Virus record (IMG/VR): IMGVR_UViG_2744054576_000007
Location: 1-64,000 of that record
Length of the DNA: 64,000 nt
DNA from: a virus
Taxonomy: Duplodnaviria; Heunggongvirae; Uroviricota; Caudoviricetes
Reading direction: 5' to 3' (one strand)
Shown: in pieces, positions 1 through 64,000 of the stretch
Numbering within the stretch: the stretch's first letter is position 1
Layout: each line of letters begins with the position of its first letter
Notes under the pieces: model-generated
What the model was told of the DNA's origin: nothing
What the model saw: the letters and a program-made list of their open reading frames with translations, nothing else
The model's database searches: none
Translations under genes and position numbers: made by a program

Positions 1-522
1 TTATTTAATAATTCCAACGCTTTTAATGACGAAGTACCCAATGAGTTGCATTATAGTTTTGACAATAGCTTGACCAAGAATAGCATACATTACTGCATTC
101 CAAGGAATTAATCCTGCACCTAATGGAGACAAACCGACTAATACAAATAATCCAGAATCAATAAGTCCCCCTACTGTTCCACTAACGAGAACCTTCTTTT
201 GAAATGATCCATTCAATCTGGTGAACACTTCTGTATCGAATGCTTCAGAAAAAATAAAAGTTGCTGCACTTGCAAAAACAATCCATAACGTATCTCCAAG
301 GAACCATGAAGATAACGCAGATAAAGCCAAGGCCAAAACAATAATTAGGTAAGTCTTCTTCCTTCCATATTTCTTTTGCACAAGATCTCTAAATATGAAT
401 GTCACTCCAATAAAAAGTGTTCCCATTGGAACGATAAACTTCCATAGAGTGATTGGAGCGAAACTAGCAGTTACTACGTTTGCAATAATAATTCCTGCAA
501 TATAAAGAATAATTCTAACCAT
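1..522 (-). CDS. yhhQ: YhhQ/DUF165-family queuosine-precursor (preQ0/preQ1) transporter
   Basis: 173-aa polytopic membrane protein. F-x3-RDL-x5-G and VF-x-RL...D motifs align with E. coli YhhQ. Complete ORF with ATG start. Confidence 0.6.
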   Translation of the reverse strand: MVRIILYIAGIIIANVVTASFAPITLWKFIVPMGTLFIGVTFIFRDLVQKKYGRKKTYLIIVLALALSALSSWFLGDTLWIVFASAATFIFSEAFDTEVFTRLNGSFQKKVLVSGTVGGLIDSGLFVLVGLSPLGAGLIPWNAVMYAILGQAIVKTIMQLIGYFVIKSVGIIK

Positions 523-531
523 ATTCCCTCC

Positions 532-1344
532 CTAGATTTTTTCAATAATTCTTGCAGCTTTACGACTGTTGCTCTGCATCAAATCTACTGGATGATAGTC
601 TATATATTTTTGCTCTTTTTTAAATACTTTAGTCCATTTTTCTTGTTCTTCGTCTACTACGTTCCCCATTGTAGACATCAATTCAAAAGCTGAGGTATCA
701 CAGCTTATATTTAATTCTTCGACTGTAATTCCTGTTAATTGTAACAACTCTTTAATGTTTGCTATTTCTTTTAGCACACTGAATGTTCCCACTCCAAAAA
801 TATGTATGTCCTTAATGTTGCTATTATAAATAACTGGCAAACCGATCTTAATTGTATCGAGTAGCTTGTATTTGGTTTCATTTATTCTTCCTGACATCGC
901 TACTCCTCCAAGTCCGATACAATCTTCTGGAGATGCGATCTTCAGAGTTTCTGTAAGACAATGGATGTAATCCCTTGTTGTAATTCCTTGCACCATAAGT
1001 ACAAGTTGTCTTGGTTTTAATTTTTCTCGCATAGAGACAAGATACTTGTTAGCTTTAATAGTTTCTTCGACGTTTCCTATATGATCATAAGATACGATTC
1101 GCTCACTAACCATCCCGATTTTCTTTTCAAGGTTCAACTGCCGTTCAAGTGCTTTCTCAAAACTAACTCGACTATTTTTATCGGTGTCTTGGAATGCTCC
1201 ACTATCCATAAGTATCTTTGTGGATGGATTTTTAATACTAACGCTTCTATATTTGGGATTAAGGCACACACATTCTGTAACAAACTCTGTATTTAGTTCC
1301 TTGGTATTTAACTTATCATGACACTTCGATAAATAAAGTTTCAA
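532..1344 (-). CDS. dpdA: DpdA-like DNA-guanine transglycosylase (TGT family), 7-deazaguanine DNA modification
   Basis: 270 aa with the TGT catalytic motif LMDSGAFQ (DSGGFQ-like). Size and fold pattern match phage DpdA. Lies next to the preQ0 transporter. Confidence 0.6.
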   Translation of the reverse strand: MKLYLSKCHDKLNTKELNTEFVTECVCLNPKYRSVSIKNPSTKILMDSGAFQDTDKNSRVSFEKALERQLNLEKKIGMVSERIVSYDHIGNVEETIKANKYLVSMREKLKPRQLVLMVQGITTRDYIHCLTETLKIASPEDCIGLGGVAMSGRINETKYKLLDTIKIGLPVIYNSNIKDIHIFGVGTFSVLKEIANIKELLQLTGITVEELNISCDTSAFELMSTMGNVVDEEQEKWTKVFKKEQKYIDYHPVDLMQSNSRKAARIIEKI

Positions 1345-1389
1345 CTATTCACTCTCCAATGATGTTTACATTATAAAATGCGGCTTTTA

Positions 1390-1830
1390 CTAATTAAGCA
1401 ATGATTCAATCTCACTAATTTCAAGTTCAACCTTTTTGTCATTTGAGAGAAGCTTATCAAGCTTTGATTCCATTGCTTTAAGCTTCTGTTCCTCTTCTTT
1501 TCTAGACATAAAGTCAAGCTTAGACTTCAGATCGTCAATCCATTCCGCTACATTAAAACCGCTAATAGTGTAATTATGTAATAGTCCCAAATCGTCTGCC
1601 GACATAGCATATGAATTAAGCTTTACCATCAAAGAGATGATTTGCTCTTTCGTTAGCACTTGGATGTTGTATCTGATCCCATCCAACTCAATTGAACAAT
1701 TCGTTACTGGAGTAAACTTTTTCGACTTACTAATCTGTTTCTTTTTGGTTTCAATCTGTTTTTTAAGTTCCAGGATCTTTTGATCATTGTTATTTGTCAT
1801 TCTAATTAACCCTCCGATATATTTTTCCAT
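1390..1830 (-). CDS. hypothetical coiled-coil protein
   Basis: 146-aa ORF in the co-directional minus-strand array. Predicted helical. No recognisable domain. Confidence 0.4.
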   Translation of the reverse strand: MEKYIGGLIRMTNNNDQKILELKKQIETKKKQISKSKKFTPVTNCSIELDGIRYNIQVLTKEQIISLMVKLNSYAMSADDLGLLHNYTISGFNVAEWIDDLKSKLDFMSRKEEEQKLKAMESKLDKLLSNDKKVELEISEIESLLN

Positions 1831-2926
1831 TCTCTAAATATTCGTTTTTATAAACTGGTGAATATTGATTAAAAACCTTTGTGATATCGCCAATATATAT
1901 CTTCTCGTAATCCATCTTTTCTTTAATCCATTTTCCAGTGTTGTAAAACTGTTTAGAATTTATATCATAGTAGATTGTTTCCCGCTTATCAGGACTAGAG
2001 TATAATTTGAATTCGCTACCCCAATGACTATCTCTAAATTTTTTACTGTTCACGTGGTTTTCAAATTCCTGAAAAGGAAACTTAACCCATTCATCTTTTG
2101 ATTCATCTCTGTGGGAATATTCTGTTTGTCGTTCTAGCCAGTCAAATAAATCAGAATAATTACTTACACATTCGCTAGATACAACATCAATAAATTTTTC
2201 TCCAAGAGATTTTAGAGTTAGTAAAGACTTATATTTTTCGCCCCAACTATACTCTGCTTCTCTGACAAAGAAATGATATTTCCCCTTTGAAATTTTGTGA
2301 TATGTATATTTATATTGTGGCCTATTCCAATAATCGTTCGATCTACCGTCTTCAACTCTCTCCGATTTTGTATCTTTTGAATCAAATCTCCCCATATAAA
2401 TCCACTCTTGATTGTCTTTTGTTTTATATGTAGCACCGATGATCAAGTCTTTTGTTTTAACAAAATTCTTATCTTGCAAAATCTTATTAAAAGAGTTAAT
2501 TTCGTGATAGTCAGGTGAACCAATAGGCAGCAATACTAATTCTTTTCCATCCCAACCATAAACAAATTCACCTTCCAAACCTTTACCTTTAATAGAGTTG
2601 GTATTTTCTAATATATATAGTAAGTTGAAAACACTAATTTCAAATTCAAAATCTCTTGGGTCATACACTCTTATGTAGGTTTGGCGGTGATTCCAACCAC
2701 TTGAATATCCGCCGGCTTTCTTATTTAACACAAAGCCTGATGTTGGGACATTTGATAACGATAAATCGGGAATATCTTTATTCCTCCAACTGTTCCATGA
2801 AGCTTCTTTCCTTAAAACGCCTTTATGATCATAATAAATTACATAAGCTAATTTCTTAGTGTATGTATCATCTCTGTTTTGGAAGCCAACTTTAAGTGTC
2901 TCAGGAATGATAATATTAGATTTCAT
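1802..2926 (-). CDS. hypothetical protein (374 aa)
   Basis: Long uninterrupted ORF. No diagnostic motif recognised. Confidence 0.5.
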   Translation of the reverse strand: MKSNIIIPETLKVGFQNRDDTYTKKLAYVIYYDHKGVLRKEASWNSWRNKDIPDLSLSNVPTSGFVLNKKAGGYSSGWNHRQTYIRVYDPRDFEFEISVFNLLYILENTNSIKGKGLEGEFVYGWDGKELVLLPIGSPDYHEINSFNKILQDKNFVKTKDLIIGATYKTKDNQEWIYMGRFDSKDTKSERVEDGRSNDYWNRPQYKYTYHKISKGKYHFFVREAEYSWGEKYKSLLTLKSLGEKFIDVVSSECVSNYSDLFDWLERQTEYSHRDESKDEWVKFPFQEFENHVNSKKFRDSHWGSEFKLYSSPDKRETIYYDINSKQFYNTGKWIKEKMDYEKIYIGDITKVFNQYSPVYKNEYLENGKIYRRVN

Positions 2927-2937
2927 CTATTTCTCCT

Positions 2938-3252
2938 TTACTGTTTAATGCGTCTTACCTCAATAAGTTTTTTGTTCCATGGTTCCGAAGATATAGCTGA
3001 ACTTTTAACGCCGTTATGTCCAACATGAATAAATTTATCTTCATCCAGTGCAATCCCATAATAAAACGAAGGGTCGAAACTAAAAATCAGTAAATCTCCT
3101 TTTTTAATCTCCGATTTATCCACTTCTTCCCCAGTCTCCAAGTGGTCATCTTCTGGCATAGGAAGACCATATGCGCTAAAAGACATAGCAATAAATTCTT
3201 TGTTTGAATCCCATACAGAGCTGCTCACAATAAAATCATTGTAATTCTCCAT
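2938..3252 (-). CDS. hypothetical protein with NlpC/P60-like C-terminal motif
   Basis: 104 aa. GDLLIF...FIHVGHNG resembles the C-terminal half of NlpC/P60, but the catalytic Cys region is absent. Confidence 0.35.
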   Translation of the reverse strand: MENYNDFIVSSSVWDSNKEFIAMSFSAYGLPMPEDDHLETGEEVDKSEIKKGDLLIFSFDPSFYYGIALDEDKFIHVGHNGVKSSAISSEPWNKKLIEVRRIKQ

Positions 3253-3290
3253 TGCCGACCTCCTTCCTTTATTTTGATCAAATACGCCTT

Positions 3291-3854
3291 TTACCGAACG
3301 CTATTGAGGTATTTTTTAATAAACTCAATTAATGAATCTACATCTTGCTCTGTAGTATTTTCATTGATAATAAAGCGATCAATAGCAATGTATTTGCTGT
3401 AATCTCCACTACCATAATATTCATCAGCAACAATGATTTTTAATTGGAGGTTGTCTGTGATCTTCAATAAATGAACGTCGCTGCCTTCCATAATAGGAAA
3501 ATCAATTTCACGTTTATCAATATTATTTTCTTGGATATATTCATTGATAACATACAAAACATCTTCACTTTCATTCTCATTAAAAACCGAATCATAATTG
3601 GGCAATTTGCTTATAAAGTAGGTACTAAGCTTTTTGTTTAGGTCTGTCCTATTTCTTTCAATTATATTATCCATAGAAGCAACCAATCCCTCGTTCTCTG
3701 CCTCTCGCACATAATACCAATCTGCGTATTTCTTCATGATTACATTCTCCTTATCTTTATAAAATCTCACTTTTACGTAGTTAATCTCCAATATTACTAA
3801 GAACAGATTCGATTTCTGCAACAAGTGAATTAGTTTCTTCAATCGCGTCTGCAT
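3291..3854 (-). CDS. hypothetical protein
   Basis: 187-aa ORF in the array. Confidence 0.45.
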   Translation of the reverse strand: MQTRLKKLIHLLQKSNLFLVILEINYVKVRFYKDKENVIMKKYADWYYVREAENEGLVASMDNIIERNRTDLNKKLSTYFISKLPNYDSVFNENESEDVLYVINEYIQENNIDKREIDFPIMEGSDVHLLKITDNLQLKIIVADEYYGSGDYSKYIAIDRFIINENTTEQDVDSLIEFIKKYLNSVR

Positions 3855-3969
3855 TAAAACTCATGTCACCAGCGATAGAATCCATCCATTCCTCCAGATC
3901 CTCTTTGGCTAACTTAAGCAATCTTAAAAGATTTTTTTGTTGGTCTATGATTTCCACACTTTTCTCCCC

Positions 3970-4422
3970 CTATGCCCAATATGAGATTGCATCTTCAAAC
4001 TTAATCCAAAATGTTTCTTCGAGTTCTTCATCTGTTTCAATATTGTAGAACTGAATAAGCATATCATTCCGATGATCTTCTTTAACCACAAATCCTTCTG
4101 GATGTGGAACCCAACCGTCTGGAGGGGTAATACTCAGCTCCTTCAATTTTTCCATTGTCTTTTCAAGCGTCCAAGTTAGTTCACAAACAAATCCAGTGTA
4201 ATCTTTGTTTTGGTTGTAGCCATAATTTCTTTCAGCCATTTTGTTTGTCTCCTCTTCGATAATAGGTTTGTAATTTTCAATCAACTCTTCCTCTGTCATT
4301 GCGGGCGTACTAAGTGCTTTTGCACCTACTGGAGACAACTTATACATTGTGACTATTTCTGATACCTCAAGTCGCTGTCCTGTTGATATCAATTTAAACC
4401 GATCTCCCATATTAATAGACAT
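3970..4422 (-). CDS. hypothetical protein
   Basis: 150-aa ORF in the array. Confidence 0.45.
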   Translation of the reverse strand: MSINMGDRFKLISTGQRLEVSEIVTMYKLSPVGAKALSTPAMTEEELIENYKPIIEEETNKMAERNYGYNQNKDYTGFVCELTWTLEKTMEKLKELSITPPDGWVPHPEGFVVKEDHRNDMLIQFYNIETDEELEETFWIKFEDAISYWA

Positions 4423-4467
4423 CGCTCATACTCCTTTCTTTATCAAATATATCTTTTACATGTTTAT

Positions 4468-5307
4468 TTATTTGGTGCTTGCAGTGGGTAATTGTACAAT
4501 TGGTGTATTAGATCCACTTACTTGAGGCAAAGTCCCATTCCACTTCTTCACTGTCTCATATTGAACCAGTTCGTTAGTTAACGATTGGCGAATAACTTGG
4601 TTTGCTTTTGCCTGTCCTTCTGCTTCAATCAACACTGAGTCGGCTTTACCTTTAGCTTCTTCGCGTTGTTTTTGGGCGACGACTTTAGCTTTTTCCAGCT
4701 CTACTTTTTCCTGTTCTAGTTTTTGTTGTGCATCTACTTTAGCCTGAATTGCTTTCTGCGTTTGTTCGTCTGGAACTGGTGGTGTAAAGGTGACTGCTTC
4801 GACAATGAAGCCAATTCCTTTTGCGTCCTCAGCAAATTTCTCCTGAATCCCCATCGATACTTCAGAACTTTTTTCACCTAGAATTTCAAGAACCGTATAT
4901 TTAGTCGTTACTTCTTTAGCCATTTCAGTTAATCGGGACTTTAAAAATCCATTTTCAATCACCTCTGAATTAGCCCCTCTGAATTTGTTGAAAATATCAG
5001 GCAGCTTAGTCGGCTCAATATGGTAGTTGTATTGAAAAGTAGTTTTAATTGGCTTGCCATCTTTTGTACCGATAGTTACATCTTCATATTTAACCGTTTC
5101 AGTCGCAATTGGATATTCAGTTACACGTTTAAATGGCGAAACTAAATGCCAGCCTTGACCCAATGTTTGTTGCTCTAATCCACCATTTCGGTTATAGACT
5201 ACACCAGCATGACCAGCACCGATTGTAGTAACAAAAAAAGGAGTTAAAATAGCCCCAAACAAAATAATACCGCCTGTAACAAACGCGCCAATTTTAAAGT
5301 TATTCAT
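4468..5307 (-). CDS. SPFH/Band-7 (prohibitin/HflC-like) domain membrane protein
   Basis: N-terminal TM segment followed by an SPFH-like core and a long Ala/Gln/Glu/Lys-rich coiled-coil tail. Confidence 0.6.
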   Translation of the reverse strand: MNNFKIGAFVTGGIILFGAILTPFFVTTIGAGHAGVVYNRNGGLEQQTLGQGWHLVSPFKRVTEYPIATETVKYEDVTIGTKDGKPIKTTFQYNYHIEPTKLPDIFNKFRGANSEVIENGFLKSRLTEMAKEVTTKYTVLEILGEKSSEVSMGIQEKFAEDAKGIGFIVEAVTFTPPVPDEQTQKAIQAKVDAQQKLEQEKVELEKAKVVAQKQREEAKGKADSVLIEAEGQAKANQVIRQSLTNELVQYETVKKWNGTLPQVSGSNTPIVQLPTASTK

Positions 5308-5443
5308 TTTCTTCCTCCTGATTTTTAAATAGTTTTTTGATTTTATTTACCTTTGATCCAACTGCATTAAAAATTGGATTAAGTAAAAGCCACATTATAA
5401 ACAACAGCATCGCAAGGATAATAATCCCACCAATTAATGGCAT
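5300..5443 (-). CDS. small single-TM membrane protein (47 aa) coupled to the SPFH gene
   Basis: Not in the ORF track (<60 aa). ATG preceded by AGAAGGAAGA 7 nt upstream. Stop overlaps the SPFH start (ATGAATAA). Sequence MPLIGGIIILAMLLFIMWLLLNPIF... Confidence 0.45.
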   Translation of the reverse strand: MPLIGGIIILAMLLFIMWLLLNPIFNAVGSKVNKIKKLFKNQEEENE

Positions 5444-5610
5444 CTTATGGTCTTCCTTCTCTATGTATATTGACTAACCTCACCCACATCGAGATTTTTT
5501 CACTTGTTAGTCATGTGCAGTCCCCACTATCGTCGGCTTTCCATCTCAGTACAAGCCAACACTCCTAGTTGATTGCATCGCCCAGTTTATTGTTTTACAA
5601 ACTCCAATTG

Positions 5611-6018
5611 CTATTCAAAGAAAATACTATACAAAAAATATGTAATGTAAATTGTATCAATTGGATAAAGAATTTTATTCAGCAAGACTCTTCTTATGGG
5701 TTTACGATTATATGTATATAATATTAAGTGAACGCCGTTAATTAGTTTTAGCAGGAATTGTAAGATGCCATATGCCAATAAATATTCATTTGCTGAAAAA
5801 TATATTGCTGATGAAAAATAGAATGTCAGAGGGATTGTCCCAACTACGAAAGTAATAATTAAAAATAACCAGTTAGGATTTGGGATGAGTGAATCTAAAA
5901 CATTCATCGATTCATTTAATTTTTGTTGTGATATTTCTTTGGGTTCAAGCCATCTTTTATAACCGTAAACATTCGAAAAAAGCATAACCAATCCTAGCAA
6001 CATACAAGTTACAGTCAT
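5611..6018 (-). CDS. integral membrane protein
   Basis: 135 aa with about 4 predicted TM helices. Sits upstream of the small-TM/SPFH pair. Confidence 0.45.
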   Translation of the reverse strand: MTVTCMLLGLVMLFSNVYGYKRWLEPKEISQQKLNESMNVLDSLIPNPNWLFLIITFVVGTIPLTFYFSSAIYFSANEYLLAYGILQFLLKLINGVHLILYTYNRKPIRRVLLNKILYPIDTIYITYFLYSIFFE

Positions 6019-6061
6019 AAAAAAACCTCTCTGGTTTTATTTTTTGTGTAAAAGCATTATT

Positions 6062-7018
6062 TTATAAACAATCAAGGCGCATGTTTGCTATTTCAATGTA
6101 TTTTGGTTCTGTCTCAAAACTTAAGAATTTTCTATTCAGTGTTTTTGCACTAACACATTCTGAACCACTGCCACAGAACGGAATTAAGACTACATCACTT
6201 TCGTTGCTACTTGCTTTAATAATCCGTTCACAAAGTTCTAAGGGCTTTTGGGTGCTATGTCCGTACTTTTCATCTTTATAGAAATCAATATCCCATACGT
6301 CAGTTACACCTTGCGGTAGGTTGAATTTGATTCTATTTGATTGATACAACTCCTTAAGTTCATTCCAAGTCTTTTCAAAGGTACAGCCTACATCAACTAG
6401 TTGATTATATTTTTCCTCTGTAATAAAGGCTGGCTGCGATTTATCTCTAAAATAGTGACCAGCAATGCCTGAATTTTTATGATGTCCCCAAACCTTGTTT
6501 ATATCTTTCATTTTCAAACCAAGAGGCTCAACACCTTTTGTTAAAAATTCGTGAATTGGGTCAATAATACTTGTTCCGTCTTTTAATCTGCCTACCGTAT
6601 CTTGTTTTGTTAAAACCCAAACGTACTCTGTCGCCGTTGGAAACATTTTCAATTTACTTGAAGTACGACCTGCTATAGACTTTACTCCTTTGTGTATTGT
6701 AATGTTTTGCCTAAGAAAAAATTGCTCTTCTACAATGTCATATAGGGGTATCATATTGAGAAACCATCCATAAAGGTATAGGGTTCCATTCACTTTCAAT
6801 ACTCTTTTGTATTCTTTTATGTTTAACAACATCCATTCTTTAAACTTGGAATAGTCATTCCTCCACTGATTATCCCAAGTGTCTTTAACTACTCCAAAGT
6901 AGGGGGGATCTGCTATAATCAAATCAATACTGTTATCGGGTACCATTTTTAATCCCTCTAGCGTATCTCGTTGATAAATACGGTTCAATTCTAAACTACC
7001 AAGTAATTCTTTGTTCAA
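6062..7018 (-). CDS. DNA N6-adenine/N4-cytosine methyltransferase, beta class (motif IV DPPY before motif I FCGSGS)
   Basis: IIADPPY near the N-terminus and PFCGSGS near the C-terminus give the IV-to-I order of beta-class amino-MTases (PF01555-like). Confidence 0.8.
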   Translation of the reverse strand: MNKELLGSLELNRIYQRDTLEGLKMVPDNSIDLIIADPPYFGVVKDTWDNQWRNDYSKFKEWMLLNIKEYKRVLKVNGTLYLYGWFLNMIPLYDIVEEQFFLRQNITIHKGVKSIAGRTSSKLKMFPTATEYVWVLTKQDTVGRLKDGTSIIDPIHEFLTKGVEPLGLKMKDINKVWGHHKNSGIAGHYFRDKSQPAFITEEKYNQLVDVGCTFEKTWNELKELYQSNRIKFNLPQGVTDVWDIDFYKDEKYGHSTQKPLELCERIIKASSNESDVVLIPFCGSGSECVSAKTLNRKFLSFETEPKYIEIANMRLDCL

Positions 7019-7161
7019 TTAAAAAATCTCCAATCTTTTTTTATAAAACCACTATTTTATTAAAAGTGGTGACTGGTATTATTATTCTTTTCTAAAGCCC
7101 TAATGAATGTTATGATCAAACTAGACATCTATCTTATAAATTATCTTAGTGAGGCAGTCCC

Positions 7162-7905
7162 ATGGCAAAAATTTCGCAAACTCAAGAAGTAATTAAAGTA
7201 ATGGAATCTAACGGTGGATATTCGACTCTAATGAATCTTTATCAAGCAGTTGATTTCACTCTTTGGAAGACAAAGACACCAGATGCAACAATAAGAAGAA
7301 TTGTTCAAGACCAAAGACACTTTTTTAAAATAAGACCTGGACTTTGGGCCTTGAAAGAATTTAGAAATAAGTTACCGAAAGATGTCCTTAATCTAATTGA
7401 TGATGGAAACCAAACAGTAGATTCAATACTAGATATACATTCTTACAATCAAGGAGTTTTAATTAGCTCTGGAAACTTGATGGGCTTTAAAACTTATGTT
7501 CCTGCTCAAGATAAGAATCGTAAATACTTGGGTGAATATTTAGGTAATATAGCAACTTTGTCCTCAATTCCATTGTTTACATACGAAGCAATTTTAAAAC
7601 GAATCAGAACAATCGATGTGATATGGTTTGAGAATAATGTTCTAACTCCATTTCCAAACAAAGTATTTGAGGTTGAAAACTCTACAGACTTTATAAAGTC
7701 ATTTAACAAGTTCAACGAACTGAAATATTTTGCTGTGGAAAAGATTATTGTTGCTCCCGACTACAAGAAAAAACAGTTTGAAGATACAATCAATTGGGAC
7801 ATCTACAAAGAGCTTAAACAAAGCGTTAAGTTTTGGGATTATGATGTGCTTGAACAATCTTATGTGTATTACGCAAAAAGCAAGTTTAACTCATTGTTTT
7901 ATTAA
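7162..7905 (+). CDS. wHTH (Mrr_N/HARE-like) protein with possible PD-(D/E)xK core; candidate restriction endonuclease
   Basis: 247-aa plus-strand ORF between two MTase genes. N-terminal TPDATIRRIVQDQRHFFKIRPGLWAL resembles the Mrr N-terminal winged helix. C-terminal IDVIWFENN...VFEVENSTDFIK is PD-(D/E)xK-like. GAGG ribosome-binding site. Confidence 0.4.
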   Translation: MAKISQTQEVIKVMESNGGYSTLMNLYQAVDFTLWKTKTPDATIRRIVQDQRHFFKIRPGLWALKEFRNKLPKDVLNLIDDGNQTVDSILDIHSYNQGVLISSGNLMGFKTYVPAQDKNRKYLGEYLGNIATLSSIPLFTYEAILKRIRTIDVIWFENNVLTPFPNKVFEVENSTDFIKSFNKFNELKYFAVEKIIVAPDYKKKQFEDTINWDIYKELKQSVKFWDYDVLEQSYVYYAKSKFNSLFY

Positions 7906-7915
7906 GTTCTATGTA

Positions 7916-8713
7916 TTAATAATTTGTGATTAAAACTTCAAGTGAAGAGTTGTCTCCTCTGTCTTTAGTTTGATAATTGCAGTTTTTATATGTGTTTTTT
8001 AATTCGTGTACTTTGTATTTTTTTGACCATTCTTTTAAAATATTATTATTCTTACCTTTATGTATGAGCACATTTGATAAAGCAAACTTAACTTTCTGTA
8101 AGTTTAGGTAGTCAAGCGTATATAAAAGATCGTGCTCGTCTTTTTCTGTCCATCCACCCTGTTCGTTATATGAGGCTGTTGTAATGAGATAAGGTGGGTC
8201 ACAATATACAAAATCGTCAGCGGTTAATTTCTCTGCCTTGTAATCTCTAAAATCATTATATTTAAATTCTATATTTTTATTTTTTAAGGCATCCACAAAT
8301 GCTATGAACTTACACCTTAGCGAAGCATTAAAACTACTTCTATCCTTTCCGAATGGCATATTGTATTCCCCTTTTGAATTGAAACGAATTTGATTGTTAA
8401 AAGAATGCACTAAAAGAGAATAGAACATGTACCATTGTTTGTTTCCACTATTGTAATCCGTTCTTAGTTTTAGGAAGCCTTCTCGATTGGTTTTTGAAAG
8501 ATTATATCCTTCAATAATGTTATCAATTTTCATAAGCAAATCATTGCTACTATGTTCTTTGAATTGGTTAAATAATTCAATGACTGCTTTGTCTTTGTCA
8601 TTACAAATAATTCTTTTAGCTTCGACATTTATCCCTACGTTACAGCCACCTGTAAACATATCAACAAAGGTATTTATTTTTTTGGGAAACAACGGAACCA
8701 ACTGAGGCAACAA
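7916..8713 (-). CDS. Dam-like DNA N6-adenine methyltransferase (alpha class, D12 family)
   Basis: N-terminal FTGGCNVG (motif I) and CDPPY (motif IV) in Dam order. 265 aa. Confidence 0.8.
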   Translation of the reverse strand: MLPQLVPLFPKKINTFVDMFTGGCNVGINVEAKRIICNDKDKAVIELFNQFKEHSSNDLLMKIDNIIEGYNLSKTNREGFLKLRTDYNSGNKQWYMFYSLLVHSFNNQIRFNSKGEYNMPFGKDRSSFNASLRCKFIAFVDALKNKNIEFKYNDFRDYKAEKLTADDFVYCDPPYLITTASYNEQGGWTEKDEHDLLYTLDYLNLQKVKFALSNVLIHKGKNNNILKEWSKKYKVHELKNTYKNCNYQTKDRGDNSSLEVLITNY

Positions 8714-8845
8714 CTTATATTTTCCTCCAACATAATTTAGTGGCGACTTGATGTACTCACTCTTAATACTAACAACTCCTTATTATTCTTAATTCTAAAT
8801 CAAACTTGTATTTGATCGTAATTTTTGCTCACAATTCTTCACCCT

Positions 8846-9085
8846 TTAAATTGTTCTACAACCTTTGTGATATTGTTTACCTCTATACTTAAATCGAGCG
8901 ATAAACGTCTTGATAAGCAGCAATCCTTCATTAACCCTCTCTACAACTATTACTCCAAATTTAGTCTTCCAGCTAATCTTTCCCACAATATTAGGAATGG
9001 CAGCCACCTCTTTAATGAGGCGACCCACTCCAACATTACTTTGCTCACATCTTGTTCTCGCATGATCGGAGATCTTGATTCTCAT
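8846..9085 (-). CDS. hypothetical basic protein
   Basis: 79-aa ORF. Overlaps an antisense ORF that is probably spurious. Confidence 0.35.
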   Translation of the reverse strand: MRIKISDHARTRCEQSNVGVGRLIKEVAAIPNIVGKISWKTKFGVIVVERVNEGLLLIKTFIARFKYRGKQYHKGCRTI

Positions 9086-9089
9086 AAAA

Positions 9090-9311
9090 TCACCGTTTTA
9101 CAGACTTACGATTCTTGCGTTGCGCTGCAAATTTCGTGAGTGTAGCCCCTTCTTTTTGTCCATTCACGGCAGGCTTAACAAATTGAAACTTTAACCCTTC
9201 TTTAATCGCGATTCGTTTTGCCTCTTTTACCGCTCCAAGATGGTCATTTGGTAGATTGTTGATTACCACGTTTTTGTTTTGTGTGTTTACTGCGATTCCG
9301 TAAAATTTCAT
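9090..9311 (-). CDS. hypothetical protein
   Basis: 73-aa ORF with a basic C-terminus. Confidence 0.35.
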   Translation of the reverse strand: MKFYGIAVNTQNKNVVINNLPNDHLGAVKEAKRIAIKEGLKFQFVKPAVNGQKEGATLTKFAAQRKNRKSVKR

Positions 9312-9342
9312 ATGTATATTTTCTCCGTTCTTATATGTATTT

Positions 9343-10851
9343 TTATTTTGTTTGATTTACTTCTTTATAATCTTCAATGAATAATTGACAAGTCTTAATT
9401 ATCTTCTTCTTTGGCCTATACTGAGTCCAAGAATTCACATTTAATGAACCCAATGCTTCGATCTCAGTGAACACAGGTACTTTCTCATAATATTCTTCGC
9501 CTGTTTTGAACTTCATTAATTGTAGCTTTCCACAATCAATCTTAACTGTATTTTTCGTTTTACCCATTAGTTTCTTGTCTGAAATGAATAGATCTTTAAT
9601 TAGAAATGTTCCCGGCTTAAAGTTGTTTCCTGAGTAGCGATAGAACTCTGTTAGATTGTTGATGAATCTTTCATCAACATCGTTCGCACTAAACTCTAAA
9701 TCATAATACATTGTGCTGTCTGGTACGAAATCTCTTAATTTAGAATTTAGTTCCTGACGCAGTAATTCAAGATGGGTCACTAACACTCCTACACCACCAG
9801 CACCGTCATGTCCTGCTGCATATGTAGTATTCTCACATCTGCTCAGCAACTCTAACATTGAAAAGTCATCCAGTCCTCTAAAGCTACCCGAATATGTATC
9901 TTTGTCATCTCCAAATCCAAGTACGATTGCTGGCCTACTATATTTTTTTGAAATTTCTTGTGCCACTAATCCGTTTATCCCTCTGCCTAGAGTGGGATCA
10001 AAAACAATTATTACTTTATCGCTTTCACACAACCCAGTTTTCATGGCTTCTAGCGCTTCAGATTGAACTATCTTCCTGTTTTCGTTCAACTTAATTAATT
10101 CTTTTACATATTTTTTTGTGTCTGAAGAAATAGAATCGCTCATTAAAAAGTCTATAGCTAATTTCATATTATCGGCTCTAGTTGCGGCAGTAACGGCAGG
10201 GCTTGCACCATAAAGAAAATCTGTTGAAGTTAGAGTCTTCAAGTCAGAATTCATAGACTCGAACAGAAGCTTTAATCCTTCATGACGTAACCCTTTAAGT
10301 GACAACTTAGCATAATACCTATTTTCCATTTCCATCATGGACATCATATCTGCCATTAAAGCAAATCCCGGTAAGTCCCTTAATTCTGAGGTAAATGATG
10401 CGTCCATATAGTCATCTAACACTTGACACACCTTGAACACTAACAGTCCACCTGAAGCATTTTTATTTGGATACTTGCATTCTGGTTGCTGTGGATTAAC
10501 CAAGATACAATACGGGTTGTATACATCGACCGTATGGTGGTCGATAACTAGACAATCAATACCCTTATCTACCAGCATTTTCAGTGGTTCTACATCATTA
10601 CTACTACTGTCTACTGCTATGTATAAATCTGTATCATCTTCAACTTTATCAACTATATACTCCGAACCATGACCGACTGATCGCTCCACATGTTTAATGA
10701 AAACATTGTCAGTGAAATTAATTAGCCATTTATATAGAATAACTGCCGAAGTAATGCCATCATAATCCACGTCAGCATAAATAATTATCTTTTCATTGTC
10801 TTTGATTGCTTTAATGATCCTCGATACTAGTACATCGATGTTCTTTAACAA
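9343..10851 (-). CDS. DHH-family phosphoesterase with DHHA1 domain (RecJ-like ssDNA exonuclease / NrnA-like)
   Basis: DVDYDG (motif I), VIDHH (motif III) and the DHHA1 GHDGAGG motif. The track start is TTG and the open frame continues upstream to ~10990 with no ATG, so the true start is uncertain. Confidence 0.6.
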   Translation of the reverse strand: MLKNIDVLVSRIIKAIKDNEKIIIYADVDYDGITSAVILYKWLINFTDNVFIKHVERSVGHGSEYIVDKVEDDTDLYIAVDSSSNDVEPLKMLVDKGIDCLVIDHHTVDVYNPYCILVNPQQPECKYPNKNASGGLLVFKVCQVLDDYMDASFTSELRDLPGFALMADMMSMMEMENRYYAKLSLKGLRHEGLKLLFESMNSDLKTLTSTDFLYGASPAVTAATRADNMKLAIDFLMSDSISSDTKKYVKELIKLNENRKIVQSEALEAMKTGLCESDKVIIVFDPTLGRGINGLVAQEISKKYSRPAIVLGFGDDKDTYSGSFRGLDDFSMLELLSRCENTTYAAGHDGAGGVGVLVTHLELLRQELNSKLRDFVPDSTMYYDLEFSANDVDERFINNLTEFYRYSGNNFKPGTFLIKDLFISDKKLMGKTKNTVKIDCGKLQLMKFKTGEEYYEKVPVFTEIEALGSLNVNSWTQYRPKKKIIKTCQLFIEDYKEVNQTK

Positions 10852-11228
10852 GTACGGACTGTGAACAACATTAGAGAGCGGATTTAGAAATTGATCTATA
10901 TCTTCAATTCCATTAATCTTAGCGAGTTTACTGTATGTATTGTCATAAGGCTCAAACGGAATTTTGGGTTGCTTTTGCTTCCAGACTATGATTTGATCAC
11001 TCCTTGATACTTCTTTATTGAATACTTATTTTGAATTTTTCAGGTAGTGTAATTTTAAGGTTATTGTCAATTGCTTTCATAAAGTTGTGGGTGAGATGCC
11101 TATTCTCCCTTCCTGTCTGTTTATTTATGATCTTGATATTAGCCATATCTAATCACTCCTCAGTTCAGGTTAGTTTAAAAACATACGTTTCAGTATTTCT
11201 GCCTTTTGTTTATCTTCTTATCCATGGT

Positions 11229-11420
11229 TTAGACCTCCTCAATGTCATCGACTTCAATTTCGTCTGTTTGCTCATTCAATAAAGCATCCCACCAGTCAAT
11301 AGCGGATTCAATGAGTTCGTTTTGTTTTTTCTCGGCTAGTTCATAAAATTCATCTTCCGTCAATTCGAGTTCCACTTCATAGTTCACACGTACAGTTGCT
11401 GTTCCCGATATTCTAATCAT
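11229..11420 (-). CDS. small acidic protein
   Basis: 63 aa, very Glu/Asp-rich. Typical small phage early protein. Confidence 0.4.
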   Translation of the reverse strand: MIRISGTATVRVNYEVELELTEDEFYELAEKKQNELIESAIDWWDALLNEQTDEIEVDDIEEV

Positions 11421-11799
11421 TCCTTATTCCTCTCCTTGCCCTTTAGGGGCTGTATTAGTAGCTATCCTCATAAGCAACAAACTCTTGACCTACCAAATCA
11501 CAAAGCTTTTCTAAGGCACTGTCATAGGCATGGAATAAGGATACGATTCGTTCTCCGTACTCTTTTCGTTCTTGCCTCAGGTCTTCGATGATTTTTTCTA
11601 TGTCATCTTTCATTCCTCTATCCCCTCTATTAGATCATTCCTTGAATTTCAAGCAGTTCGTTGATTATATTCATGATTTCATGCGCCACTTCTTCCTTGC
11701 CTTGCTTCCGAAACAGCTCCACTTTTGAATACAAAACGTCTGTGTAAATCCCTAATTTTAATTCGAGTCCATCCATTGTTCTCTATCTCCTCTCCTTTT

Positions 11800-12042
11800 T
11801 CAAAAATCACTGAAATTATTATGCAAGGATAATCCGTTTTTATGTTTTCTTATAATAGCTACGTCATCAAAATTCAGTGCATCCAAAACTTCCTGCGTTC
11901 CTACATAAACCCTTCCTGTAAATCTACCATTTCTATCTTTATGTATCTGATAGATTCCTGAATCTACTTTAATAAACACTATATTTGCTTTTTCTTTTAG
12001 TGTGGCTGTTGGTTCTAAATTTTGTGTCATCGCTATCATCAC
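11800..12042 (-). CDS. hypothetical protein
   Basis: 80-aa ORF in the array. Confidence 0.4.
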   Translation of the reverse strand: MMIAMTQNLEPTATLKEKANIVFIKVDSGIYQIHKDRNGRFTGRVYVGTQEVLDALNFDDVAIIRKHKNGLSLHNNFSDF

Positions 12043-12061
12043 TCCTTATAAAATAGTAGTT

Positions 12062-12586
12062 TTACGCAGACTGTTTTTTTATTTCTTCAAGATACTTTTC
12101 TTGATGCTCAATTTCTGTAATCGGAATTACAAAACTATCTCCTGTTGATTGTTTAGTTCTTTCTTCTAGGTCAAAATCTGCTTTATAATAGAGTTCATGG
12201 TCACTAGTCTTAAAGGTTTTTAATGTTTCTCCATGATAACGCATTACACAGTAACAGAAATTGATATGTCCCAAACTCTCAAACTTCTCTAGTCCAGCTT
12301 CTTTGACAATCTCTTTGTAGGCAGCTTCAATTTCTTTTGCCTTTTTTGAGTTTGTTTTTAAAGTACCGTCTTTTTTGAAAATCTTCTTATTTTCATCCTT
12401 TTTAAGTTCTGAGTATTCTATTTGAAGATAGTTTGGGGATTGAACCATTAAAGTGATTTTCTCATCGAGTAATTCACTTACTTTAGCATAAATTGGTTTC
12501 CACTTTGGAAGTAAGGCTAAGTGTTGTTTCACTGCTTCATGATATTTTGTTCCTTGTTTGATTTTAAAAAATTTCATTTCATTCAT
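12062..12586 (-). CDS. hypothetical protein
   Basis: 174-aa ORF. Confidence 0.45.
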   Translation of the reverse strand: MNEMKFFKIKQGTKYHEAVKQHLALLPKWKPIYAKVSELLDEKITLMVQSPNYLQIEYSELKKDENKKIFKKDGTLKTNSKKAKEIEAAYKEIVKEAGLEKFESLGHINFCYCVMRYHGETLKTFKTSDHELYYKADFDLEERTKQSTGDSFVIPITEIEHQEKYLEEIKKQSA

Positions 12587-12651
12587 TTTACTGTCTCCTC
12601 ATTTTTTATATTGGTTACATTCAATAAAATCTTGTTTTTATCGATATCCTG

Positions 12652-13227
12652 CTACCCATTCAATTTCCAATAGCCAAGTCTAATCCATTCTTTTACTGCA
12701 TCAATAGAATAACGACGAGTAGCATAAGGATATGAAATTGATTTGACAATATAGTCTTTATTACTTTTGAATGCAATAAATATTCCACCGTTACGATTTT
12801 TAAAATAAAATGAATTTTTTAACTCGATCTCATTGTTCGTCTTATTGTTGTCATTTCTATTTAGCAGCTCATCAAGTTCTTTAAGCAACGTACCCATTTC
12901 TTCATTTTCTCTTGAAATCAGATAATTGATATCGCTTTGACTATATTTATTTTTAATCAAATTAATTCTTTCATTGATTCGACTAATGCGCTTTTCTTTT
13001 ACGATCTTTTTAAGTACTCGATTTTCATGACTTCTCATATCAACCTTCGCCACAATCCATTTCGTAGCTATGCAATTAATGGTGTTTCCTATATCTACTA
13101 CTCTTCCTGTTTCATATCCACGAGCAGTGTCACAAACAACTAAATCCCCCTTCTTTAAATCAAGATCGGTGTAGAATGCGTACGGTGTTTGGCTTCCGTT
13201 GTGTTTTACAATTGCAATTTTAGTCAT
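12652..13227 (-). CDS. hypothetical protein
   Basis: 191-aa ORF. Confidence 0.45.
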   Translation of the reverse strand: MTKIAIVKHNGSQTPYAFYTDLDLKKGDLVVCDTARGYETGRVVDIGNTINCIATKWIVAKVDMRSHENRVLKKIVKEKRISRINERINLIKNKYSQSDINYLISRENEEMGTLLKELDELLNRNDNNKTNNEIELKNSFYFKNRNGGIFIAFKSNKDYIVKSISYPYATRRYSIDAVKEWIRLGYWKLNG

Positions 13228-13243
13228 ATGTATTATTCTCCTT

Positions 13244-13555
13244 TTATTTGCTGTTTACCTGAGACCAATTCTTATATTCATCTGCTCTAATAGCAAAATA
13301 ATCACCATCATGTTGAAAACATTTATAAGCAATAAGTGTATTAACCGAGTTTTTTATATTCACTCTATCCCCCATAGGTACGGGAATCCATTGATACGAC
13401 TCATTAATTTCGTCAAGCCAAAACAAGAAGTTCTCCCATTCTAGCTTCGATACAATTTGAAAGTTGTCTGCTTTAAACAAATTGGCCTCTCCTTGTAAAA
13501 GTATATTTTTATAGTGATTTGTTTCTCTGAATATCCCAAAGTTCTTGGATAGCAA
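13244..13555 (-). CDS. hypothetical protein
   Basis: 103-aa ORF. Confidence 0.4.
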   Translation of the reverse strand: MLSKNFGIFRETNHYKNILLQGEANLFKADNFQIVSKLEWENFLFWLDEINESYQWIPVPMGDRVNIKNSVNTLIAYKCFQHDGDYFAIRADEYKNWSQVNSK

Positions 13556-13720
13556 TACCGATAATTGCCGTTATTGAGCCAGCAAAAAACATCCAGTCAT
13601 TGGCAACAAAATTGCTGAAGATTTCATATCCCAAAATGTAAGTAAACAATAAAAGCAAATGTTTAATTATTCTATTTTTCATTATATTCCCCTTTCTGAT
13701 TACGTTTATTTAGTTTTCGA

Positions 13721-13924
13721 CTACTTCACAGTTCTCAGGTCATCCAGTGACACAGCTCCACCAAATTTGCATTTGAGATCAAATATCCCTTTTCGCCTAC
13801 TTTTTTTGATGATGTAAATATCTGACCCATCGTAAAAAGCTTTGTTGTGTAAATCATCATCGGTTCTCCCAAGTTCTAATTGTTTTGAGATCCATTCGCT
13901 AATTAGCGCAGAGTTAGATTTCAT
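13721..13924 (-). CDS. hypothetical protein
   Basis: 67-aa ORF. Confidence 0.35.
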   Translation of the reverse strand: MKSNSALISEWISKQLELGRTDDDLHNKAFYDGSDIYIIKKSRRKGIFDLKCKFGGAVSLDDLRTVK

Positions 13925-13957
13925 TTGCCATTCTCCTTTCTTTATAAAACTCTTCTT

Positions 13958-14365
13958 TTATCTAAACTCCAAATTTTCATTTCTCTTAGCTGCCAATCTG
14001 CATCCCTGAATGAAATATTTGGTCAATTGGACATAACCACCTTGTGAAAGGACATGTCCTTGTCCTTTCCCTTTTTCTTTCTCAAGTCTGATGATATTGG
14101 GAAGGATACATTCTAGCTCATCTGCAACCAATAAGCACATATCAGGATCAATATAGCCATCACAGTCACTATGACCAAAAAACTCAGTTAATCCTTTATG
14201 TGTTTCTGTGCTGTATCCATCGCCATAGTACCAGTAATTATCTTTGAGTTCTTCATTATCATGAGGAGGAAAGCTTCCCCCAATTGATTCAAGTAAGAAA
14301 GCTCTAAACCTGTTAAAAGCCGAGTATGCTGCATCAAATGCTCCATGTGAGACTGTCAATCCCAT
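13958..14365 (-). CDS. hypothetical protein
   Basis: 135-aa ORF. Confidence 0.4.
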   Translation of the reverse strand: MGLTVSHGAFDAAYSAFNRFRAFLLESIGGSFPPHDNEELKDNYWYYGDGYSTETHKGLTEFFGHSDCDGYIDPDMCLLVADELECILPNIIRLEKEKGKGQGHVLSQGGYVQLTKYFIQGCRLAAKRNENLEFR

Positions 14366-14376
14366 GTTCTAACCTC

Positions 14377-14877
14377 CTACCATTTCTCATCCGTATAGTC
14401 ATAACCATATTTAATAACTTCTCTATCGCCCTGAACGATTTTTCCATCTTTTAATTCATAAAAGATGCTGTTAGACCATTCCTCATAATAGTATTCTAGG
14501 TGTTCAATACTATCTGCAATTCTAGGCAACACTTCCTCAAAAAATGCTTCAATCTCACTTTCATAATTTTTCAAGCTGCATTGAAATGTCCAATATCCTG
14601 TTTCAAAACTAAAGCCTCTTTCAAATCCATCAGTTGCTTTTCCATTCCAATAATCTAGAGAACCATCATCCTTCTTGGGAATATCTTCCCATTCATCTGG
14701 CATGTAAGACAGTGAGCCACATGGAATGAATGATGCTCTACCGAATCGACCAAAGCGTCGCATAAAATCAAAATCTGAGGTTCCCCATTCATAACCTTCC
14801 TCATGTAATCTCTGTAGTTCTTCCCTATATTCTTCCTTTATATATACCTTGCAACGAAGTCCTGTATACATTCCCAT
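14377..14877 (-). CDS. hypothetical protein
   Basis: 166-aa ORF, rich in aromatic and acidic residues. Confidence 0.4.
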   Translation of the reverse strand: MGMYTGLRCKVYIKEEYREELQRLHEEGYEWGTSDFDFMRRFGRFGRASFIPCGSLSYMPDEWEDIPKKDDGSLDYWNGKATDGFERGFSFETGYWTFQCSLKNYESEIEAFFEEVLPRIADSIEHLEYYYEEWSNSIFYELKDGKIVQGDREVIKYGYDYTDEKW

Positions 14878-15278
14878 TTTTCATCTTCTCCTCGTTTGAT
14901 TTATATCTGCATAAAATTCAAATTTTACGAGCCATTAATTTTCCCTTGTCTCTTCAAATTCAAGAACCAATCCATCGCTATAGGGATTGAAGCCTATAAT
15001 TTTCAAATCTGTTTCTTCTTTTATATTTACTAACTCAAGATCATTGTCGCCATAATAATCATAATATTGATGTAGCATCTTAATTGCATCGCTTACTCTC
15101 ATACTAATTCTCCAATCTCAATAGTTTAGTTGTGTTGGTCGTAAAGCTATCTCATTCTCATCGTCATATTCTATTTCAAAAGTATTGGTGTATCCTTCAT
15201 TTCCTATATAAAGCCAAACTTCTTCACTCCCGCGCTCTATTTGTAATTTCTTCAATTCTTTAATTAAGTTATTTAGAG

Positions 15279-15737
15279 TCACTTAACTGTCTCCTTTGGT
15301 CTCCAATTTGGATGCATATCATAAAATTCTAAAATGTACTTTTTGAAGTATTCTTCCATTCCTTCACGTTGAATGGTTTTGATTTCTTCTAAATTCGTAT
15401 TACTGCCACAAAACATTTCTCTACTATAGTTAAGATCAACATTAAAATATGAACCACTTTTTGGTCTTTCAATTTTTTCACACTCATAAAACTTTTCGAG
15501 AATTTCAATTACCTCGTCTTGAGACATGCCATAACTCATTTCAATCTTTTCGCACTCAAACTGAATATGAGCACAGATGGCTTCAAACACTTCTAAGGTA
15601 TATGGAGCAGACACCCAATAATCAGTCTCGTTTTCATCCGCTGCATGATTAAGTTTAAAAATTCGAGTTGTTTTGGACTGAAGATTCTTTTTCTTTTTTA
15701 TTGACTCGAATACTTTCTTTATTGTTTGGTTTACCAA
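15279..15737 (-). CDS. hypothetical protein
   Basis: 152-aa ORF. Confidence 0.4.
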   Translation of the reverse strand: MVNQTIKKVFESIKKKKNLQSKTTRIFKLNHAADENETDYWVSAPYTLEVFEAICAHIQFECEKIEMSYGMSQDEVIEILEKFYECEKIERPKSGSYFNVDLNYSREMFCGSNTNLEEIKTIQREGMEEYFKKYILEFYDMHPNWRPKETVK

Positions 15738-15852
15738 ATTGACAGCACTCCTTTTTTAGTCTTTATAAAACAACTTTTACAAGCTTGTTTACGAGTTTGA
15801 GAGGTTGATGGCTATGATTAATCTATGGTCAACCTCTTATATGTATTATTAT

Positions 15853-16095
15853 TTATTTTTGTATATAAAACTTAGCTTTGCAATAATACATGAACCCCGT
15901 TGAATCTTTTCCTTCATCATCAATAATATATGCTTCAGCTACACCACATGAACTTGCGTTTGCCTCCCATCTGTATAATTTATAAAACTTTCCCACCGTG
16001 GTCTTGATGTTGAATTTCTTGTCTGCAATAAAAACATGAGTTGCCTCATCTATATTCTCCGTAGGAATAAGATTTGCAGGTTGCTCTTCATGCAT
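15853..16095 (-). CDS. hypothetical protein
   Basis: 80-aa ORF. Confidence 0.35.
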   Translation of the reverse strand: MHEEQPANLIPTENIDEATHVFIADKKFNIKTTVGKFYKLYRWEANASSCGVAEAYIIDDEGKDSTGFMYYCKAKFYIQK

Positions 16096-16230
16096 GGAAC
16101 CACACCTCTCTGTTTCATAATTTAATTATATTTGTATGTTGGAATGTTGTCAACCGCTAATTTTATAACTTTATAGTTCTACTTTTAGTAAATCTAATAG
16201 CTGCTATGTCTTCTTTCAAACAAGCTTCAT

Positions 16231-16268
16231 CAAAAAAATAATCTGAGTAAAAACTATATTTTACTCAG
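16231..16268 (-). terminator. rho-independent terminator overlapping the primase stop codon
   Basis: Perfect 10-bp stem CTGAGTAAAA/TTTTACTCAG with a 5-nt loop, followed on the minus strand by a U-tract (plus-strand AAAAAAATA). Confidence 0.6.
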
Positions 16269-17338
16269 ACTGATACTTTGTATTTACACTCTGTATAAAG
16301 AATATTGAATACCTCTTCCCCTCTGTCACATGGACTGTCTTTATCTTTAAACAAGTTTCTATTGTCATATAAGGCATACACATTTCTAGTTTTCCCGAAC
16401 TTAGCTGCTTGTTTTTTTACTGCTTCTACTGGCTTGTCTTTATCTAACGCTATAACTATCTCTACATCATGGTCTAATTCTTTTATCATCTTAACCTGCC
16501 ACTCACTTAAATCATCGCCACTAATAGCAACACAGTTTCGATGACCGTATTGACTAATTAACCAGCAAGTTTTTTCACCTTCAAATATCAATATCTCTTT
16601 TCTTTCTAATATGTAATACAAGGCTCTATGCCAATTGTAGAGTTCAACCATCTTATTGAAATTAATAAGATATAAAAATTTATAAACATTTCTTTCCTCA
16701 TAATCATCAAAGATAGTCCTACCCTTGATTGACACAATGTCACCAAACCGATTATGAATGGGGAAAATGATTCGCTGACTTCTTAAATCAAACCCTATTT
16801 GAAATTCTCGCTGTGTTTCGCATGACACCCCCTCATCTAGATAAGTTTGATGAGGGTACATGACATATTGATTCAATATTTCGTCATCATAAGTGTCGTT
16901 TTCAATATTATTTAACTCTCTTTTTTTCTTACGTTTCCGCCTAACATCCTTGAGCCAATCAAGTTGAACTAAACTAGTTGGAGGTATATAGCTGCTGTCT
17001 AAAAATTCTTTGTAGCATAATTGTTCACATATCCATCTCTTAGCTTTAGGCAATCCTCTTTGTCTGTCATCTTCTGATATTTGATCAAAAACTATATAAG
17101 ATACTAATCCATAAATATCTATGTCTGACTCTCCAAGCGTCCTAATTCTGCTTGATAGGCTTTCATTTAAATAAACTTGAACTGATCTTTTATTTGGCGA
17201 TTCAAATTTGTGGGGGAGTTGCGCCTCGTAGCGATTATTCTTTTTTTCTACATATTCGCAACCCATTGCTTCTAAAAGTTCTCCAATCCTTGATTCCTCT
17301 ATGATTCTTTCCTTTATTAACTTCAGATCATTGCTCAT
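16265..17338 (-). CDS. DnaG-like DNA primase (Toprim domain)
   Basis: EGEKTCW...VAISGDD...VIALDKDKP shows the Toprim E...DxD signature. 357 aa. Immediately downstream of the helicase gene. Confidence 0.6.
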   Translation of the reverse strand: MSNDLKLIKERIIEESRIGELLEAMGCEYVEKKNNRYEAQLPHKFESPNKRSVQVYLNESLSSRIRTLGESDIDIYGLVSYIVFDQISEDDRQRGLPKAKRWICEQLCYKEFLDSSYIPPTSLVQLDWLKDVRRKRKKKRELNNIENDTYDDEILNQYVMYPHQTYLDEGVSCETQREFQIGFDLRSQRIIFPIHNRFGDIVSIKGRTIFDDYEERNVYKFLYLINFNKMVELYNWHRALYYILERKEILIFEGEKTCWLISQYGHRNCVAISGDDLSEWQVKMIKELDHDVEIVIALDKDKPVEAVKKQAAKFGKTRNVYALYDNRNLFKDKDSPCDRGEEVFNILYTECKYKVSV

Positions 17339-17357
17339 GCTGCTCCTCCAAAGGAGT

Positions 17358-18875
17358 TTAACGTCCGTTATTAGGTACGACTACTAATGCTACCTCTTTC
17401 CAAATATTAAAATCATAATTCACTTCAAACACTATTTGTTCATCCTCAGATCCTTCACGGTTTTTAGGTAGGAACAGAATGAGATATTTTTTCCCTGGGT
17501 CTAATTTATACGGTTTCTTGTGCCATCCACCAAAACCACTATCCTTCTCCCAGTTGTATGGATCTAACTCGTTTTTTCCACCGGGATATTCGTCTGCAAA
17601 AATCAATCTGCCAGCCATCACAACGGCTGCTACTTCTACAATCTCTGGTGATTTACCAATACAATCTAAATCTATGTATCTAAACTCTTTACCAATCTTA
17701 AGTTGGACTGTTGCTATTGTGGCGCAATTATTAGACTCTTCTTTGATACAGTCATACAGTTCTTGAGCTGAGTTGGAGAAAGCAAGCCATCGTTCTACGT
17801 TCTGTGATAAGTCAGGTTTAAATGTATCGAAATAAATATGCTTATAACCTAACGGTCTATAAAGTTCAATCCTATTAATGACATCTTCGATCCGATACTT
17901 TTTGAGTTGTACAAACTTAATAAAGTCTGGACGGTGTGTCTGCAACCATTCGGCAGCTTCCTTAAGTGTCTGTTTAATCTCTGCACTAAATCCACCCCTG
18001 TTAACCGTATCTCGTGCCACTGGCTTTTTCAAAATTCTTGCGGCAACGGTCACTAGAAGTCTTGTTCTCCATCTTTTTATCCCTTCTTCATTTGCAAAGA
18101 CAATTCCTTTTTCTCCGCTCTCAAGTAACCCCAAAACACCTTTCTCAGTTAATATGCTCGATTTCCCCACACCTGAAGGAAGGACGAGATACATTAAGTT
18201 CCCAAGCTTCTGACCATTGATCTTCTTATTTAGCCTAGGAGACTCGAATAGCGGTATTCCTGCATCTTCACCTGCCTCCAATTGATCAATGGTTTCATCT
18301 AGGTTATCTATAAGATTGTATTCAATTACTTCTCCACTATTTACGTGAGAAAAGGATTCTTTATGTTTAAATTGAAAGAAGCTTTGCATCTGTTTAAGTG
18401 ACATATTAGCCAATTTTGAAACCAGATTTGTATTACTTATATCCAACAATCCTTGCTTTTGAAGATTACGAAGTGACTCATATTTTTGTACTTCGCTAAA
18501 ATGATATTCATCATTTCCTTTGTCTCCGTCGCACTCTGATACGACTTCATCAATTGTTGAGAAGCCGCCATAATCATTATAATAATCAAAGTATGACTTC
18601 TTGCCGTTTTCAGAAGGTTTAGATGTAATAAATGAGTAAGTGGTTACATCATCAAATAATCGAATACCACTTTCATACATCTCTTTTCCAATATAAAAGT
18701 AGTACCACCATATTCCCTCTGTAAAAGTATCTTTGCTAATTTTATGGGTTTTGTATTTACCATATAGAGTAGGTGTGTTCCATAAATAACCGATAAATAT
18801 AGATTCATGAACTTTCGATGGATCTACGAATTCTTTGATATATTCTATTGCTACCACTCCTAACGAATTACACAA
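17358..18875 (-). CDS. replicative DNA helicase (DnaB/gp4-like RecA-fold P-loop NTPase)
   Basis: 505 aa. Walker A LPSGVGKSS in the C-terminal half. Gene order helicase then primase. Confidence 0.5.
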   Translation of the reverse strand: MCNSLGVVAIEYIKEFVDPSKVHESIFIGYLWNTPTLYGKYKTHKISKDTFTEGIWWYYFYIGKEMYESGIRLFDDVTTYSFITSKPSENGKKSYFDYYNDYGGFSTIDEVVSECDGDKGNDEYHFSEVQKYESLRNLQKQGLLDISNTNLVSKLANMSLKQMQSFFQFKHKESFSHVNSGEVIEYNLIDNLDETIDQLEAGEDAGIPLFESPRLNKKINGQKLGNLMYLVLPSGVGKSSILTEKGVLGLLESGEKGIVFANEEGIKRWRTRLLVTVAARILKKPVARDTVNRGGFSAEIKQTLKEAAEWLQTHRPDFIKFVQLKKYRIEDVINRIELYRPLGYKHIYFDTFKPDLSQNVERWLAFSNSAQELYDCIKEESNNCATIATVQLKIGKEFRYIDLDCIGKSPEIVEVAAVVMAGRLIFADEYPGGKNELDPYNWEKDSGFGGWHKKPYKLDPGKKYLILFLPKNREGSEDEQIVFEVNYDFNIWKEVALVVVPNNGR

Positions 18876-19449
18876 AATCAGAAATGTCTAAATCATCCCG
18901 TTTATTGCTATATGTATTTTTGTTTGTAAGAGATTGGTCTCTTTTTGACTCTTGTTTTTCAACTCTCTTTGCCACTTCTAATTGTTTCTTTTTATTCTGT
19001 CTTATTCTCCAAGCATCATTTAGATGCCCCATCATAGTAGAGATTGTATAGTTGACCTGATTAACATCGTTCCAATCTCCAATCTTTGTAGACATTGCAT
19101 GTAAGTTATTTTTCTCAGATAGTCTATAAGCTTCAAGCATTAGAGCATAGTCAGGCCCTGTTCTCCACTTTGAAATTTTCTTGCCTTTTTTATACTCAAA
19201 GCCAGCACGAAGATGCTTCAGTCTTGTTATATTTGCTACTGATAGTGTAACTAAATCGTGAAACTTTATTATGTATTGATATAGATCATCCCATTGTTCT
19301 TTTTCAATTCTAGTTGCCTCTTGCTCTTTCTTAAACCTATCAAAGCAGTATTCTTTGTGGTAATATCTCCTGTTTTCTAAAATCATATCTTCTCTAAGTC
19401 CATACTGACTACAAATCGGACACTTAACTGGTCTTGCCAGTTTAATCAC
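18868..19449 (-). CDS. hypothetical protein with N-terminal CxxC zinc-finger-like motif
   Basis: 193 aa. N-terminus contains CPICSQ...HKEYC. Confidence 0.4.
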   Translation of the reverse strand: MIKLARPVKCPICSQYGLREDMILENRRYYHKEYCFDRFKKEQEATRIEKEQWDDLYQYIIKFHDLVTLSVANITRLKHLRAGFEYKKGKKISKWRTGPDYALMLEAYRLSEKNNLHAMSTKIGDWNDVNQVNYTISTMMGHLNDAWRIRQNKKKQLEVAKRVEKQESKRDQSLTNKNTYSNKRDDLDISDFV

Positions 19450-19454
19450 CCCCT

Positions 19455-20291
19455 TTAGAATTTAAAACATTCAAACTCAGGCAATCTCAACAAATTGTTT
19501 TTCGTAAACCCTCTATGTTTAACTACGCACTTAATAACTTCTTTAATGTAGACTGTATTTTCTGTTTCCTTTACTTTTAGCTGCTGGAACACCTTATAAC
19601 CTGCTTTTCTTTCGTTTGAACCTACCGCTAAACTTAAGACACCTACTATTCGTTCACCATCAGATAATAGCCAACCAAATTCATCTTTTTTATAACCAGC
19701 AATGTAGTACTCTCCAACATCATAGGCAATTACTTTAAGCCACTTATCTGATCTTTTGTCAATCTCATATTTTGAACCGATGTCTTTCTGAACGATTCCT
19801 TCAAGTTTTTGTTGTTTAGTTAGATTAAAGTAGTCAACTCCGTGACCTAAGATGAATTTTGTCTTTGTGTAATATTCATTATCTTTAAATGCTGACTCCA
19901 GTATCTCTTTACGCTCAATTAGCGGCAAGTGGGTAACACTTTCCCCATTATAATTAATGATATCGAAAGCGCAAAAAGTTACCTTGTGTTTACTTTTTCT
20001 TGATTTAAACCTTTCTATAACTGATTCAAAATTTGGTTTTCCTTCTGAGTCAGTAACAATTAGTTCACCATCTAGAGTTGTTCCATTTTCAATTGGAATA
20101 TTATCAATAAGTTCAGGGAACTTGCCAGTTACTTCGTTCTTATGTCGTGTATATAGCCTTACTCCATCTCGTGTATCTACAAGAAGTCTTATCCCATCAA
20201 GCTTTAACTCTGTTAAATGCAAATTACTGTTAAATGGCTCATTGTTATCTGCCTTATGCAGAAGCATTGGAGATACAAACATATTCATCAC
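19455..20291 (-). CDS. ATP-dependent DNA ligase (minimal, adenylation plus OB domains)
   Basis: Motif I KLDGIR (KxDG), motif III FCAFDII and motif IV LDGELIV. 278 aa. Confidence 0.8.
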   Translation of the reverse strand: MMNMFVSPMLLHKADNNEPFNSNLHLTELKLDGIRLLVDTRDGVRLYTRHKNEVTGKFPELIDNIPIENGTTLDGELIVTDSEGKPNFESVIERFKSRKSKHKVTFCAFDIINYNGESVTHLPLIERKEILESAFKDNEYYTKTKFILGHGVDYFNLTKQQKLEGIVQKDIGSKYEIDKRSDKWLKVIAYDVGEYYIAGYKKDEFGWLLSDGERIVGVLSLAVGSNERKAGYKVFQQLKVKETENTVYIKEVIKCVVKHRGFTKNNLLRLPEFECFKF

Positions 20292-20364
20292 CCATTTAAC
20301 AGTATATCAAATGAGTATATACTATTTCTGCGGTAAGTTATGTATATCGTTTAAAATGAAGATT

Positions 20365-20613
20365 TTACTCAATCTCATAAAATACTTGTACAACATTAGC
20401 ATTGTCGATCAATTGGTCATGCTCGTTTAAAACCATAATACATGATTCGCTTATTGGTACACAGACACCAGTTTCGTCGAGATGTTTTACAATGATTTGT
20501 TTAACTTCATCCAAACTTAAAGTGCATCCCCCTGTCACAAATACCCTCCTCCTTTCTTTGGTATTAAGTTGCAGTTCTACAATCTTTACTTCTGTCTTCC
20601 TGTCTAGTACCAT
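20365..20613 (-). CDS. hypothetical protein
   Basis: 82-aa ORF. Confidence 0.35.
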   Translation of the reverse strand: MVLDRKTEVKIVELQLNTKERRRVFVTGGCTLSLDEVKQIIVKHLDETGVCVPISESCIMVLNEHDQLIDNANVVQVFYEIE

Positions 20614-20644
20614 AAATATATTACTTTTAAGGAGTGGGCTAAGA

Positions 20645-21028
20645 ATGACATTAAATGAGAAAATCGCCTTCCTTTATTATGATAAACTGTGTAGCACTAG
20701 ACAGGTGGCGAAGGAACTTAATATATCCGCATCGGCTGTGTCAAAAGTCTTAAAAGAACATTATACTGGTTGTCGAAATAGAACTGTAGCATGTAACTTA
20801 CGAACAACCATCAACTATCGCTCCAAGTTATCCACTTCTCAACAAGGCGATAACAACAATCAAAGAAAGCTTAGCTCTAAAGAAGTTATTGAAATTAGAG
20901 AGTTATATGAAGAAATGATTAAATCAAATACTAAACTCCAGTCTCAATATGTGCTTGCTCAAAAGTTTGGTGTAAGAAGACCGACAATATCAGATATCGT
21001 TTTACGAAGAACATGGAAGCATATATAG
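20645..21028 (+). CDS. plus-strand HTH transcription regulator (two HTH-like segments, sigma-region-4-like)
   Basis: ATG at 20645 preceded by AAGGAGTG. The track ORF from 20402 overlaps the opposite-strand gene and is not credible. Sequence ...STRQVAKELNISASAVSKVL... and ...LAQKFGVRRPTISDIVLRR. Confidence 0.5.
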   Translation: MTLNEKIAFLYYDKLCSTRQVAKELNISASAVSKVLKEHYTGCRNRTVACNLRTTINYRSKLSTSQQGDNNNQRKLSSKEVIEIRELYEEMIKSNTKLQSQYVLAQKFGVRRPTISDIVLRRTWKHI

Positions 21029-21045
21029 TTGATCAAATTGAACTT

Positions 21046-22224
21046 TTACTCAAAAGGATCTTTGTTGTCTATCCATCCCTCATACTCTTCTTTAGGTACT
21101 TCACGTACTACAAAACACTTCTTAGCAAAAATCTTATAATCTTCTTTGTGACTAAAGCCTTCGTATGGAATAATGACTTCAATTAAAACACCTTGATACG
21201 CATAATTAGACTCATCTATCTCTGCGCGCTCATTGAAATACAGATATTCATTTTCAGGAGTCGCCATTTGAGCAATTTTATATTCAAATTTCTTGTCCCA
21301 GTGACTAAAATAACGATCATCGCGTTTGTCAACAAACTTATAAAACTTACGAGATTCTATGTATTGTTTACCATCAAATTCTTCTATTTCTTCTAAGTCT
21401 CTATTGAACTTTTTGAGTGCTCCTTTTGTTGAAAGCTTGTATGTATAACCGTTAATTCTTGTGATTTTAGGCGTTTCCTTTTCAATTAGATCTATAATAT
21501 CATCTACATTATTAAAGCTGATTTCTTCAGGTTTTTTGAAATAATCTTCGCTTAATGACAGATCAGCAATTTTATCAATCACTTTTGAGATACTAAATTC
21601 TTCTCCTTCATCCAAACTAATTAGCTTATCGTAGTTAATCCCGTACATTCCACCTAAATGCTCTTTTAGTTTCTCAATGCTGTCAATTTTTAAGTCCATA
21701 CAGCGTAAAGCTATTCGTAAGAATTCAGGTTTCGAAATGTAATATCCTTTGTCTTTATATTTTTGAACTCTCAACAGTGATACAATTGGGAAGGCTGTAT
21801 CTTTATTAAATCTAAGCTGTCTCTGTGCATTATGCTTTAAGAAATCATTATGTAGGATAAATTCTTCTGTCTTAAAATCATATGCTCCCATGCAGATCGT
21901 AAAGTCAAAGCTATCAAATATCTGTTTGGCATTCTCAAAGTACTTAAAATGAATCAATTGGACTTCTTTATCGTCAACTTTTACCAATAACGCCTTTTTA
22001 GTCAACGCATGAACCCAATCACCACTGTCTTCATAAATCCTTTCAACCAATTCAACCAACGAGGCTTCACTACGGAAATATAAATCGATATCGTTGATCG
22101 GATTTCCACTAAACAAACTTGTTATAGTTCCTCCTGCAACAAACACCTCATGTTCCTTTAACGTATTTACAAGATGACTTCCTAAGATATCGTACAACTT
22201 ATTCTTTTCAAAAGTATGTTCCAT
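21046..22224 (-). CDS. class-II nucleotidyltransferase (CCA-adding enzyme / poly(A) polymerase head-domain-like)
   Basis: VAGGTITSLFSGNPINDIDLYF matches the GGxVRDxLLG...DxD head motif. FDFTICMGAY matches RRDFTINAM. 392 aa. Confidence 0.5.
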   Translation of the reverse strand: MEHTFEKNKLYDILGSHLVNTLKEHEVFVAGGTITSLFSGNPINDIDLYFRSEASLVELVERIYEDSGDWVHALTKKALLVKVDDKEVQLIHFKYFENAKQIFDSFDFTICMGAYDFKTEEFILHNDFLKHNAQRQLRFNKDTAFPIVSLLRVQKYKDKGYYISKPEFLRIALRCMDLKIDSIEKLKEHLGGMYGINYDKLISLDEGEEFSISKVIDKIADLSLSEDYFKKPEEISFNNVDDIIDLIEKETPKITRINGYTYKLSTKGALKKFNRDLEEIEEFDGKQYIESRKFYKFVDKRDDRYFSHWDKKFEYKIAQMATPENEYLYFNERAEIDESNYAYQGVLIEVIIPYEGFSHKEDYKIFAKKCFVVREVPKEEYEGWIDNKDPFE

Positions 22225-22299
22225 TCAATATCTCCTCAAGTATTTAAATTATCTCGCATATTAATAATAACATATTTCATTATTTTTGTATATTGGTTA

Positions 22300-22593
22300 T
22301 TATTTAATTACTACTTCCATTTCCAAAGCAACAACTAGCGTCATCAGAAAATCAAAACTTGGTACGTATTTGTTTTCTTCCATCTGGGTAATTTTAGTGA
22401 CTTCCACTTTTGCAAGATCAGCCAGCTCGTCAATATCTATGTTATTGTCTTTACGTTTTTTTACGATTGCATTTGTCAATTTTGCTTTCATTGCAATTTC
22501 TTTTTTCTCATTTTTAGTCTTATAATCTAACTTTTCCTTTAAATCTGACCAAGTTTTAAAACCAGTCTGTGCCATATCTCTCTTCCCCCTCAA
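22300..22593 (-). CDS. XRE-family HTH regulator
   Basis: The C-terminal 60 aa fit the HTH_3 pattern (IDELADLAKVEVTKITQMEEN...). Confidence 0.5.
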   Translation of the reverse strand: MRGKRDMAQTGFKTWSDLKEKLDYKTKNEKKEIAMKAKLTNAIVKKRKDNNIDIDELADLAKVEVTKITQMEENKYVPSFDFLMTLVVALEMEVVIK

Positions 22594-22598
22594 TCAAT

Positions 22599-22787
22599 TT
22601 AAACTAACAGAGTTCCAAAGTTATCGCTTACTCTAACTTCCTGTACCCCTTCTATATTTCGGACTTCTTCCTGATTTAGATCGGTCTTAAATCCCACAAA
22701 ATTGACTTTAATTTTTGGATAGTATATTTCGCCATAATTCTCTAATAGTTGTGGCTGTTCAGTGTATACAAAATACTCGTTCAACAC
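22599..22787 (-). CDS. hypothetical protein
   Basis: 62-aa ORF. Confidence 0.35.
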   Translation of the reverse strand: MLNEYFVYTEQPQLLENYGEIYYPKIKVNFVGFKTDLNQEEVRNIEGVQEVRVSDNFGTLLV

Positions 22788-22821
22788 ATCACCTCCTTAT
22801 ATTAATAAAATCAATCTTTTA

Positions 22822-23115
22822 CTATTCTTGTTCTTCAGCTTCTTTTAATTCTTCATTTGTTTCCTTTTGTTCGTTCTGATTTCTTTGATTAGCTTTCGCT
22901 TTAATCCATTCAAAAAATTGTCGTGACTGCCCCAAAGTGTAGCACTCTAAAAACTGTTCTGGAGTTATTGTCAACGTTTCATTTAAATACTCTTCTAGCT
23001 CATCTATAGAGGCATAAAAATAAAATTCGCTGTATTGATTGCTGGTAAGCAGCTTAAGTTTATATTCTTGTTCACTCATCGATGTAGTCTCCTTGTTGTC
23101 GTATAAACATTGCAT
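22822..23115 (-). CDS. hypothetical acidic protein
   Basis: 97-aa ORF. Confidence 0.4.
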   Translation of the reverse strand: MQCLYDNKETTSMSEQEYKLKLLTSNQYSEFYFYASIDELEEYLNETLTITPEQFLECYTLGQSRQFFEWIKAKANQRNQNEQKETNEELKEAEEQE

Positions 23116-23146
23116 TAGTTCATTTAGTCTGAATCAAAGTAAACTT

Positions 23147-23416
23147 TTATATTGTTTTATCGTAACTTAAAATTCCATTCGTAAGTTGCTCAACTGTCGT
23201 ATTCAAAATTATGGCTACCTGTATTAACTTTTCAATACTAATTCTTATTTCTGCTCTCTCATATCGATGAACGGTTTTCTTAGTTACACCCATCTTTTCA
23301 GCCAGTGATTGTAAGCTATCGTTTTGAAGTTTACGATACTTCTCAATATTTTCACCTACGATCAAATAAAAATTATGAGCATTAAAATCATTAACCATAT
23401 AGCGTCCAACTTTCAT
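23147..23416 (-). CDS. XRE-family HTH regulator
   Basis: LQSLAEKMGVTKKTVHRYERAE is a classic HTH_3 signature. Confidence 0.55.
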   Translation of the reverse strand: MKVGRYMVNDFNAHNFYLIVGENIEKYRKLQNDSLQSLAEKMGVTKKTVHRYERAEIRISIEKLIQVAIILNTTVEQLTNGILSYDKTI

Positions 23417-23445
23417 GTTTGAGTAAAAGAAAGATTTTAATTGGA

Positions 23446-23655
23446 TCAGTCAAATGCGTTTTCTTCATCTGAAAAATATTTGCGATTTTTTCCAGTGGCC
23501 TTCTCAAGGTCACGAATGTAAACCATAATATGATTTGAGTAATGAGGGATTTCAGTCATTTGGTCTAAGATAATGTACAAATTCCTTAATGTTTCTTCTG
23601 CCTCGACCATTCTTCCTTTGTTATACCCCAACACATAATCCGTACTTGTGCTCAT
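23446..23655 (-). CDS. hypothetical protein
   Basis: 69-aa ORF. Confidence 0.35.
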   Translation of the reverse strand: MSTSTDYVLGYNKGRMVEAEETLRNLYIILDQMTEIPHYSNHIMVYIRDLEKATGKNRKYFSDEENAFD

Positions 23656-23696
23656 ATTATCTCCCCATTTCTATGTAAAAGGAAAATTTGATCGTA

Positions 23697-24005
23697 TTAT
23701 AAATTCCGGTCATATGCTCCTACTACAGTCAACCCAGTAATTTCTACTAAATTATACTGATAAAAATCCCTTTTTTCATCAACCATATCATTAATAGAGT
23801 TAGCTGCTTCTTGAAGTAAATCTTCAATTGTCATTTTTTCTTCTGAAGTAATGATTAGGTCACGAGTAATGTTTTCTTCTTTATCGTTATTTTCGACATG
23901 GAGACTTATTACTACTTCATAGTAATACCTTGTTTGAATAAAACTTTTTGTTGCCTTTTTATATTTCATAACAGCCAACCTCTTTCTTTTAAGTAAGATG
24001 TACAT
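23697..24005 (-). CDS. hypothetical protein
   Basis: 102-aa ORF. Confidence 0.4.
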   Translation of the reverse strand: MYILLKRKRLAVMKYKKATKSFIQTRYYYEVVISLHVENNDKEENITRDLIITSEEKMTIEDLLQEAANSINDMVDEKRDFYQYNLVEITGLTVVGAYDRNL

Positions 24006-24525
24006 CTCCAGTATTCTTGATTCGAAGATATACCTCTCTTTTGTATTCTTCTAGCTCTTCCTCAATCCTTCCCACTTTAATTCCAATTTCAGTTCGTTTA
24101 GTAATATCTTTATATTTCCTCATTCTTTTGTATAACTTACGTATTTGCGATTTTTGCGCTTGTATTATGATGTTTTCCTTAAAGTTCATTTTTCTTTTAT
24201 CTATGTAAGCTGTAACATGAGCTTTAATTTCTGTTATGTTAAGCTCGTTACAAATTATAGCTCTATGATTCCCCCCGTAATAAACAATAAATTTATCCTC
24301 TTGTGGAATAAGGATTAACCCTATACCTCTTGGTTCAATATCTCTCCATCCTTCATTTTTGATTTTTTGTCTTAAGTATTTCAAATCCTCGTCCTCTAAT
24401 TTACGTGACAACCCAATAATCTTGGCTGGATTAACAGTTTGAACTCCCAATTCAACTGAAATGTAATTGCCACTTTCTTGTATTTGATCAATTACTTTTT
24501 CTGAATCAAGCCATTGCCTCACCAA
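23989..24525 (-). CDS. ParB-like nuclease (ParBc) domain protein
   Basis: YYGGNHRAI resembles the ParB N-terminal GxxRxxA (DGHHR-type) motif. 178 aa. Confidence 0.45.
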   Translation of the reverse strand: MVRQWLDSEKVIDQIQESGNYISVELGVQTVNPAKIIGLSRKLEDEDLKYLRQKIKNEGWRDIEPRGIGLILIPQEDKFIVYYGGNHRAIICNELNITEIKAHVTAYIDKRKMNFKENIIIQAQKSQIRKLYKRMRKYKDITKRTEIGIKVGRIEEELEEYKREVYLRIKNTGDVHLT

Positions 24526-24567
24526 ATCTTCACCTCATTAATTAAATATGATGAAATGTACGATTTA

Positions 24568-24792
24568 TCAGAACTCCTTGATTATATCTGTAGCTTCCTC
24601 ATCTTCTTTTCCTTCATCCCATATCAACTGTTGTTTAGTTCCAAACTCTTTCAATGCCGATTCGTAAAATTCCTTTGATATCTGGGTCTTTCCTGTAGTA
24701 TATCCCTCATCAAAATGCATGTAATAATTAGAATCATCTTTAAAATATGTAATGCTCATACCGTAATAAGTAGGCAACTGAAAGCCAATCAT
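24568..24792 (-). CDS. hypothetical protein
   Basis: 74-aa ORF. Confidence 0.35.
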   Translation of the reverse strand: MIGFQLPTYYGMSITYFKDDSNYYMHFDEGYTTGKTQISKEFYESALKEFGTKQQLIWDEGKEDEEATDIIKEF

Positions 24793-24850
24793 AATTAGTC
24801 TCTCCTTTTGTGATGAAATATTTGTTTTACCATGATCAAATCCAATAAAA

Positions 24851-25714
24851 TTATATTTCGATTTCAGTCTTACCTTTTCTTTTAGTTAGCAGCAATATGA
24901 TCGAAACCGATAAGCAAGTCACTATAAGAATAGAATTCACAATAGTCCTATCATACGAATTGAATGTAGCATATACATCAAACACTATATGAGTTAGAAT
25001 AACGCTCCAAATTCTCTTTGTAATAAACATTATTGATGCAAAGCATAATCCCATCAAACCAATCATAATTGTAATGTCTAGATTAATCCAACCATCAGAA
25101 TATGCAAATGTATGCATCCATCCGAATAAAAAAGAACTTACTATAAACGATATCATTAACAAGGCAATCTGAATATTCTTTCCTTTATTAAGTTTACCGA
25201 CTCCATAATTTAGTAGCAAATAAATCACTAAAATGCTTGAGTATCTCCAAACTTCCTCAGCTCCAGCTAGAATATCTGTTACCAAGCTGATATAAATTTC
25301 ATTTGAAGATATGCTTGTTAGTCCTTGTGGATTGCTGTTCTTAACAAACACTCTACCGACAAGACCTGCTATTAATATTGTAGCAATCGGGGCTAACAAG
25401 GGAACGTATATGTAATAAATAAGAAAACTCAACTTTTTGTTTTTTGTATCAAAGCTATTTTGAGGTAATCTGAAATAAATATTTTTAGATTGCCATAGGG
25501 AGAATAAAAACATGAGAACAAACAGAATTATCTGCGTATAGCCTGTATCGACACCAAAGCGGTATTTTAGAGGGACAAGCAATGGTATAGAAATGAAGAT
25601 CATAACATTAACTAATACAAATACTTTATTATTGATGGTGAACGATTCTGCTAATCTTTCCAGTAGAGCATTTTTCTTCTCTCTTGTCTGCATGGTCTTG
25701 CCTCCGTAAAACAT
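24851..25714 (-). CDS. CPBP-family intramembrane metalloprotease (CAAX protease/Abi, PF02517-like)
   Basis: Polytopic membrane protein with EExxxR (AGAEEVWR), FxxxH (FGWMHTF) and a distal H (LTHIVFD). Confidence 0.55.
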   Translation of the reverse strand: MFYGGKTMQTREKKNALLERLAESFTINNKVFVLVNVMIFISIPLLVPLKYRFGVDTGYTQIILFVLMFLFSLWQSKNIYFRLPQNSFDTKNKKLSFLIYYIYVPLLAPIATILIAGLVGRVFVKNSNPQGLTSISSNEIYISLVTDILAGAEEVWRYSSILVIYLLLNYGVGKLNKGKNIQIALLMISFIVSSFLFGWMHTFAYSDGWINLDITIMIGLMGLCFASIMFITKRIWSVILTHIVFDVYATFNSYDRTIVNSILIVTCLSVSIILLLTKRKGKTEIEI

Positions 25715-25796
25715 TGAAGTTTTTTCTCATATTTTATCTTAATGATTTTAGTGTGTAGTTACCTCTGTTTCCTTTCTTGTAAAAGTCATATTTTAT

Positions 25797-26291
25797 TCAG
25801 TCATCAATTTCATCATTTCTCTCATGTGGAACCACATAAAAATCACCTAAAATTTTTTCCAGTACGGTATCATCTATTTTATTTGTAGTTCCTGCTTCGT
25901 CCTTAGACCTCTCCCAGTCATGTTTTAAAAGTATTCCAATGCAATCTCTAAACTCTTTAAGTATTAGCTCATTATCATCCCCACTCTCAATGATTTCGAG
26001 TAGAGAAATAATTTTCAAATCCAGTAAATTACCTTTTACTTTTAGCGGATTCAAGCTAAAAATTAAATGTGCAATTAATTGTTTCTTCTCATATTCACTT
26101 TCGTATTTGTTTGAATAAATCTTAGAAGCGCTTACTTTGACAAATTGCCTCCATTTAGCTCTTTCTTCGGTTATATATTTTAAAGATAAGTTTTTATCGT
26201 TGTTTTTCTTAGTGATAAAATTTGCGATAAGTGCAGTTATTGTTGAAGCAAAAACGGAAGATGCAAGTATGGTTGATATATAATCATTCAT
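25797..26291 (-). CDS. N-terminally membrane-anchored hypothetical protein
   Basis: 164 aa. N-terminal TM helix followed by a soluble domain. Confidence 0.4.
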   Translation of the reverse strand: MNDYISTILASSVFASTITALIANFITKKNNDKNLSLKYITEERAKWRQFVKVSASKIYSNKYESEYEKKQLIAHLIFSLNPLKVKGNLLDLKIISLLEIIESGDDNELILKEFRDCIGILLKHDWERSKDEAGTTNKIDDTVLEKILGDFYVVPHERNDEIDD

Positions 26292-26334
26292 AAAATTCCC
26301 CCTTCGTTTTAGTCTTAATTGTATTCTTCAATCA

Positions 26335-26577
26335 TTATTTATTTAAAATTTTGACATATCCAATAGACGTATGATTTTCATGCTTTCTGAGAAGCTTGTA
26401 CCTTAAAATGTACTCACATTTCTCTTCGAAATGACATGGAACTTCTCGACCCTGTTTTGTCCAAATATACTTTTCCCCATTTTTACTGAACACAAAATTA
26501 TTGCAATTCGAATATCTACCAGTATAAATGTCCATGCTAGCTAAGTTTTTCTCATAAACAAACTTATCTTCATCCAT
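26335..26577 (-). CDS. hypothetical protein
   Basis: 80-aa ORF. Confidence 0.35.
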   Translation of the reverse strand: MDEDKFVYEKNLASMDIYTGRYSNCNNFVFSKNGEKYIWTKQGREVPCHFEEKCEYILRYKLLRKHENHTSIGYVKILNK

Positions 26578-26620
26578 TTAAAACTCCTCCTAAGTAAAAG
26601 TGTTATTTAATTTTCAGTTA

Positions 26621-26851
26621 TCAATCCTCATCGTAAACAATATCATCTTCTGAGGCATCAACATCTCTACCATTCTTTCGTAAAAAGTCTTCTGTTTCTC
26701 TAATTCGCACTATAATAGCATCGTCTTCATTTAGTTCTTTTCCCAATTGTTCTTTTATTCTACAAAGCATATACAGCTCACTCTCTGCTGAGTCCAGTTG
26801 GCCTTCTAGATATCCCTTTTCAAAATCAGATTTTTCAGCCATACATGTCAC
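26621..26851 (-). CDS. hypothetical acidic protein
   Basis: 76-aa ORF. Confidence 0.35.
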   Translation of the reverse strand: MTCMAEKSDFEKGYLEGQLDSAESELYMLCRIKEQLGKELNEDDAIIVRIRETEDFLRKNGRDVDASEDDIVYDED

Positions 26852-27133
26852 ATCCCCTTATAAAATTATCTTTTTACTCTATAATCGATTCAAAATAGGC
26901 TATTGCATTTTCTGTGTTACATCTATCTTCATCTTCTAGTTCGCACTCAAGATAATGTTCTAAAGCTCGTATTGCTTGGTGAATATGCTCTCTTATCTCT
27001 TCGTTTTCTTTTACCATCTTGCTGCCACCTACCTTTGTTTCATATTATACAACATTTTCCTATGTACGTATGTAAATCGCTTGTTTACTATACATATAAT
27101 TTTATTATTTTTGTTTGTTTAAGTCAAGCTGAA

Positions 27134-27526
27134 TTATTCCAGCCTGACCAGTTTATTCAAATCAATTTCCATATAGGCTGCTATCCTAACTTCAACATCT
27201 CTTCTGATCTTAGACCAAAGGAAACGCAAGGTATGAGTATACCCACGACACAAGTACTCAGTTACTAAATCCTTGTCCGACCTAACCCCGTCAAAAACTT
27301 TTATGCCCCTCTGTCTCATTTTTTGACGAACAATTTTCAAATCCGCCAACACTCTACTTTGCAAGCCCTCTAGGTATAAAACAAACAATTCTTTCATCTT
27401 TAAGTCAGACTGTTTAATCTTTTTAAGGTTAAGCTCTAATACATCCAACACATAAGGTAGCTGTATAAAATCAATTACAAGCTGAGTGTCTTCATTAGAT
27501 GTTTTATAATTGCTCATGCTGAACAC
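27134..27526 (-). CDS. putative regulatory protein expressed from a LexA-box promoter
   Basis: 130 aa. The track start is GTG and an in-frame ATG lies 9 nt downstream. AGGAG ribosome-binding site. Promoter and Cheo box lie immediately upstream. Confidence 0.45.
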   Translation of the reverse strand: MFSMSNYKTSNEDTQLVIDFIQLPYVLDVLELNLKKIKQSDLKMKELFVLYLEGLQSRVLADLKIVRQKMRQRGIKVFDGVRSDKDLVTEYLCRGYTHTLRFLWSKIRRDVEVRIAAYMEIDLNKLVRLE

Positions 27527-27534
27527 ACACTCCT

Positions 27535-27548
27535 AGAACGTTTGTTCT
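27535..27548 (-). promoter_or_regulatory. Cheo/LexA-type SOS box AGAACGTTTGTTCT (GAAC-N4-GTTC)
   Basis: Perfect dyad. Minus-strand promoter -35 TTGAAT (27575-27580), 17-nt spacer, -10 TACACT (27552-27557). Box lies 3 nt downstream of the -10 and upstream of the ribosome-binding site of the 27134..27526 gene. Confidence 0.55.
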
Positions 27549-27572
27549 TATAGTGTACAACTAACTAATTAA

Positions 27573-27875
27573 CTATTCAATAGCATCGTATCTAAACATG
27601 TTTCTATATGCTTCAACAAGAACTCTTTGTCCAACATATTCGCCATCTATGTATAATTCAAATTCATTACCCTTATGTTCAGCCAAGAGAGCATTTGAAG
27701 GAATGTTCCCGTAATTCCTTGTATACTCCTCTCCACTAGGTAGCTCAAACCGAACAACAATTAGATTGTTAATTTGATTTGTTTTAAGGTAAATTCTAAA
27801 AACAGTGTCTGTTTTGGGTGGAAACTGATACTGAACATTAGTCTTCTGTTTTGCCATTATTATGTATTCTCCCAT
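27573..27875 (-). CDS. hypothetical protein
   Basis: 100-aa ORF. Confidence 0.4.
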   Translation of the reverse strand: MGEYIIMAKQKTNVQYQFPPKTDTVFRIYLKTNQINNLIVVRFELPSGEEYTRNYGNIPSNALLAEHKGNEFELYIDGEYVGQRVLVEAYRNMFRYDAIE

Positions 27876-28056
27876 CTTGGTAAAACGATGCTTTTACAGA
27901 TCTTTAGCTTCTAAATAATCTTCTACTTCAATCATCAATTCCATTAACTCTTCATACTCTGCACCACTCATTGTACTTGTGCCACGATTCAATACAGTAC
28001 ATAATTCAAGATCCAAAGCACTTGCTACCTTATAAATTTGCTGAAGCAATTCTAAA

Positions 28057-28521
28057 TCATTCTTCAATCCTCATTAGCTCCTTCAATGCCTTTTCATATT
28101 TCTTTATTCGCTCATAATCCTTCTTTGTTGGCTGCTTGATCCTACTCAAATCCATGTTATCTTCAATATCAGCAATCTTAACTTTTCGTGCCAATTCATT
28201 TTGCTTACAGCGACGAATGAAGTCCATATATGATTCGTCTTTTTTTCTTGTAATCGCCTTAAGTGCTTCAATTACTTCGTCACTAAATTCACTATTTTCA
28301 ACATCATGAATAGTAAAGAAAGTGTCTTCCAAAACGTCATGTAGAACGGCAACAATCCTAGATGTGTGATCTTCCATCTTCATCATTACTCTGAGGGGAT
28401 GAAGAATGTATGGATTTCCTCCCTTATCAAGTTGCCCTGTGTGTAGATTTGCGGCAATATTAATCGCCTTGGACAGTTCATTGCTGATAACTGCGTTATT
28501 CAAATAATTATCTAGCTCCAT
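28057..28521 (-). CDS. HD-domain (p)ppGpp hydrolase, SpoT/RelA-type small alarmone hydrolase
   Basis: AANLHTGQLDKGGNPYILHPLRV...VAVLHDVLEDT is the RelA/SpoT HD signature. 154 aa. Confidence 0.6.
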   Translation of the reverse strand: MELDNYLNNAVISNELSKAINIAANLHTGQLDKGGNPYILHPLRVMMKMEDHTSRIVAVLHDVLEDTFFTIHDVENSEFSDEVIEALKAITRKKDESYMDFIRRCKQNELARKVKIADIEDNMDLSRIKQPTKKDYERIKKYEKALKELMRIEE

Positions 28522-28596
28522 GTCATCGCTTCTCCTCGATCTTCAATTTTCGTGCCAACTTAGTTTCACTTATCTAATCGTAAAAGCCCAATTTTA

Positions 28597-28830
28597 TCAG
28601 TCATCTTCCATATGAATTTCATAGTATTCAGGACATGCTTTTCTGTTCAACCAAGCACTTTCACCACACGCCCCAAAATCAAATTCGTACAACTTGCCAT
28701 CCGATCCAATGCCAAAGCAATAGCTTTCATCTTCAGTTAAAAAACGATCTCTAAACATGTCCCATATCTTATATTTCATTTTTCTACTCCTATCCATTGA
28801 ATCCATAAAGCAAGTCCAACTCAAAATCAC
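28597..28830 (-). CDS. hypothetical protein
   Basis: 77-aa ORF. Confidence 0.35.
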   Translation of the reverse strand: MILSWTCFMDSMDRSRKMKYKIWDMFRDRFLTEDESYCFGIGSDGKLYEFDFGACGESAWLNRKACPEYYEIHMEDD

Positions 28831-29458
28831 GATGCGGCTTTAACGTATATAGTGTCTTGCCCACTTTTCTCACATATCTACAGCAGTTACCAGTTCCACC
28901 CTTCGATCCATCCCAAGCAGCGACAACAATTCGTGACTTATCTACCATATACTCATTTCTCTTTTGCATCTTCGCTATATGATACTCGCCAATTGACACT
29001 CCCTCTACTCTATACAGTGGCAGCTCGTCTACATAAACAACATCATTTGCTGTATCAAGCATCTTCTTGTACCATAGTTGGGTCTCTTTGTCTGACCATT
29101 TTATTGGCTGATTTTTAAATGGTACAGCGACAACATTAACAATGTTGGGGCAGCACTTTTTCTTTAGTCCTTGTACTGTCCAAAATGCTATCTGGTCAAA
29201 CCCAATTGCTCCACCAGATATAAAGCGTTCAATTCCTTCTTTTTCAATTAGATTGACCAACACAGGTTCAAGTTTTCTGCTTATGTATTTTGATTGTTCA
29301 TCAGTAAGGCTATAGCAATTATTCATTTTGTTTGGGCGATGCCCTGTGAAGCAAACCGTTTTTCTTTCTAATTGAAATTCTATTCGTTCTCGCTCTTCTT
29401 GCTCTCTTCGCTTTTGCTGATATTCAGGTGATTTAAATTTGGAGAAATTAAATGACAA
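28790..29458 (-). CDS. YpsA/YoqJ-like SLOG-family (DUF1273) protein
   Basis: ISGGAIGFDQIAF matches the Rossmann-like ISGGALGVDQ motif of SPbeta YoqJ / B. subtilis YpsA. Confidence 0.5.
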   Translation of the reverse strand: MSFNFSKFKSPEYQQKRREQEERERIEFQLERKTVCFTGHRPNKMNNCYSLTDEQSKYISRKLEPVLVNLIEKEGIERFISGGAIGFDQIAFWTVQGLKKKCCPNIVNVVAVPFKNQPIKWSDKETQLWYKKMLDTANDVVYVDELPLYRVEGVSIGEYHIAKMQKRNEYMVDKSRIVVAAWDGSKGGTGNCCRYVRKVGKTLYTLKPHRDFELDLLYGFNG

Positions 29459-29845
29459 TTACGAATCCCCCCAATTATTTTGTTTAATTAAATCTTCATG
29501 TTCAAAAACATTTCCGACTTTTAATCCCAAAGAAATACAAGATCCTTTTATATGTTCTTCCGCACCCGGATTGTCAAGATGTTTGTAGTCTGCCAAGTAA
29601 AAACCTGTTTCTTTGTAATCCCATTCAACGACATATAGCCAATCTTCGTATTGGATAATATCCTTATGGTAAACCTTTTGTTTTCTAGTAGCGTCATATA
29701 AACCTGTAAATTGTCTGAAAATATATTGTCCATAATGACCGCATCCATCAGCATCATGAACCCCACTTTCCTCGAACCAATACAAATCATCAATGGTTTC
29801 CATTTCTTTATGGCGTATATCATAAGCCTGATAATCTAGATGCAC
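29459..29845 (-). CDS. hypothetical protein
   Basis: 128-aa ORF. Confidence 0.4.
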   Translation of the reverse strand: MHLDYQAYDIRHKEMETIDDLYWFEESGVHDADGCGHYGQYIFRQFTGLYDATRKQKVYHKDIIQYEDWLYVVEWDYKETGFYLADYKHLDNPGAEEHIKGSCISLGLKVGNVFEHEDLIKQNNWGDS

Positions 29846-29883
29846 ATATAATCCCCCCTGTGAAATGTTAAGTTTATCAAGAA

Positions 29884-30414
29884 TTAATTTCTCCCTCTAA
29901 ATTCTCCATAATAGGTTTGTCTCATTCTTTCTGCATACTTCCCAGCCTCGTGTACATCATCAAAAGCACCTAAAATTTTGTTTTTTCCATCTATCTGTAG
30001 TTGTACCACCCACATCTTATAAGCTTTATTCCAGCACACATTCCTGTATCCCGATTTATTATTTGAATTTTTGCCACTCCTATTTTTAAGGTTATCTTTA
30101 TTGTTCGTCTTTCTGAGGTTTGTTCTAATATTGTTTAGAGTATTATTGTCAATGTGATCAATTATATCTTTACTATTTGAACTATCATAGATCAATTTAT
30201 GTAAGTAAAGCAATTTGTACTTATATCTCGTTTCGTCTCGTTTGCCTAAATATATGGATGCTCTTGCATAATAGCTATTGTTATTTTTATGCCATGCAAC
30301 ATACCACTTTACATCATATGATTTAACTTTATCTAAGTCCGCTAAAGAGATATAGGTTTCAAACTTTTCCATATTTCTTGTCTCCATAAAAATTACAACT
30401 CTTCCATCTTTCAA
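29884..30414 (-). CDS. HNH homing endonuclease with C-terminal AP2 DNA-binding domain
   Basis: HKLIYD...IIDHIDNNTLNNIRTNLR is HNH_3. SGYRNVCWNKAYKMWVVQLQIDGKNKILGAF is AP2. Confidence 0.65.
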   Translation of the reverse strand: MKDGRVVIFMETRNMEKFETYISLADLDKVKSYDVKWYVAWHKNNNSYYARASIYLGKRDETRYKYKLLYLHKLIYDSSNSKDIIDHIDNNTLNNIRTNLRKTNNKDNLKNRSGKNSNNKSGYRNVCWNKAYKMWVVQLQIDGKNKILGAFDDVHEAGKYAERMRQTYYGEFRGRN

Positions 30415-30482
30415 TATTTCATAATCGTTTTTAATTATTCTTCATCCTTTCTCTATTTTCTCTCTAAAATATGTATTTTATC

Positions 30483-30668
30483 TCAATTGTCTAGTGCGAA
30501 GCCAATACACCCTTTGATCACACACTCATTTTCGAACTTGTCTTGAATATTCTCATTTGGATTACTACATGTTTCGAAGCAAGCGTATTCTACTTGCTGT
30601 ATCGGATCTCCACATTCATGCCAAAAATGCCCACACTTTAAACAGATACTGTCTGTATTTACCTTCAT
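30483..30668 (-). CDS. small Cys-rich protein
   Basis: 61 aa with 7 Cys residues, including a CLKCGHFWHEC cluster. Confidence 0.35.
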   Translation of the reverse strand: MKVNTDSICLKCGHFWHECGDPIQQVEYACFETCSNPNENIQDKFENECVIKGCIGFALDN

Positions 30669-30685
30669 TTTTCACCCCTCTATGA

Positions 30686-30943
30686 TTAGATAAGTTCAAT
30701 CTCTACTTTTCGAATTGCTTTTGGTTCAATACATTCTCCGAAATATGTCCATCCACAATCCTGACTAATTAAGTCATGAAATTGTGCTTCTGCATAATCC
30801 TCAGATAAAAATTCAGCGTCATAAAAGTCTCTGCGAGAATAAACTCTGATGTCTGTATCTGATTCTTGTTCAAATTTCGCAAATCTTCCATTTGCTAATT
30901 CAATGACACATTTTTCAATCTTCATTAAGACCCTTCCCATCAT
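30686..30943 (-). CDS. hypothetical protein
   Basis: 85-aa ORF. Confidence 0.35.
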   Translation of the reverse strand: MMGRVLMKIEKCVIELANGRFAKFEQESDTDIRVYSRRDFYDAEFLSEDYAEAQFHDLISQDCGWTYFGECIEPKAIRKVEIELI

Positions 30944-31004
30944 TCCTGCGTTTTATAAAACCTATTAAAAACACTCTCTTGATATTCATTGTAAAACACG
31001 CATT

Positions 31005-31277
31005 TTACCCAATCAGATCTTGAAGGTGGTTTAAAAAAAGATCATACTCTTCTCTGTTGGTAGCCCTCCAGCTAATTTCTTGTGTCCATTTCTTTAGGAG
31101 ACTTTCGATTGGCTCCCTATATAAATGCTTAATGAACATGTCTTTCCCTTCGATAACAAAGACAACGGAATACTGGTGACCGTAAAAATACTCTAATAAT
31201 TCTCTAAGTTCGTCATTATAAACAGGAGTTTCAACAACGTCCAAATTATCAATTGAATTCATTCCTACATAGAACAA
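31005..31277 (-). CDS. hypothetical protein
   Basis: 90-aa ORF. Confidence 0.35.
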   Translation of the reverse strand: MFYVGMNSIDNLDVVETPVYNDELRELLEYFYGHQYSVVFVIEGKDMFIKHLYREPIESLLKKWTQEISWRATNREEYDLFLNHLQDLIG

Positions 31278-31314
31278 ATTATCGCTCCTCTATTGTTAAA
31301 TAAATCAACACCAC

Positions 31315-31680
31315 TTAAATAACAACATCTGTCATACCACATTTTCTATAAATAACTCTAAGTTTCTCTCTGACTTCTATATATGCCGCATTTACTTCTT
31401 GTATTTCTCCTTCTACGTTCACAACTTCGTTAATCGCATCTTGCATAAGCAACGCTTCTCTCCATGCTGTTCGTTTCTTAAAGTATTCGTAGTTGTAAGT
31501 GTATGAATGACCATAACGATCTGTTGGATTAATTGTTTTATTTAATTCGACATATAATTCTTCCAGCTTAATAGCACATCTTTTCAATTCGTTGTCTAAA
31601 CTTTCATGTACTTGTTGCAACTCAATAAACTCCTGAGTTTTATTATTTCTGATAATTTCAATTGGCACACTTATAGTCAT
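31315..31680 (-). CDS. hypothetical protein
   Basis: 121-aa ORF. Confidence 0.4.
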   Translation of the reverse strand: MTISVPIEIIRNNKTQEFIELQQVHESLDNELKRCAIKLEELYVELNKTINPTDRYGHSYTYNYEYFKKRTAWREALLMQDAINEVVNVEGEIQEVNAAYIEVREKLRVIYRKCGMTDVVI

Positions 31681-31700
31681 AAAAGATTTCTCTCCTTTAT

Positions 31701-31949
31701 TTATTTACTGAAGCAATCATTAGTGCTCTCACGGATTCTTTTAATTAAATCCTCGCCCCTTTTTTCGTCCCATTGATTTATATAAATACACTTCCAACCC
31801 AAGCAGTATTTTTTCTTCTGGTAGATTTTTAGTTTTTGAACAAGTTTGTAGTAAGTCATCCCATGTTCTCTGCTTGTATTAACACTGACTTCATCAATTT
31901 TTATCTTGTATTGTTTACCATCTTCGTTCCAATACTTCTTATACATCAA
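31701..31949 (-). CDS. hypothetical protein
   Basis: 82-aa ORF. Confidence 0.35.
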   Translation of the reverse strand: MMYKKYWNEDGKQYKIKIDEVSVNTSREHGMTYYKLVQKLKIYQKKKYCLGWKCIYINQWDEKRGEDLIKRIRESTNDCFSK

Positions 31950-32029
31950 TTTCCTCCTACTTATAAAACGTGCCTTTTATAATAATATTTTAATAAGCGA
32001 GGGAGGAATCCCCCTCCCTCTTAGATTAA

Positions 32030-33568
32030 TTATATATTTTTGACTAAAATTTCGTTTACTAATTCTATAAATCTATCACCTTCTATAATCTCACTATTAA
32101 AATCTGCACCTAATACATTTAAATGTGATAATGTCTTTTCTAAACCGTCAAACTCTACTGCAAATGGTTCAATGATATTACTTGGTCTTTGGCGAAATGC
32201 ACCAATTTTGTTTTTCATAAAAAACCACTTACCATAAATATTGTCCTTTTCTTCAACCAGCAATAAGTTAAACCCCAGATCACTCTGAATATCAAAGTAA
32301 CCCCAAGCAAGTATCAGTTGGTCTCTAAGTTTGGGGCGTACAACAACCTCAGTTCTACTTTCCCAAAAATCATCTTTTCTAGTTTTGACAAAATCTTTAT
32401 CATACAGTACTCTCAGTCTAATTTTGACTCTTTTTTGTGAGGGTAAACGAAGCTCCAAATTGATGCTATCTCTTTTTAGATCATTGAACTCATCTAAAAT
32501 CATTTTTGAACCAGTATATTTAGTATTGAACTCATTCACATAATCTTTTAGTGGCTCATAAATATGTTCTTTAAATTGATAGTTAATTCTTTTTACATGA
32601 TCCTGTTGTTCGCTTTCTTCTTTTTGTTTTAAAAGTTGCTGAGTCTTGAGCGATTCATCTTTCACAACCTTAACATTGATAAGATTATCAATTAAACTCG
32701 TTACGGAAGTTAAAGGTGTTTCATCTAATCCAATATCTCTCTCAATCTCTTCCCAGTTTTTATAGCGCGCGCTAATATTTTTTTCAATCATCTTATTGAT
32801 GACTTGTACAATACTGTTAGTAATGCCCGGATTAATGCGTTTTATTGGAACTGCGTTTTGAAAAGTATGAGCTTCCTGCCACATAGTCATATCAGCCTCA
32901 TTTTTTACTTCATAAGGATGTCTAAGTGTGGCTAACTCATAAAACAAGATTCCCATTGAATAGATATCATTTTGGATTGTATTCTTTTCGCTTCTCCATC
33001 TCTCTGGAGCCATATATTTAATATGACCAACACCTTTGAAAGTGAGTTGCCTAGTCCCTTCTGTTGCAACTTTAGCCAGACCAAAATCAGCAATTTTTAG
33101 TGTTCCCTTATCAATTAGTATATTATCTGCTTTTATATCCCTATGTACCAAGAGACTATTTATATGTTTCATTCCCTGAATTAACTGACCGTAAAACTCT
33201 CTCAATAGATCATTTGAAAAGAAAACACCTTCTTCTTTTTGCCTATTTAAATAACTCATCAATGTTCCTTGATTTGCATATTCCATAATTAAATAAGGTG
33301 GTAAATTGGGGTACTTATCTTTGTGTACGTAAAAGTATTTTATTGTGTTGGGATGAGAAACTTTTGTTGCCATTTGGCATTCATTAATAAATGTTGCATA
33401 GGCTTCTTGAGTGGGGAATGTTGTTGGCAATGTTTTTAAAGCAAAGATACATTTATCTGATTTCCTTTGTATCTTAAAAACAAAACCAAAGTTCCCATTT
33501 CCAATCATTTCAATTACCTCATACTCCACTTCGGATTCATCAAATACAGTAACACCCTGAGCAATCAT
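32030..33568 (-). CDS. eukaryotic-like Ser/Thr protein kinase with a C-terminal domain of unknown function
   Basis: Gly loop IGNGNFGFVF, catalytic-Lys context ALKTL, HRDIKADNILI, DFGLAK and YMAPER are all present. About 220 C-terminal residues have no recognisable motif. Confidence 0.85.
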   Translation of the reverse strand: MIAQGVTVFDESEVEYEVIEMIGNGNFGFVFKIQRKSDKCIFALKTLPTTFPTQEAYATFINECQMATKVSHPNTIKYFYVHKDKYPNLPPYLIMEYANQGTLMSYLNRQKEEGVFFSNDLLREFYGQLIQGMKHINSLLVHRDIKADNILIDKGTLKIADFGLAKVATEGTRQLTFKGVGHIKYMAPERWRSEKNTIQNDIYSMGILFYELATLRHPYEVKNEADMTMWQEAHTFQNAVPIKRINPGITNSIVQVINKMIEKNISARYKNWEEIERDIGLDETPLTSVTSLIDNLINVKVVKDESLKTQQLLKQKEESEQQDHVKRINYQFKEHIYEPLKDYVNEFNTKYTGSKMILDEFNDLKRDSINLELRLPSQKRVKIRLRVLYDKDFVKTRKDDFWESRTEVVVRPKLRDQLILAWGYFDIQSDLGFNLLLVEEKDNIYGKWFFMKNKIGAFRQRPSNIIEPFAVEFDGLEKTLSHLNVLGADFNSEIIEGDRFIELVNEILVKNI

Positions 33569-33667
33569 GGAAAGTCCTCCCTAAATTTTTGTAATTCAAT
33601 TATACAATAACCTGTTGTTATATGTCGTTCTTTCCTTCTCATACATGAACTATCTTTCCATAAATCA

Positions 33668-33696
33668 ATTATAGCATCCATTTCATCTCTTATCAA
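33668..33696 (-). promoter_or_regulatory. sigma-A-type promoter for the kinase gene
   Basis: On the minus strand: -35 TTGATA (33691-33696), 17-nt spacer, -10 TATAAT (33668-33673). About 100-nt leader to the start at 33568. Confidence 0.5.
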
Positions 33697-33720
33697 TAAA
33701 TTTCATTATTTTTGTTTGTT

Positions 33721-33752
33721 AAAATAAAAAAACCTCCATTATAGGAGGCTTT
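33721..33752 (-). terminator. rho-independent terminator after the gp157-family gene
   Basis: Hairpin AACCTCC/GGAGGCT followed on the minus strand by TTTTTTTATTTT. Confidence 0.55.
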
Positions 33753-33755
33753 ACA

Positions 33756-34268
33756 CTAACTAATACGCAAATGCTTTTTATCTGTCACTAATTCAACACC
33801 TTCAACAACTTCACCCTGTTTTACAGCAGCCAATAACCCCTTGGTATCAATCTTATCGGGTTGCGGAATTCTGTATGTATTAGGAATAGCTCTGTCATTT
33901 ACAATATTAATGGATGGGGGATTCTTTTGTAGTCTAACCTTAAATAGACCTGCGTCTATTTTGTCAATCTTATTTACTTCTAATACAGCTTGAGTGTAGC
34001 TCTTTAATCCTTCTACTTTGTTCTGAAGGTATTTGCGTTTTTTAGCTAAGCGATCCTCTTCTTCTTTTAAGGCTTTAATGTCTCCTTCGATGTTTTTCAT
34101 GAACTTGGCGATATTCTCTGCCTTGTTACTCAGCTCATCTTCAATAGATTCTAGCGTCTCAATGTACAGTTGCAAATCATCTTCAGTTAAATCGTCATTG
34201 TCCCAAGCTGAATCTACAAAATTATTAAATACTCTATATTGTTCTCCAAGCTCATATAACTTACTCAT
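33756..34268 (-). CDS. Siphovirus Gp157-family protein
   Basis: 170 aa. Coiled-coil N-terminal half and conserved C-terminal half fit the Sipho_Gp157 family. Confidence 0.45.
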   Translation of the reverse strand: MSKLYELGEQYRVFNNFVDSAWDNDDLTEDDLQLYIETLESIEDELSNKAENIAKFMKNIEGDIKALKEEEDRLAKKRKYLQNKVEGLKSYTQAVLEVNKIDKIDAGLFKVRLQKNPPSINIVNDRAIPNTYRIPQPDKIDTKGLLAAVKQGEVVEGVELVTDKKHLRIS

Positions 34269-34315
34269 CTTTTTTTCATCCTTTTCTATGTATTATGATA
34301 AAATCTATGTTTTAC

Positions 34316-34543
34316 TCACTTATCTTCTACTTCTATGTAGCCAAAACTAGTTAACAATTCTTTAAATTGCTGACACTTCTCTTTATAAAAATATCCAACC
34401 GTGAACTTTTTAGAACTTATGTTAAATTGAATAACTTTCGTGTGCCCATTTGTCCATTTTTCTTCATTAACACCAGTCTGTATGGCTGTTTTGGTAAAAA
34501 TAAAAATGATCATTTTTGTCTTTGTTTTGGTTATATGCATCAA
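34316..34543 (-). CDS. hypothetical protein
   Basis: 75-aa ORF. The start probably lies at an internal Met because of overlap with the upstream gene. Confidence 0.3.
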   Translation of the reverse strand: MMHITKTKTKMIIFIFTKTAIQTGVNEEKWTNGHTKVIQFNISSKKFTVGYFYKEKCQQFKELLTSFGYIEVEDK

Positions 34544-35207
34544 CCAACTCTTTTGTTTTTTGAACTTCTTCTTTAGCAGCAGGATTTTTAATCATTCCAA
34601 ATCTATTTGTTACTCCATGGCTTTTGCCAAAAGGCTTTGATTCAGCGCCACAATGAGGACATTTAGACGGATAGAATCCATCACCCATCATTGTTCGCCC
34701 TTTACCCATTTGAGATTCTAGCATATCCTCATTGCAACTATAACAAGTTCTAATGTCGTCTTTTAAATATTTACTGGTTCTATAGTCATTCTTCATAATC
34801 TGTATTTTCAAATCATTATCTATAATATAGTCAATCAATCGTTCCTTTACTTTGTGTTTAATGCAGCACTCTGAACACATATCACCATCTCCTTGAAATG
34901 TGACAAACCCTTCATTAAACTTTATACCACTATAATAGATTGGCTTATTATAATTCTTCTCGCCTTTTGTGTGGTTCCTACTACTTCTTGGATATGTATG
35001 GTAGTCATACTCTTTATCACAGTAATCACAAGATCTAATTGATTTATGCGTCCATTTTAATGTACCAGTTTTTTCAGATGACTTGATGATTTCATTCATT
35101 ATAGACATTTCAAATCCATAAGAACATTCTTTTTTGGCTTCATTAATTATTTTTTGTGCCCCTTTTGAGACTTTGCCGTCGAGGATTTCAAGTTCGTCTA
35201 GTGTCAA
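34467..35207 (-). CDS. multi-zinc-ribbon Cys-rich protein
   Basis: 246 aa with at least four CxxC pairs (CDYCDKEY, CSECC, CYSCN, CPHCG). Confidence 0.45.
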   Translation of the reverse strand: MTLDELEILDGKVSKGAQKIINEAKKECSYGFEMSIMNEIIKSSEKTGTLKWTHKSIRSCDYCDKEYDYHTYPRSSRNHTKGEKNYNKPIYYSGIKFNEGFVTFQGDGDMCSECCIKHKVKERLIDYIIDNDLKIQIMKNDYRTSKYLKDDIRTCYSCNEDMLESQMGKGRTMMGDGFYPSKCPHCGAESKPFGKSHGVTNRFGMIKNPAAKEEVQKTKELVDAYNQNKDKNDHFYFYQNSHTDWC

Positions 35208-35460
35208 TTCGATCTTAAATTGCTTACTTATTTCAATTCCTCCTTTAGCTCAGATAATATCAACAAATATAACCCTCTATTCCTCGTAATCACATTCCAA
35301 GTCATTCATCATCATAATTATGTCAGAAATATATGCCTTTCCTTTATCTTCGTCACTTAATTCTACATTTTTGATATGTATATTTTTTAAATCATTCCAC
35401 ATCATTTTATAGTTAATAATACCTCTTGCCATTCATATTTGCCTCCTTTTCCTATCAAAT

Positions 35461-35643
35461 TTACATTTTATCTCGTCTTAATGCTATCCAGAATAGAATT
35501 AGACCAATCATTGCAAGTACATAGCCTATGGGAAAGAATAGAATTGTTACGATCTTTTCTCCCCTACTAAGAACACTAAAGATTGACCTAAACAGCAACA
35601 CATCTCTGCAACTATCAAACATGTCCTGCTCAGTAAATATCAA
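35461..35643 (-). CDS. small membrane protein
   Basis: 60 aa with a C-terminal TM helix. Confidence 0.35.
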   Translation of the reverse strand: MIFTEQDMFDSCRDVLLFRSIFSVLSRGEKIVTILFFPIGYVLAMIGLILFWIALRRDKM

Positions 35644-35646
35644 ACA

Positions 35647-36069
35647 CTACTCCTCCCATTCCAAAGCAATGCACCCATAATAATTACTTGTACTTAAGGC
35701 GCAACCATCTGGTACACTTGGCAACAACTGTTTTATTATTTCTTGATCATCGCCTTTTCTCATTGTTTCATCCCTCACTTGGAAGTGAACCTTCTTTTTA
35801 GCAGGCTTTTTATTAGTTAACAACGAAAGATATCCAACTCTTTCACATGTCAGAGAATAATAGCTGCTTCTGTTATATAGTCTTATACCATCGAATAGAT
35901 TGCCTTCGTATGTTCCAAGTTGTTTTATGCTTCGACCTTCACAATCTCCTTCAGTTGAGATTTTCCAAATACCATTAACATCAAAATGCTTAGATTCCAT
36001 CGCTTTTAATAAAGCTGCTTTTTCTTCTACCTCTCTACGCAGCCTATCCATATCTTCGTATATAGTCAT
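35647..36069 (-). CDS. hypothetical protein
   Basis: 140-aa ORF. Confidence 0.4.
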   Translation of the reverse strand: MTIYEDMDRLRREVEEKAALLKAMESKHFDVNGIWKISTEGDCEGRSIKQLGTYEGNLFDGIRLYNRSSYYSLTCERVGYLSLLTNKKPAKKKVHFQVRDETMRKGDDQEIIKQLLPSVPDGCALSTSNYYGCIALEWEE

Positions 36070-36098
36070 CGTTTACTCCTTTCAGTAAAAGTCCTCTT

Positions 36099-36338
36099 TT
36101 AATTAGATAAATATTCTTTCGGTATGTCATTGAAGTTATCAGGAAAATCACCATGATCTTCAAGCCACTCTTGACCATTCTGGATCATATAATAGCTTTC
36201 TGCTCTTTCTGGCATATGACCATTAATTAATTTAATAAAAACATGTTCAGGAATACTATGACCGCTAAATTCTTTATTATGATTAATATATACAGAAGAC
36301 CAATCGTCACCTGACACTATTGTTAATACATTCTCCAA
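36099..36338 (-). CDS. hypothetical protein
   Basis: 79-aa ORF. Confidence 0.35.
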   Translation of the reverse strand: MENVLTIVSGDDWSSVYINHNKEFSGHSIPEHVFIKLINGHMPERAESYYMIQNGQEWLEDHGDFPDNFNDIPKEYLSN

Positions 36339-36630
36339 GACATTCAGCTCCTTTAGTTTTAATCAAATTTCTATTTGATTAGATTCAAATAAATAGAACA
36401 AGCTAGAATAAAAGCTACAATATCGTCGATAGTTCTAGGTGTGATTGTGCCAAAAATATTTTTTCTGCAATCGTCCATAGAAGACCTATCACGCAGTAAA
36501 TTACCAATACACTAATAAAATCAATGATAAAAAGAAGTGTGCCAATAAAAAAGTTAACCAAGAATATAACCACTCCTTTCTAAGTAATTAGCATTGCTTC
36601 TATTTACTTCAACTAAAATTGCGATTTCAC

Positions 36631-36864
36631 TCACGTACGGCTTATACTTGCTCTATAATATTTCTCTAAAGTAACTGTTCGTTCCCCATAATTATTCTTG
36701 TCTGAATACATAGGTATAGTAACTGTGGTAATGTCGTCCATATTGTATCCTTCATTTATACAATGTACTTCTATCTCATCCATAAAATCTTTTTTTCTTT
36801 TATAGTTTTCAACCACACCGTAAATATAATCTGTACTTTTTATCCCAGATGACTCATTTGACAC
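36631..36864 (-). CDS. hypothetical protein
   Basis: 77-aa ORF. Confidence 0.35.
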   Translation of the reverse strand: MSNESSGIKSTDYIYGVVENYKRKKDFMDEIEVHCINEGYNMDDITTVTIPMYSDKNNYGERTVTLEKYYRASISRT

Positions 36865-36881
36865 TATAGTATCCCTCTCCT

Positions 36882-37592
36882 TTATGAACTAAAATGTCTA
36901 TCAACATCAAGGCTTTCTAATTGCTCAATTTCCTTGTCATTAAATCCAACCTTATTAAGCCTCAGTAACACTTTAGCCATTTCCCTTTGGGTAATCGTCA
37001 TTCCGCGCTCAACAAATTTGGGTGTTCTTAAAATTGTACCTACAATATCTCTTGCTCGATTCTCATTATATGAAAGTTTATTTCCTTTGAGATACGCCCA
37101 ATCATTCAACATTGCAACATCGATAACCCCATTGCGATAGTAGAATTGATTATGTTTGAAATCGAATTCCCCAACAACTTCTTCTGGTTCACCTATCCAT
37201 TGAGTGATTATTTGAAATTTGCCAACTGAAATTGCGTTTTTAGCAATTACCAATGGCAGTCCCTTATAAGTACCACCACTGATATCTGAGCCATGATATC
37301 CTGCTTGATCCATGAAATACGTTTTCAGTCTTTCTGCTAACTCATTCGATGTTAAGAAGAAGTCATAATCTTTAGGTTCATGCTCATGGTACAAACTATA
37401 AATACATCCACCAGATATGTATGATTTGTTTCTAAACTCTGAGGTAAATTCTTTTGGAAGCAAGAGTTCAAAAATATTGTATTGTCGCTCCAGCTCTCTT
37501 TTTACTGACCCCAGCTTATTGTTATGCATAGTAGCATCTTCAATAATTTCTGTGCGTTTAAAATGATTCAGCACTTTTCTAAATAGGTTCAT
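36882..37592 (-). CDS. class-II nucleotidyltransferase-like protein, paralog of the 21046..22224 gene
   Basis: YISGGCIYSLYHEHEPKDYDFFL and EFDFKHNQFYY parallel the GG...DxD and DFT motifs of the 392-aa paralog. 236 aa. Confidence 0.45.
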   Translation of the reverse strand: MNLFRKVLNHFKRTEIIEDATMHNNKLGSVKRELERQYNIFELLLPKEFTSEFRNKSYISGGCIYSLYHEHEPKDYDFFLTSNELAERLKTYFMDQAGYHGSDISGGTYKGLPLVIAKNAISVGKFQIITQWIGEPEEVVGEFDFKHNQFYYRNGVIDVAMLNDWAYLKGNKLSYNENRARDIVGTILRTPKFVERGMTITQREMAKVLLRLNKVGFNDKEIEQLESLDVDRHFSS

Positions 37593-37633
37593 TCACTACC
37601 TCTTTTCTATGTAAAATTCTTATTTGATTATCT

Positions 37634-38254
37634 TTACCCTTTTTCAATTTCTATTTCTCCAGTTCTTTCTTTAAAAGAAACACAATCAAAACATTTGGAA
37701 TTGCCATCGCGAGTGGCCTTACCCTCACTGTCTCCAAAGGAGTAGTTGCAACAATGGCTCCCCCTGCTTCCATCTTCGTACTCATAAATTATTACCTTAT
37801 CGCATATTGGAAATCTTTCTTGGTAGGCCTTAATTTGACGAGGGGAATACATACCATACTCTTCATACTCTTCATCGCTTAATTCGCCTCTTGCTTCGCG
37901 AATCCAAATATCTGTTGGTAGATCAGCATTCGAACCACTATTATGTATTTTTTCCTGTCCTTCTATTTCAAACGTATCTACAATTCCACACAAACAATCA
38001 TCACAAATTGTAAATTCAACATCACATCCATCAAGTGAGCTGCCATATCCCATTCTTCCAAGATTGACTGTGTGCCATTGCTCTTGATAAGCAAATGCCC
38101 AATCATCTTTTACATTCCAAGTTTCTGTTTTACCACATTTATAGCACCATCTTATCTCTTCTGGACAACAATTTGCTTCGTGGGTAGCGCAATTTCCCTC
38201 ATCTGTAAAAACCTCTTCACATCTTTCACATTGAAACTGTTGATTTATTTTCAT
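37634..38254 (-). CDS. Cys-rich zinc-binding protein
   Basis: 206 aa with many CxxC motifs (CERCEE, CYKCGK, CDDCLC). Confidence 0.45.
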   Translation of the reverse strand: MKINQQFQCERCEEVFTDEGNCATHEANCCPEEIRWCYKCGKTETWNVKDDWAFAYQEQWHTVNLGRMGYGSSLDGCDVEFTICDDCLCGIVDTFEIEGQEKIHNSGSNADLPTDIWIREARGELSDEEYEEYGMYSPRQIKAYQERFPICDKVIIYEYEDGSRGSHCCNYSFGDSEGKATRDGNSKCFDCVSFKERTGEIEIEKG

Positions 38255-38265
38255 TAAACCACTTC

Positions 38266-38538
38266 CTATGTATTTTTATTTGATCTAGCTTTAGCCATTC
38301 TATCAGCGGCGGCTTGTCTCTGTTCAGGTGTCCAGTTGCGCCCACTACTCTTAGCACGGAATGAAACCTGTCCATAATCACCCTTGAAGTAGTGACCACC
38401 ATCTGCATCAACTCGAAGCAGTTCTAAACCAGCCTTTTTGATTTTTGTGATTGTTTTAGGGGAGCAACTGTACACTTCCCACTCATTTGTTTCATCGTTA
38501 CAGACACATACTGTTTCACGCTCTTCTGCTGTAGCCAT
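38266..38538 (-). CDS. hypothetical protein
   Basis: 90-aa ORF. The overlapping 38226..38411 ORF is likely spurious. Confidence 0.4.
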   Translation of the reverse strand: MATAEERETVCVCNDETNEWEVYSCSPKTITKIKKAGLELLRVDADGGHYFKGDYGQVSFRAKSSGRNWTPEQRQAAADRMAKARSNKNT

Positions 38539-38572
38539 TTCCCATATCCTCTCTATTTGCTCGTTTTAAACT

Positions 38573-39028
38573 TCACTCAATAATATCTTCTAAATTTATT
38601 TCCATATGTTCAAGATCAACTGATTCCTCACCCAGTAAATTATTTGCTTTTTGTGCAATTTGAAATGACAGTAGTCGTTCTGACTTGCTTCGAGAACTTC
38701 CATATTCCTCTTCTATTCTGTCGCATTGATCAATTATCATTTTTAGTTCTTGATTAGTGAATTGATTCATTTGTTCACCCTGACTTTCATAGATCCCAAT
38801 CATTCCGTTTTTATAGGCTTGTAATACACAAGAAGGACATAGTTCATTCGCATAATTACTATCAAAATCAATTAAATTGGGGTTAATTACTGGCTTATCA
38901 TTATGATATCCCCCCACCCAAAAGCTCCCAGAGCTGCATAGTGAATGATATACACGTTCACCGATATTACTCAAAATATGATACTTATGTTGTTTATTTT
39001 TAGCGGTTTGTGTGTGATAAATCTTCAT
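38573..39028 (-). CDS. hypothetical protein
   Basis: 151-aa ORF. Confidence 0.4.
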   Translation of the reverse strand: MKIYHTQTAKNKQHKYHILSNIGERVYHSLCSSGSFWVGGYHNDKPVINPNLIDFDSNYANELCPSCVLQAYKNGMIGIYESQGEQMNQFTNQELKMIIDQCDRIEEEYGSSRSKSERLLSFQIAQKANNLLGEESVDLEHMEINLEDIIE

Positions 39029-39076
39029 TGTACCTCCTCTAGTAAAACTTCATTACAGACTCAAAACAAAAAACAA

Positions 39077-39547
39077 CTAATATGTATTCTTTCTGATTTC
39101 ACTCTTTTTACCTCTAAGCGAATCAATAATTCTTTGTGCTATTTGTGCGTTTTGTGTTTTTGGAACTTGTACATTCTCACACATTGTCTCATCTTTGCTG
39201 AATATTTTTTCATGTTGAAGTTCTCGATTTATACGCCGTTCATCCTCTCTTCCTTTCAAATACGCTTTTCTCAATTCTATTTGCTTATCGGCTTCTTTTT
39301 TGCTTTCCTTGTCTTCATATTCAATATTTACATAATAGTACATCGTCCCATCGGCACCATGTTTCACTTTTGAAATTGCATACTCTTTTTTATCAACCTC
39401 AATACAATCGCCTACTTTCAATAAACCATGAAAGTCATAAGTTTCTTTAATAACAATATCCTCAAGTTTCTTAGTGTTTGTGCGTATAACTCCCGGCAAG
39501 TCAGTTAATACGCAATCATACTTCAATACCTCTTCAATCTTTGGCAA
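39077..39547 (-). CDS. hypothetical protein
   Basis: 156-aa ORF. Confidence 0.4.
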   Translation of the reverse strand: MPKIEEVLKYDCVLTDLPGVIRTNTKKLEDIVIKETYDFHGLLKVGDCIEVDKKEYAISKVKHGADGTMYYYVNIEYEDKESKKEADKQIELRKAYLKGREDERRINRELQHEKIFSKDETMCENVQVPKTQNAQIAQRIIDSLRGKKSEIRKNTY

Positions 39548-39705
39548 TAAATCTCTATACTAACTAATTTGAGTTCCCATGTAATATTCATTCTTATGTC
39601 TTTTAGCTATAACAATTGATTTCATTTGCAATTCCCCTTTCAGTGTAAAAGTTTCATTTTACTTGATCCTTGAATCCCTATCCCATCAAGAATCAAGTGT
39701 GTGTT

Positions 39706-40404
39706 TTATTGTGAAGTTAACTTCAATTTTCTATAGACCTTAAGTGACTCCTTTAAGAATTTCTCTTCATCCTCAGTAATAGGAATATTCCCTTGATCTA
39801 GCGAAATTAGTGGCTTATTATTCTTAGTGATCAAAAGACGTTGTATATATTTTTGAAGTGTATAAACTACATCTACCACTTTTTGATCGCTTACGAAGTC
39901 GATAGCCACCAACGCAAACAATTCACTGAATTTTTTGCCCAACGCGGAACATATTGATACTACTTCGTTTAAATCAATATTGCATTCATTGAAATAACTT
40001 AATCCTATTTCTTCCAATCTTTCTTTCGATATTCCACTTTCAACCGATAAATCGATTAAAGCTTCTTCGTCTTTATTATGGTGATACAAAGAACTAAGAG
40101 CTGATACTTTGTAATTACATTTAATCTCATCAAACATTTGTTCTTCGGAAATCAAGTTGCCAGTAATGTCTTCTCCAATTACAGGGTTATTCTCATGATA
40201 ATGATACGAAATGAGTACATTGTATTTGTTCATACCCATGAGATTCCCAAAGATTAAGGCGCTATTTAAAGTTAAATCTGAAGCTCCAGTCTCATAGTTT
40301 TGAATGCTTCTTTCAGATAAACCTGTCATATTTGCCATTTCTCTCCTCGATAACCCTCTTGATTCTCTGTAATTCTTAATTATGTCTATTAATTTTGGTA
40401 TCAT
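39706..40404 (-). CDS. XRE-family HTH regulator with C-terminal domain (CI-repressor-like architecture)
   Basis: N-terminal RESRGLSRREMANMTGLSERSIQNYETG HTH followed by a ~160-aa C-terminal domain. Confidence 0.55.
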   Translation of the reverse strand: MIPKLIDIIKNYRESRGLSRREMANMTGLSERSIQNYETGASDLTLNSALIFGNLMGMNKYNVLISYHYHENNPVIGEDITGNLISEEQMFDEIKCNYKVSALSSLYHHNKDEEALIDLSVESGISKERLEEIGLSYFNECNIDLNEVVSICSALGKKFSELFALVAIDFVSDQKVVDVVYTLQKYIQRLLITKNNKPLISLDQGNIPITEDEEKFLKESLKVYRKLKLTSQ

Positions 40405-40490
40405 TTTACACCCTCCTTTTATAAATCGATTTTAACATTCCATAGACATATTGTAAATACCGTTATATTACCGAATATAAAATGCTGATT

Positions 40491-40793
40491 TTACTCGATT
40501 AAATAACTAATCTTTTTAGTATGTAATCCAGAATAACTATAAATATCACATTTAAGCGTATTGTCGTTATAGTGCAAATTTTCAATTGTAGCGTTTTGTG
40601 GAATTGTTACCCCGAACATATTGCCAATAGAAGACGTTCGTGTAACCGATTTGTTTTCTATGAACTCGTTTTGATAATCAACCCAACTTGACACATCAAT
40701 CACTCTGGATTGAAAATCCTGAATTTGATCATCGACCATTGATACGTTTGTTTCTATTACCTTTTTCAGATATCTCATTCCTTTCTGCATCAA
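40491..40793 (-). CDS. hypothetical protein
   Basis: 100-aa ORF. Confidence 0.4.
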   Translation of the reverse strand: MMQKGMRYLKKVIETNVSMVDDQIQDFQSRVIDVSSWVDYQNEFIENKSVTRTSSIGNMFGVTIPQNATIENLHYNDNTLKCDIYSYSGLHTKKISYLIE

Positions 40794-41025
40794 AGATCGA
40801 TTTTATTTACTCATGGGATTTTAATTGGTCTAATATTGTTCTATAGTCAGAGACTTTTTCTTTGTAAATTTCAATTCGACTTTGAACTAACTCCAACTTA
40901 TGCCCCAAATCTTCCTTTTCTCTCTCTAAATCAGGAATAAAATTTTCGTAGTAGTCTAGCTGCTGCTCAATAAAATGTTTTGCGCTTTGAACGCTCAGAT
41001 AACTCTCTCCTTTCTTAATGAAATA

Positions 41026-41289
41026 TCAATTTGATTTAGAATTTCTCTTGCTCTTAATCTTCTTTAATAACCCTTTACTGCTAACAGTTAAGCTCCCACC
41101 CCAGATGCCGAAATAAACCAAAAACACTAATGTAAAAGAAAATACATGTATCAAAAGAAATATTGTCATCCAAGCAGCCATACCCAGTACAGTAATTTTT
41201 AGCGATGCCTCTGGTAATATCGCAGATGCTAGTAAAAGAACAAATAGCCAGATATAGCTTAAATAATGTCTTTTCAAATGCTTTTTCAT
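41026..41289 (-). CDS. small membrane protein (2 TM)
   Basis: 87 aa with a hydrophobic core. GGAGGTAG ribosome-binding site. Confidence 0.45.
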   Translation of the reverse strand: MKKHLKRHYLSYIWLFVLLLASAILPEASLKITVLGMAAWMTIFLLIHVFSFTLVFLVYFGIWGGSLTVSSKGLLKKIKSKRNSKSN

Positions 41290-41626
41290 ATAATACTACC
41301 TCCGTTGATATTCCAATTTAGCCGTTTTGGATTCCCTACTCCACCATAGACATATAGTGGCTCTTTGTATTCGAAATATTTATTTACCTGTGTTTCACTT
41401 AGGAAGTAACAATCCTTTTCGATAAAACCAATTGAATTAGATCCATATGTAGTAATAAATTTATCAGTGCTGTATGTATCAATATTGTAAAAATGTCCTT
41501 TTAAAAACTGATGAGCTATACCTAATTTGTCTTCTAGAACTGTACTAGTTAAAGCTTGATAAATTGCTATCCCTCCGAAAATTCAAAATAAAATCTTTAT
41601 TTTATGTATATTTCTTAGACTCTTCA

Positions 41627-41896
41627 TTAGCCCAAAGTCAACTGAACTTCTTTATTTTTAACAATTTCAATGACATCATCTTCATTCACTATTGTTCCAA
41701 TAGCAACATCATCAATATTGTCAGTCCATTTCAATAAAACTGCGCCTCGATGCTCTAAGTAAACAAATCCATACAACTGACTATTCTTATCGTACACAAT
41801 CAAGATATAACTTCCTTGAGCAGTAATTAGAATATCCCCGTCTTCAGCCTTCACTTTTTTAATATCTTTATTGTTTATAATTTTCATTAGAGCCAC
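41627..41896 (-). CDS. hypothetical protein
   Basis: 89-aa ORF. Confidence 0.4.
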   Translation of the reverse strand: MALMKIINNKDIKKVKAEDGDILITAQGSYILIVYDKNSQLYGFVYLEHRGAVLLKWTDNIDDVAIGTIVNEDDVIEIVKNKEVQLTLG

Positions 41897-41937
41897 CTTA
41901 TTTCACAAATATTCTCTGTTTTTCATGTTCGCTTTCA

Positions 41938-42339
41938 CTAACACATTGGTTTATTGTTTAAACTATAATAATAATGGTCACTTTCTTTTTTAACTTCCAG
42001 TATGCGATTCCATATGAGATCGCCAAGCGATGCTTCAACAAGACACTTCTGATGCGTCTCGAATCGTTTTAAAAGAGCACTTCTCTCTACACGTTCCTCT
42101 GATTTTACGATTTTAAGCATTTCTTTTTCGATATCCCATTGCCCATTGTTTCTTTTTTGCCATTCTTTGTGCACGTCTCGCTCCTTAATACTGCCTCCAC
42201 ACACACTACAAGCAGCAAAAGTAATTCCAGTTATTTTGATACTTGCTGTTTTTGAGTTAAGATGACCACAGTCCCTACATTCGTATTTCTTTGGAGGCCG
42301 TGCTTTTAATGCTCCTGTCTTGGTAAAAAGCTCACTCAT
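41938..42339 (-). CDS. zinc-ribbon-containing protein
   Basis: CRDCGH...CSVCGG near the N-terminus. 133 aa. Confidence 0.4.
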   Translation of the reverse strand: MSELFTKTGALKARPPKKYECRDCGHLNSKTASIKITGITFAACSVCGGSIKERDVHKEWQKRNNGQWDIEKEMLKIVKSEERVERSALLKRFETHQKCLVEASLGDLIWNRILEVKKESDHYYYSLNNKPMC

Positions 42340-42372
42340 ATATCCTTCTCCTATTCTGATAAAGTACAGGTT

Positions 42373-42555
42373 TTACTTAGATGCAATTTCTAGGCGTTGA
42401 ATGAACTCCTGAACTTTTAGTCCATATTCGGTTCTGCTCTCCTTGGCTGCATCAATAACACGACTTATATCTGTTCCCTTAGCCACTACTTGCTTAATCA
42501 TCTCATCAACCGAAGTCTCATTTATGTATTTAATCGTCTTAGTCCTGCTCATCAA
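42373..42555 (-). CDS. hypothetical protein
   Basis: 60-aa ORF. Confidence 0.35.
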   Translation of the reverse strand: MMSRTKTIKYINETSVDEMIKQVVAKGTDISRVIDAAKESRTEYGLKVQEFIQRLEIASK

Positions 42556-42708
42556 TATACATCCATTTTATCTTCAACAATCTGCTTCAAGTCATCAATC
42601 TTATCTCGTAATTCTTGGAGTTCTCCATAATCAATGTCATCCATATCTAAATACTTATACAAATCAGATAACCGTTCAAAATTAAAAGCCAACATCGATA
42701 TCCCTCCT

Positions 42709-43233
42709 TTAGTAATCTTGCTCTGTCTGGATTATTAGATCGATGATATTTACCGCTTTAACAAATTCATAATTAATTACTTGATAATCAAAGCGTTTCT
42801 TTCTAAATTTACGACCATCTCCAGAAATACGTTTGAGGATTTTATCTACACTATCTCCTCTATTTTTCATACGTTCCATGCGAGTTTCCTTATCTACTTT
42901 TAGATAAATAACTACAAATTCAACGTCTTTTACAGTTTCCTTTAGCTCTTTAGTTCCGTCTGGATCTACCACATAAATATCAGTACTATAAATTTGATCT
43001 TTCGTACTAAAATAATGATTACCATCAAAATAACTGTAAGCTGCAACTTGTTTATCTCTTTCAAGTTGTTCATATACTTCATTTGAAGTAAAAATGTGTC
43101 CCCATTCATTCTCATGTCTTGGTTGACGCGTTGTGTAGGACTGGAGGATATTATATCCTCGTCCTTGTAATGCTTTAGCAACCTCCGTTTTACCCGAACC
43201 TGAATATCCCATTAGCAAAAATACTTTTTTCAT
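42709..43233 (-). CDS. guanylate kinase-like nucleoside monophosphate kinase
   Basis: P-loop GYSGSGKT and SYTTRQPRHENEWGHIFTS match the guanylate-kinase TTRxxRxGExxGxxYxFvS pattern. Confidence 0.55.
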   Translation of the reverse strand: MKKVFLLMGYSGSGKTEVAKALQGRGYNILQSYTTRQPRHENEWGHIFTSNEVYEQLERDKQVAAYSYFDGNHYFSTKDQIYSTDIYVVDPDGTKELKETVKDVEFVVIYLKVDKETRMERMKNRGDSVDKILKRISGDGRKFRKKRFDYQVINYEFVKAVNIIDLIIQTEQDY

Positions 43234-43709
43234 TTGTTATCTCCCCACTTAATCACTCGTACTTTTACATGTCTCTTTCTACCAAATTGTCTTGCTTCAT
43301 TTTCTGTTCTGACATACACATCAATTTTGTGACCTTTAATTGCTCCACCTTTATCCTGCACTACTCTTCTACCTACACCATCTATATAAACCACTGTCCC
43401 CTTAGGCAGTACCCTCCAGTCAGCAGCTATTGTTTCGCCAGCCTTTGTCATTTTACCTGAAGCTGTTCTGCCATAGTCTTTGCTATGTACACTTCTTCCT
43501 TGATTATTGGTGTATGCTGTTAACTCAAATCGTTCCCATGTATATGTATCTTTCTTATTCTTCACTTGTTCGATCTCATCCAACTTAGCAACCTTTACTT
43601 CCTGCTTAATGGTCGTGTTTTTCATTTCTCGTACTTGATTGACACTTTGTGCTTCAGTGTTGTTGCATACTGATAGCGCCAATAGCAGAGAGAGGATTAG
43701 CTCACCCAA
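43230..43709 (-). CDS. secreted 3D-domain protein (YocH/MltA-like double-psi beta-barrel, cell-wall active)
   Basis: Signal peptide, then ELTAYT...SGK...IAADWRVLPKGT...DKGGAIKGHKIDVY, the 3D-domain signature. Start overlaps the stop of the upstream kinase gene. Confidence 0.6.
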   Translation of the reverse strand: MGELILSLLLALSVCNNTEAQSVNQVREMKNTTIKQEVKVAKLDEIEQVKNKKDTYTWERFELTAYTNNQGRSVHSKDYGRTASGKMTKAGETIAADWRVLPKGTVVYIDGVGRRVVQDKGGAIKGHKIDVYVRTENEARQFGRKRHVKVRVIKWGDNK

Positions 43710-43780
43710 CGTATCACGCTCCTGTTTTAGTATGAAACCCCACTTTTAAAGTGAGGCTATTACTCATAAAAATCTATAAA

Positions 43781-44233
43781 TTAATATTCATAAAATTTAA
43801 TTGAGGGTTTAAGTTTATCTTTTTTATCAAGCATTGATTTATCCCTTTTATTCCTCAAAAGGTCTACTGTATTCAAAAAGTTCGATACCTCTTTACTATT
43901 AAGAATCAACTCGTTGTTGTAAGTATACTCAATAATATAGGAGTCTAATTCCTTCTGTAGATTGCTGGTTAATGTCTGTCCATATTTCAATGATTCTTTT
44001 AATTCCTCGCTCATTATTCCTCTTTGAATAATTAAAGAGAAATCGTACACGCAATCTTTTTCTCCATCAGTATTTATAAAATTCATCTTTGTGATTGGTC
44101 GAATACTCAAGTCGCTTTTTGCTTCAAAATTCTTCTGTTTTAAGATTCCAATAGCCAAATCTTTGCTCATTCTTATCATTAAAAAACTCCTTTTGAGTCC
44201 ATATGTCATTGTAAAACAGTTGACTTCGTACAT
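43781..44233 (-). CDS. hypothetical protein
   Basis: 150-aa ORF. The start may be an internal Met. Confidence 0.4.
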   Translation of the reverse strand: MYEVNCFTMTYGLKRSFLMIRMSKDLAIGILKQKNFEAKSDLSIRPITKMNFINTDGEKDCVYDFSLIIQRGIMSEELKESLKYGQTLTSNLQKELDSYIIEYTYNNELILNSKEVSNFLNTVDLLRNKRDKSMLDKKDKLKPSIKFYEY

Positions 44234-44290
44234 ATGGACTTTTATTTATAATAAAAAATAATAAAATCTGTCTTTTACTGAATCTATGTA

Positions 44291-45469
44291 TTAAGCTGGC
44301 AACTGGAACTCGGTAATTAATTTAAGTGCTTTGGTAAGACCATCCACATCTGAAACTGTTGGGTATGCTGCTGTTCCAAGAATTTTTTTGAATTCAGGAA
44401 CAATGTATTTTGTTAGTTGATCATTAGTATATCTTTCTTTTTGTTGATTAATTTGATTAATTAAATCTTCAGCATTTAGTTTCTCTACCTCTTGTGTTGC
44501 AAATTCCTTAGCTTGTTCATTACGTTCTTGTTCTTGTTCTACCTTCAGTTCTTCAACGTTCTTCTTTGTTTTTTTTAGTTGCCCCTTAACCGCATTCTCA
44601 AATACCTTCATGAAGTTTTCTGCACTATACTCTACTGGCTCTTCTGGGAGGTCTGTATAACTTCCACCAGCAATAGAGATGTACTCAGTTGGTCTAAAAA
44701 CCATTACTGTACGAGTTTCATGGAAGTTATGACCTTTTTCTTTTCCTGCTTTAGTCTTAACATTTTCTGAAACCTCGCTACCTGCTTTGTCCGTAACCAC
44801 AACTTCATTAAATAGGCAGCAAATCAATCTTGCTTGGGATTCAAATATCTTTCTTCCAGTTTGATGCATCATAAGTTCAACAGAATTATATTTCATGCCA
44901 TTATACAGAGTGGTTTCTTTTTCCTTAGTCCATGCCATTGCCATAATTCCATATTTAGCTGCTTTAAGAGCATCGATAGGCTTTTTCATTTCATCGTAGA
45001 GTGCAGTGTATCCATTCTCTGCCCCCTTAGAAGCTTCAGTTAGTTCTTGCAATGAAACAAGTCGAGCGACACCATATTTTTTTGCTCTATCTTTTAGTAG
45101 CCAAGCCGTTGCTGCATCAATACAACGATCTGCCGTATCGAATCCGATCAACTTAACTTTTTTATTTTCTTTTGCTTCTTGAACGAGACCGGGAACCACG
45201 TCTTTCTTAAAAAACTCCCATTGCTTCCAAGCATCTTCGTCCGACCCTTCTTCAAAAATAGGTAGAACGTTTTCCTCCAATTCCCAAGTCTCGAATCCTG
45301 GCTCCCACGCGATAAGCAGTGTTTCTTCTACTGGATTTTTGTAGTGCATTTCAGTTAGTTCTTTCCAAAGTCGTGTTTTTCCTGTTTTATACGTACCTGC
45401 AACCAGACTTGTGATAGAATGCAGCTCAACTTTAGGCGTATTACCTACAACTTTATTTCTCCAACTCAT
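44291..45469 (-). CDS. AAA_24/Sak4-like P-loop ATPase (recombination or replication associated)
   Basis: N-terminal Walker A VAGTYKTGKTRLW and Walker B-like LIGFDTADR, with a long coiled-coil C-terminal extension. Adjacent to the SSB-like gene. Confidence 0.45.
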   Translation of the reverse strand: MSWRNKVVGNTPKVELHSITSLVAGTYKTGKTRLWKELTEMHYKNPVEETLLIAWEPGFETWELEENVLPIFEEGSDEDAWKQWEFFKKDVVPGLVQEAKENKKVKLIGFDTADRCIDAATAWLLKDRAKKYGVARLVSLQELTEASKGAENGYTALYDEMKKPIDALKAAKYGIMAMAWTKEKETTLYNGMKYNSVELMMHQTGRKIFESQARLICCLFNEVVVTDKAGSEVSENVKTKAGKEKGHNFHETRTVMVFRPTEYISIAGGSYTDLPEEPVEYSAENFMKVFENAVKGQLKKTKKNVEELKVEQEQERNEQAKEFATQEVEKLNAEDLINQINQQKERYTNDQLTKYIVPEFKKILGTAAYPTVSDVDGLTKALKLITEFQLPA

Positions 45470-45557
45470 TAATGAATCTCTCCCTATTATATGTATTTAT
45501 GTTTGTTCTGCGCTTTTACGCACAAGCCGTTTTCTAATAAATTGTAAGAATCTACTC

Positions 45558-46712
45558 TCACGCGAAAGGATCGTCGCTATTTACGGTAAATGGATCATCG
45601 GATGGATTGGCTGTTTGGTTAAACGGATCATCACTTGCAACACTGCCACCAAATGGATTTTCATTTGTCAAAACAGCAGACTTCTTGACCTCTTCTTCAG
45701 TAAGCAGTTCACGCATAAGGCTTCCCTGGACATAACTGGTTACTTCAAGTCCCTTTTTGTCTCCGTTTGTCACACGTTCTTTTCTTGTTACTTTTTGAGT
45801 ACTATCTACACTACTAAAAGGATCGTCCGAAGCTAGTTCTTCCACTACATCTACGTAGGCAAATGTTGCCCGGTTATTATCTTGTCCTGTTGCTTCGATG
45901 AAATCATATGTATTCAAACTTGCAAATGCATCTGCCATTGAAATCTTTCCTTCTGCTGCCTCTGTTTGATAACAAATCAATTCAACTTCTTTTGGCTCAG
46001 AACGTTCTTTCCCATAATCAAGAAATAGTCCGTTTATTTTTGTATCTCCACCTTCTTCTTGATAAGTGCTTCGAATACCAAGTTGCATTGTAAAGTAATT
46101 TACTTCTCTGAAATTTTCATCATTAAAGTCTGTAATGTAATCAAATTCTTCTCCAGAGTGCTTAACTGTTTGAGTTGTGCCATCATCGTTAACAATCAGG
46201 CCATCTTTGATTAGGCGAACAGAATTGATGATGCGTTTCAGATAAACCTTTTCCTCGCCACTGTCTGGAGTAAAGACATCAAATTGATATTGTCCTCTTA
46301 CTTCATACCACTCGTCTACTTTAATCAACTCACCAAGCCGCTCTGTTTTATCCCAATCTACTTCAATCGGATGATATGTATTGTCTGGAAAAGCTTCTTT
46401 GTTATTTCTGTCAGCCCAAGCTACTTTGTGAGGTTTTTTATGTGTACTACTATAAGGATAAGCCCATTGCTGTTCCATACCCGACAATTCCACTCGAAGG
46501 CGATTACTCAATGCTGTTTCAATTTCAAATTGCAGTACTCTACGTTGTTTATTTGTTTTCGTAGTTGTTTGTTGATAAATAGGCTGTTTAACCCAACTGT
46601 CTGTTTCTTGATCCTTTTTGCTAATCTCACTTACTTTCCCGATAAATCGAAATGCGCTTTTAAATTCTTTGCCACCGTGCTTCTTGTTCACTTTAATCTT
46701 ATAGTCTGCCAT
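45558..46712 (-). CDS. SSB-like ssDNA-binding protein with four tandem C-terminal DDPF (SSB-Ct-like) motifs
   Basis: 384 aa. C-terminal SDDPFS...SDDPFN...SDDPFT...SDDPFA echo the bacterial SSB DDDIPF tail. Lies next to the Sak4-like ATPase. Confidence 0.4.
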   Translation of the reverse strand: MADYKIKVNKKHGGKEFKSAFRFIGKVSEISKKDQETDSWVKQPIYQQTTTKTNKQRRVLQFEIETALSNRLRVELSGMEQQWAYPYSSTHKKPHKVAWADRNNKEAFPDNTYHPIEVDWDKTERLGELIKVDEWYEVRGQYQFDVFTPDSGEEKVYLKRIINSVRLIKDGLIVNDDGTTQTVKHSGEEFDYITDFNDENFREVNYFTMQLGIRSTYQEEGGDTKINGLFLDYGKERSEPKEVELICYQTEAAEGKISMADAFASLNTYDFIEATGQDNNRATFAYVDVVEELASDDPFSSVDSTQKVTRKERVTNGDKKGLEVTSYVQGSLMRELLTEEEVKKSAVLTNENPFGGSVASDDPFNQTANPSDDPFTVNSDDPFA

Positions 46713-47015
46713 ATGTATATTATTTCTCCTTTTTATGTTTGATTATTTTTATTTGATTAATTTAAGTCTAATCAATCATAAAAAAGGAGGGCTTCTCAGC
46801 TTGTTCTTGATTCATATCACCACCTTGTTAAGTGAGATGTATTGCATCTATATAATCGCACTTGGCGTTATTATTGTATGTACTTCTTTAAGAGTTATTT
46901 TAGCTCCTACATTGAAACTAAGTAAATCCGCTATCGTAAGACCTGTTCATGTTTTGACATCTCCTTTCAGTTATATCTTATCTATATAATCACACATTTT
47001 TGTGTGTTATTTTCT

Positions 47016-47092
47016 TGGTGGGTCTTGAGGGATTTAAACCCCCGACCAATCGGTTATGAGCCGACCGCTCTAACCAACTGAGCTAAAGACCC
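47016..47092 (-). tRNA. tRNA-Met (anticodon CAT; could also be initiator or lysidine-Ile type)
   Basis: Manual cloverleaf fold. Acceptor GGGTCTT/AAGACCC, D-arm GCTC-AGTTGGTTA-GAGC, anticodon stem GTCGG/CCGAT around the loop CTCATAA, T-arm GGGGG-TTTAAAT-CCCTC, discriminator A, encoded CCA. Confidence 0.75.
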
Positions 47093-47279
47093 TTCTTCAT
47101 TGCCTTTTGGTAACAGTCTATCTTGATAAAAGTATTCTTTTACTCGTATTATCTTTTACTTAATCTTTGCTTCTATTTAAATATATCAGCATTCATAAAT
47201 TAAGTCAATAGACTATTTATTTATTTTTATATTTCAACTCATTTATGTAATTTGCCGAATCTGTGTCGGCATTATACTT

Positions 47280-47660
47280 CTAGGCTAAGTACGCCAATCT
47301 AATCATTGCTGTATATTTTCCGTTTTTAGCGTAGGCATTATATATCTTCTCAGGATTATTCGTTTTAAATTTAACCAATATACATTTTTCCGCTTTTTCT
47401 TGGCACAATTTCTCTAAAGCTCTAACTTTGTCTTCTAAGTAATCAGTAATAAAATCTTCTTTATTTTTATATCCGAATTGATCGATTAATGCCCTTCTTT
47501 TCTTCCCAAGAAACTCCAACTCTAAGCCTTTTTGTTTACAACAGTAAAAGAACATTTCACTTCTATCGTCATTTGAACGTAAAAGAAAGCTCATCAAATT
47601 GATAACTATATCTGCCTTTTCAGGAATCTGTAATGCTTCGACTAGCTCTTCATGCTGCAT
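47280..47660 (-). CDS. hypothetical protein downstream of a LexA-box promoter
   Basis: 126-aa ORF. A ~150-nt leader separates it from the promoter and Cheo box at 47821-47874. Confidence 0.4.
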   Translation of the reverse strand: MQHEELVEALQIPEKADIVINLMSFLLRSNDDRSEMFFYCCKQKGLELEFLGKKRRALIDQFGYKNKEDFITDYLEDKVRALEKLCQEKAEKCILVKFKTNNPEKIYNAYAKNGKYTAMIRLAYLA

Positions 47661-47820
47661 AACTTTTCTCCTCTGTAATATTTTTTCTATACATTAATTA
47701 TATGATATTTCCAGAGTTAGGCAACTGAAATTCATATGATATGAATATTTCTTGACAAAACCCTTAATATGGAATGTACTACAATATTTATGTCGCAAAA
47801 TGTCGAAAATCTAAAAAACG

Positions 47821-47834
47821 AGAACATTTGTTCT
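47821..47834 (-). promoter_or_regulatory. Cheo/LexA-type SOS box AGAACATTTGTTCT
   Basis: Perfect GAAC-N4-GTTC dyad. Located 10 nt downstream of a minus-strand promoter: -35 TTGCAT (47869-47874), 18-nt spacer, -10 TATAAT (47845-47850). Confidence 0.55.
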
Positions 47835-47914
47835 GATTTACTTCATTATACCAATACCAAAAGGTAAAATGCAAGAAGCTGCCACTATTTTTATGTATTA
47901 TTGAAAATTTTATT

Positions 47915-48280
47915 TTACCTTTTGAAGTAACTTAGTATTTTTTTCAAGTGTATTGCAGTTACATCAACAAAAGAATTTTTAAGTCTGTTAACATAAATCT
48001 TGTAGCTCTTTTCATCTATGTGTTCAATTTTTCCTATCTGAACCATGCTTCCCCTACTTACTTTTTCGAACTCTGGTAGTTCTTGAAACAATCTCATCGT
48101 TTGATCTACTCTAGTCTCGTCTATGTATTCACCGTCATCGGTCAAATATATAAGTGTAGTTCTTCCGTTTTTTGTCTCAGATTTAAAGGCTTTTATTTCC
48201 CCCACTTGAAGCATAATCGCCTGATCATGTATTTTTTTACCTTCTCTTTTTACTACTTTGATTGTATCAGTTAACTTCAT
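47915..48280 (-). CDS. LytTR-family DNA-binding domain protein with no receiver domain
   Basis: 121 aa. IMLQVGEIKAFKSETKNGRTTLIYLTDDGEYI...FEKVSRGSMVQIGKIEHIDEKSYKIYVN aligns with the AgrA C-terminal LytTR domain (FFRCHRSFLVNLRHIKKID). Confidence 0.5.
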   Translation of the reverse strand: MKLTDTIKVVKREGKKIHDQAIMLQVGEIKAFKSETKNGRTTLIYLTDDGEYIDETRVDQTMRLFQELPEFEKVSRGSMVQIGKIEHIDEKSYKIYVNRLKNSFVDVTAIHLKKILSYFKR

Positions 48281-48356
48281 TGGAATTCACCTCGATTTGT
48301 TTACTCGCCTTGCAAGCTTTATTTTTTACAAGGCGATAAACATTTGTTTCACTTAA

Positions 48357-48476
48357 TTATTTTAATTCTTCAGGCACTGGTTCACCGCATACCAGCGTCC
48401 AACTAGCCAGATTCACTTCAGCTACGGTCAGCATCGTAAAAACGAATCCAACTAACATAATCAATTTGCTTTTCAT
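48357..48476 (-). CDS. agrD: AgrD-like autoinducing-peptide precursor (39 aa)
   Basis: Not in the track. Sequence MKSKLIMLVGFVFTMLTVAEVNLASWTLVCGEPVPEELK. N-terminal amphipathic/hydrophobic leader, a single Cys, and a C-terminal PVPEELK that resembles the LamD/AgrD tails IPDELRK and VPKELT. The ATG overlaps the AgrB-like stop (ATGA). Confidence 0.5.
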   Translation of the reverse strand: MKSKLIMLVGFVFTMLTVAEVNLASWTLVCGEPVPEELK

Positions 48477-49012
48477 TCTTCCTTTTCACCTCCCTTCAGG
48501 CGAATAAGAAGAATGCTTTGTACTAATATAGCTAGATTGGATATTGGATGGTTTATTAAATAAAATATTGAAACTAAAAACAATGAAATAATTTTAAACC
48601 ATTTATAATTCTCTTTTTTTACTTTCGTTTGATTTTGTATATCGCTTGGTGAGTAAATTAGAACTAAGAGCAAACTAACTATGAACATTATAAAAGTATG
48701 TGCAGTAAAATAGTAGCCAAGTTTAGAAATAAGAATTATCATTACTGTCGAAAAAATGATGCACTTTTCGGGAGTTTGAAAGTGAAACCCACCCGAAAAT
48801 ATTCTTAATAGTGAGAACCCAAGTATCGCCACCAAACTTTCTTTTAAATTGCCAAAAATTAGAGAAAACAATACTATCAAAAGAATTGGTATGGTATTTG
48901 TAATTATGAATTTTAAGGCATATCGGATGATCCCATACGAAGGTAACTCATCAGGATATTTATTTTTTAAGTGGTGGCTCACCCTATCAACAAAATGATC
49001 AATTATTCTCAT
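48473..49012 (-). CDS. agrB: AgrB-like membrane cysteine endopeptidase (AIP-processing enzyme)
   Basis: 179 aa, polytopic. LRIFSGGFHFQTPEKC places His and Cys with the same H-x7-C spacing as the S. aureus AgrB catalytic H77/C84 (RRHAHGAHAPSSFWC). Confidence 0.55.
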   Translation of the reverse strand: MRIIDHFVDRVSHHLKNKYPDELPSYGIIRYALKFIITNTIPILLIVLFSLIFGNLKESLVAILGFSLLRIFSGGFHFQTPEKCIIFSTVMIILISKLGYYFTAHTFIMFIVSLLLVLIYSPSDIQNQTKVKKENYKWFKIISLFLVSIFYLINHPISNLAILVQSILLIRLKGGEKEE

Positions 49013-49697
49013 CTTTCAATTCCTTTCTAAATTCAATCATTATCATAATGACGAATATTGCCAGCCAAAATAGACCACTTACATATATATTATTAAAAAT
49101 AGATTTACTCATAAATGTTACTCCCAAAATTGACGCAATAAACAAAGTGATATTAGAGAAATTTAATTTGAATTTTAAGGAGTACTGATAGGGTAATGTA
49201 GTGAACCAGATAGATTTTTTTCTTAAATATAAACTTGTAAAGATTACTATACTATCCCCTGCTATTTGTACTATATATCCATATGTAAAGAGTGTGGAAT
49301 CTAATGACTTCGATGTTGACACCATAAAAAGGACAGCGATAATTGTTTGAGCAATAAATGAAAACAAAAAACTAATTCCAGAAATTCTAAGTGATGAAAG
49401 TAGCGATATCTTAAATAAGAAAATGAGAAAAACAATCATCAAACCTATATTTACAATGGGAGCAAAGTTTTCTGGCAGCCCATAATCTCTGTATAAATAA
49501 GTAGCAACAGATATACATAAACTCGCCACTACAAACTGTATCCAATATTCACGAAGTTTAACTTGATACATACCAAAACCGAATGTAAAAATTGCTACCC
49601 CATCGAGCATAGACAATAATATGTATTTAACTGTTTCCATTCCGCTGTTTCTCTCCCTAAATACAAATATAATTAATTTATATAGAGAATATATCAT
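48999..49697 (-). CDS. polytopic (6-7 TM) membrane protein, possible AgrC-like sensor module without a kinase domain
   Basis: 232 aa, almost entirely TM helices. Sits at the head of the AgrB-like/AgrD-like/LytTR gene string. Confidence 0.35.
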   Translation of the reverse strand: MIYSLYKLIIFVFRERNSGMETVKYILLSMLDGVAIFTFGFGMYQVKLREYWIQFVVASLCISVATYLYRDYGLPENFAPIVNIGLMIVFLIFLFKISLLSSLRISGISFLFSFIAQTIIAVLFMVSTSKSLDSTLFTYGYIVQIAGDSIVIFTSLYLRKKSIWFTTLPYQYSLKFKLNFSNITLFIASILGVTFMSKSIFNNIYVSGLFWLAIFVIMIMIEFRKELKDENN

Positions 49698-49751
49698 GAG
49701 CGCTCATATATGTCAACAACTAAACATAAAAAAAGTAGAATAAGTAAAAAC

Positions 49752-50744
49752 TTATTCTACTTCAAGCACTTTTGGATATATTCTTGTTATTGTTTCTACA
49801 TTCAAAAAGTCTTTTGTGTACATTGTTGTATAAAATATTTCTCCATCTTTACTACCCACATTAAACTTTTTGCTTATTTCGTGTATATCGCTTCTTTCCA
49901 ACTTACCTTTTTTATCAATGTAAATGTCCTTTGCCATTTTTAACATTCCTGAATTTCTTATGTCTACAGGAGATAGTTTCTCCATATTCAATTTTGCAGC
50001 AAACTTTGTAATGGTTTGCGATATAAGCGTCTGCTTAACTTTTTCATCTTTAGTGCTCTTTATAATATATGAGCTGTCTTTAAGAGCACTATTTTTTTTG
50101 TTACTGAGACTTCCTTCTCCAAAATTTGAACTATAAGATGTCTCTTCATCAGCTCTTAGCATAGCTTCCAAAAGAAATTCACTAACAATTATTTCACGAT
50201 TTTCCACTTCCCCATATCGACCAACGTTTGTTAATTTTACTGTTCTAGTTGCTTGGTCTATATCTTGCCTTTTTAGATTCCTAATTTCAGAACATTCTCG
50301 TCCCATAATGCCTTCAAATATACTTTGGATTATAACAATATCTCTATTACTATCAATTTGACCAAGCGCTAACTCAAGATCGTCATCTCTTATAAGAATC
50401 TGCTTTGGAATAAACTTTTCGTAAAATTCTTTTCCATTAACAACATCCAATGGATTCAGGTTGTCAGCTCTAAGATCTTGAGAAATAGCCCACTCAATAT
50501 ATTTCTTAATAATTGATCCATATATAGTGGCTGAACTTAACTTATTGGGTGCCAGTAAATACATAACCTCTTCGATTTCAGACAGACTAAAATTGTACAA
50601 ATCTTTGTTGTACTTCATCTCAACTTTGCTTGCTCGTTTTAATTTACTTTCATAATTACCTCTTGTTGCTTTTCTATATCCATCTAAAAACCTTTGTTTT
50701 ATATCTGGATTATATAGATTATCTCCATATATACGGTTCATCAA
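49752..50744 (-). CDS. tyrosine-recombinase/integrase-like protein (divergent; catalytic box II degenerate)
   Basis: N-terminal SAM-like core-binding region. Box I GIMGRECSEIRNLKRQDID (R present). Box II reads VDIRNS instead of HxLRH. Candidate Tyr in EIFYTTMY. Confidence 0.35.
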   Translation of the reverse strand: MMNRIYGDNLYNPDIKQRFLDGYRKATRGNYESKLKRASKVEMKYNKDLYNFSLSEIEEVMYLLAPNKLSSATIYGSIIKKYIEWAISQDLRADNLNPLDVVNGKEFYEKFIPKQILIRDDDLELALGQIDSNRDIVIIQSIFEGIMGRECSEIRNLKRQDIDQATRTVKLTNVGRYGEVENREIIVSEFLLEAMLRADEETSYSSNFGEGSLSNKKNSALKDSSYIIKSTKDEKVKQTLISQTITKFAAKLNMEKLSPVDIRNSGMLKMAKDIYIDKKGKLERSDIHEISKKFNVGSKDGEIFYTTMYTKDFLNVETITRIYPKVLEVE

Positions 50745-50758
50745 TAAGACACCTCTTG

Positions 50759-52078
50759 TTATTTTATAGTGCGCTCAAAATATTTAATAAGTTCTCCCTG
50801 TAATTTCTTGTTGTCATATATTCTCTTCGATTCAAGAATTTCAATCAAATCACTATCTTCAAAATCGATCGCATCTATTACACTCTTCAAGCTTTTCAAT
50901 TCTCTATTCTCATCATAAAAACGTTTAGCAATAACCGTATACCCAAGGAACATAAAAGGATTGTTAATATAAGTGTGTTTATTGGGATTTTCAATAAATT
51001 CGTCGTAATAAAAGCCAATTAAATAACCAAAAAATTTAATTAAATATTCTGAGACTTCTCTGTACTCAACATAATTAGTTGGGTTAAATGTTTTTTCAAT
51101 TCCGAATGACAAAATACTAAAAGTTGTAAGTTGACCAACTTCTTTATTTGCCTTTCTGCTAGAAGCTATTCTAATCCCTCTTAGTTCACTAGTTGGATTA
51201 TTTTGCAATTCTTTTACCACGTTATCTGACTTCTTTTCCGCTTGCAGTTCTTTTCTTCTTTCCTTGCTCAATGGGTTTATGGTATTTATTTGACCAAAAT
51301 ATTGCTCTGCTGTGGTGTTGTCATATACTCTTATTGAAAGAGGAGATACAAAATGAATGTCTTCATTTGCGTTTAAAGCTTTAATTTGACCCTGGAATCG
51401 ATGATATCCATCGAGAATAGAAATTATACTTTTTTCGTTTATTGTGAGAGTATAATTTTCTTTATCATATGTCACAGGTTGGTGTTCGTATGCGAATACA
51501 TTAAAAGTAATTGTATCGGCAAGATAGCTTTGATTTAGAATTTTTTGAGCTATTTTTTTCACACTCGTTTGGTTAACAATGGGTGACTCCACTACACCAT
51601 CGCGAGTATTACCTTTGTATCTCATACCACGTTGGGAGCGTGGGTCATAATTAATTAATTGAGAATTGAACATTTGTACCAACATCTGTATAGTAATTTT
51701 TGTGGAATAAGATCTTTCATCTATTTGTATTACGTCTTCAAAAGTAATAGGCAATTTTAAATAATCTTTTTGATAGATCAATTTAATGTTTTCTTTTGCT
51801 TCGTTTATTTCATTATGGCTAAAATAATCCATTGCATCTATTATTGTATTACCAAGAACACTTTGCAAAACTTCTGTAATCACACATATAAGTGAAATAT
51901 CAGTATCTTGTAACAGTTTTGTGTTAATTATTATTTTATTATATTCTCCGTATGGAACTCCCAATGCACTCAAACGATCATTAATTTTTAAAAGGCTTTT
52001 CTTATCATTTTTATTTGATTCAACAATTTCAGTTAGACGCTGTTCTAATTCGCTTCTCTCTTTTTTCAATATCGTCAC
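50759..52078 (-). CDS. DUF262/ParB-like (GmrS/DndB-type DGQHR-like) domain protein
   Basis: NYDPRSQRGMRY (QR motif) and ISILDGYHRFQG (DGQQR/DGQHR-like motif). 439 aa. No HNH/DUF1524 C-terminal motif seen. Confidence 0.45.
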   Translation of the reverse strand: MTILKKERSELEQRLTEIVESNKNDKKSLLKINDRLSALGVPYGEYNKIIINTKLLQDTDISLICVITEVLQSVLGNTIIDAMDYFSHNEINEAKENIKLIYQKDYLKLPITFEDVIQIDERSYSTKITIQMLVQMFNSQLINYDPRSQRGMRYKGNTRDGVVESPIVNQTSVKKIAQKILNQSYLADTITFNVFAYEHQPVTYDKENYTLTINEKSIISILDGYHRFQGQIKALNANEDIHFVSPLSIRVYDNTTAEQYFGQINTINPLSKERRKELQAEKKSDNVVKELQNNPTSELRGIRIASSRKANKEVGQLTTFSILSFGIEKTFNPTNYVEYREVSEYLIKFFGYLIGFYYDEFIENPNKHTYINNPFMFLGYTVIAKRFYDENRELKSLKSVIDAIDFEDSDLIEILESKRIYDNKKLQGELIKYFERTIK

Positions 52079-52133
52079 CCTTTGTATTGATTATATTTTC
52101 ATTATAACATAAAAAAATAATAAATATACATGA

Positions 52134-52919
52134 CTATAGTCGCCGATATTCGTCCAACTTTTGATGGCTATTACCAAATAAAACTAGATCGATAGCCATT
52201 TTTCTTACATCGCTTAATGAATAGTTTTGTATCTTTTTTATAATTTCTTCCCTTATTTGCTTGTAACAGCTATCACAAAATAACTCTTCATTATTAACTG
52301 GTGTGAATTGCGTGTAGCATCTCTCATTACTGCAAACTTTATCGTTTGTTTTAGCGCCTTTAGCATTAAACTCAGCTTTTGCCATCGCAACTTCCCAAGT
52401 CATATTGTTATTTGAGATCGTAGACAATGAAGGTTTAAGTTTTAGATCGCTGTATTTTTTTCTGGTTGGAATATAACCCAACCTTTTTATTGTTTGTTTC
52501 AAATCACTTATCATTGTATCGATGTTTAAATATCTATTCTTTAAGTTGACTTTTGCTACTTCTGCGAGACTTTCTATTCCAAAATGCTCAGATATATAAT
52601 CCCAGCTAGGACTAAAGCCCTCTTTCTCATATCCTTGCTTATCAATATAGCCTTGTGTTACATTTAATAACTTCAAATTGCTTATTGCTTTTATTCTATT
52701 TTCTTTTAGTTGAAACTCATCTTTACTTGGTATGTTTGCTTTTTTTAAAAATTCCTTGAATCCAATTTTATGTTTTCTGTTATAGGCATCCCACGTTACA
52801 GTTTTATCCTTATCTCTATATTGATCAAATAGTTCTGTTGTCAAATATCCACCTGCTTTTTCTGCCGCAAGCCTTGCTTGAACAACGATATCATTATCCA
52901 TAAAATCACCTCTCAACAA
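52134..52919 (-). CDS. hypothetical protein with C-terminal zinc ribbon
   Basis: 261 aa. C-terminal CSNERC...CDSC. Confidence 0.4.
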   Translation of the reverse strand: MLRGDFMDNDIVVQARLAAEKAGGYLTTELFDQYRDKDKTVTWDAYNRKHKIGFKEFLKKANIPSKDEFQLKENRIKAISNLKLLNVTQGYIDKQGYEKEGFSPSWDYISEHFGIESLAEVAKVNLKNRYLNIDTMISDLKQTIKRLGYIPTRKKYSDLKLKPSLSTISNNNMTWEVAMAKAEFNAKGAKTNDKVCSNERCYTQFTPVNNEELFCDSCYKQIREEIIKKIQNYSLSDVRKMAIDLVLFGNSHQKLDEYRRL

Positions 52920-53385
52920 AATACCTATTAGTCATAAACCAAGCCTTACCCTTATCTGTATCAACCATACCCTTCTTGTTATCCAAAAATACAATATCAC
53001 CGCATTCTTTACAACCCCATTTGCTCCTCTTATACGCCGATTCATTAATATAGGACGCTCCACATTTACATTCTACCTTAATCAAAACCTTATGCTGACT
53101 GTATGCATCTGCTAGCTGTTCTTTAGACTTACTCACTACTGCTGGTTGCTGTATTGTTGCTACATATTCCCTTTGCTCTGAAAATTCATTATGTACCTTG
53201 AAGTCTGCTACAAGCTCAGGATTCAACCCAAAATGCTCTCTGCCTACTGTGGTTACATATTTACTGCCTACGCGATATGATTCTATCCAATCCTGTATTT
53301 GTTTGACCGAAAGCTCTACACTTCCTTTAATACCGCTGTTTAGCGTGTAAGTCATTGTGTAATATTGAGAATTAATCGCAAACAC
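52906..53385 (-). CDS. hypothetical protein
   Basis: 159-aa ORF with a C-terminal CKCG...CKEC Cys cluster. Confidence 0.4.
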   Translation of the reverse strand: MFAINSQYYTMTYTLNSGIKGSVELSVKQIQDWIESYRVGSKYVTTVGREHFGLNPELVADFKVHNEFSEQREYVATIQQPAVVSKSKEQLADAYSQHKVLIKVECKCGASYINESAYKRSKWGCKECGDIVFLDNKKGMVDTDKGKAWFMTNRYFVER

Positions 53386-53436
53386 CCCCTATGTTTAATA
53401 TACTATAAGCGATAGTTATTATCAAAAGAATAAATT

Positions 53437-53474
53437 TTAAAAAACACAAAAAAGCGAACGCTATTCATGTTCGC
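53437..53474 (-). terminator. rho-independent terminator
   Basis: Stem GCGAAC/GTTCGC with a 9-nt loop, followed on the minus strand by TTTTTTGTGTTTTTT. Confidence 0.55.
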
Positions 53475-53550
53475 TCATATTAGTGTTCATATACATGGCT
53501 GCTGTAAAACATAGATCTCTTCTAATCAGTGTTTTTTGCAATAAGAAAGA

Positions 53551-53730
53551 TTAAAGATAGTTACCAGCATGATCATCCTCTTTGTGCCACAATAAATTAC
53601 CAAAATCTAATTTCGTATATTTATGTGGATTTGCTATTAACTCTTTCCTCACAATGGGGAGACAGATATCACACAATTTTCGATCCTCAACAGTTGTAAA
53701 AAATTCCTTTCTACAATACATACATTTCAT
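53551..53730 (-). CDS. small zinc-ribbon protein (59 aa)
   Basis: Not in the track. MKCMYCRKEF...CDICLP. AAGGAGG ribosome-binding site 7 nt upstream. The ATG overlaps the upstream stop (ATGA). Confidence 0.45.
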   Translation of the reverse strand: MKCMYCRKEFFTTVEDRKLCDICLPIVRKELIANPHKYTKLDFGNLLWHKEDDHAGNYL

Positions 53731-54149
53731 ACAAGAACCTCCTTATCTTTTAAATTCTCAACAATTTCCTTTACTTTGTTTAAATTTATACCCTTGTTGT
53801 TTTTGTAATAATCTATATGTAGATCTACAGACTCTAGAGCTTTGCTAAAACATAAAACGCCATAATCTCTATAAATATTAACAAGAAAATAATTTGTCGC
53901 TTCTGTCTTTATTGCAATCTTATAAACTTTTCCTTCTATCATTGATCTGAAGGCTGAAACGTAAGCTAAAGCTAAGCCTCTATACATACCAGACAGCGCT
54001 ACAATGTCGTTAAGTGCATGATTTAATTCAATCTGATTATGAAATACTCTTTTTGCGTAATCATATGATGTTTTTATCATTAAATCTGTTATGACTTGTC
54101 CCATCATTTCACTCCTTTTGGTGAACCTGTAACCACTTGTCAACATCAA
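53727..54149 (-). CDS. hypothetical protein
   Basis: 140-aa ORF. Confidence 0.4.
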   Translation of the reverse strand: MMLTSGYRFTKRSEMMGQVITDLMIKTSYDYAKRVFHNQIELNHALNDIVALSGMYRGLALAYVSAFRSMIEGKVYKIAIKTEATNYFLVNIYRDYGVLCFSKALESVDLHIDYYKNNKGINLNKVKEIVENLKDKEVLV

Positions 54150-54324
54150 GGTTTGTTCTCACTACCCTGTTTTTCTTTGAATCCCATATACGGAACCCGT
54201 TTGCCATAAAATTGCTAAGTGTATGCTCGCTGTCGGCATTTGTGTTTGTAAATACCCAAGTTTCGAGCTTATGTTCTCTGTCGTACTCGGTTAGCTTCAT
54301 TAGGCAAAATCTTTTATTTTTCAT
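54109..54324 (-). CDS. hypothetical protein
   Basis: 71-aa ORF. First gene leftward of the divergent control region. Confidence 0.4.
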   Translation of the reverse strand: MKNKRFCLMKLTEYDREHKLETWVFTNTNADSEHTLSNFMANGFRIWDSKKNRVVRTNLDVDKWLQVHQKE

Positions 54325-54507
54325 ATATGCTCTCCATGATGTTGTCTATTATGCCGTTAATCTGATAGAATAAAATGACAAATTACTCCCTCTACAAAAG
54401 TAGGGAGATTTTGTTATGCCTTCTTTATGGAACGAAATTCGTTCCACTTGCTCTTAATTTATTATAAAAGGGGTTATTTTACATGTCAACTGCTTTTTTG
54501 GTGAAAT

Positions 54508-54729
54508 ATGTGGTGGTTTGAAATTACACTATCTCATATATTAGATAGAAAGGGTATTAGTAATAGGGAGTTGGCGCGCAGAACTGGCATTAGACCTGCA
54601 ACAATAAATAGCCTATGCAATAACACTGCAAAACAACTATCTTTCGACAACTTGGCTACTATATGCGAAGTCTTGGATATAGATCTTGATGAGATAATCC
54701 TTTTACATAAAGAAGAGAAACGGGATTAG
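54508..54729 (+). CDS. XRE/Cro-like HTH regulator
   Basis: NRELARRTGIRPATINSL HTH. GGTGA ribosome-binding site. 73 aa. Plus strand, diverging from the minus-strand genes across a region that contains palindromes. Confidence 0.6.
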   Translation: MWWFEITLSHILDRKGISNRELARRTGIRPATINSLCNNTAKQLSFDNLATICEVLDIDLDEIILLHKEEKRD

Positions 54730-54741
54730 TTTCCCGTTTCT
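54714..54741. terminator. bidirectional hairpin terminator between convergent XRE and mazF genes
   Basis: GAGAAACGGGA-ttagtt-TCCCGTTTCTT (10/11 bp) with T-rich flanks on both strands. Confidence 0.5.
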
Positions 54742-55128
54742 TTATCTCATTGCCAATGAAACTGATAATGCATCCACAATTTCATGACTATACTTATCTG
54801 GAAGTTCGGTAATTTTAAAATCTAATTGATCTTTGGATATAGTCATAATTTGTTCCAGCAAGATGATGCTATCGCTATATAGTCCTGTGTCTGTTCCACT
54901 TACTTTTACATGAGTAGGCATTTCTTTTTTTACACGTGATGTTACAGGAGCCACTATAACTACTGGAGAATACTTGTTTCCCATATTGTTTCCAATCACC
55001 ACACAAGGTCTTTCACCACTTTGTACGCTCCCTTTATTACTCCCTAAATGTACATTCCACATATCCAAGCGTTTAATTTCTTTTGTCATTCGATCCATTG
55101 CTACCGCCACTATGTAATCACTCCTCAT
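54742..55128 (-). CDS. mazF: MazF/PemK/EndoA-family endoribonuclease toxin
   Basis: SGERPCVVIGNNMGNKYSPVVIVAPVTS...PTHVKV...DSIILLEQIMTISKDQL...IVDALSVSLAM aligns closely with B. subtilis EndoA (NdoA). The likely start is the GTG at 55110 (GAGGAGTG ribosome-binding site) rather than the track ATG. Confidence 0.75.
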   Translation of the reverse strand: MRSDYIVAVAMDRMTKEIKRLDMWNVHLGSNKGSVQSGERPCVVIGNNMGNKYSPVVIVAPVTSRVKKEMPTHVKVSGTDTGLYSDSIILLEQIMTISKDQLDFKITELPDKYSHEIVDALSVSLAMR

Positions 55129-55225
55129 TAACTATTGTTTACTTCTCATCTTATTTTTATTTTTGCTACTAGTTAAATTCTATTATGTACTTTTCTAAAC
55201 TTATCTTTGCTCTTTCTATATGTAA

Positions 55226-55254
55226 TTATACTAACAAAAATAATTAAATACAAG
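55226..55254 (-). promoter_or_regulatory. sigma-A-type promoter of mazF
   Basis: On the minus strand: -35 TTGTAT (55249-55254), 17-nt spacer, -10 TATAAT (55226-55231). Confidence 0.5.
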
Positions 55255-55256
55255 AT

Positions 55257-55270
55257 GGAACGTTTGTTCT
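55257..55270 (-). promoter_or_regulatory. Cheo/LexA-type SOS box GGAACGTTTGTTCT abutting the mazF -35
   Basis: GAAC-N4-GTTC dyad 3-4 nt upstream of the mazF -35. The same dyad occurs at 27535 and 47821. Confidence 0.5.
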
Positions 55271-55375
55271 GTCAAGTTTTTTTCGTATCATACGAATATT
55301 TCCGTGGCTAAGTGCATAATTCTATTGACAACTGGATATACATAGTACTAAGGATATTTTCAGGGAGGAATATAG

Positions 55376-55894
55376 ATGCGACAAGACGCTTGGTCTCGAT
55401 CCGATGACGATCTGCTAGCTAAAACAGTGATTAACTATATAAGCAGTAACAAAACTCAATTAACTGCATTTCAGGAGGTTGGGAGTGAACTGAACCGCAC
55501 AGCGGCAGCCTGTGGATTTAGGTGGAATAGCGCCCTGAGACATAAATATCATAGTGAAATAAAAAAAGCAAAAGAACAAAGAAGGAATAATAAGAGAAGT
55601 CCAAAAAACAGAATCAATAACACAAAAATTCAAAAGACCGATATAAACTTTATGGACGAGATAGACAATGCTATCCAAGCCCTAAATAAATTAAGGATTG
55701 AATATCTAAATATGCAAGAAACCATACGTACACAGAATAACAAAATAACTGAATTAACTATAGATATCCAAGAAAGCAAAAAAGAAGATCGACAACCTAT
55801 TGCAAGTGACGATTTAGACACTTTACTTAAAATTTTACACAGAGCGGATCAGATACAAAAAAACATGTCTCAATACAAAGAACCTGCCATTTAA
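55376..55894 (+). CDS. rsfA: RsfA-family (prespore-specific regulator, Myb/SANT-like) transcription factor
   Basis: MRQDAWSRSDDDLLAKTV...TQLTAFQEVGSELNRTAAACGFRWNSALRHKY is near-identical in pattern to the B. subtilis RsfA N-terminal domain. AGGGAGGAA ribosome-binding site. Confidence 0.7.
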   Translation: MRQDAWSRSDDDLLAKTVINYISSNKTQLTAFQEVGSELNRTAAACGFRWNSALRHKYHSEIKKAKEQRRNNKRSPKNRINNTKIQKTDINFMDEIDNAIQALNKLRIEYLNMQETIRTQNNKITELTIDIQESKKEDRQPIASDDLDTLLKILHRADQIQKNMSQYKEPAI

Positions 55895-55910
55895 TTGGCA
55901 GGTTTTTTAA
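55881..55910 (+). terminator. rho-independent terminator of the rsfA-like gene
   Basis: AACCTGCCA-tttaat-TGGCAGGTT followed by TTTTTT. Overlaps the stop codon. Confidence 0.65.
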
Positions 55911-56352
55911 TAAAAATTATATTTTACTACAAAAATGAAAATAGCCGAGCATCCGACCAAAGATAACGGCTATTTTCCGTAATTTCTTACTTAATTAGTG
56001 CTGCGCTATGCCTTGCGGCTTAACTAGCTCTTATTTTACTGCTAATACTTCGATCAGTCAACGAAAGTAGCTGATTCGTTTAAAAGTTGCATGATCAATT
56101 CACTTGCCTTCAACCCTTCCCCAATACCAATTAGATACACAGCCTTTCTAAGTGCTTCTCTTGTCTTCTCGTCCACTATTGCTGCTTCCCCTTACTTGTA
56201 TGTATTTTATCCATTGCACTCATGGAGGATGTGCTTAACGTGTTCTAACACATCCTCTAATTTCTTACCACACTTCTCACAATACATTTTGCAATTTCAC
56301 CTATCTTATTATTAAATCTACACGTCACACTGTCATCCTTAAAAAATCTAAA

Positions 56353-56631
56353 TTAATCTTCTATATACTTTTGTCTTTTTATATATTCAACATGCTTCTT
56401 ATGTTGCTTCTTTTTCTCTTCATCCCAAGGCTCATACTCTAAAATATTTTCAGACATATACAATCTTACTACTAATTTTCCATTTACCATTCTTTCTACT
56501 GCATATTTGTCCTTAACATCACAATATCCCTTTATCCATCCAATACTAGCACCTCTTAACCATATGCGTTGGTTATAACTCCATTTATTTTGTTTAGATT
56601 TTAAGTTATCTATTAATCTATTTGATACCAA
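56353..56631 (-). CDS. hypothetical protein
   Basis: 92-aa basic ORF. Confidence 0.4.
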   Translation of the reverse strand: MVSNRLIDNLKSKQNKWSYNQRIWLRGASIGWIKGYCDVKDKYAVERMVNGKLVVRLYMSENILEYEPWDEEKKKQHKKHVEYIKRQKYIED

Positions 56632-56665
56632 CCCATTTTTCTCCCTTCCGCTTAAGATATAAAGA

Positions 56666-56968
56666 TCAAGAGAGTATTACCAATTGCGTATCATTATGTT
56701 TAAGTTTTTCTTTGAACATGTCTAAGGTTTCTTTGTTTCTACTAATTCGGGTTACGTCGGTCACAATAACAGCGTCAACTTCTGATAGATTATTGATAGC
56801 CAATTTTAAATCCACATCATTTGCAACCAAAACAATGTGAACAAGATTGATACCTTCTGACATTGTATACTGATTTATTTTACTTTTCTGTTCGTCTATG
56901 CCCCATTCAATAGACGATCTTACGATTGCCATAGCCTTCATGATTTTATACTCCTCTACTATTCGCAA
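56666..56968 (-). CDS. serine recombinase (resolvase/invertase) catalytic-domain-only protein; truncated remnant
   Basis: MKAMAIVRSSIEWGIDEQ and DAVIVTDVTRISRNKETLDMF match the resolvase N-terminal catalytic domain. No HTH domain. Only 100 aa. Confidence 0.45.
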   Translation of the reverse strand: MRIVEEYKIMKAMAIVRSSIEWGIDEQKSKINQYTMSEGINLVHIVLVANDVDLKLAINNLSEVDAVIVTDVTRISRNKETLDMFKEKLKHNDTQLVILS

Positions 56969-56999
56969 ATTGGACTAATCAAACTTGCATTTCATAAGA

Positions 57000-57629
57000 C
57001 TATTCCCGCTCCAACATCATTTCTCTGTATTCATCATACATCATGTCTTCGTAGTGTTCAGCCATATCTGATAAATATTCATCATTAGAGTATTCAAACC
57101 TAGCTTTATCTAATAGTTCTTCAATGTTGTCTATATGATGTTCCAAGAAGGTAACAGCCTCCTCGTAGAACCCTTTAAGATTTCTGGTAGTTGTATTTAC
57201 CTCTTCTTCAGATAACTCCAATTCATAGTGCATAAGTTTGTTTCTCGTTTTATTAAAATCATCAATAGCTCCTTTAAGGACATCTGGAATGGCTATGTCA
57301 CAGAGTAACTCAAGTCTTTTAACACTATCCACTAACGAAAGAGTCTTTAGATCATGTCCCACCTCAAAAACGTTTTGTTTGCCTTGCTTGATCATCTGAC
57401 TTTTAGCAGCCATGTATTTTCCTATATCACTAAAAATCAGATATTCTTTTTCATTTTTAAGAATCATCTTAAATAATATTTCAATGGCATGATTCAATGA
57501 TAGAATTGCATCTTTTAGGTTATGTTCAGTTCCCTCGTGTAATCCTACGTCGAGTTTTTCAATACAGGTATATGCTTGCTTTAAAGAATCAATCCCATTC
57601 TCCAGTAAACCGTATTTCATTTTGGGCAC
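57000..57629 (-). CDS. HEPN-domain protein (Rx4-6H motif)
   Basis: All-helical 209-aa protein. Near the C-terminus, TRNKLMH fits the HEPN Rx4H RNase motif. Confidence 0.4.
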   Translation of the reverse strand: MPKMKYGLLENGIDSLKQAYTCIEKLDVGLHEGTEHNLKDAILSLNHAIEILFKMILKNEKEYLIFSDIGKYMAAKSQMIKQGKQNVFEVGHDLKTLSLVDSVKRLELLCDIAIPDVLKGAIDDFNKTRNKLMHYELELSEEEVNTTTRNLKGFYEEAVTFLEHHIDNIEELLDKARFEYSNDEYLSDMAEHYEDMMYDEYREMMLERE

Positions 57630-57654
57630 CTCCCGTTATTATAAAACATGCCTT

Positions 57655-58041
57655 TTACCAGCTACCAGAATACTTGTTCACCGTTATAGGATAATGGTAT
57701 ATCTCAATAGCCTCATCAATAAATCCTCTCCGTTGAGCTGCCAACAAAGTCTCATACATATTCTTTCGTCCCACTGGGTTGTCAGTATGTAAATAGATAT
57801 TATCAGCCCTCAATCCATGCTCACAAAAGTACTTCACCAAGTCATATCCGTTAGGTAGCTCTTTACCATCCACATCTTCGCCTAGATCATGGTCTAACGT
57901 AAGAATGCCGACACTTCTGGTTTCAAGGATATGTATTGCTTCATAGTATGTACGAGCCACCACAAAGCCATCTGGACAGTCTCTGAGGTCGTCAACATAA
58001 AGGTTGACCTTATTTGTCATAGTCGCATCGCCTTCCTTCAA
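57655..58041 (-). CDS. stand-alone CheY-like receiver (REC) domain protein
   Basis: 128 aa. VNLYVDDLRD (acidic pocket), LTLDHDLGE (phospho-acceptor Asp position), LHTDNP (Thr position) and GRKN (Lys position). Confidence 0.45.
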   Translation of the reverse strand: MKEGDATMTNKVNLYVDDLRDCPDGFVVARTYYEAIHILETRSVGILTLDHDLGEDVDGKELPNGYDLVKYFCEHGLRADNIYLHTDNPVGRKNMYETLLAAQRRGFIDEAIEIYHYPITVNKYSGSW

Positions 58042-58051
58042 TACATGCCAT

Positions 58052-58642
58052 TTATTGCTTTTTGATAACTAGGCGATAGGTATTTTTATTTACATGAGGA
58101 GTTAAATCAGCCACATGATTATTCATTAGTTTTTGCACACTAATTAGGTCAGACGCAGTTATATTTTCTTTGTTTTCCAATTCTCTTTTATATATGTCAC
58201 ATGGACCAGCGAAATATTCCTCCTCACCCAATAATAGCAATAGATATTCTTCCTTGGACACTTTGTGTTTTTTTATTGTTCTTCCAGTGTAATTGAAAGA
58301 ATAAAGCTCAATTTGATTTTTGTGATTTAAACCACCGAATGTTAATTGAAGTCTACTCTGAGGATGTAACTTAAAAATGAGGCTTAGTCCAGGATCATCA
58401 TAAAGTTTCTCGAATGTGTCAATCCATTCATCATAATTATTTGATTCAATTTTCACATTTTTAAGTATATAATCTGATACTCCTTTTGTTCCTGTTGATG
58501 CTATAAAAGAAGTATTATTGTTGTACGTATCGTATTTCTTTAAGTCTTCCTGTGCAATTTCGCCAGTAGATCTGTTTGTTAGTCTACCATCAGACATTAT
58601 ACAACATAGTTTTTCGTTTGCTATTATAGATACAAAACTCAC
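58052..58642 (-). CDS. hypothetical protein
   Basis: 196-aa ORF. Confidence 0.4.
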   Translation of the reverse strand: MSFVSIIANEKLCCIMSDGRLTNRSTGEIAQEDLKKYDTYNNNTSFIASTGTKGVSDYILKNVKIESNNYDEWIDTFEKLYDDPGLSLIFKLHPQSRLQLTFGGLNHKNQIELYSFNYTGRTIKKHKVSKEEYLLLLLGEEEYFAGPCDIYKRELENKENITASDLISVQKLMNNHVADLTPHVNKNTYRLVIKKQ

Positions 58643-58709
58643 TTCGAATGCCCCCCTGAAATGCCCATTTTATTGCGTTAATCCTCAATTCCCTGCTACG
58701 CCAGAATGA

Positions 58710-58937
58710 TTAATCAAAAGGATTCTTCGGCACCTTCACTTCACCTTTTTCGCCATTCCAACCTAGAGTAAAAACAGTGTTTTGGTGACGTTCCACGGGA
58801 TGTCCGTAGTCGGTCGTATGGATATTAAGTAAAACCCAACCTTCACTGATATACTCATTGGCCTTTTCTACAGATTGTGTCTCAAACAAGGAAATGATTT
58901 TTTCCAAGTCTCTATTATCTTTCTCCACATCTAACAC
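58710..58937 (-). CDS. hypothetical protein
   Basis: 75-aa ORF. Confidence 0.35.
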   Translation of the reverse strand: MLDVEKDNRDLEKIISLFETQSVEKANEYISEGWVLLNIHTTDYGHPVERHQNTVFTLGWNGEKGEVKVPKNPFD

Positions 58938-59011
58938 TCCATTTCAAATTAGTATAGTAAAACAGTCATTTTATCATTCATCGTACGGTTCATAATTTCA
59001 CCACGTGTTTT

Positions 59012-59299
59012 TTATTTTGCAGCTATTTTCCTTAGTAACTCCTTGTAATTTTCCATCATTGGTTTTTCACTTGAGTCACAATAATTCTCAAAGAATTCAC
59101 TTTTCTCAAACCTATTGATCATATATTCTATTGAATATAGTTGATAAACACTCTCGACAATTTCGCCCTCACATACAAACTCTATCGAATCGCCCCCATA
59201 TGTATTCAGATATTCGATTGCATTTTTAACTTCATCGTTATATTTTTCAACTTGATACACTTCCGTAATGTTATCGAATGCCACTAAGACTGTATACAC
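59012..59299 (-). CDS. hypothetical protein
   Basis: 95-aa ORF. Confidence 0.4.
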   Translation of the reverse strand: MYTVLVAFDNITEVYQVEKYNDEVKNAIEYLNTYGGDSIEFVCEGEIVESVYQLYSIEYMINRFEKSEFFENYCDSSEKPMMENYKELLRKIAAK

Positions 59300-59313
59300 A
59301 ATTTCCCTCCCTT

Positions 59314-59502
59314 TTAAGCTTCATTGACAATAGATTTTCCTTTCTCAGTTAGGCGCAATACTTCTTCAAATTCAATTAATCCAAGAGCCTTCAGCCCTTC
59401 AATTATTTTATCACCGTAGATGCTTTGAAGAGATTGGTTCTTCATTGTTTCTGGCTGGTTTAATTTAATTAGTAATTCAATTTGTTCATTTATCAGATCC
59501 AT
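59314..59502 (-). CDS. hypothetical small protein
   Basis: 62-aa ORF. Confidence 0.35.
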   Translation of the reverse strand: MDLINEQIELLIKLNQPETMKNQSLQSIYGDKIIEGLKALGLIEFEEVLRLTEKGKSIVNEA

Positions 59503-59539
59503 AGGGCTTATTTCCTCCTTATAGTTTTAATTCAAATAG

Positions 59540-59845
59540 TTATTTGATAGAATCTTGTCTTGCGTTGATAATACGATGGATCTCAGTTAAAACCATAGCG
59601 TTCTTGGAGTCTTTAGATGTCTTTTCAAGCAATGTGTCCAAATATTCAGTCGGCAGATCTGATAAAGTTACGATCTCATGTGACTTGCTGATTAATACGT
59701 ACCTTTCATTCTGTTGTAGTAACAAATCTATTTCTTCAAGTTCAGTCATCGTCATGGCATACTTTATTGTAGTTTCTTTATCGCAAATATCATTTATTAC
59801 ATATCTTTCTAAACTAAAAGTCATCTCCGACACATCGTTCACCAC
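59540..59845 (-). CDS. hypothetical protein
   Basis: 101-aa ORF. Confidence 0.4.
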   Translation of the reverse strand: MVNDVSEMTFSLERYVINDICDKETTIKYAMTMTELEEIDLLLQQNERYVLISKSHEIVTLSDLPTEYLDTLLEKTSKDSKNAMVLTEIHRIINARQDSIK

Positions 59846-59870
59846 TTTTCTTTATAAAATAAACCTTTTA

Positions 59871-60083
59871 CTACAACATAATGTATTGATTGCCATCATC
59901 CATAAATGCCACCAACAATGACTTCCTTTTAATTGTCCTAGCTTTAAAGGCGACAATGCGTGAAACATCTACGCGGACGACACTTAAGGACACCTCATTA
60001 CGGGGCATGATGTTAGCTTCAATCCGGTGGAGACCCAATTCCCGGAAGGCCAGATCGGCCACACAACGCACGGCTTCCGTCAT
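59871..60083 (-). pseudogene. GNAT (RimJ/RimL-like) acetyltransferase remnant, 5'-truncated and degraded at the 3' end
   Basis: AVRCVADLAFRELGLHRIEANIMPRNEVS matches the GNAT C-terminal region (LGLHRIEA..PxN). No N-terminal half is present. Local GC is far above the window average. Confidence 0.5.
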
Positions 60084-60230
60084 ATACCCCTGATTAACAT
60101 ATATAGAGATTCCTCTATAATATTATAATAAACCGAGGATAACATGTTTAGAGAAAAAGTAACTTCAGAGAGATTAATTCTGCGCAGAGTCCAAAACAAA
60201 ATTAAAGCGGTCTTATATGCTTAAGTATCA

Positions 60231-60689
60231 TCATATAGCAAGAAAGTAATGGTAATACACAGAATCTCGGACATAACCATTTCGTTCGTACAGCGACTGG
60301 GCTGTTTGATTCTCCACACCGGTGGATAACTGAATTCCTTTGGCACGTACCAGCTTGGCATACTGCTTGGCTTCGTCCATCAACAACTGCCCTACCCCGT
60401 TACGACGGTACTGCGGGGCGACATACAGATCATTGAGCAGCAGCAGCCGCTGCATGGAAATGGATGAGAAGAGCGGATACAGCTGTGTAAAACCAGCCGA
60501 TCTACCCGAAGCTGCTTCCTTCGCATAGAGTATCACGGACTCCTGGTGCTCGAACCGTTCGAACAGAAAGTCCCGCGCGCCTTGCAAGTCTGAAGCCTGC
60601 CCATAAAACACCCTGTATTCATTAAATAATTCCGCTACTAAATCCAAATCCCTAATCGTAGCCTGACACACAATTATAGAGTTATCCAT
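60231..60689 (-). CDS. GNAT-family N-acetyltransferase (complete)
   Basis: 152 aa. Acetyl-CoA motif A region LYVAPQYRRNGVGQLL (Q/RxxGxG/A). About 50% GC versus ~33% for the window. Confidence 0.7.
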   Translation of the reverse strand: MDNSIIVCQATIRDLDLVAELFNEYRVFYGQASDLQGARDFLFERFEHQESVILYAKEAASGRSAGFTQLYPLFSSISMQRLLLLNDLYVAPQYRRNGVGQLLMDEAKQYAKLVRAKGIQLSTGVENQTAQSLYERNGYVRDSVYYHYFLAI

Positions 60690-60767
60690 GCTGCTTATAC
60701 TCTCCTTTTATTCGCCGGTTGAAATTTTTGTAAGGCACATAATTACAAACACAAACATTTACGTATA

Positions 60768-60918
60768 CATTTCCATATGAATATAGTCATCCCATTTTCC
60801 GTTGATGCAGAGATACTTCCGGGCCAATCCTTCAGGTTCGAAGCCGCACTCATCTACTTCCATTTCCTTTTTAGTTGCTTCGTCGTATACGAATATCTTC
60901 TTTTTATCCTGACTCATT
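60768..60918 (-). pseudogene. second GNAT C-terminal fragment (RimJ-like tail)
   Basis: Sub-threshold ORF ...ECGFEPEGLARKYLCINGKWDDYIHMEMYT matches the GNAT C-terminus (GF..EG..R.....NG.W.D). Lies downstream of the 60993-61021 promoter. Confidence 0.4.
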
Positions 60919-60992
60919 CTTGTGCAATATTCTTCAAACTCTACGATACTATGTTACTAGTTTCTTTACAATGTTTGCCTATCGATAAATAA

Positions 60993-61021
60993 ATCATAAC
61001 ATATTTTCATATTATATTCAA
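60993..61021 (-). promoter_or_regulatory. sigma-A-type promoter reading into the GNAT remnant region
   Basis: On the minus strand: -35 TTGAAT (61016-61021), 17-nt spacer, -10 TATGAT (60993-60998). Confidence 0.45.
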
Positions 61022-61645
61022 TATATTTCATTATTTTTGTTTATTAAAATGACCACTTACCATTATCTTTATTATGTATGTTTCAATATTCTATGTTGTT
61101 CATATTGTTTCGCTGCTTCATGTAATTCAATCCACTTGCCCTGATTATTTCTAACATACAGCTTATTATCTTTTAATGCCCCAGCTTTAAACATAATGAT
61201 ACTCACTCCCCGTTAAAGAACTATAGATGTTCACATTAGCAGAAAAACCACTCCAGTGATAGAAACGATCAATCAACACAAAACTCATTGCTTCTTTGGA
61301 ACGTCCAGCGGTTTCGATTTCTTCTTTTACTTTTCCATCTACAACAATCATGTATGTATCCATCTCAAATTCTCCTTTTATTATATTTTTAATCGTTAGA
61401 CAGAGGTACTACTTGTTCTGTTACTTCTGTAATATCTTCAGCATCATGCCAACTTTCAAACTTGACAGCTAGATCAACGTCATGCGTATATAGTTGACCG
61501 CGCTGTTCTTCCCAATCTGCTCTAAGGTATTTCTTCGTTTCTGTATTGATTACTGTAAACACATTTATTCCTCCGTTGTTATGTGAATTATTGTTATTAA
61601 AAGACTTATTTTATCTGTAACATTCTATTGCTGATGACACTAACT

Positions 61646-62062
61646 CTAAACAAGCTTTTCAAAGTCATAAATAAATGACTCCATTTTTTTCTTATTGAAT
61701 TGATAAAGTTTCTGCCCATTTAATGCTGGTCTATCTATACTAATTGTGTTTTTTCGAATACGAAGATAGCCATTAGTGTCAAGTTCTTTGTCATAATATT
61801 CGTAATAGTCTGATCCTAAACTGTCAGCTCCCTTGGGAGATAGATTATTCCAAGCTTCATTCGCAATCATATTAATGTAGTTATATAACTCTACGAAATC
61901 CTTAAGTTCAAACTTATATGTAACATTATATTTATTATTTATTTGGTTTTGATTCATTTCAAAAACCACTGCTGATTTTCTATGTTTAACAATTAACTCA
62001 ATTCCATTAGAACATGTAAAAACCTTAATCTTCATTTTCTTCATCCTCCTTTTTGATTGCAT
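61646..62062 (-). CDS. hypothetical protein
   Basis: 138-aa ORF. Confidence 0.4.
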   Translation of the reverse strand: MQSKRRMKKMKIKVFTCSNGIELIVKHRKSAVVFEMNQNQINNKYNVTYKFELKDFVELYNYINMIANEAWNNLSPKGADSLGSDYYEYYDKELDTNGYLRIRKNTISIDRPALNGQKLYQFNKKKMESFIYDFEKLV

Positions 62063-62070
62063 TCCAATAT

Positions 62071-62100
62071 TTGCATATCACATAAATCGAGTGGTATAAT
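62071..62100 (+). promoter_or_regulatory. sigma-A-type promoter for the plus-strand membrane-protein gene
   Basis: -35 TTGCAT (62071-62076), 18-nt spacer, -10 TATAAT (62095-62100) preceded by TGG. Confidence 0.5.
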
Positions 62101-62142
62101 TTAAATAATCTAAGTTTATTTACATTGCAAAGGAGAGCATAC

Positions 62143-62397
62143 ATGGTAAAACACATAAACAATTTGGGTCAAGGTCTAACTACATTATCTTTACTTTATC
62201 TCGCTTATGCCTTCATCATCAAACACGCAGTCAAAAACACTCCAGATACACATGAGTTTATGGGGGCTCAGATTAGCAATGCGTTTAATAAAAACTTTAT
62301 TGAATCTACATACCATTATACTGTCTCTATACCATTTGGTTTTATTTCCCTTGCGATTGGGATAATAATTGTTATTGCTATAAAATACTTTGATTAA
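62143..62397 (+). CDS. small membrane protein (84 aa, 2 TM) with its own promoter and terminator
   Basis: ATG at 62143 preceded by AAAGGAGAG. The track start at 62125 is TTG. A terminator follows at 62399-62427. Confidence 0.5.
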   Translation: MVKHINNLGQGLTTLSLLYLAYAFIIKHAVKNTPDTHEFMGAQISNAFNKNFIESTYHYTVSIPFGFISLAIGIIIVIAIKYFD

Positions 62398-62398
62398 G

Positions 62399-62427
62399 TT
62401 GCGGCTTATGTCGCATCTTTTTTTATG
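62399..62427 (+). terminator. rho-independent terminator
   Basis: TGCGGC-ttat-GTCGCA hairpin followed by TCTTTTTTTAT. Confidence 0.55.
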
Positions 62428-62434
62428 AAATACT

Positions 62435-62668
62435 TCATTTATCAAAATTATCAATCATTGACCTTATTGTTTCCAACTGCTTCGCTTGATCTTCATTCAC
62501 TTTTAATTGATACTCAAATGCACTTTTGTACTCTTTAATTTCTTTAAGGCTCCTTCTCACCAGTTCACGCAAATTTGGCTTGTTGTACTTTTCCTCTAAC
62601 AATTTTTCATCTAATTTCTCTGGACTTAACAGCACCAGCTCTTTTATGTCATCAATAATTTTATTCAT
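62435..62668 (-). CDS. hypothetical protein
   Basis: 77-aa helical ORF. Confidence 0.4.
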   Translation of the reverse strand: MNKIIDDIKELVLLSPEKLDEKLLEEKYNKPNLRELVRRSLKEIKEYKSAFEYQLKVNEDQAKQLETIRSMIDNFDK

Positions 62669-62707
62669 TGGTGTTTCTCTCCTCTGTATCTTAATAAATG
62701 AATCCTT

Positions 62708-63139
62708 TTATACAGATTCACTATTTAGTTTCATGTCCATTCTTAACATATTGAAAATTGCCGAATCGAATCTTTCATTATTGTACTTACGGCAGAAACC
62801 AAGTAACAAAGCCTCATCAAACGTCATTCTTGATTCATTGTGAAATTTACCGTTAACTACGGGATAGAACGTTGTTTCCTTTGTTTTGTTTAGTCTTACT
62901 TCTGCTTCTACAATGGCTAGATCATCACAAATGATTGTTGTTTTAACTACTCTTCGATAATCTTGTTCAACTAGCTTTTCAATTACTTCTTCTTTCTCTC
63001 TCTGTTCCAGCCAAGAGTTAGCCATTCCATAAATTCGAGCCAATTGAAAGTTCCCTGTCTCTTTTTTTGACAACTCAGAAAAGAATTTCGGTATTTCTTT
63101 GAATTCTAGATCCTTTAACATAAATCCGACGCTCCCCAT
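62708..63139 (-). CDS. hypothetical protein
   Basis: 143-aa ORF. Confidence 0.4.
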   Translation of the reverse strand: MGSVGFMLKDLEFKEIPKFFSELSKKETGNFQLARIYGMANSWLEQREKEEVIEKLVEQDYRRVVKTTIICDDLAIVEAEVRLNKTKETTFYPVVNGKFHNESRMTFDEALLLGFCRKYNNERFDSAIFNMLRMDMKLNSESV

Positions 63140-63366
63140 AAAATAATCTTTTTATTTACTTCCACCAATCTTTTCCGTACTCTTTTTCTAAATGATCACC
63201 AAATTTAATGTACATGCCCTCTAGCTCTTGAAATGTACTCTCATCTCTTGATTCCGGTTTGCTTTTTAATTCATGATATCTTTCGCTCAAAAGATTGTAG
63301 ATTATCACTTTTTCCCTAAAAATTAGTTCCATACTGCGATCTCTCCTTATAAAAATATAGTTTTAT

Positions 63367-63705
63367 CTACTCACTGATAATTTCATTGATTCGTCTAAGT
63401 TGATCAAGCGTAAGATCTAACTTGCCGAAAGTATCAAATTTGGATTTGATGTCCTTTTCTAACTTTTCAAATTCTTGTTCATCTAAGATTTCCTGTATGG
63501 AAAAATATAGTTTCCAATCAGCACTATAGCCACCATTTTCCTGTCTATAACTTTCGATATTAAACTTGATTGGCTTGGTACCGAGTTGGACTTCAAAATA
63601 CTTACGTCCAATTCTCGTAATTTCGCTCTCCTTAATCAGTGGCTCCTTTCTTCCTCTTGCCATATTTCCAACAGCTTTTAAATATACTTTATCTCCTATG
63701 TTCAC
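63367..63705 (-). CDS. hypothetical protein
   Basis: 112-aa ORF. Confidence 0.4.
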   Translation of the reverse strand: MNIGDKVYLKAVGNMARGRKEPLIKESEITRIGRKYFEVQLGTKPIKFNIESYRQENGGYSADWKLYFSIQEILDEQEFEKLEKDIKSKFDTFGKLDLTLDQLRRINEIISE

Positions 63706-64000
63706 TCTTTCATCCTCTTTCTTCTATGTTTTGTTACACGGTTAGTTTTAAACTAATGTTCATGACAACCATTGCACCTTCGTTTTCGCGCAATGCAGTA
63801 AATTTAATCATTTCTATTTTATCATCGAATGAATACATATTCGCCTCTAATTTACCCAGCACCTTCTCAAACACGGTCACCTTGTACATGCTTATCACCT
63901 CATGTCTCTCTATGTCTTCATTATATATTATTTAATTATTTTTGTATATAGATTTTGTGTATTTCATTATATTTAATTGTTTAACAAAAAAGACCGCCTC

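Follow-up and report, generated by a model that had tools for sequence, protein, structure and literature searches.

The 64,000 nucleotides of phage DNA analyzed here (the window) hold a 39-codon open reading frame on the minus strand, between genes for an AgrB-like and a LytTR protein. An earlier note had proposed that this frame encodes an autoinducing-peptide precursor of the AgrD type. The locus raises three questions: whether the frame is a real gene, which of its residues would close a ring, and what the neighboring genes might do with the resulting signal. The genes concerned are the following.

48999–49640, minus strand: multi-helix membrane protein of 213 aa, probable peptide receptor, AgrC-sensor-like and without a kinase domain
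48473–49012, minus strand: AgrB-family membrane peptidase/cyclase of 179 aa (Pfam AgrB, E = 3.9e-27), upstream of agrD
48486–48493, minus strand: Shine-Dalgarno sequence GGAGGTGA of agrD, inside the last agrB codons (...KGGE... motif)
48357–48476, minus strand: agrD-type gene, 39 codons plus stop, from the open reading frame and its translation
47915–48280, minus strand: stand-alone LytTR DNA-binding protein of 121 aa without a receiver domain (Pfam LytTR, E = 2.6e-4), downstream of agrD

A short gene beside agrB

Translation of the frame gives MKSKLIMLVGFVFTMLTVAEVNLASWTLVCGEPVPEELK exactly, with one Cys at residue 30, as the earlier note had described; the note left the strand unstated. Its placement of the frame between AgrB-like and LytTR genes is borne out by Pfam matches on both sides. 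The start codon overlaps the AgrB stop codon as ATGA (minus strand, 48473–48476; TCAT on the plus strand), although the letters shared are T and G and not, as claimed, the A. The same-strand arrangement of a short frame next to agrB is common to all 22 related loci, and in each locus tabulated (22/22) the Shine-Dalgarno sequence lies ∼9–12 nt 5' of the peptide start. The peptide would be translated from a conserved ribosome-binding site and coupled to agrB. A collection of about 15 billion called proteins lacks the exact window peptide, in keeping with the description of the frame as unannotated; "cyclic lactone autoinducer peptide" is an existing NCBI name for some of its relatives.

Conservation had been named in advance as a check on the frame, and it was present at every homologous locus examined (12 of 12 distinct peptides, from SPbeta-like Paenibacillus prophage loci). 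Pairwise pN/pS values ranged from 0.08 to 0.28 (Fisher p from 3e-4 to 3e-13), and the frame is under purifying selection. This selection is strongest at an S-W-x-L ring and a P-x-E-L tail, and does not act merely on hydrophobicity. The NCBIfam AgrD model TIGR04223 was matched by 8/9 family members, the best at E = 9.5e-7. For the window peptide the score was 12.2 bits (E = 0.15) against a cutoff of 19, with residues 4–39 aligned to positions 2–37 of the 38 in the model. In the partner AgrB, His77 and Cys84 are invariant across the window protein and an alignment of nine homologues, and these two residues are needed for AgrD processing in S. aureus (PMC5789755). Together with the NCBI naming, the model matches and the AgrB residues uphold the proposal of an AgrD-type precursor beside AgrB.

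The frame could instead encode no signal precursor at all, but a membrane-active peptide (a type I toxin, or a holin-like or PSM-like peptide) or a non-functional remnant. The peptide is short and hydrophobic, and PSM-like properties are known from the AgrD leaders of S. aureus (PMC5789755). We regard this as extremely improbable, given that selection peaks on the ring and tail motifs and that a match to the AgrD model goes with obligate linkage to AgrB. The 39-codon frame is a genuine agrD-type gene of a SPbeta-like Paenibacillus prophage. As a gene it is an ordinary though rare serine-type member of the AgrD family, whose main practical worth is that an annotation gap is filled; its genomic context is more unusual. 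We put at roughly 70% the probability of the overall explanation, in which the frame encodes the precursor of a real cyclic signaling peptide, phage-borne and with a ring built on serine, and the neighboring genes most likely read the signal.

Position of the predicted ring

Within the gene, the precursor was divided as follows.

48405–48476, minus strand: leader M1–A24
48390–48404, minus strand: predicted ring S25-W-T-L-V29
48360–48389, minus strand: predicted discarded tail C30–K39 (CGEPVPEELK)

The earlier note had placed the ring elsewhere, at Cys30. On that reading Cys30 would be the nucleophile, the ring a small thiolactone (C-G-E-P-V, for example), and the AgrB cut only five residues short of the C-terminus, leaving PEELK as the tail. 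Cys30 is the sole Cys of the peptide, the two closest relatives share it with the window, and most characterized AIPs use Cys (PMC12312760). The residue occurs in these three peptides only, however. Position 30 is Gly in L004, where the AgrB is 78% identical and the SWTLV motif is the same, and it is His (L005–L009 and L020–22), Tyr (L010–12) or Gly (L023–25) in all other homologues. The earlier note had itself offered loss of the Cys from homologous loci as evidence against its proposal; in this respect the Cys is not conserved. Residues G31, E32 and P33 of the putative CGEPV ring also differ between close relatives, whereas S25, W26 and L28 are fixed. In the nine peptides first aligned, Ser25, Trp26, Leu28 and Pro35 are invariant, with G10 likewise listed as invariant. 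Moreover, AgrB in S. aureus requires the first nine residues of the AgrD tail, the conserved Leu (Leu41) among them (PMC5789755), and a tail of five residues would fall short of this. These comparisons already disfavor a ring on Cys30, which we consider very improbable.

The tail offers a second way of finding the ring. Homologues share the motif [VAL]-P-x-[ES]-[LM], which takes in P35 and L38, so that the charged, AgrD-like tail noticed earlier is real. Counted back from this tail, Ser25 is the tenth residue ahead of the Pro and the 13th ahead of the Leu; the ring cysteine of S. aureus AgrD and the Ser in AgrD of the C. difficile phage phiCDHM1 fall at the same distances. The S. aureus AgrD-I sequence behind this register agrees with the published positions of Glu34 and Leu41 and with the published lengths of the tail (14 residues) and the AIP (8 residues). 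Because conserved Pro35 and Leu38 are in register with S. aureus AgrD, in which Leu41 is tail residue 9, the cleavage site would lie between Val29 and Cys30, making P35 tail position 6 and L38 tail position 9 in CGEPVPEELK. The residue five positions before this site is Ser25, which fits a 16-membered ring; the variable Cys30 does not. Thr27 was also considered as the nucleophile and ruled out, as its position varies (T/I/F).

The ring is therefore almost certainly, judging by the comparison of homologues, built on the conserved Ser25 in an ordinary position and not on Cys30. We predict an ordinary 16-membered lactone of sequence Ser-Trp-Thr-Leu-Val, with Cys30 as the first residue of the discarded tail. 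Serine-lactone AIPs are known, and 16-membered rings of five residues are the norm (PMC12312760). The short distance from Cys to tail was correctly described in the earlier note, but its reading as a small ring or an atypical processing site, and so as new chemistry, fails: with Ser25 as nucleophile the spacing is no longer anomalous. The computed mass of cyclic SWTLV without an exocyclic extension is 586.31 Da. Ring variants among the relatives (SWTLV, SWTLI, SWILI, SWFLI, SWTIL and SALWL) suggest, by analogy with arbitrium and staphylococcal agr, the existence of pherotypes.

The leader bears on whether the product is cyclic. It had been called hydrophobic or amphipathic; MKSK followed by 14 hydrophobic residues and small residues before Ser25 looks closer to a Sec signal peptide than to an amphipathic helix. 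This likeness favors a signal-peptide-bearing pro-peptide that yields a linear, uncyclized pheromone like AimP or Phr, with AgrB trimming the tail or having another role, and linear peptides are known from SPbeta-like phages (arbitrium; PMC10516654). AgrB-type cyclization is nevertheless favored by the strict association of the peptide gene with an AgrB whose His/Cys dyad is intact, and by an invariant Ser at exactly −5 from the predicted cleavage site; no AimR/Rap-type cytoplasmic receptor was seen in the window. A linear product is, on this evidence, quite improbable.

Maturation by cyclization would proceed as follows. The hydrophobic 24-residue leader would place the peptide in the membrane, where AgrB, through His77 and Cys84, would cut between Val29 and Cys30 and free the ten-residue tail. 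The hydroxyl of Ser25 would resolve the acyl-enzyme to give the 16-membered lactone, Cys30 departing with the tail, and a second protease would remove the leader.

The operon and its place in the prophage

The operon comprises four genes, for the 213-aa membrane protein, AgrB, AgrD and the 121-aa LytTR-only protein. All SPbeta-like loci have them in this order, as do nearly all the loci from smaller phages; the L026 and L027 contigs stop before any LytTR gene could show. The cassette contains no kinase gene.

The membrane protein is the candidate receptor. The mechanically called frame (232 aa) reaches 49697, and the ATG at 49640 is the probable start, in keeping with homologues of 213–216 aa. 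No Pfam match was found for this protein, which matched phrog_15604 ("membrane protein") at 1.2e-10. Across 139 clusters of the family, full-length members are ∼205–240 aa and there are no kinase fusions. When the family was compared by hhalign with the sensor regions of 19 AgrC-type kinases, the probability was 84–85% over 161 colinear columns, with controls at 0.4–1.2%; this likeness emerged only against that 19-sequence alignment of another AgrC-type kinase group, and comparison with the single phiCDHM1 AgrC sequence gave 0.5%. We take the similarity to AgrC sensors to be moderate. An AF2 model of the protein has seven helices (pLDDT 78), and fold searches with it were uninformative. Identity as a CPBP/MroQ-type protease was also considered and rejected, as there is no Rce1-like match and no conserved His. 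The co-transcribed 213-aa protein is most likely the component that reads the peptide signal.

The LytTR match of the 121-aa protein covers residues 21–99 at 21.6 bits, just below the cutoff of 22.6, but 9/10 family members match (best 4.2e-7). Against PDB, the family profile found ComE (7e-4) and AgrA LytTR domains (0.04). Pfam detected no Response_reg domain in the 121-aa protein, whereas an AgrA-type protein in L001 carries both domains. A protein of Paenibacillus sp. CMAA1739 has a sequence 100% identical to that of the 121-aa protein. A structure model built from two sequences (pLDDT 49) was too poor for a fold search. We suggest that the membrane protein would relay the signal to the LytTR protein by a route that needs no phosphorylation, such as sequestration of the LytTR protein at the membrane followed by its release.

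The regions on either side of the cassette contain the following.

49752–50744, minus strand: MrpR/YopR-like master repressor with a tyrosine-recombinase fold, outside the cassette
49732–49763, minus strand: terminator-like hairpin and T-run ending the MrpR/YopR gene, directly upstream of the cassette promoter and conserved in all loci
49688–49716, minus strand: promoter-like TTGACA-17-TATATT with TG extension for the four-gene operon, within the 5' extension of the 232-aa mechanical frame
47661–47914, minus strand: conserved regulatory region downstream of the cassette, candidate LytTR target
about 47845–47874, in that region: extended −10 promoter-like site
47822–47833, in that region: LexA/Cheo-type box GAACAAATGTTC
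47791–47805, in that region: direct repeat CGACATTTTGCGACA
47697–47724, in that region: second promoter-like site, TTGCCT-16-TATAAT, before a conserved 126-aa gene

The operon directly follows the MrpR/YopR master-repressor gene, which was recognized by Pfam (MrpR_N_CB 2e-24, MrpR_C_cat 1.4e-8) and by tblastn with phi3T YopR (7e-23); an adjacent YopQ-like gene was found at 2.6e-40, so that the YopQ/YopR pair is syntenic with phi3T. Among phage records, the 3.6-kb locus gave no megablast match, and distant blastn alone linked the window to the Bacillus SPbeta-like phages Goe11/12/14. The only Rfam match nearby was tRNA-Met. The cassette promoter-like site matches 11/12 consensus positions, and its position is conserved in all SPbeta-like loci. 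No direct repeat was found in 49600–49800, where the MrpR terminator abuts the cassette −35 element, and since LytTR-type direct repeats are absent upstream of the promoter there is no obvious autoinduction loop. Searches of the window by tblastn with AimR, AimP and AimX of phi3T gave a best E of 7.7, and no AimR-type family was present among its large frames, the 64 kb examined belonging to a phage that is probably >125 kb, in which AimR could lie elsewhere.

The operon lies between the repressor gene and the LexA-box promoter region, which precedes the next block of phage genes, and no AimR was found in the window; for these reasons we propose, speculatively, that its role is peptide communication among lysogens or infecting phages, bearing on lysis-lysogeny. 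Alternatively, the cyclic peptide may be made but the cassette may be a "moron" that manipulates or eavesdrops on the quorum sensing of the Paenibacillus host or a competitor. A strong sigma-A-type promoter of its own after a terminator is a moron-like placement, phrog_15604 is assigned to "moron, auxiliary metabolic gene and host takeover", and the phiCDHM1 literature discusses the use of host regulators (PMC3901668; PMC11945551). Against this, the membrane and LytTR proteins always accompany AgrB and AgrD in very different phages wherever the contig is long enough, and such constant company argues for one self-contained circuit. The fixed site between repressor gene and LexA-box promoter region in all SPbeta-like loci suggests a phage-centered function, and no close host AgrB paralogue was found. 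We judge the moron explanation unlikely.

The four genes may form a phosphorelay-free Agr circuit for phage communication. A fuller proposal, tentative and at well below even odds, extends this to the SPbeta-like prophages of Paenibacillus together with several smaller phages of Brevibacillus and Paenibacillus. All would carry a self-contained circuit without a phosphorelay (an AgrC-sensor-only membrane protein, AgrB, a Ser-lactone AgrD and a LytTR-only regulator), used for phage-phage communication, placed in the lysis-lysogeny control region by MrpR and functionally replacing arbitrium. If true, phage peptide communication would have a second class, set apart by its chemistry, with a cyclic peptide sensed at the membrane. 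What draws attention is the joining of the signal-making half, AgrB and AgrD, to a receptor half without kinase or receiver domain, in a cassette that is conserved across unrelated temperate phages and is here inserted right after the master-repressor gene of a SPbeta-like phage. Were the circuit to control lysis-lysogeny, phage peptide communication would have evolved at least twice, with differing chemistry and sensing logic, and the cassette would provide a simple four-gene model of AgrC-type sensor signaling without phosphotransfer.

Comparison with known systems

As in staphylococcal agr, especially the S. pseudintermedius system with its serine-lactone AIP, and in E. faecalis FsrD/GBAP, a short precursor follows directly after agrB. 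The window peptide shares with staphylococcal AgrD a leader of ∼24 residues, a nucleophile five residues before cleavage and an acidic tail in which position 6 is Pro and position 9 is Leu; AgrB has the same His77/Cys84 pair, and serine is known to stand in for the cysteine in rare cases. The window tail is shorter than that of S. aureus AgrD (10 residues versus 14–15), its leader is strongly hydrophobic and signal-peptide-like, and the gene is prophage-borne. Unlike canonical agrBDCA, the cassette has neither an AgrC HPK10 histidine kinase (HATPase_c_5) nor an AgrA with receiver and LytTR domains.

The agr3 locus of C. difficile phiCDHM1 (AgrC-AgrB-AgrD) is likewise phage-borne, and its AgrD has Ser in the canonical register (SVWYI, then the tail NQPKMPKSLKK), with a tail that closely resembles those of L010–L012. 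That phage has a full AgrC histidine kinase (HATPase_c_5) and no LytTR gene, whereas the membrane protein of the window is a sensor only and is accompanied by a protein with LytTR alone.

Gene order is identical in the Brevibacillus laterosporus phages Abouo, Davies and Emery and the Paenibacillus larvae phages Harrison and Paisley: a membrane protein (∼222 aa), AgrB, a ∼40-aa peptide and a ∼120-aa LytTR-like protein. These cassettes belong to the same PHROG families as that of the window and lie near lysogeny genes of temperate phages. AgrB, a putative AgrD and membrane proteins without HATPase_c were noted in such phages by Hargreaves et al. (2014; PMC3901668), and "cyclic lactone autoinducer peptide" is already the annotation of Abouo gp46; the LytTR-like gene of this group is annotated "peptidase". 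Their AgrB proteins are only 26–32% identical to that of the window, and position −5 of their peptides is neither Ser nor Cys, with Lys at −4 and Gly at +1 in every one. Unlike theirs, the window cassette sits beside MrpR in an SPbeta-like prophage of probably >125 kb.

For the receptor half, the nearest parallel is the LytTR regulatory systems (LRS) HdrRM and BrsRM of S. mutans, in which a soluble stand-alone LytTR protein shares a transcript with a membrane protein and works without a phosphorelay (Zou et al., 2018; PMC6193735). LRS operons have direct repeats of ∼9 bp, 11–13 bp apart and ∼10 bp upstream of the −35 element, whereas no 9-bp/12-bp direct repeats lie upstream of the window operon promoter. 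The gene order is also reversed, with the membrane-protein gene leading in the window. To judge solely by its lack of a Pfam match, this membrane protein is not related to the named LRS inhibitors. By analogy, HdrRM/BrsRM is a plausible model for control of the 121-aa protein by the 213-aa protein. We know of no LRS linked to AgrB/AgrD.

Like the arbitrium system of SPbeta and phi3T (AimR-AimP-AimX), the cassette is a peptide-signal module in the yopQ-yopR/mrpR lysis-lysogeny neighborhood. The two are unrelated in sequence and mechanism, arbitrium using a linear hexapeptide, import by Opp and a cytoplasmic TPR receptor. They also occupy different sides of this neighborhood: arbitrium is upstream of the yopM-R operon, and the Agr-type cassette is directly downstream of mrpR.

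The agrD-type gene

The 39-codon ORF between the AgrB and LytTR genes is a real, unannotated agrD-type gene. The earlier note described the ORF and its neighbors accurately, and we re-found all three on the same strand, which it had left out for the ORF.

48357..48476, minus: agrD-type ORF, product MKSKLIMLVGFVFTMLTVAEVNLASWTLVCGEPVPEELK
48473..49012, minus: AgrB, 179 aa (Pfam PF04647, E = 3.9e-27)
47915..48280, minus: LytTR protein, 121 aa, after the peptide ORF (LytTR DNA-binding domain, E = 2.6e-4, just below the Pfam cutoff)

The ATG of the peptide ORF and the TGA of AgrB do overlap as ATGA, with TG as the shared bases and not "the A" as originally put. Homologous SPbeta-like loci, whose AgrB is 96% down to 38% identical to that of the window, yielded 12 distinct peptides, each encoded directly after AgrB. 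Pairwise pN/pS for the peptide gene was 0.08–0.28 (Fisher p 3e-4 to 3e-13), and a Shine-Dalgarno site, GGAGGTGA, precedes its start in every locus (48486-48493, minus, in the window). The same bases, and their equivalents in all loci, encode the conserved C-terminal KGGE of AgrB, so the conservation of this terminus may partly reflect a constraint at the nucleotide level.

The proposal of an AgrD-type precursor was supported by this conservation after AgrB and by family assignments. NCBIfam TIGR04223 (AgrD) was matched by eight of nine peptides (best E = 9.5e-7); the window peptide aligned end to end with a score of 12.2 bits against a cutoff of 19. Several relatives carry the NCBI name "cyclic lactone autoinducer peptide" (WP_080658643.1, WP_311078191.1, WP_215154225.1), and the nearest called relative is named "hypothetical protein". 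The exact peptide was in no collection searched. It belongs to a known family, with relatives that public databases already name, and is itself new and unannotated.

The ring residue

Cys30 had been put forward as the ring residue, its short distance from the tail being taken to suggest a small ring or atypical processing, either of which would be new chemistry. The spacing is real as described and is no evidence of new chemistry. Five residues (G10, S25, W26, L28, and P35) are invariant in a nine-sequence peptide alignment, and Cys at position 30 is confined to the window and its two nearest relatives. In other homologues it is replaced by Gly (related locus L004, where AgrB is 78% identical and the SWTLV motif is shared, and L023–L025), His (L005–L009 and L020–L022), or Tyr (L010–L012).

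The ring Cys28 of S. aureus AgrD-I precedes Pro38 by 10 residues and Leu41 by 13, which fits the published positions. Counting back 10 residues from Pro35 and 13 from Leu38 of the window peptide leads both times to Ser25. The record of C. difficile phage phiCDHM1 gives an AgrD with Ser in that same register (SVWYI/NQPKMPKSLKK, the slash marking predicted cleavage). When all 23 peptides are anchored on the tail motif, Ser occupies position -5 relative to the predicted cleavage site in every SPbeta-like locus, within the ring variants SWTLV, SWTLI, SWILI, SWFLI, SWTIL, and SALWL. Staphylococcal AIPs have five-residue, 16-membered rings and lose a 14-residue tail, the first nine residues of which, including Leu41, are needed by AgrB (PMC12312760; PMC5789755). 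Serine-lactone AIPs are rare but known, from S. pseudintermedius and as GBAP of E. faecalis. The partner AgrB retains His77 and Cys84, the equivalents of which are required in S. aureus AgrB (PMC5789755).

A ring at Cys30 is not supported, as position 30 varies while Ser25 is invariant in the canonical register. The best reading, in which we infer the ring, the cleavage site, and leader removal, is that AgrB would cut between Val29 and Cys30, and that a Ser25–Val29 lactone would then form; Cys30 would be the variable first residue of a discarded ten-residue tail. The window also encodes a 287-aa protein with a CPBP/Rce1-like intramembrane protease domain (24851-25714, minus; Pfam 2.3e-6). S. 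aureus MroQ, of the same family, removes the AgrD leader; the 287-aa protein could be a leader protease or an unrelated Abi/immunity protein.

AgrD-like peptides of smaller phages (L013:3516-3644, phage Abouo; L014:3513-3641, phage Harrison; L015:3524-3640; and loci L026–L029 and L031) are encoded after AgrB and lack both Cys and Ser at -5. In all seven distinct sequences, Lys occupies -4 and Gly +1 (KFGL/G, KVFL/G, KVTI/G, KGAI/G, KTNI/G, KAVV/G, and KAVI/G). An epsilon-lactam through Lys(-4) has 16 ring atoms, equal to a (thio)lactone through Cys or Ser at -5, and these peptides may be AgrB-made macrolactam signals. We found no literature report of AgrB-made Lys(-4) macrolactams.

The cassette in its phage setting

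Megablast of the 3.6-kb locus against phage records gave no match. On sequence comparison, the window is part of a large SPbeta-like Paenibacillus prophage, because distant blastn ties neighboring genes to Bacillus SPbeta-like phages Goe11/12/14, every AgrB homologue belongs to Paenibacillus (polymyxa, jamilae, peoriae, lautus, lactis, and others), the nearest viral contigs are 160–177 kb, and tblastn with phi3T proteins placed YopQ (2.6e-40) and YopR/MrpR (7e-23) side by side, as in phi3T. Paenibacillus sp. CMAA1739 encodes a hypothetical protein with 100% identity to the LytTR protein.

A local HMM scan found a fixed block in every SPbeta-like locus: YopQ-like (DndB), MrpR, membrane protein, AgrB, peptide, LytTR, and a conserved 126-aa protein. 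The mrpR gene ends in a conserved terminator-like hairpin, and a conserved regulatory region, which includes an extended -10 promoter-like site, lies downstream of the LytTR gene.

Upstream of the membrane protein, same strand: MrpR/YopR-type protein (MrpR_N_CB, 2e-24)
49688-49716: near-consensus promoter TTGACA-17-TATATT with TG, directly after the mrpR hairpin, conserved
47822-47833: LexA/Cheo-type box GAACAAATGTTC, just downstream of the conserved extended -10 site, conserved in all related loci
47791-47805: direct repeat CGACATTTTGCGACA, CGACAT-N4-CGACA, 10-bp period, between two promoter-like sites after the LytTR gene

The membrane protein probably starts at an internal ATG at 49640, giving 213 aa, since the cassette promoter falls inside the 5' extension of the mechanical 232-aa ORF (48999-49697, minus) and homologues are 213–216 aa. 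In all SPbeta-like loci the repeat CGACATTTTGCGACA keeps both its sequence and its position; elsewhere the window has just two copies of it, each with one mismatch (33613 and 59978). It could serve the LytTR protein or MrpR as an operator. The second promoter-like site precedes the 126-aa gene, which is followed by genes for a YorF-like protein and an AAA_24 ATPase; a tRNA-Met (CAT; 47016-47092, minus) lies just downstream of the 126-aa gene, in the phage gene block below the cassette. GAAC-N4-GTTC palindromes, resembling the Bacillus LexA/Cheo box, occur at 47822-47833, 27536-27547, and 55258-55269 (three observed, 0.53 expected by chance). All are intergenic or promoter-proximal; with the conservation of the 47822 box next to a promoter-like site, this suggests direct SOS control of phage promoters.

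The four-gene cassette is also present in Brevibacillus phages Abouo, Davies, and Emery, in Paenibacillus larvae phages Harrison and Paisley, and in several IMG/VR contigs. Three of these phages had earlier been noted to carry AgrB, a putative AgrD, and membrane proteins without a kinase (Hargreaves et al., 2014; PMC3901668). Genes of ∼120 aa after the peptide gene are annotated there as "peptidase" (L013:3648-4016, Abouo gp47; L014:3648-4004, Harrison gp41; phrog_15081). Proteins of this type match the LytTR family profile (local HMM, E 1e-35 to 1e-40), and the annotation looks wrong.

The arbitrium genes aimR-aimP-aimX of SPbeta and phi3T sit immediately upstream of the yopM-R operon, whose last gene is mrpR (PMC10516654). 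AimR, AimP, and AimX were undetectable in the 64-kb window, including the 12 kb upstream of the YopQ-like gene (best tblastn E = 7.7); AimR could be located outside it. The position of the cassette in an SPbeta-like prophage is telling. The most interesting reading, from position and analogy, is that the Agr-type cassette of these phages might feed peptide communication into lysis-lysogeny control. A serious alternative is a "moron" that acts on the signalling of the host or of competitors. A demonstrated communication role would make the cassette more interesting.

A PemK/MazF-type toxin gene (54742-55128, minus; Pfam 1e-24) lies upstream of the YopQ-like and MrpR genes on the same strand and recurs in L010–L012. 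A phage-borne MazF is suggestive because AimX and YosL of phi3T have been proposed as MazE-like antitoxins (PMC10516654). Also encoded are a eukaryotic-type Ser/Thr protein kinase (32030-33568, minus; Pkinase 1e-49) and a cREC_REC "cyclic-phosphate processing receiver" domain protein (57655-58041, minus; 9e-30).

The possible circuit and known systems

Nine of ten members of the 121-aa family matched Pfam LytTR (best 4.2e-7), and a PDB search with the family profile hit ComE and AgrA in their LytTR domains. The membrane protein upstream of AgrB is multi-helix with no Pfam domain. In a set of 1.84 billion representatives its family forms 139 clusters; at full length the members are ∼205–240 aa, and no kinase fusion was found among them. 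Profile-profile comparison with 19 AgrC-type kinase sensor regions (HATPase_c_5 plus SPOB_a; the reference member, in related locus L001, adjoins an AgrA-type regulator and AgrB) gave a probability of 84–85% over 161 colinear columns. Three controls gave 0.4–1.2% (membrane family versus AgrB, AgrB versus AgrC sensor regions, and membrane family versus the reversed sensor alignment). The single phiCDHM1 AgrC sequence gave no signal with the family and fold searches were uninformative, so we regard homology to the AgrC sensor module as likely, not proven.

Together, the membrane protein and the LytTR-only protein resemble an Agr circuit without the phosphorelay. The cassette perhaps works by analogy with S. 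mutans LytTR regulatory systems, in which a soluble LytTR regulator is restrained by a membrane protein (PMC6193735). It falls outside those systems as defined: the gene order is reversed, and their diagnostic direct repeats are absent upstream of the cassette operon promoter. Lacking both kinase and receiver, the cassette is an Agr signalling variant yet to be characterised, which the literature had noticed in part by 2014.

Follow-up and report, generated by a model that had tools for sequence, protein, structure and literature searches.

A solitary mazF-like gene was found on the minus strand of a 64,000-nucleotide stretch of viral DNA (IMG/VR record IMGVR_UViG_2744054576_000007, positions 1 to 64,000; hereafter the window). 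It is best explained, at present tentatively, as a built-in, LexA-repressed part of the lysis-lysogeny control region of an SPbeta-like Paenibacillus prophage. The coding sequence (122 aa, GTG start) was placed at 54742..55110, with its TAA stop codon at 54742-54744, while the mechanically called ORF reaches an ATG at 55128.

On sequence grounds, ORF 54742-55110(-) is a gene for a PemK/MazF-family endoribonuclease. An EndoA/MazF-type protein had been proposed in the initial annotation, with an HMM search suggested as a check, and this search gave a significant and near-complete match of ORF 54742-55128(-) to PF02452 (PemK_toxin; E 1e-24, 87.3 bits, cutoff 23.1; profile positions 1-108 of 109 covered). 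The best solved relatives were the B. subtilis EndoA/YdcE structures 4MDX, 1NE8 and 4ME7 (E ~2e-23), the alignment spanning residues 18-127 of the ORF product with a single one-residue gap, and MazF structures from S. aureus and B. cereus also matched. The three conserved stretches named earlier were all present in the protein (GERPCVVIGN, PTHV, LLEQIMTISK).

The preference for GTG 55110 over the upstream ATG was likewise upheld. AGGAG stands at 55125-55121, within the Shine-Dalgarno sequence AGGAGTGA read at 55118..55125 on the minus strand, and no such sequence precedes ATG 55128. (A/G)GGAG(T/C)G was kept ahead of the start codon in relatives. The GTG also fits the homologues, of which the close ones are annotated at 121-123 aa, and the more distant ones start with ATG-MAVAM, lining up with (GTG)AVAM of the window.

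In an alignment of 11 MazF sequences, the equivalent of Arg25 (B. subtilis numbering) was invariant and that of Thr48 was conserved, being Ser in one relative; both residues are catalytic in MazF (PMC8634880; PMC10769878). In the 122-aa protein they correspond to R34 and T57, and the Glu20 position corresponds to V29. The protein belongs to the same fold family as EndoA of the B. subtilis ndoAI-ndoA pair (44% identity over the full length), and the equivalents of Gly18, Pro26, Asn36 and Glu78-Gln79, together with the two catalytic ones, are common to both. Unlike EndoA, members of the phage MazF clade share a conserved extension of 12 residues at the N-terminus (MAVAM...) and have altered equivalents of Glu20, Arg81 and Arg87. 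Val stood in place of the substrate-binding Glu20 in the window protein and, with one exception, throughout the phage-clade sequences aligned; Pro15 and Gly6 were changed as well. The E20A substitution leaves little activity in MazF-Da, and E24A has been reported to abolish cleavage by E. coli MazF (PMC8634880). Given the Glu20-to-Val and other changes, activity or specificity may differ from that of EndoA. The initial annotation would have been undermined by a loss of residues needed for RNase activity; the two catalytic residues were kept, but the substrate-binding position was mostly not kept in the clade.

Between relatives, dN/dS of mazF was 0.05-0.3, with pN of 0.06-0.30 against pS of 0.61-0.75 and synonymous sites saturated. 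Judged from these coding-sequence comparisons, the full-length MazF was shown to be held under strong purifying selection.

The Cheo box assigned earlier to the control region proved real, with a strong phylogenetic footprint beside promoter elements of the mazF strand. It was located at 55258..55269 (GAAC-N4-GTTC, GAACGTTTGTTC) by motif scan and conservation. Three GAAC-N4-GTTC sites were found in the window against 0.53 expected, a number reached in 1 of 100 shuffles, and all three stand just upstream of minus-strand ORFs. The exact box was present in 12 of 12 aligned intergenic regions, in locus L053 and in 16 of the 19 MazF-bearing viral contigs. The 20-nt block containing it does not vary among close relatives, with flanks and synonymous sites saturated, and the block CTTGACAGAACAAACGTTCC was identical in 11 of the 12 aligned regions.

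An invariant TTGACA (55275-55270), preceded by a UP-like A-tract, abuts the box in the alignment (55270..55283, minus strand) and is a candidate second -35 element or a candidate part of the operator. Loci L013 and L053 retain both TTGACA and the box, but with an inserted A. Across these alignments, the LexA-type operator fused to TTGACA was shown to be conserved far beyond neutral expectation. The box was degenerate or lost in L112, L113 and L115, where mazF was still kept; with such a loss in three of 19 MazF-bearing contigs, LexA cannot be the sole safeguard, and another must exist. No description of an SOS box on a MazF gene was found in the literature searched.

A putative sigma-A promoter of mazF was read from the sequence at 55225..55253 on the minus strand, consisting of TTGTAT (55253-55248), a 17-nt spacer and TATAAT (55230-55225). 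The relatives examined had TTGnnn-17-TATAAT at the equivalent position; the consensus promoter scan missed the promoter, its -35 element matching at three of six positions only. The SOS box lies about 30 nt upstream of this best -10/-35 pair, which was counted against the LexA-repression model. Downstream, the mazF stop codon is 12 nt from that of a convergent XRE/Cro-type HTH gene (54508..54729, plus strand, 73 aa; HTH_26, E 2.5e-17). A hairpin between the two stop codons (54716..54741; 10-bp perfect arms at 54716-54725 and 54732-54741, 6-nt loop) was taken as the mazF terminator. It had been suggested to be bidirectional, but the scan scored it as a terminator for the mazF strand only, the T-run on the plus strand being weaker.

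The antitoxin gene of mazEF-type modules normally lies upstream and is co-transcribed with the toxin. As the initial annotation had stated, no antitoxin gene was found upstream of mazF, either in the window or in any relative examined (12 aligned regions), and the region is non-coding: no plausible coding ORF was present in 55111-55375. None with a Shine-Dalgarno sequence was found there, the only minus-strand ORF of at least 20 aa being a 26-aa TTG ORF that overlaps the promoter. An adjacent, co-transcribed antitoxin was thus missing, and mazF has its own promoter and terminator. Unlike the EndoA operon, the phage gene is monocistronic, prophage-borne and preceded by a LexA-type operator, with no MazE/EndoAI gene detected in 64 kb. 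Searches of the 64-kb window by tblastn with B. subtilis MazE (full length and C-terminus) and SPbeta YosL gave no similarity, and those with SPbeta YopM, YopN, YopS, YopT and YopU gave no homologue; the best E values across all these queries, about 0.002-0.07, were XRE-type or chance matches.

RNA antitoxins of type III (ToxIN-like) or type I were rejected, as neither tandem repeats nor an Rfam match above noise occurred upstream of mazF; the promoter scan gave no good antisense promoter within the gene. The long leader folded less stably than its shuffles (z +0.96), that is, as an unstructured sequence, and together with the absence of repeats and Rfam matches this ruled out a structured leader.

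The control region is shared with a divergent RsfA-family regulator gene (55376..55894, plus strand; TIGR02894, 134.1 bits, cutoff 126.45), whose product is complete and carries no extra domain. This gene was adjacent and divergent to mazF in all 11 earlier loci reaching it and in L053, the one informative locus from a profile search with the RsfA alignment that otherwise returned mostly chromosomal RsfA/GerR genes. The RsfA-family protein was rejected as an obligate partner or antitoxin, since L107 has it but no MazF, and it was undetected in MazF-bearing L109, L111 and L120.

The phage nature of the element was confirmed, and the window is an SPbeta-like Paenibacillus prophage with YopQ and YopR homologues and an SPbeta-like gene order. 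A YopQ/SroE-like gene with a DndB domain lies at 50759-52078 (minus strand; tblastn with SPbeta YopQ, E 8e-39) and a YopR/MrpR/SroF-like repressor gene at 49752-50744 (minus strand; SPbeta YopR, E 6e-27); Pfam DndB, MrpR_N_CB and MrpR_C_cat were found on homologues of these genes. Synteny with SPbeta-type phages extended to YorF, AAA_24, helicase, primase and RecJ genes. In a near-identity DNA search with three stretches of the window (3-25 kb), only a tRNA was matched among GenBank phages, which indicates that this collection contains no close sequenced relative. Two IMG/VR records, UViG_2919361683_000002 and UViG_2922690425_000004, show 97-100% protein identity to the MazF, XRE and DndB-like genes of the window.

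mazF stands immediately upstream of the YopQ/YopR-like repressor operon (sro-like operon). In SPbeta, aimR-aimP is directly upstream of yopM-yopR, and in the window mazF and the XRE gene occupy that position. No AimR homologue was found in the window (best E 1.1), and agrB/agrD-like genes lie downstream. This SPbeta-type lysis-lysogeny setting was the most informative context of mazF and had no part in the initial annotation.

The second SOS box was found by motif scan at 47822..47833, at the far end of the lysogeny module and upstream of orf126 (47280-47660, minus strand). It was kept at the equivalent place in relatives, with a variable N4, and most related loci contained exactly two SOS boxes per 14-21 kb, preceding mazF and the orf126 homologue respectively. 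In position, the box at 47822 is analogous to that of sar of SPbeta and phi3T, which is LexA-controlled (bioRxiv 10.1101/2025.11.27.690993). Like sar of SPbeta-like phages, mazF itself is phage-borne, borders the sro module and is preceded by an SOS box of the B. subtilis type; Sar, however, is a small DNA mimic that inactivates SroF, and the window gene is an RNase toxin homologue (bioRxiv 10.1101/2025.11.27.690993).

In phi3T, host MazF promotes lysogeny, and the phage proteins AimX and YosL neutralise it (PMC10769878). In the window phage, as in phi3T and SPbeta, a genetic link joins a MazF-type RNase to the lysis-lysogeny module. In phi3T and SPbeta, however, MazF is that of the host, and the phage encodes only the inhibitors AimX and YosL and the MazE binder phi3T_93. 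The window phage, in contrast, carries its own MazF at the aimR-aimP place and agrB/agrD-like genes instead of arbitrium, and no MazE mimic of the AimX/YosL type was detectable in the window with the MazE and YosL queries.

EndoA cleaves RNA at UACAU. A UACAUA between the Shine-Dalgarno sequence and the start codon (55111..55116, minus strand) was recognised from the sequence and the leader comparison as a candidate self-cleavage site, and the leader comparison pointed to a second one, within a conserved GTACATA element, at 55184..55189 (minus strand). Among the 19 mazF leaders compared, TACAT occurred at position -6 in seven and in the Shine-Dalgarno-to-start spacer of two more, whose starts had been set too far downstream; lineages of about 40% MazF identity were included. 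The EndoA site was over-represented in the mazF leaders as a whole (26 TACAT in 19 leaders of 140 nt, 5.8 expected, two in the antisense control). Since TACATA also recurs just past -10 boxes elsewhere in the phage, the leader signal could partly be a promoter or operator motif.

The density of UACAU in the window was 0.68/kb in the sro-like operon versus 2.16/kb in the other genes, and the latter were enriched relative to synonymous shuffles (102 vs 74-77 +/- 7). Within the repressor operon, TACAT was the most depleted of 637-688 pentamers when five lineages were pooled, and the DndB and MrpR genes of 13 MazF-bearing viral contigs held 26 TACAT against 66.3 expected, the P values of such pooled counts overstating independence because the lineages are related. 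MazF-lacking relatives showed the same trend (8 vs 15.4 expected in the repressor genes), so the UACAU architecture may serve host MazF and tells nothing specific about the phage enzyme.

UACAU enrichment has been described for phi3T and SPbeta transcripts (bioRxiv 10.1101/2023.04.27.537455), and MazF has been stated to spare the sroF operon (bioRxiv 10.1101/2025.11.27.690993). The window thus resembles the arbitrium-sroA-F-MazEF network of these phages in its homologous repressor genes, its UACAU-rich phage genes and its UACAU-poor repressor operon.

Under the favoured explanation, LexA would hold mazF off in the lysogen, transcriptional silence largely standing in for a cis antitoxin, and DNA damage would de-repress the gene along with other SOS-boxed phage genes. 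MazF would cut UACAU-type sites in the manner of EndoA and destroy its own mRNA at the leader UACAUA sites, one of them between the Shine-Dalgarno sequence and the start, and LexA-repressed MazF is therefore probably self-limiting as far as its sequence can tell. The UACAU-rich bulk of phage (and host) transcripts would be hit preferentially and the UACAU-poor repressor operon spared. MazF would then slow lytic development or serve as a second checkpoint in it, as host MazF has been shown to do in phi3T. A protein neutraliser, if any, would act in trans, orf71 being the best candidate; the alternatives are host MazE or a mimic of it from beyond the window. It was weighed against the explanation that SOS induction would not intuitively be expected to slow the lytic cycle.

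A bolder version is doubtful: the phage family would have internalised the MazF arm of the network as an antitoxin-free enzyme that is safeguarded by LexA and self-cleavage, prunes UACAU-rich lytic transcripts and spares the repressor operon, with an agr-type peptide signal replacing arbitrium. If true, no earlier phage-encoded MazF would have had a defined lysis-lysogeny role, and the enzyme would exemplify control of a type II toxin with no antitoxin of its own.

It is rather unlikely that mazF and orf71 form a toxin-antitoxin pair in reverse order, the orf71 product (54109..54324, minus strand) binding and neutralising MazF, with the XRE gene and extra promoters inserted between the two in some lineages, that of the window among them. 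The sro-like operon begins with orf71, which by co-occurrence is the best candidate for a protein partner of MazF. Among the related viral contigs found with the DndB-like protein, on which the co-occurrence counts are based, mazF was present in 19 of 24, and orf71 homologues were carried by all 19 MazF-bearing contigs versus one of five MazF-lacking ones. Homologues were also found in L001-L012 and L053. In L009-L011 and L113-L115 orf71 directly follows mazF at a distance of about 70 nt, the two not being separated by an XRE gene, and the orf71 of L110, standing without mazF, resembles an antitoxin remnant. However, the two genes are separate transcription units in the window, divided by the terminator, by the convergent gene and by the sro-like operon's promoter, a perfect TTGACA-17-TATAAT (54461..54489, minus strand; 12 of 12 positions) that stands back-to-back with the XRE gene; L009 also has a promoter before its orf68. 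Physical linkage may explain the co-occurrence, as orf71 heads the repressor operon, in the place taken by sroA. No orf71 homologue was detected in MazF-bearing L013, and orf71 has neither a Pfam match nor a DNA-binding domain.

A role as a host take-over RNase, in which SOS-released MazF degrades host mRNA and speeds lysis in a doomed cell that needs no antitoxin, is unlikely. The SOS box is common to other phage genes expected to fire at induction, and the monocistronic mazF lies on the same strand as the bulk of the phage genes. Other phages, a virulent Lactobacillus phage among them, also have solitary PemK/MazF homologues annotated as "MazF-like growth inhibitor"; examples are Thomasclavelia phage TR-TP2 gp7, Lactobacillus phage 3-521 gp39 and genes of Coprococcus phages. 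They show about 40% identity and no annotated MazE upstream. These genes stand in genomic contexts unrelated to that of the window gene, and no characterisation of their function was found in the searches. Against take-over, the avoidance of UACAU by phage genes that host shut-off predicts was not found: the phage genes are richer in UACAU than chance and would not be spared by an enzyme of EndoA-like specificity, so the earlier host-shutoff proposal fits poorly if the specificity is of this kind. The UACAU-poor genes are repressor genes rather than lytic ones, and in phi3T MazF activity suppresses the lytic cycle (PMC10769878).

Still less probable is a decoy, that is, a catalytically weakened MazF that titrates host MazE like phi3T_93 and so frees host MazF. 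The Val at the Glu20 position and changes at several other residues of UACAU-type MazF (PMC8634880) would suit it, as would the promotion of lysogeny by a MazE-binding phage protein in phi3T (PMC10769878) and the sparing of the repressor genes independently of phage mazF carriage. Yet the equivalents of Arg25, Thr48, Gly18, Pro26, Asn36 and Glu78-Gln79 are conserved under strong purifying selection, and the conserved UACAU in the mazF leader fits an active enzyme.

The XRE/Cro-like protein is very improbable as an antitoxin, whether in trans, as the initial annotation had suggested, or through antisense read-through: its gene is adjacent and convergent, the pairing also occurs in lineages with about 40-46% MazF identity, XRE-type antitoxins are known in other TA families and weak HigA and HipB matches were seen (E ~2e-3, far below cutoff), but the gene is missing from six MazF-bearing loci (L009-L011, L113-L115), in L013 adjoins the repressor operon at a distance of 5.3 kb, and in the window is arranged in a Cro/CI-like manner, back-to-back with the repressor-operon promoter. 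Its product is weakly similar to SPbeta YopO (E 0.002), and from its sequence context the gene was assigned to the divergent control region of the neighbouring operon and is not a mazF partner. Nor does it hold as the only neighbour of mazF, the divergent RsfA-family gene and the downstream 71-aa gene being more constant.

Recent work has shown the host MazEF system to take part in the lysis-lysogeny decision of SPbeta-family phages, and LexA-controlled phage genes to set off induction. Returning to the putatively LexA-repressed phage MazF, the data suggest that a sister group of these phages carries MazF itself, behind an SOS operator, at the head of a homologous repressor operon and with no antitoxin gene. 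If active, this MazF would be a tractable case of a type II toxin kept in check by repression of its transcription, and possibly by self-cleavage of its mRNA, instead of by a cis antitoxin. It would also offer a natural experiment on UACAU-rich lytic genes versus a UACAU-poor repressor operon, and orf71 would be a candidate new MazF partner. More broadly, annotations often contain "orphan" phage MazF genes, and these may belong to the phage's own regulation rather than being defence or addiction modules.

An open reading frame was present at 54742-55128 on the minus strand, and its product had been assigned to the EndoA/MazF type from the sequence alone. This assignment was borne out by a Pfam search, in which PF02452 (PemK_toxin) was matched over nearly its entire profile (E 1e-24), and the MazF motifs quoted in the initial annotation were present. 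Among all solved structures, the best matches were those of B. subtilis EndoA/YdcE (4MDX, 1NE8 and 4ME7; E ~2e-23), and the EndoA alignment spanned 110 residues at 44% identity, broken by one gap of one residue. The ATG at 55128 lacked a ribosome-binding site, and AGGAGTGA at 55125-55118 was well spaced for the GTG at 55110. The nearest database homologues were annotated as 121-123 residues long, and distant relatives started with an ATG-encoded MAVAM aligning to (GTG)AVAM in the window. On these grounds the gene, mazF, was placed at 54742-55110 (minus strand, 122 aa) with the GTG start favored earlier. Membership of the product in the MazF family is secure.

In the 265 nt between this GTG and the divergent gene, no ORF of at least 20 aa with a ribosome site was found, and the upstream region was equally empty in all relatives examined. 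The absence of an upstream cis antitoxin noted initially was thereby upheld. Tandem repeats were not found there, which argues against a ToxI-type RNA, nor was any Rfam match. Searches of the 64 kb by tblastn with B. subtilis MazE (query verified against 4ME7_E), its MazF-binding C-terminus and SPbeta YosL also returned nothing. The nearest MazF relatives outside Paenibacillus were chromosomal genes of Clostridia (L019 and L020; P0033 and P0022), neither with a called MazE directly upstream: one lay 18 nt after a Carb_kinase gene, and the other was separated from the preceding HTH gene by a 345-nt uncalled gap. Solitary MazF genes may be commoner than assumed. Since MazF genes with no annotated antitoxin are also common in phages, an orphan MazF is not in itself new. 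A rival reading is a toxin-antitoxin pair in reverse order, with the downstream orf71 (54109-54324, minus strand) as a new antitoxin.

A second rival is a weakened decoy titrating MazE. In an 11-sequence alignment including EndoA, the residues corresponding to catalytic Arg25 and Thr48 were kept, as were those corresponding to Gly18, Pro26, Asn36 and Glu78-Gln79. The Glu20 equivalent was Val in every phage-clade sequence but one, and the equivalents of B. subtilis Arg81, Arg87, Pro15 and Gly6 differed too. With Ala at the Glu20 position, little activity remains in MazF-Da, and E24A was reported to abolish cleavage by E. coli MazF (PMC8634880). Judged from sequence, EndoA-like activity and specificity are not secure. 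The clade was under strong purifying selection, with 0.06-0.30 non-synonymous changes per site and saturated synonymous sites (0.61-0.75). A 12-residue N-terminal extension (MAVAME...), lacking in canonical MazFs, was conserved across the whole clade. It comprises residues 1-12 (55075-55110, minus strand), that is, MAVAM(E/D) plus about seven residues, and a regulatory, partner-binding or degradation-signal role is conceivable.

No close DNA relative was found among GenBank phages. Large genes of the window matched phage replication functions (RecJ-like, DnaB-like and primase), and a tRNA-Met was encoded. The nearest MazF homologues all came from Paenibacillus (P. jamilae, 98%; P. peoriae, 90%; P. 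polymyxa, P. barcinonensis and others), in neighborhoods that shared with the window a DndB-domain protein, an MrpR-type integrase-fold protein, AgrB with a small peptide gene, YorF and AAA_24. With SPbeta proteins as tblastn queries, homologues of YopQ (50759-52078; E 8e-39) and YopR/MrpR (49752-50744; E 6e-27) were located on the minus strand, and the order YorF, YorG-like, helicase, primase, RecJ-like paralleled SPbeta. Based on these homologues, the synteny and the Paenibacillus neighborhoods, the window is a portion of a prophage that resembles SPbeta and belongs to the P. polymyxa group. Contigs related to it in IMG/VR measured 100-218 kb.

In SPbeta, aimR-aimP lies directly upstream of yopM-yopR (sroA-F), whereas in this phage that position is filled by mazF and an XRE gene. 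The lysogeny module also contained an agr-type quorum-sensing pair on the minus strand, in which an AgrB-like membrane protein (48473-49012) is directly followed by a 39-aa AgrD-like propeptide (...WTLVCGEPVPEELK; 48357-48476). Next came a 121-aa protein (47915-48280, minus strand) whose homologues match LytTR weakly, and in most relatives the pair was likewise conserved 3' of the MrpR-like gene. Because no AimR homologue was found within the window, this pair may stand in place of arbitrium signaling.

The SOS-type sequence GAAC-N4-GTTC occurred three times in the window, compared with 0.53 expected, each time just 5' of a minus-strand ORF. In the mazF-RsfA intergenic alignment (window plus 11 relatives), 11 of the 12 sequences shared the block CTTGACA-GAACAAACGTTCC without any change. 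L013, a relative with a 46% identical MazF, carried CTTGACA-A-GAACAAAAGTTCC at that block, and the same arrangement, with GAACAAATGTTC, was seen in L053 (43% identical), examined separately. The DNA flanking the mazF box was unalignable in places, and synonymous sites of mazF were saturated between the same lineages, so the box represents a strong footprint. An A-tract and TTGACA preceded the box on the mazF strand, and in the relatives examined TTGnnn-17-TATAAT followed it. Most relatives had exactly two boxes per 14-21 kb, before mazF and before the orf126 homologue, the latter with fixed arms and a variable N4 spacer. In the window, this second box (47822-47833), also perfect, precedes orf126 (47280-47660) at the distal edge of the lysogeny module, an arrangement and position as in the LexA-controlled sar antirepressor of SPbeta and phi3T (bioRxiv 10.1101/2025.11.27.690993). 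The orf126 product has a basic pI (8.3) and is no evident DNA mimic. A third perfect box (27536-27547) lies just before the ribosome-binding site of orf130 (27134-27526), for which no family match was found. The predicted SOS control of mazF, suggested initially, is thus well supported comparatively. Of 19 viral contigs with MazF, 3 had a degenerate box or had lost it, so LexA cannot act as the only safeguard.

Counts of UACAU, the EndoA cleavage site, were undertaken after the phi3T literature. The predicted mazF leader (~110 nt) was unstructured (z +0.96) and contained UACAUA at 55189-55184 and 55116-55111 (minus strand), the latter in the spacer between the Shine-Dalgarno sequence and the start codon. 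In the 140 nt before the start, 19 lineages together had 26 TACAT compared with 5.8 expected (antisense control, 2), and the site at the start was retained even at ~40% protein identity. Across the window, TACATA occurred 81 times on the coding (minus) strand and 28 times on the other, with 27-36 expected under Markov models of order 1-3, often right after TATAAT-like -10 boxes or in the SD-ATG spacer (e.g., 46717, 13232 and 9316). These copies may mark promoters or early transcribed sequence, serve as MazF sites, or do both. Strong avoidance was seen in the whole window for GGACC (0) and GGTCC (1), with about 10 expected each, and for CCTGG and CCAGG, which suggests that sites of GGWCC- and CCWGG-specific restriction systems are selected against.

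Coding-strand TACAT density in the window was 0.68/kb in the sro-like operon (orf71, DndB-like and MrpR-like genes) and 2.16/kb in the 104 other ORFs, whose 102 sites exceeded synonymous-codon shuffles (74-77 ± 7). In the window alone, the operon count (3 vs. 5.6 in shuffles) was not significantly lower. When counts were pooled from related lineages, TACAT was the most depleted pentamer of the operon in five lineages, both in coding sequences (17 vs. 37.4 expected; 637 pentamers) and in whole regions (23 vs. 46.5; 688 pentamers). In the DndB and MrpR genes of 13 dereplicated MazF-bearing viral contigs, 26 sites were counted (66.3 expected), below the rest of the locus in 13/13; four MazF-lacking contigs showed only a trend (8 vs. 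15.4). This pattern mirrors the published statements that UACAU is enriched in phi3T and SPbeta transcripts (bioRxiv 10.1101/2023.04.27.537455) and that the sroF operon is spared by MazF (bioRxiv 10.1101/2025.11.27.690993). The counts carry the caveats that the lineages are related, that TACATA in this phage also follows -10 boxes, and that the architecture may have evolved for host MazF. A further rival, an induction-phase host take-over RNase, close to the host-shutoff role proposed initially, fits poorly with UACAU enrichment in the phage's own genes.

The convergent XRE gene (54508-54729, plus strand) encodes a genuine HTH protein. Back-to-back with it stands a perfect TTGACA-17-TATAAT promoter (54489-54461), which serves orf71, the DndB-like and the MrpR-like genes, a Cro/CI-like layout. 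The XRE product as antitoxin, the trans-neutralizer considered initially, is disfavored and was rejected as an obligate partner, since the gene is absent from MazF-bearing L009-L011 and L113-L115 and in L013 lies 5.3 kb from mazF, adjoining the repressor operon. The operon leader (54330-54460, minus strand), 3' of that promoter, contained the palindrome TGGAACGAAATTCGTTCCA as well as a terminator-like hairpin, CTCCCTAC-TTTT-GTAGAGGGAG, with a T-rich tail; the hairpin may function in attenuation or antitermination and is reminiscent of phi3T's AimR-controlled terminator before aimX.

The divergent gene (55376-55894, plus strand) encodes an RsfA-family regulator (134 bits, NCBIfam cutoff 126), a full-length, sporulation-type Myb-like protein encoded by the prophage. 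It mostly adjoins mazF, occurs without mazF in L107, and was not detected beside mazF in L109, L111 and L120. A conserved block upstream of it, TGCATAA...TATTGACAA..GGATATACATA, presumably resembles forespore-type promoters. Upstream of the RsfA gene, 56666-56968 (minus strand) encodes a ~91-100 aa protein matching only the N-terminal part of a resolvase domain, which recurs in MazF-lacking L107 (8925-9200) and could be either a truncated protein or a domain that stands alone.

Of the readings considered, the best supported is that the phage lysis-lysogeny control region includes a solitary, LexA-repressed MazF. From the conserved operator and the motif statistics, we infer that mazF would be kept repressed by LexA, and that MazF would hit UACAU-rich transcripts while the repressor operon is spared, probably limiting itself by cleavage of its own leader. 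The initial observation was confirmed, and its interpretation was supported in part. The novelty lies in three features occurring together, namely a conserved SOS operator, placement at the start of an SPbeta-type repressor operon and the UACAU architecture; no description of such an arrangement was found in the literature searched. The locus is easily testable and bears on an active question, the governing of SPbeta-family lysis-lysogeny decisions by MazF and the SOS response.

Follow-up and report, generated by a model that had tools for sequence, protein, structure and literature searches.

The family with which this work is concerned includes two paralogous regulators of Bacillus subtilis, GerR (YlbO) in the mother cell and RsfA in the forespore: GerR is a repressor of genes belonging to the sigmaE regulon, and RsfA regulates sigmaF-controlled genes (PMC517825). 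Members or relatives of the same family have also been found in phages infecting spore-forming Bacillales, that is, gp631, gp84, gp85, and gp321 of phage G and gp22 of the Basilisk-like phages, and it has been proposed that these phage RsfA-like factors either manipulate host sporulation or act as phage transcription factors (PMC12484599, PMC7824862, PMC6145125). More generally, sporulation-type genes are a known part of the gene content of phages of spore-formers, and their roles are mostly putative.

A second term of comparison is provided by SPbeta and phi3T, whose lysis-lysogeny region embeds the arbitrium genes aimRPX, the sroA-F operon with the MrpR/SroF repressor, and the LexA-controlled antirepressor Sar. 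LexA control of the induction genes of SPbeta-like phages has been reported (10.1101/2025.11.27.690993), and in phi3T the MazF of the host takes part in the lysis-lysogeny decision (PMC10769878). Lastly, the cREC family, some members of which are encoded by jumbo phages, was defined as a group absent from two-component signalling and predicted to act as a cyclic-phosphate phosphoesterase; its describers linked it to the processing of RNA ends and of NAD-derived cyclic phosphates, the conserved aspartates being kept for the predicted phosphoesterase role (PMC7824862).

In this work, we analyzed a stretch of 64,000 nucleotides (hereinafter, the window) harboring a gene for an RsfA/GerR-family factor, which we refer to as the RsfA-like gene, next to genes resembling those of the SPbeta lysogeny-control region (Table 1). 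Phage-borne RsfA-like factors have already been reported in phage G and Basilisk; the window gene is another such borrowed host regulator, in a divergent copy.

The Prophage and Its RsfA-like Protein

The window makes up the initial 64 kb of a contig from Paenibacillus jamilae. Its GC content is 31-37% throughout, nearly all of its genes lie on one strand, and it encodes an MrpR-like repressor, a DnaB-like helicase, a primase, and a RecJ-like nuclease. As judged from its gene content, the element is a large, low-GC, SPbeta-like prophage, because the MrpR/SroF-like repressor and the DndB-like gene mark it as such; just as in SPbeta and phi3T, the integrase-fold master repressor is preceded by the DndB-like gene, and the two close a leftward, multi-gene operon. 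For these markers, tblastn gave matches to phi3T, SPbeta-like phages, Perkons, E3, and Sundance with 28-32% identity over 95% of the query, the value for phi3T and SPbeta-like phages being 28%. On the other hand, a megablast of 57 kb of the window against known phages returned only a match to tRNA-Met, and therefore the element has no cultured close relative. The presence of LexA boxes upstream of small leftward genes and of a MazF-type nuclease in the same region represents a further similarity to SPbeta and phi3T, even though the MazF-like gene is phage-encoded in the window, whereas in phi3T it is the host MazF that is involved. A second difference concerns arbitrium: SPbeta possesses the AimR receptor, whereas neither a full-length AimR nor any other AimR-type receptor was found among the proteins scanned (the small ORFs were scanned in part), and the similarity of the 73-aa XRE protein to the AimR HTH is weak (24.9 bits vs. 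a cutoff of 70).

The N-terminus of the RsfA-like protein, as read from the ORF, is MRQDAWSRSDDDLLAKTV...TQLTAFQEVGSELNRTAAACGFRWN, exactly as quoted in an earlier note on this DNA, and it carries the signature RQDAW...TQL.AF...RTAAACGFRWN of the Myb-like domain. The note had recognized here an RsfA-family regulator borne by a phage-type element of an endospore-forming host. All of this is confirmed by our analyses. The protein matched the NCBIfam model TIGR02894 (RsfA family) with 134.1 bits (E = 4.7e-39; cutoff 126.45), and residues 2-161 aligned with model positions 3-155 of 161; it is identical to an annotated protein of Paenibacillus jamilae (contig LQQX01000159.1), and the repressor, the replication genes, and the existence of related prophages agree with the phage nature of the element. 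Pfam Myb_DNA-bind_6 was also matched (1.6e-7), and DUF7615 remained under its cutoff (23.8 bits vs. 27). The margin on TIGR02894 is small: the chromosomal members scored 195-234 bits, six other members of the prophage clade fell under the cutoff with 118.6-123.1 bits, and one further copy, whose clade placement is unstable, scored 133.0 bits. The prophage clade thus lies at the edge of the RsfA family. When the GerR/YlbO equivalog models NF010535 and NF010534 were used, the protein reached 87.0 bits vs. 257 and 102.3 bits vs. 345, respectively, a chromosomal GerR-type protein included for comparison scoring 233 bits on NF010535. By these scores the protein is an orthologue of neither GerR nor YlbO, and it is not an orthologue of RsfA itself either, because it is far under the equivalog cutoffs and belongs to a prophage-specific clade.

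The similarities with the B. subtilis GerR and RsfA are nevertheless extensive. The proteins match the same TIGR02894 model over their whole length and share the Myb-like head, an invariant recognition helix, and the layout of a C-terminal coiled coil; the C-terminal stretch, whose family consensus is DY..L..I..RAR, reads DLDTLLKILHRAD in the window protein, where the RWNS signature found in the GerR-like clade of chromosomal proteins is present too. In an alignment of 49 prophage and chromosomal proteins (the window protein and 48 others), 20 residues are invariant, and these include R41, T42, A44, A45, C46, G47, F48, R49, W50, N51, and R55, which fall in the predicted third helix. At the same time, the window protein is only 33-40% identical to chromosomal members over the full length, is shorter (172 aa vs. 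about 190-260 aa) and, unlike GerR and RsfA, has at its C-terminus a K(E/K)PAI tail specific to its clade; its gene lies in a 33% GC prophage beside SOS and lysogeny genes, whereas those of GerR and RsfA are found in a chromosomal sporulation context. No PHROGs family matched the protein, and no sequence relative of it was retrieved from the PDB.

The AlphaFold2 model (mean pLDDT 81.8) predicts a Myb-like three-helix domain at residues 8-57 (pLDDT 93-96), followed by a basic helix (59-78), a disordered linker (78-87), a long helix (92-138), and a last helix (142-164). The TIGR02894 alignment and these predicted helices indicate that the C-terminal helical, coiled-coil region is homologous to that of the family; it probably dimerises. 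The nearest folds found by Foldseek were Rap1 Myb, SANT, and homeodomains, all with non-significant values (E > 0.5), so that these matches are consistent with a Myb-type fold and are no evidence when taken alone.

The comparison with the other phage proteins gave a different picture. Among 50,697 phage records, the only match to the RsfA-like protein was gp631 of phage G (44% identity over the N-terminal 75 aa), the likeness being confined to the DNA-binding head; in the same records, gp22 of Basilisk was not detected at E <= 1e-5, and no RsfA-like gene was found in SPbeta, phi3T, or their cultured relatives. Moreover, the phages just named as carriers of gp631 and gp22 are either virulent or jumbo ones, with several copies in phage G, whereas the window gene is a single copy that occupies a fixed lysogeny-control position in a temperate SPbeta-like prophage. 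As for the host, a search with a chromosomal Paenibacillus query returned 3,054 matches, and no P. jamilae/polymyxa copy is present among the 120 listed, all of which belong to other species; that the host has an RsfA-family copy of its own is what we infer.

Table 1. Features of the window discussed in the text.
Feature	Position	Strand	Remarks
Eukaryotic-type Ser/Thr protein kinase	32030..33568	-	Pfam Pkinase 1.1e-49, residues 16-270; phrog_2361
MrpR/SroF-like integrase-fold master repressor	49752-50744	-	Pfam MrpR_N_CB 2e-24, MrpR_C_cat
DndB-like gene	50759-52078	-	Pfam DndB
XRE-family HTH gene, 73 aa	54508..54729	+	Pfam HTH_26 2.5e-17; convergent with the PemK-like gene
MazF/PemK-like endoribonuclease gene	54742..55128	-	Pfam PemK_toxin 1e-24; divergent from the RsfA-like gene
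LexA (Cheo/SOS) box	55257..55269		GGAACGTTTGTTC; conserved in ~16/19 aligned loci
Perfect palindrome	55282..55296		TTCGTAT-C-ATACGAA; read from sequence, between the divergent promoters
Conserved promoter region	55314..55343	+	GCATA (55314-18), 15 nt, GGATATACAT (55334-43)
Ribosome-binding site	55363..55368	+	GGGAGG; read from sequence, 7 nt before ATG
RsfA/GerR-family transcription factor gene	55376..55894	+	ORF, 172 aa, ATG start
Intrinsic terminator hairpin with U-run	55877..55912		Stem 55881-55904, 13 bp
cREC (cyclic-phosphate-processing receiver-like) single-domain protein	57655..58041	-	128 aa; Pfam PF20274 9.3e-30

Transcription Unit and Intergenic Region

Most of the phage genes are read from one strand and the RsfA-like gene from the other; it is an insulated unit, transcribed alone. 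A strong ribosome-binding site, a terminator, and an own promoter had been attributed to it, and the first two are clearly there, both of them strong: in the intergenic alignment, the ribosome-binding site is kept as GGAGG/GAGG across homologous loci, and the terminator folds with -19.2 kcal/mol (z = -6.08), none of 200 shuffled sequences folding as well. The stop codon (55892-94) falls inside the terminator loop, and the symmetry of the A-run and U-run suggests that the terminator may work in both directions. The promoter is supported only in part, in that a conserved sigmaF-like element and a TTGACA box precede the gene, but a sigma-70 scan of the upstream region called no acceptable site.

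In the alignment of 19 loci, the best-conserved upstream block is G[CAT]ATA-N15-GGATA[TA]A[CTA]AT, and the chromosomal rsfA-type genes carry GTATA-N15-GGnnAnnnTA at their upstream side. Within the GCATA-N15 spacer of the window there is a perfect sigmaA -35 box (TTGACA, 55325-30), with no good -10 seen; this box is conserved in 18 out of 24 upstream regions, and in one locus the sigmaF-like block is kept although TTGACA is lost. We built a sigmaF-type PWM from 28 chromosomal rsfA-type upstream sites, chosen by regular expression; on this matrix, the window site scored 11.1 bits (training median 16.0; 99th percentile of the best background score per 130 nt, 7.9), and only four positions of the window, both strands included, reach at least 11.1 bits. 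The -10 part of the element ends in AT and not in the usual TA. Based on its resemblance to the sigmaF-type promoters of chromosomal rsfA-type genes, the element can be read as a sigmaF-type promoter overlapped by a sigmaA -35 box. A sigmaE reading (GCATAAT-14-GATATACA) fits roughly as well as the sigmaF one, from which it is not separable. Other sporulation sigma factors were considered and discarded: the sigmaG consensus is GHATR-N18-CATXHTA, and in the window CATAGTA sits 22 nt from GCATA and hence does not fit; a sigmaK reading did not fit either. Expression of the RsfA-like gene in vegetative cells or during the lytic cycle, driven by TTGACA, would be equally possible, because the perfect sigmaA -35 box is kept in most of the upstream regions.

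A CTAT(T/C) motif is shared by the upstream regions of the prophage genes and of chromosomal genes of both the rsfA and the gerR type. We know of no DNA motif described for the RsfA/GerR family, and CTAT(T/C) is a weak hint of a family operator.

The region separating the PemK-like and the RsfA-like genes is 247 bp long and embeds the LexA box together with conserved divergent promoter elements. The LexA box adjoins a minus-strand TTGACA (55275-55270). The sequence GGAACN4GTTC occurs once in the window (0.21 expected) and the shorter GAAC-N4-GTTC three times (0.53 expected), and each of the three copies immediately precedes a gene on the minus strand; judging from this placement, the LexA box most likely puts the leftward MazF/PemK-like gene under SOS control. 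The palindrome lying between the divergent promoters is specific to the subgroup of the window, is partly conserved in the alignment, and represents a candidate operator. The idea of a phage-wide operator was rejected, since TTGACN4GGATA, GGAACN4GTTC, and GNATA-N15-GGATA were found nowhere in the window except in this intergenic region. Concerning the leftward gene, its product aligned with the structure of B. subtilis EndoA/MazF (4mdx, 2.2e-23) and keeps the Arg and the Thr that we take to be catalytic in B. subtilis MazF, so that the PemK_toxin match and this alignment together predict a PemK/MazF fold with its catalytic residues. No canonical MazE-like gene is present upstream of it in the ORF list.

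Distribution and Conserved Neighbours of the Prophage Genes

Homologues of the RsfA-like gene (29-83% identity) are found at the corresponding position of 23 predicted prophages in IMG/VR, whose contigs are 22-218 kb long (22 of them exceed 50 kb) and whose fetched loci (6.5-12.5 kb) have a GC content of 32-36%. The PemK-like gene is located immediately upstream and in divergent orientation, behind the conserved LexA box, in 18 of the 23 loci, and the MrpR/DndB-like genes lie within 6 kb of the RsfA-like gene in 16; three loci harbor an RsfA-like gene and no PemK. Among 80 fetched genome loci, a PemK neighbour was found in just one, which is itself a prophage of the window's type. Thus, the conserved partners of the RsfA-like gene are the LexA box, the MazF/PemK-like gene, the XRE gene, and the MrpR/DndB-like operon, and not the receiver or the kinase discussed below.

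In the neighbour-joining tree, the core prophage clade obtained a bootstrap of 76/100 and the subgroup of the window one of 100/100. Strict monophyly of all the prophage copies was not recovered in the p-distance tree (38/100). The sequences therein suggest that the prophage copies form a clade of their own, the core of which is moderately supported. The analysis of pairwise divergence revealed that the RsfA-like proteins track the MrpR-like and the DndB-like ones (Spearman 0.65 and 0.55, respectively). As for the two remaining neighbours, the pairwise identities of PemK and XRE correlate with each other (0.64), those of the RsfA-like protein and XRE do not (0.01), and the value for the RsfA-like protein and PemK is 0.30.

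Possible Roles of the RsfA-like Factor

The RsfA-like protein is predicted to be a DNA-binding transcription factor in which a Myb-like head, bearing a recognition helix (AACGFRWN..R) invariant in the family, is joined through a basic helix and then a flexible linker to the C-terminal coiled coil. We tentatively suggest, with a probability of about 0.45, that this RsfA/GerR-family factor, fixed in the lysogeny-control region of Paenibacillus prophages, is made when the host sporulates and binds RsfA/GerR-type sites. We infer the timing of its expression, its targets, and its physiological effect as follows. The factor, which is a fixed part of that region in large, low-GC, SPbeta-like prophages, would be made from the resident prophage during host sporulation, as the most conserved promoter elements of its gene are similar to those, of the forespore sigmaF type, that precede chromosomal rsfA genes; the sigmaA -35 box that overlaps them could allow vegetative expression in addition. 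Besides, since its DNA-reading helix is the one found in the host RsfA/GerR, it would recognize sites of the same kind. The outcome might be the retuning of early sporulation genes and/or the silencing, in the developing spore, of the SOS-inducible MazF-like nuclease and of the lytic genes.

The conserved neighbours of the RsfA-like gene are SOS and lysogeny-control elements and not sporulation genes, an observation that speaks against a role tied to sporulation. A different explanation is that the family DNA-binding domain was reused as a generic phage transcription factor, controlling the divergent LexA-boxed MazF/PemK-like gene and/or the sro-like repressor operon, with nothing specific to sporulation. 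The fixed position beside the repressor operon, the conservation of the LexA box and of the divergent promoter elements in the intergenic region, and the conserved TTGACA, which suggests the use of sigmaA, are in agreement with this idea, as is the fact that the decision modules of SPbeta-like phages (arbitrium, the sro operon, and the LexA-controlled Sar) occupy the same region. The divergence that follows that of MrpR and DndB fits a role internal to the phage as well, although it may mirror shared phage ancestry alone. Furthermore, Iyer et al. treated the RsfA-like expansion of phage G as phage transcription factors (PMC7824862). However, a recognition helix that is invariant between prophage and chromosomal proteins would be unexpected if the operators were phage-specific, the conserved intergenic motifs do not recur elsewhere in the window, so that no phage-wide regulon is visible, and the LexA box is placed for the leftward gene rather than for the RsfA-like one; overall, we consider an exclusively phage-internal regulator possible but somewhat less likely than a factor made at host sporulation. 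The tight and conserved adjacency to the PemK-like gene, with its presumed catalytic residues and no canonical MazE-like gene upstream, might also indicate that the RsfA-like protein is the antitoxin or immunity partner of that toxin, in an unusual divergent toxin-antitoxin pair. Indeed, antitoxins commonly join a DNA-binding domain to a toxin-binding tail. Nevertheless, the identity correlation between the two proteins is weak, PemK co-varying instead with XRE, and toxin and RsfA-like types occur in mixed combinations (PemK proteins 98-100% identical are paired with RsfA-like ones of 69-71%, and PemK of 40% with RsfA-like of 79%); in addition, the full-length architecture is common to chromosomal RsfA-family genes, a PemK neighbour being present in only one of the 80 fetched genome loci (the prophage mentioned above), and the RsfA-like gene also exists in loci devoid of PemK. 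As covariation is lacking and the genes are divergent rather than operonic, the idea of a cognate antitoxin was dropped, and we regard it as quite improbable.

The earlier note had taken yet another direction, combining the RsfA-like factor with a CheY-like, Spo0F-type receiver and with the Ser/Thr kinase into a module able to hijack the host phosphorelay and developmental signalling. The three genes do belong to the same prophage, the receiver-fold gene is conserved at 1-3 kb from the RsfA-like one in 12-13 of the 23 loci, and its product keeps the residues of the acidic pocket, including the Asp at the phospho-acceptor position (LTLDHD); the lack of this Asp, which the note had named as a ground for refutation, is thus not observed, but the pocket is kept by cREC proteins too and hence is not discriminating. 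The protein (phrog_1479) has cREC_REC (PF20274) as its sole Pfam family, with a score of 103.6 bits vs. a cutoff of 27 over profile positions 2-86 of 88; it did not match Pfam Response_reg (PF00072) at E <= 0.1, nor any response regulator among 177,635 distinct PDB sequences at E <= 10. It is 73-96% identical across 12-13 related loci, where the DD and LDHD motifs are invariant, as are the longer YVDDLRD and LTLDHDLGED in 13 homologues. The PF20274 match and the conserved aspartates are the same as in the cREC proteins of jumbo phages, from which it differs in being a stand-alone protein of a temperate prophage. The phosphorelay reading is thereby corrected: the analogy with Spo0F finds no support, all the more so as cREC is absent from two-component systems according to its describers, and the receiver-fold neighbour is better viewed as a candidate cREC enzyme. 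The two ORFs flanking its gene gave no Pfam or NCBIfam match, and neither an RNA ligase nor an NAD-processing gene was identified beside it. The gene content between cREC and the RsfA-like gene differs among the loci, and the divergence of the two proteins is only moderately correlated (0.42). The kinase, in turn, is present as had been stated, but it lies 22 kb away from the RsfA-like gene, nothing ties the two together, and its C-terminal 240 aa contain neither PASTA nor any other Pfam domain; no histidine kinase or phosphotransferase was found among the proteins scanned. Hence, the concerted action of the three proteins on host signalling seems to us extremely unlikely.

Going back to a factor made at host sporulation, a more daring extension, which we consider unlikely, is that the place of arbitrium has been taken by the XRE protein, the SOS-boxed MazF-like nuclease, and a sigmaF-driven RsfA-type factor, locking the prophage silent in the forespore. 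If this were true, then the prophage would read the developmental state of its host, the RsfA-like factor being made in the forespore upon commitment to sporulation; both the prophage and its SOS-inducible nuclease would be kept silent, and the phage would be carried through dormancy and germination. Host forespore genes, in turn, may be retuned via the operator specificity shared with RsfA/GerR. What is new with respect to the phage factors described previously is the existence of a temperate SPbeta-like lineage in which a single RsfA/GerR-type factor occupies a fixed place in the lysogeny-control region as an insulated unit. The LexA box, the sigmaF-like promoter, and the divergent promoters provide conserved and well-defined cis elements, and the DNA-reading helix does not differ from the one of the host regulators. 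Together, these features make the RsfA-like locus a clean experimental system in which to ask whether prophage silencing, or the development of the host spore, is tied by the prophage to the sporulation programme.

An RsfA-family protein in an SPbeta-like prophage

The RsfA-like gene encodes a true member of the RsfA family, as an earlier note made from the sequence alone had proposed; its N-terminus matches exactly the residues quoted there, and residues 2-161 align with the NCBIfam model TIGR02894 at 134.1 bits (cutoff 126.45; 4.7e-39), accompanied by a Pfam Myb_DNA-bind_6 match (1.6e-7). It is not orthologous to the characterised B. subtilis proteins, since its scores on the GerR and YlbO equivalogs (87 and 102 bits) lie under the respective cutoffs (257 and 345). 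TIGR02894 gives 118.6-123.1 bits in six other members of the prophage clade (133.0 in the prophage locus L024) and 195-234 bits in chromosomal members, and therefore the prophage clade represents the edge of the family. The AlphaFold2 model (mean pLDDT 81.8) comprises a confident three-helix head (residues 8-57, pLDDT 93-96), a basic helix (59-78), a disordered linker (78-87), a long helix (92-138) and a final helix (142-164). No solved structure was related to it by sequence, and the best Foldseek matches of the model were the Rap1 Myb, SANT domains and homeodomains, all with non-significant E-values. Twenty residues are invariant among 49 prophage and chromosomal family members, including R41, T42, A44-N51 and R55 of the predicted recognition helix, which leads us to infer that the protein may share its DNA specificity with host RsfA/GerR. 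To our knowledge, no binding motif is known for this family.

The window spans positions 33-64032 in LQQX01000159.1 (a 583-kb contig), has a GC content of 31-37% throughout and carries almost all its genes on the minus strand. These include a DnaB-like helicase, a primase, a RecJ-like nuclease, a tRNA-Met, a Ser/Thr kinase and an integrase-fold repressor of the MrpR/SroF type, preceded by a DndB-like gene. The repressor shares 28-32% identity, over 95% of its length, with its counterparts in phi3T, SPbeta-like phages, Perkons (a Psychrobacillus phage), E3 (a Geobacillus virus) and Sundance (a Brevibacillus phage). A protein identical to the RsfA-like one is annotated in Paenibacillus jamilae. 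The element is thus an SPbeta-like prophage, as yet uncharacterised, whose host forms endospores, which supports the earlier claims of a phage-encoded gene and of a spore-forming host.

At the nucleotide level, no similarity to 50,697 phage records was found except for the tRNA-Met gene, which matches tRNA genes carried by large phages of Escherichia and Vibrio (92-98%, about 45 nt). Two genes downstream of the MrpR-like master repressor lies an AgrB-family gene (Pfam 3.9e-27), which suggests a possible phage-borne Agr-type peptide-processing or signalling function; apart from this, the phage group is known for signalling by arbitrium peptides. A 100-aa ORF covering only the N-terminal part of a serine resolvase (Pfam Resolvase 1.8e-5, profile positions 11-99/145) looks like either a remnant left by truncation or a fragment that stands alone, and is conserved in three other prophage loci (L005, L008, L014). 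A GNAT acetyltransferase gene (Acetyltransf_1/7/10 in the precomputed annotation) adjoins a 70-aa ORF with a weak Acetyltransf_3 match only, which looks like a gene fragment.

Features of the prophage and of the intergenic region 55129-55375
Feature	Position	Strand	Remark
LexA/Cheo-type box	27536-27547	minus	just upstream of 27134-27526 (minus, 130 aa)
Ser/Thr kinase gene	32030-33568	minus	
tRNA-Met	47016-47092	minus	CAT anticodon
LexA/Cheo-type box	47822-47833	minus	just upstream of 47280-47660 (minus, 126 aa)
AgrB-family gene	48473-49012	minus	
MrpR-like gene	49752-50744	minus	
DndB-like gene	50759-52078	minus	
Palindrome TGGAACGAAATTCGTTCCA	54428-54446		perfect
SigmaA promoter	54489 to 54461	minus	TTGACA-17-TATAAT, perfect consensus
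XRE gene	54508-54729	plus	
PemK-like gene	54742-55128	minus	
ATTATA	55225-30	minus (TATAAT)	conserved block, 19-locus alignment
GGAACGTTTGTTC	55257-69		conserved block, 19-locus alignment; followed by TGTCAA (minus-strand TTGACA)
LexA/Cheo-type box	55258-55269	minus	just upstream of the PemK-like gene (minus)
Palindrome TTCGTATCATACGAA	55282-55296		perfect, 7-1-7
G[CAT]ATA	55314-18	plus	first part of a conserved block, 19-locus alignment; exactly 15 nt before GGATA[TA]A[CTA]AT
TTGACA	55325-30	plus	conserved block, 19-locus alignment; within the 15-nt spacer
GGATA[TA]A[CTA]AT	55334-43	plus	second part of the block that starts with G[CAT]ATA
RsfA-like ORF	55376-55894	plus	172 aa
Resolvase-like ORF	56666-56968	minus	100 aa
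cREC gene	57655-58041	minus	
ORF adjoining GNAT	59871-60083	minus	70 aa
GNAT gene	60231-60689	minus	152 aa

Twelve proteins are 62-100% identical to the RsfA-like protein (10 of them named by NCBI as polymyxa-group Paenibacillus), the next match reaching merely 39%. A scan of IMG/VR yielded 23 loci of 32-36% GC, with homologues 29-83% identical; the viral contigs that carry them measure 22-218 kb, more than 50 kb in 22 cases. A MazF/PemK-like gene lies directly upstream and divergent in 18 of these loci and within 2 kb in 20, with the XRE gene convergent to it in 13; the MrpR- and DndB-like genes are found less than 6 kb away in 16, and the cREC gene 1-3 kb downstream in 12-13. Among 80 RsfA-family loci from species-representative genomes, a PemK neighbour occurs once, in P. 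dendrobii (L055), at a locus which is itself a prophage of the same type. The RsfA-like gene is a fixed part of this prophage lineage. In a neighbour-joining tree, the prophage copies fall apart from two chromosomal clades, rsfA-type (RWNA signature) and gerR-type (RWNS signature; here L049 reaches 233 bits with the GerR equivalog). Support for a separate prophage clade is moderate: bootstrap values are 76/100 for its core, 100/100 for the subgroup of the window and 38/100 when all divergent prophage copies are forced into one clade.

Transcription of the RsfA-like gene

The strong ribosome-binding site and the terminator described previously are indeed present: GGGAGG stands 7 nt ahead of the ATG, and the 3' end of the gene falls within a 13-bp hairpin that has a U-run after it (-19.2 kcal/mol; z=-6.1; 0/200 shuffles fold equally well). 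The claim of an own promoter holds in part; a conserved sigmaF-like element exists, whereas the sigma-70 scan called no promoter for this gene, because its TTGACA has no acceptable -10 after it.

Alignment of 19 loci over the intergenic region revealed four conserved blocks, including the likely -10 of the PemK-like gene (ATTATA) and, on the RsfA-like side, the G[CAT]ATA-N15-GGATA element. Chromosomal rsfA-type genes carry GTATA-N15-GGnnAnnnTA upstream, which fits the sigmaF consensus shown for csfB (PMC4383634). On a sigmaF-type PWM trained on 28 chromosomal rsfA-type upstream sites, the element scores 11.1 bits, under the leave-one-out median of 16.0; the background (best per 130 nt) has a 99th percentile of 7.9 and a maximum of 13.9 bits, and 11.1 bits or more is attained at just four positions in the window, both strands counted. 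The 15-nt spacing is constant in every subgroup, and the prophage locus L023 keeps the element although TTGACA is lost. Against the sigmaF reading, the -10 terminates in AT rather than TA, and TTGACA is conserved as well (18/24 upstream regions). We conclude that the promoter is sigmaF-like but may be of another type, a sigmaE-type reading, based on the sigmaE consensus, being about equally good.

Halfway between the divergent promoters of the PemK-like and RsfA-like genes is the palindrome TTCGTATCATACGAA, which, since it is conserved in the closest relatives of the window only, is a candidate subgroup-specific operator. A CTAT(T/C) motif recurs upstream in all three groups (L002-L024, prophages; L025-L104, species-representative genomes): CTATT occurs in 23/54 chromosomal rsfA-type regions versus 8.5 expected, often as AA[AT]CTATT between promoter and RBS, TCTATC in 16-18/22 gerR-type regions, and the prophage form is cTATTGACA. 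An autoregulatory site common to the family is one possible reading, plain promoter sequence another. The sigmaA promoter beyond the PemK-like and XRE genes drives a leftward operon of about seven genes, the DndB-like and MrpR-like ones last; the palindrome TGGAACGAAATTCGTTCCA, just downstream of its -10 and divergent from the XRE gene, is likely an operator.

Neighbouring genes and probable SOS control

The PemK-like protein is closely related to EndoA/MazF of B. subtilis (2.2e-23), and its alignment to 4mdx keeps the Arg and Thr that are catalytic in B. subtilis MazF; no MazE-type gene was found upstream. The core of GGAACGTTTGTTC, GAAC-N4-GTTC, the Cheo/LexA box of Bacillales, occurs three times in the window (0.53 expected), always as minus-strand GAACAAA[CT]GTTC. 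In SPbeta-like phages, the regulation of induction genes by LexA boxes is documented (10.1101/2025.11.27.690993) and, on the basis of this precedent and of the box upstream, the MazF-like gene is probably SOS-controlled. The 130-aa and 126-aa proteins behind the other boxes have no Pfam match; the 126-aa gene, which is the MrpR-like repressor's neighbour at four ORFs downstream, may correspond to Sar, the antirepressor under SOS control in phi3T/SPbeta. In phi3T, MazF feeds into the lysis-lysogeny decision (PMC10769878); there it belongs to the host, whereas the window prophage encodes a MazF-like endoribonuclease.

The Spearman correlations of pairwise identities across loci, uncorrected for shared ancestry, are 0.64 for PemK-XRE versus 0.30 for RsfA-PemK and 0.01 for RsfA-XRE; PemK and XRE thus behave like a cassette that can be exchanged. 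The values for RsfA-MrpR (0.65) and RsfA-DndB (0.55), beside 0.76 for MrpR-DndB, indicate that the RsfA-like gene goes with the repressor operon or with the backbone of the phage. This pattern, with ancestry uncorrected, argues against the RsfA-like protein as the cognate antitoxin of PemK. Given their convergent arrangement and the divergence that they share, the PemK-like and XRE genes may constitute an unconventional toxin-regulator cassette.

The protein previously likened to a Spo0F-type receiver turned out to be something else: in Pfam it matches cREC_REC only (9.3e-30), and in the PDB no response regulator, even at E<=10. Iyer et al. define cREC as a divergent form of the Rec domain; they report that two-component signalling lacks it, connect it with RNA ligases and with cyclic nucleotides derived from NAD, and predict hydrolysis of cyclic phosphates (PMC7824862). 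The acceptor Asp that the earlier note singled out is present, and its presence does not separate cREC from a phosphorelay receiver. The gene is among the most conserved of the region, with invariant DD and LDHD motifs across prophages and 73-96% identity across loci whose RsfA-like proteins are 35-40% identical. MazF-type cleavage leaves 2',3'-cyclic phosphate ends, and it is conceivable that cREC, with its predicted opening of such phosphates, is functionally linked to the nearby MazF-like gene; the divergence of cREC and PemK is uncorrelated (0.11). The kinase is a true Hanks-type enzyme (Pkinase 1.1e-49), with no further recognisable domain, located 22 kb from the RsfA-like gene.

Possible role of the RsfA-like regulator

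Overall, an RsfA-family gene of phage origin in a spore-forming host stands, while the three-part signalling module of RsfA, Spo0F-like receiver and kinase does not, the receiver being a cREC protein and the kinase distant. Phage-borne RsfA-like factors are already known: phage G has four copies, some detected in virions, for which sporulation manipulation was proposed (PMC12484599); such factors are also noted in a comparative jumbo-phage analysis (PMC7824862), and gp22 is that of Basilisk-like phages (PMC6145125). In the phage collection the sole match was phage G gp631, alike over the N-terminal 75 aa (44% identity), and full-text searches of the literature turned up no account of this prophage clade or of its setting.

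The main rival explanation, a regulator that acts solely within the phage, on its SOS and lysogeny module, has on its side the covariation with the MrpR- and DndB-like genes and the neighbouring LexA-type box, and against it the invariant recognition helix; we regard it as somewhat less likely than the reading favoured below. RsfA is known to regulate sigmaF-controlled genes, and GerR to repress genes of the sigmaE regulon among others (PMC517825). We tentatively favour (probability about 0.45) a prophage-expressed DNA-binding regulator of the RsfA/GerR type, probably made during sporulation and probably acting on RsfA/GerR-type sites in the host, the prophage or both.
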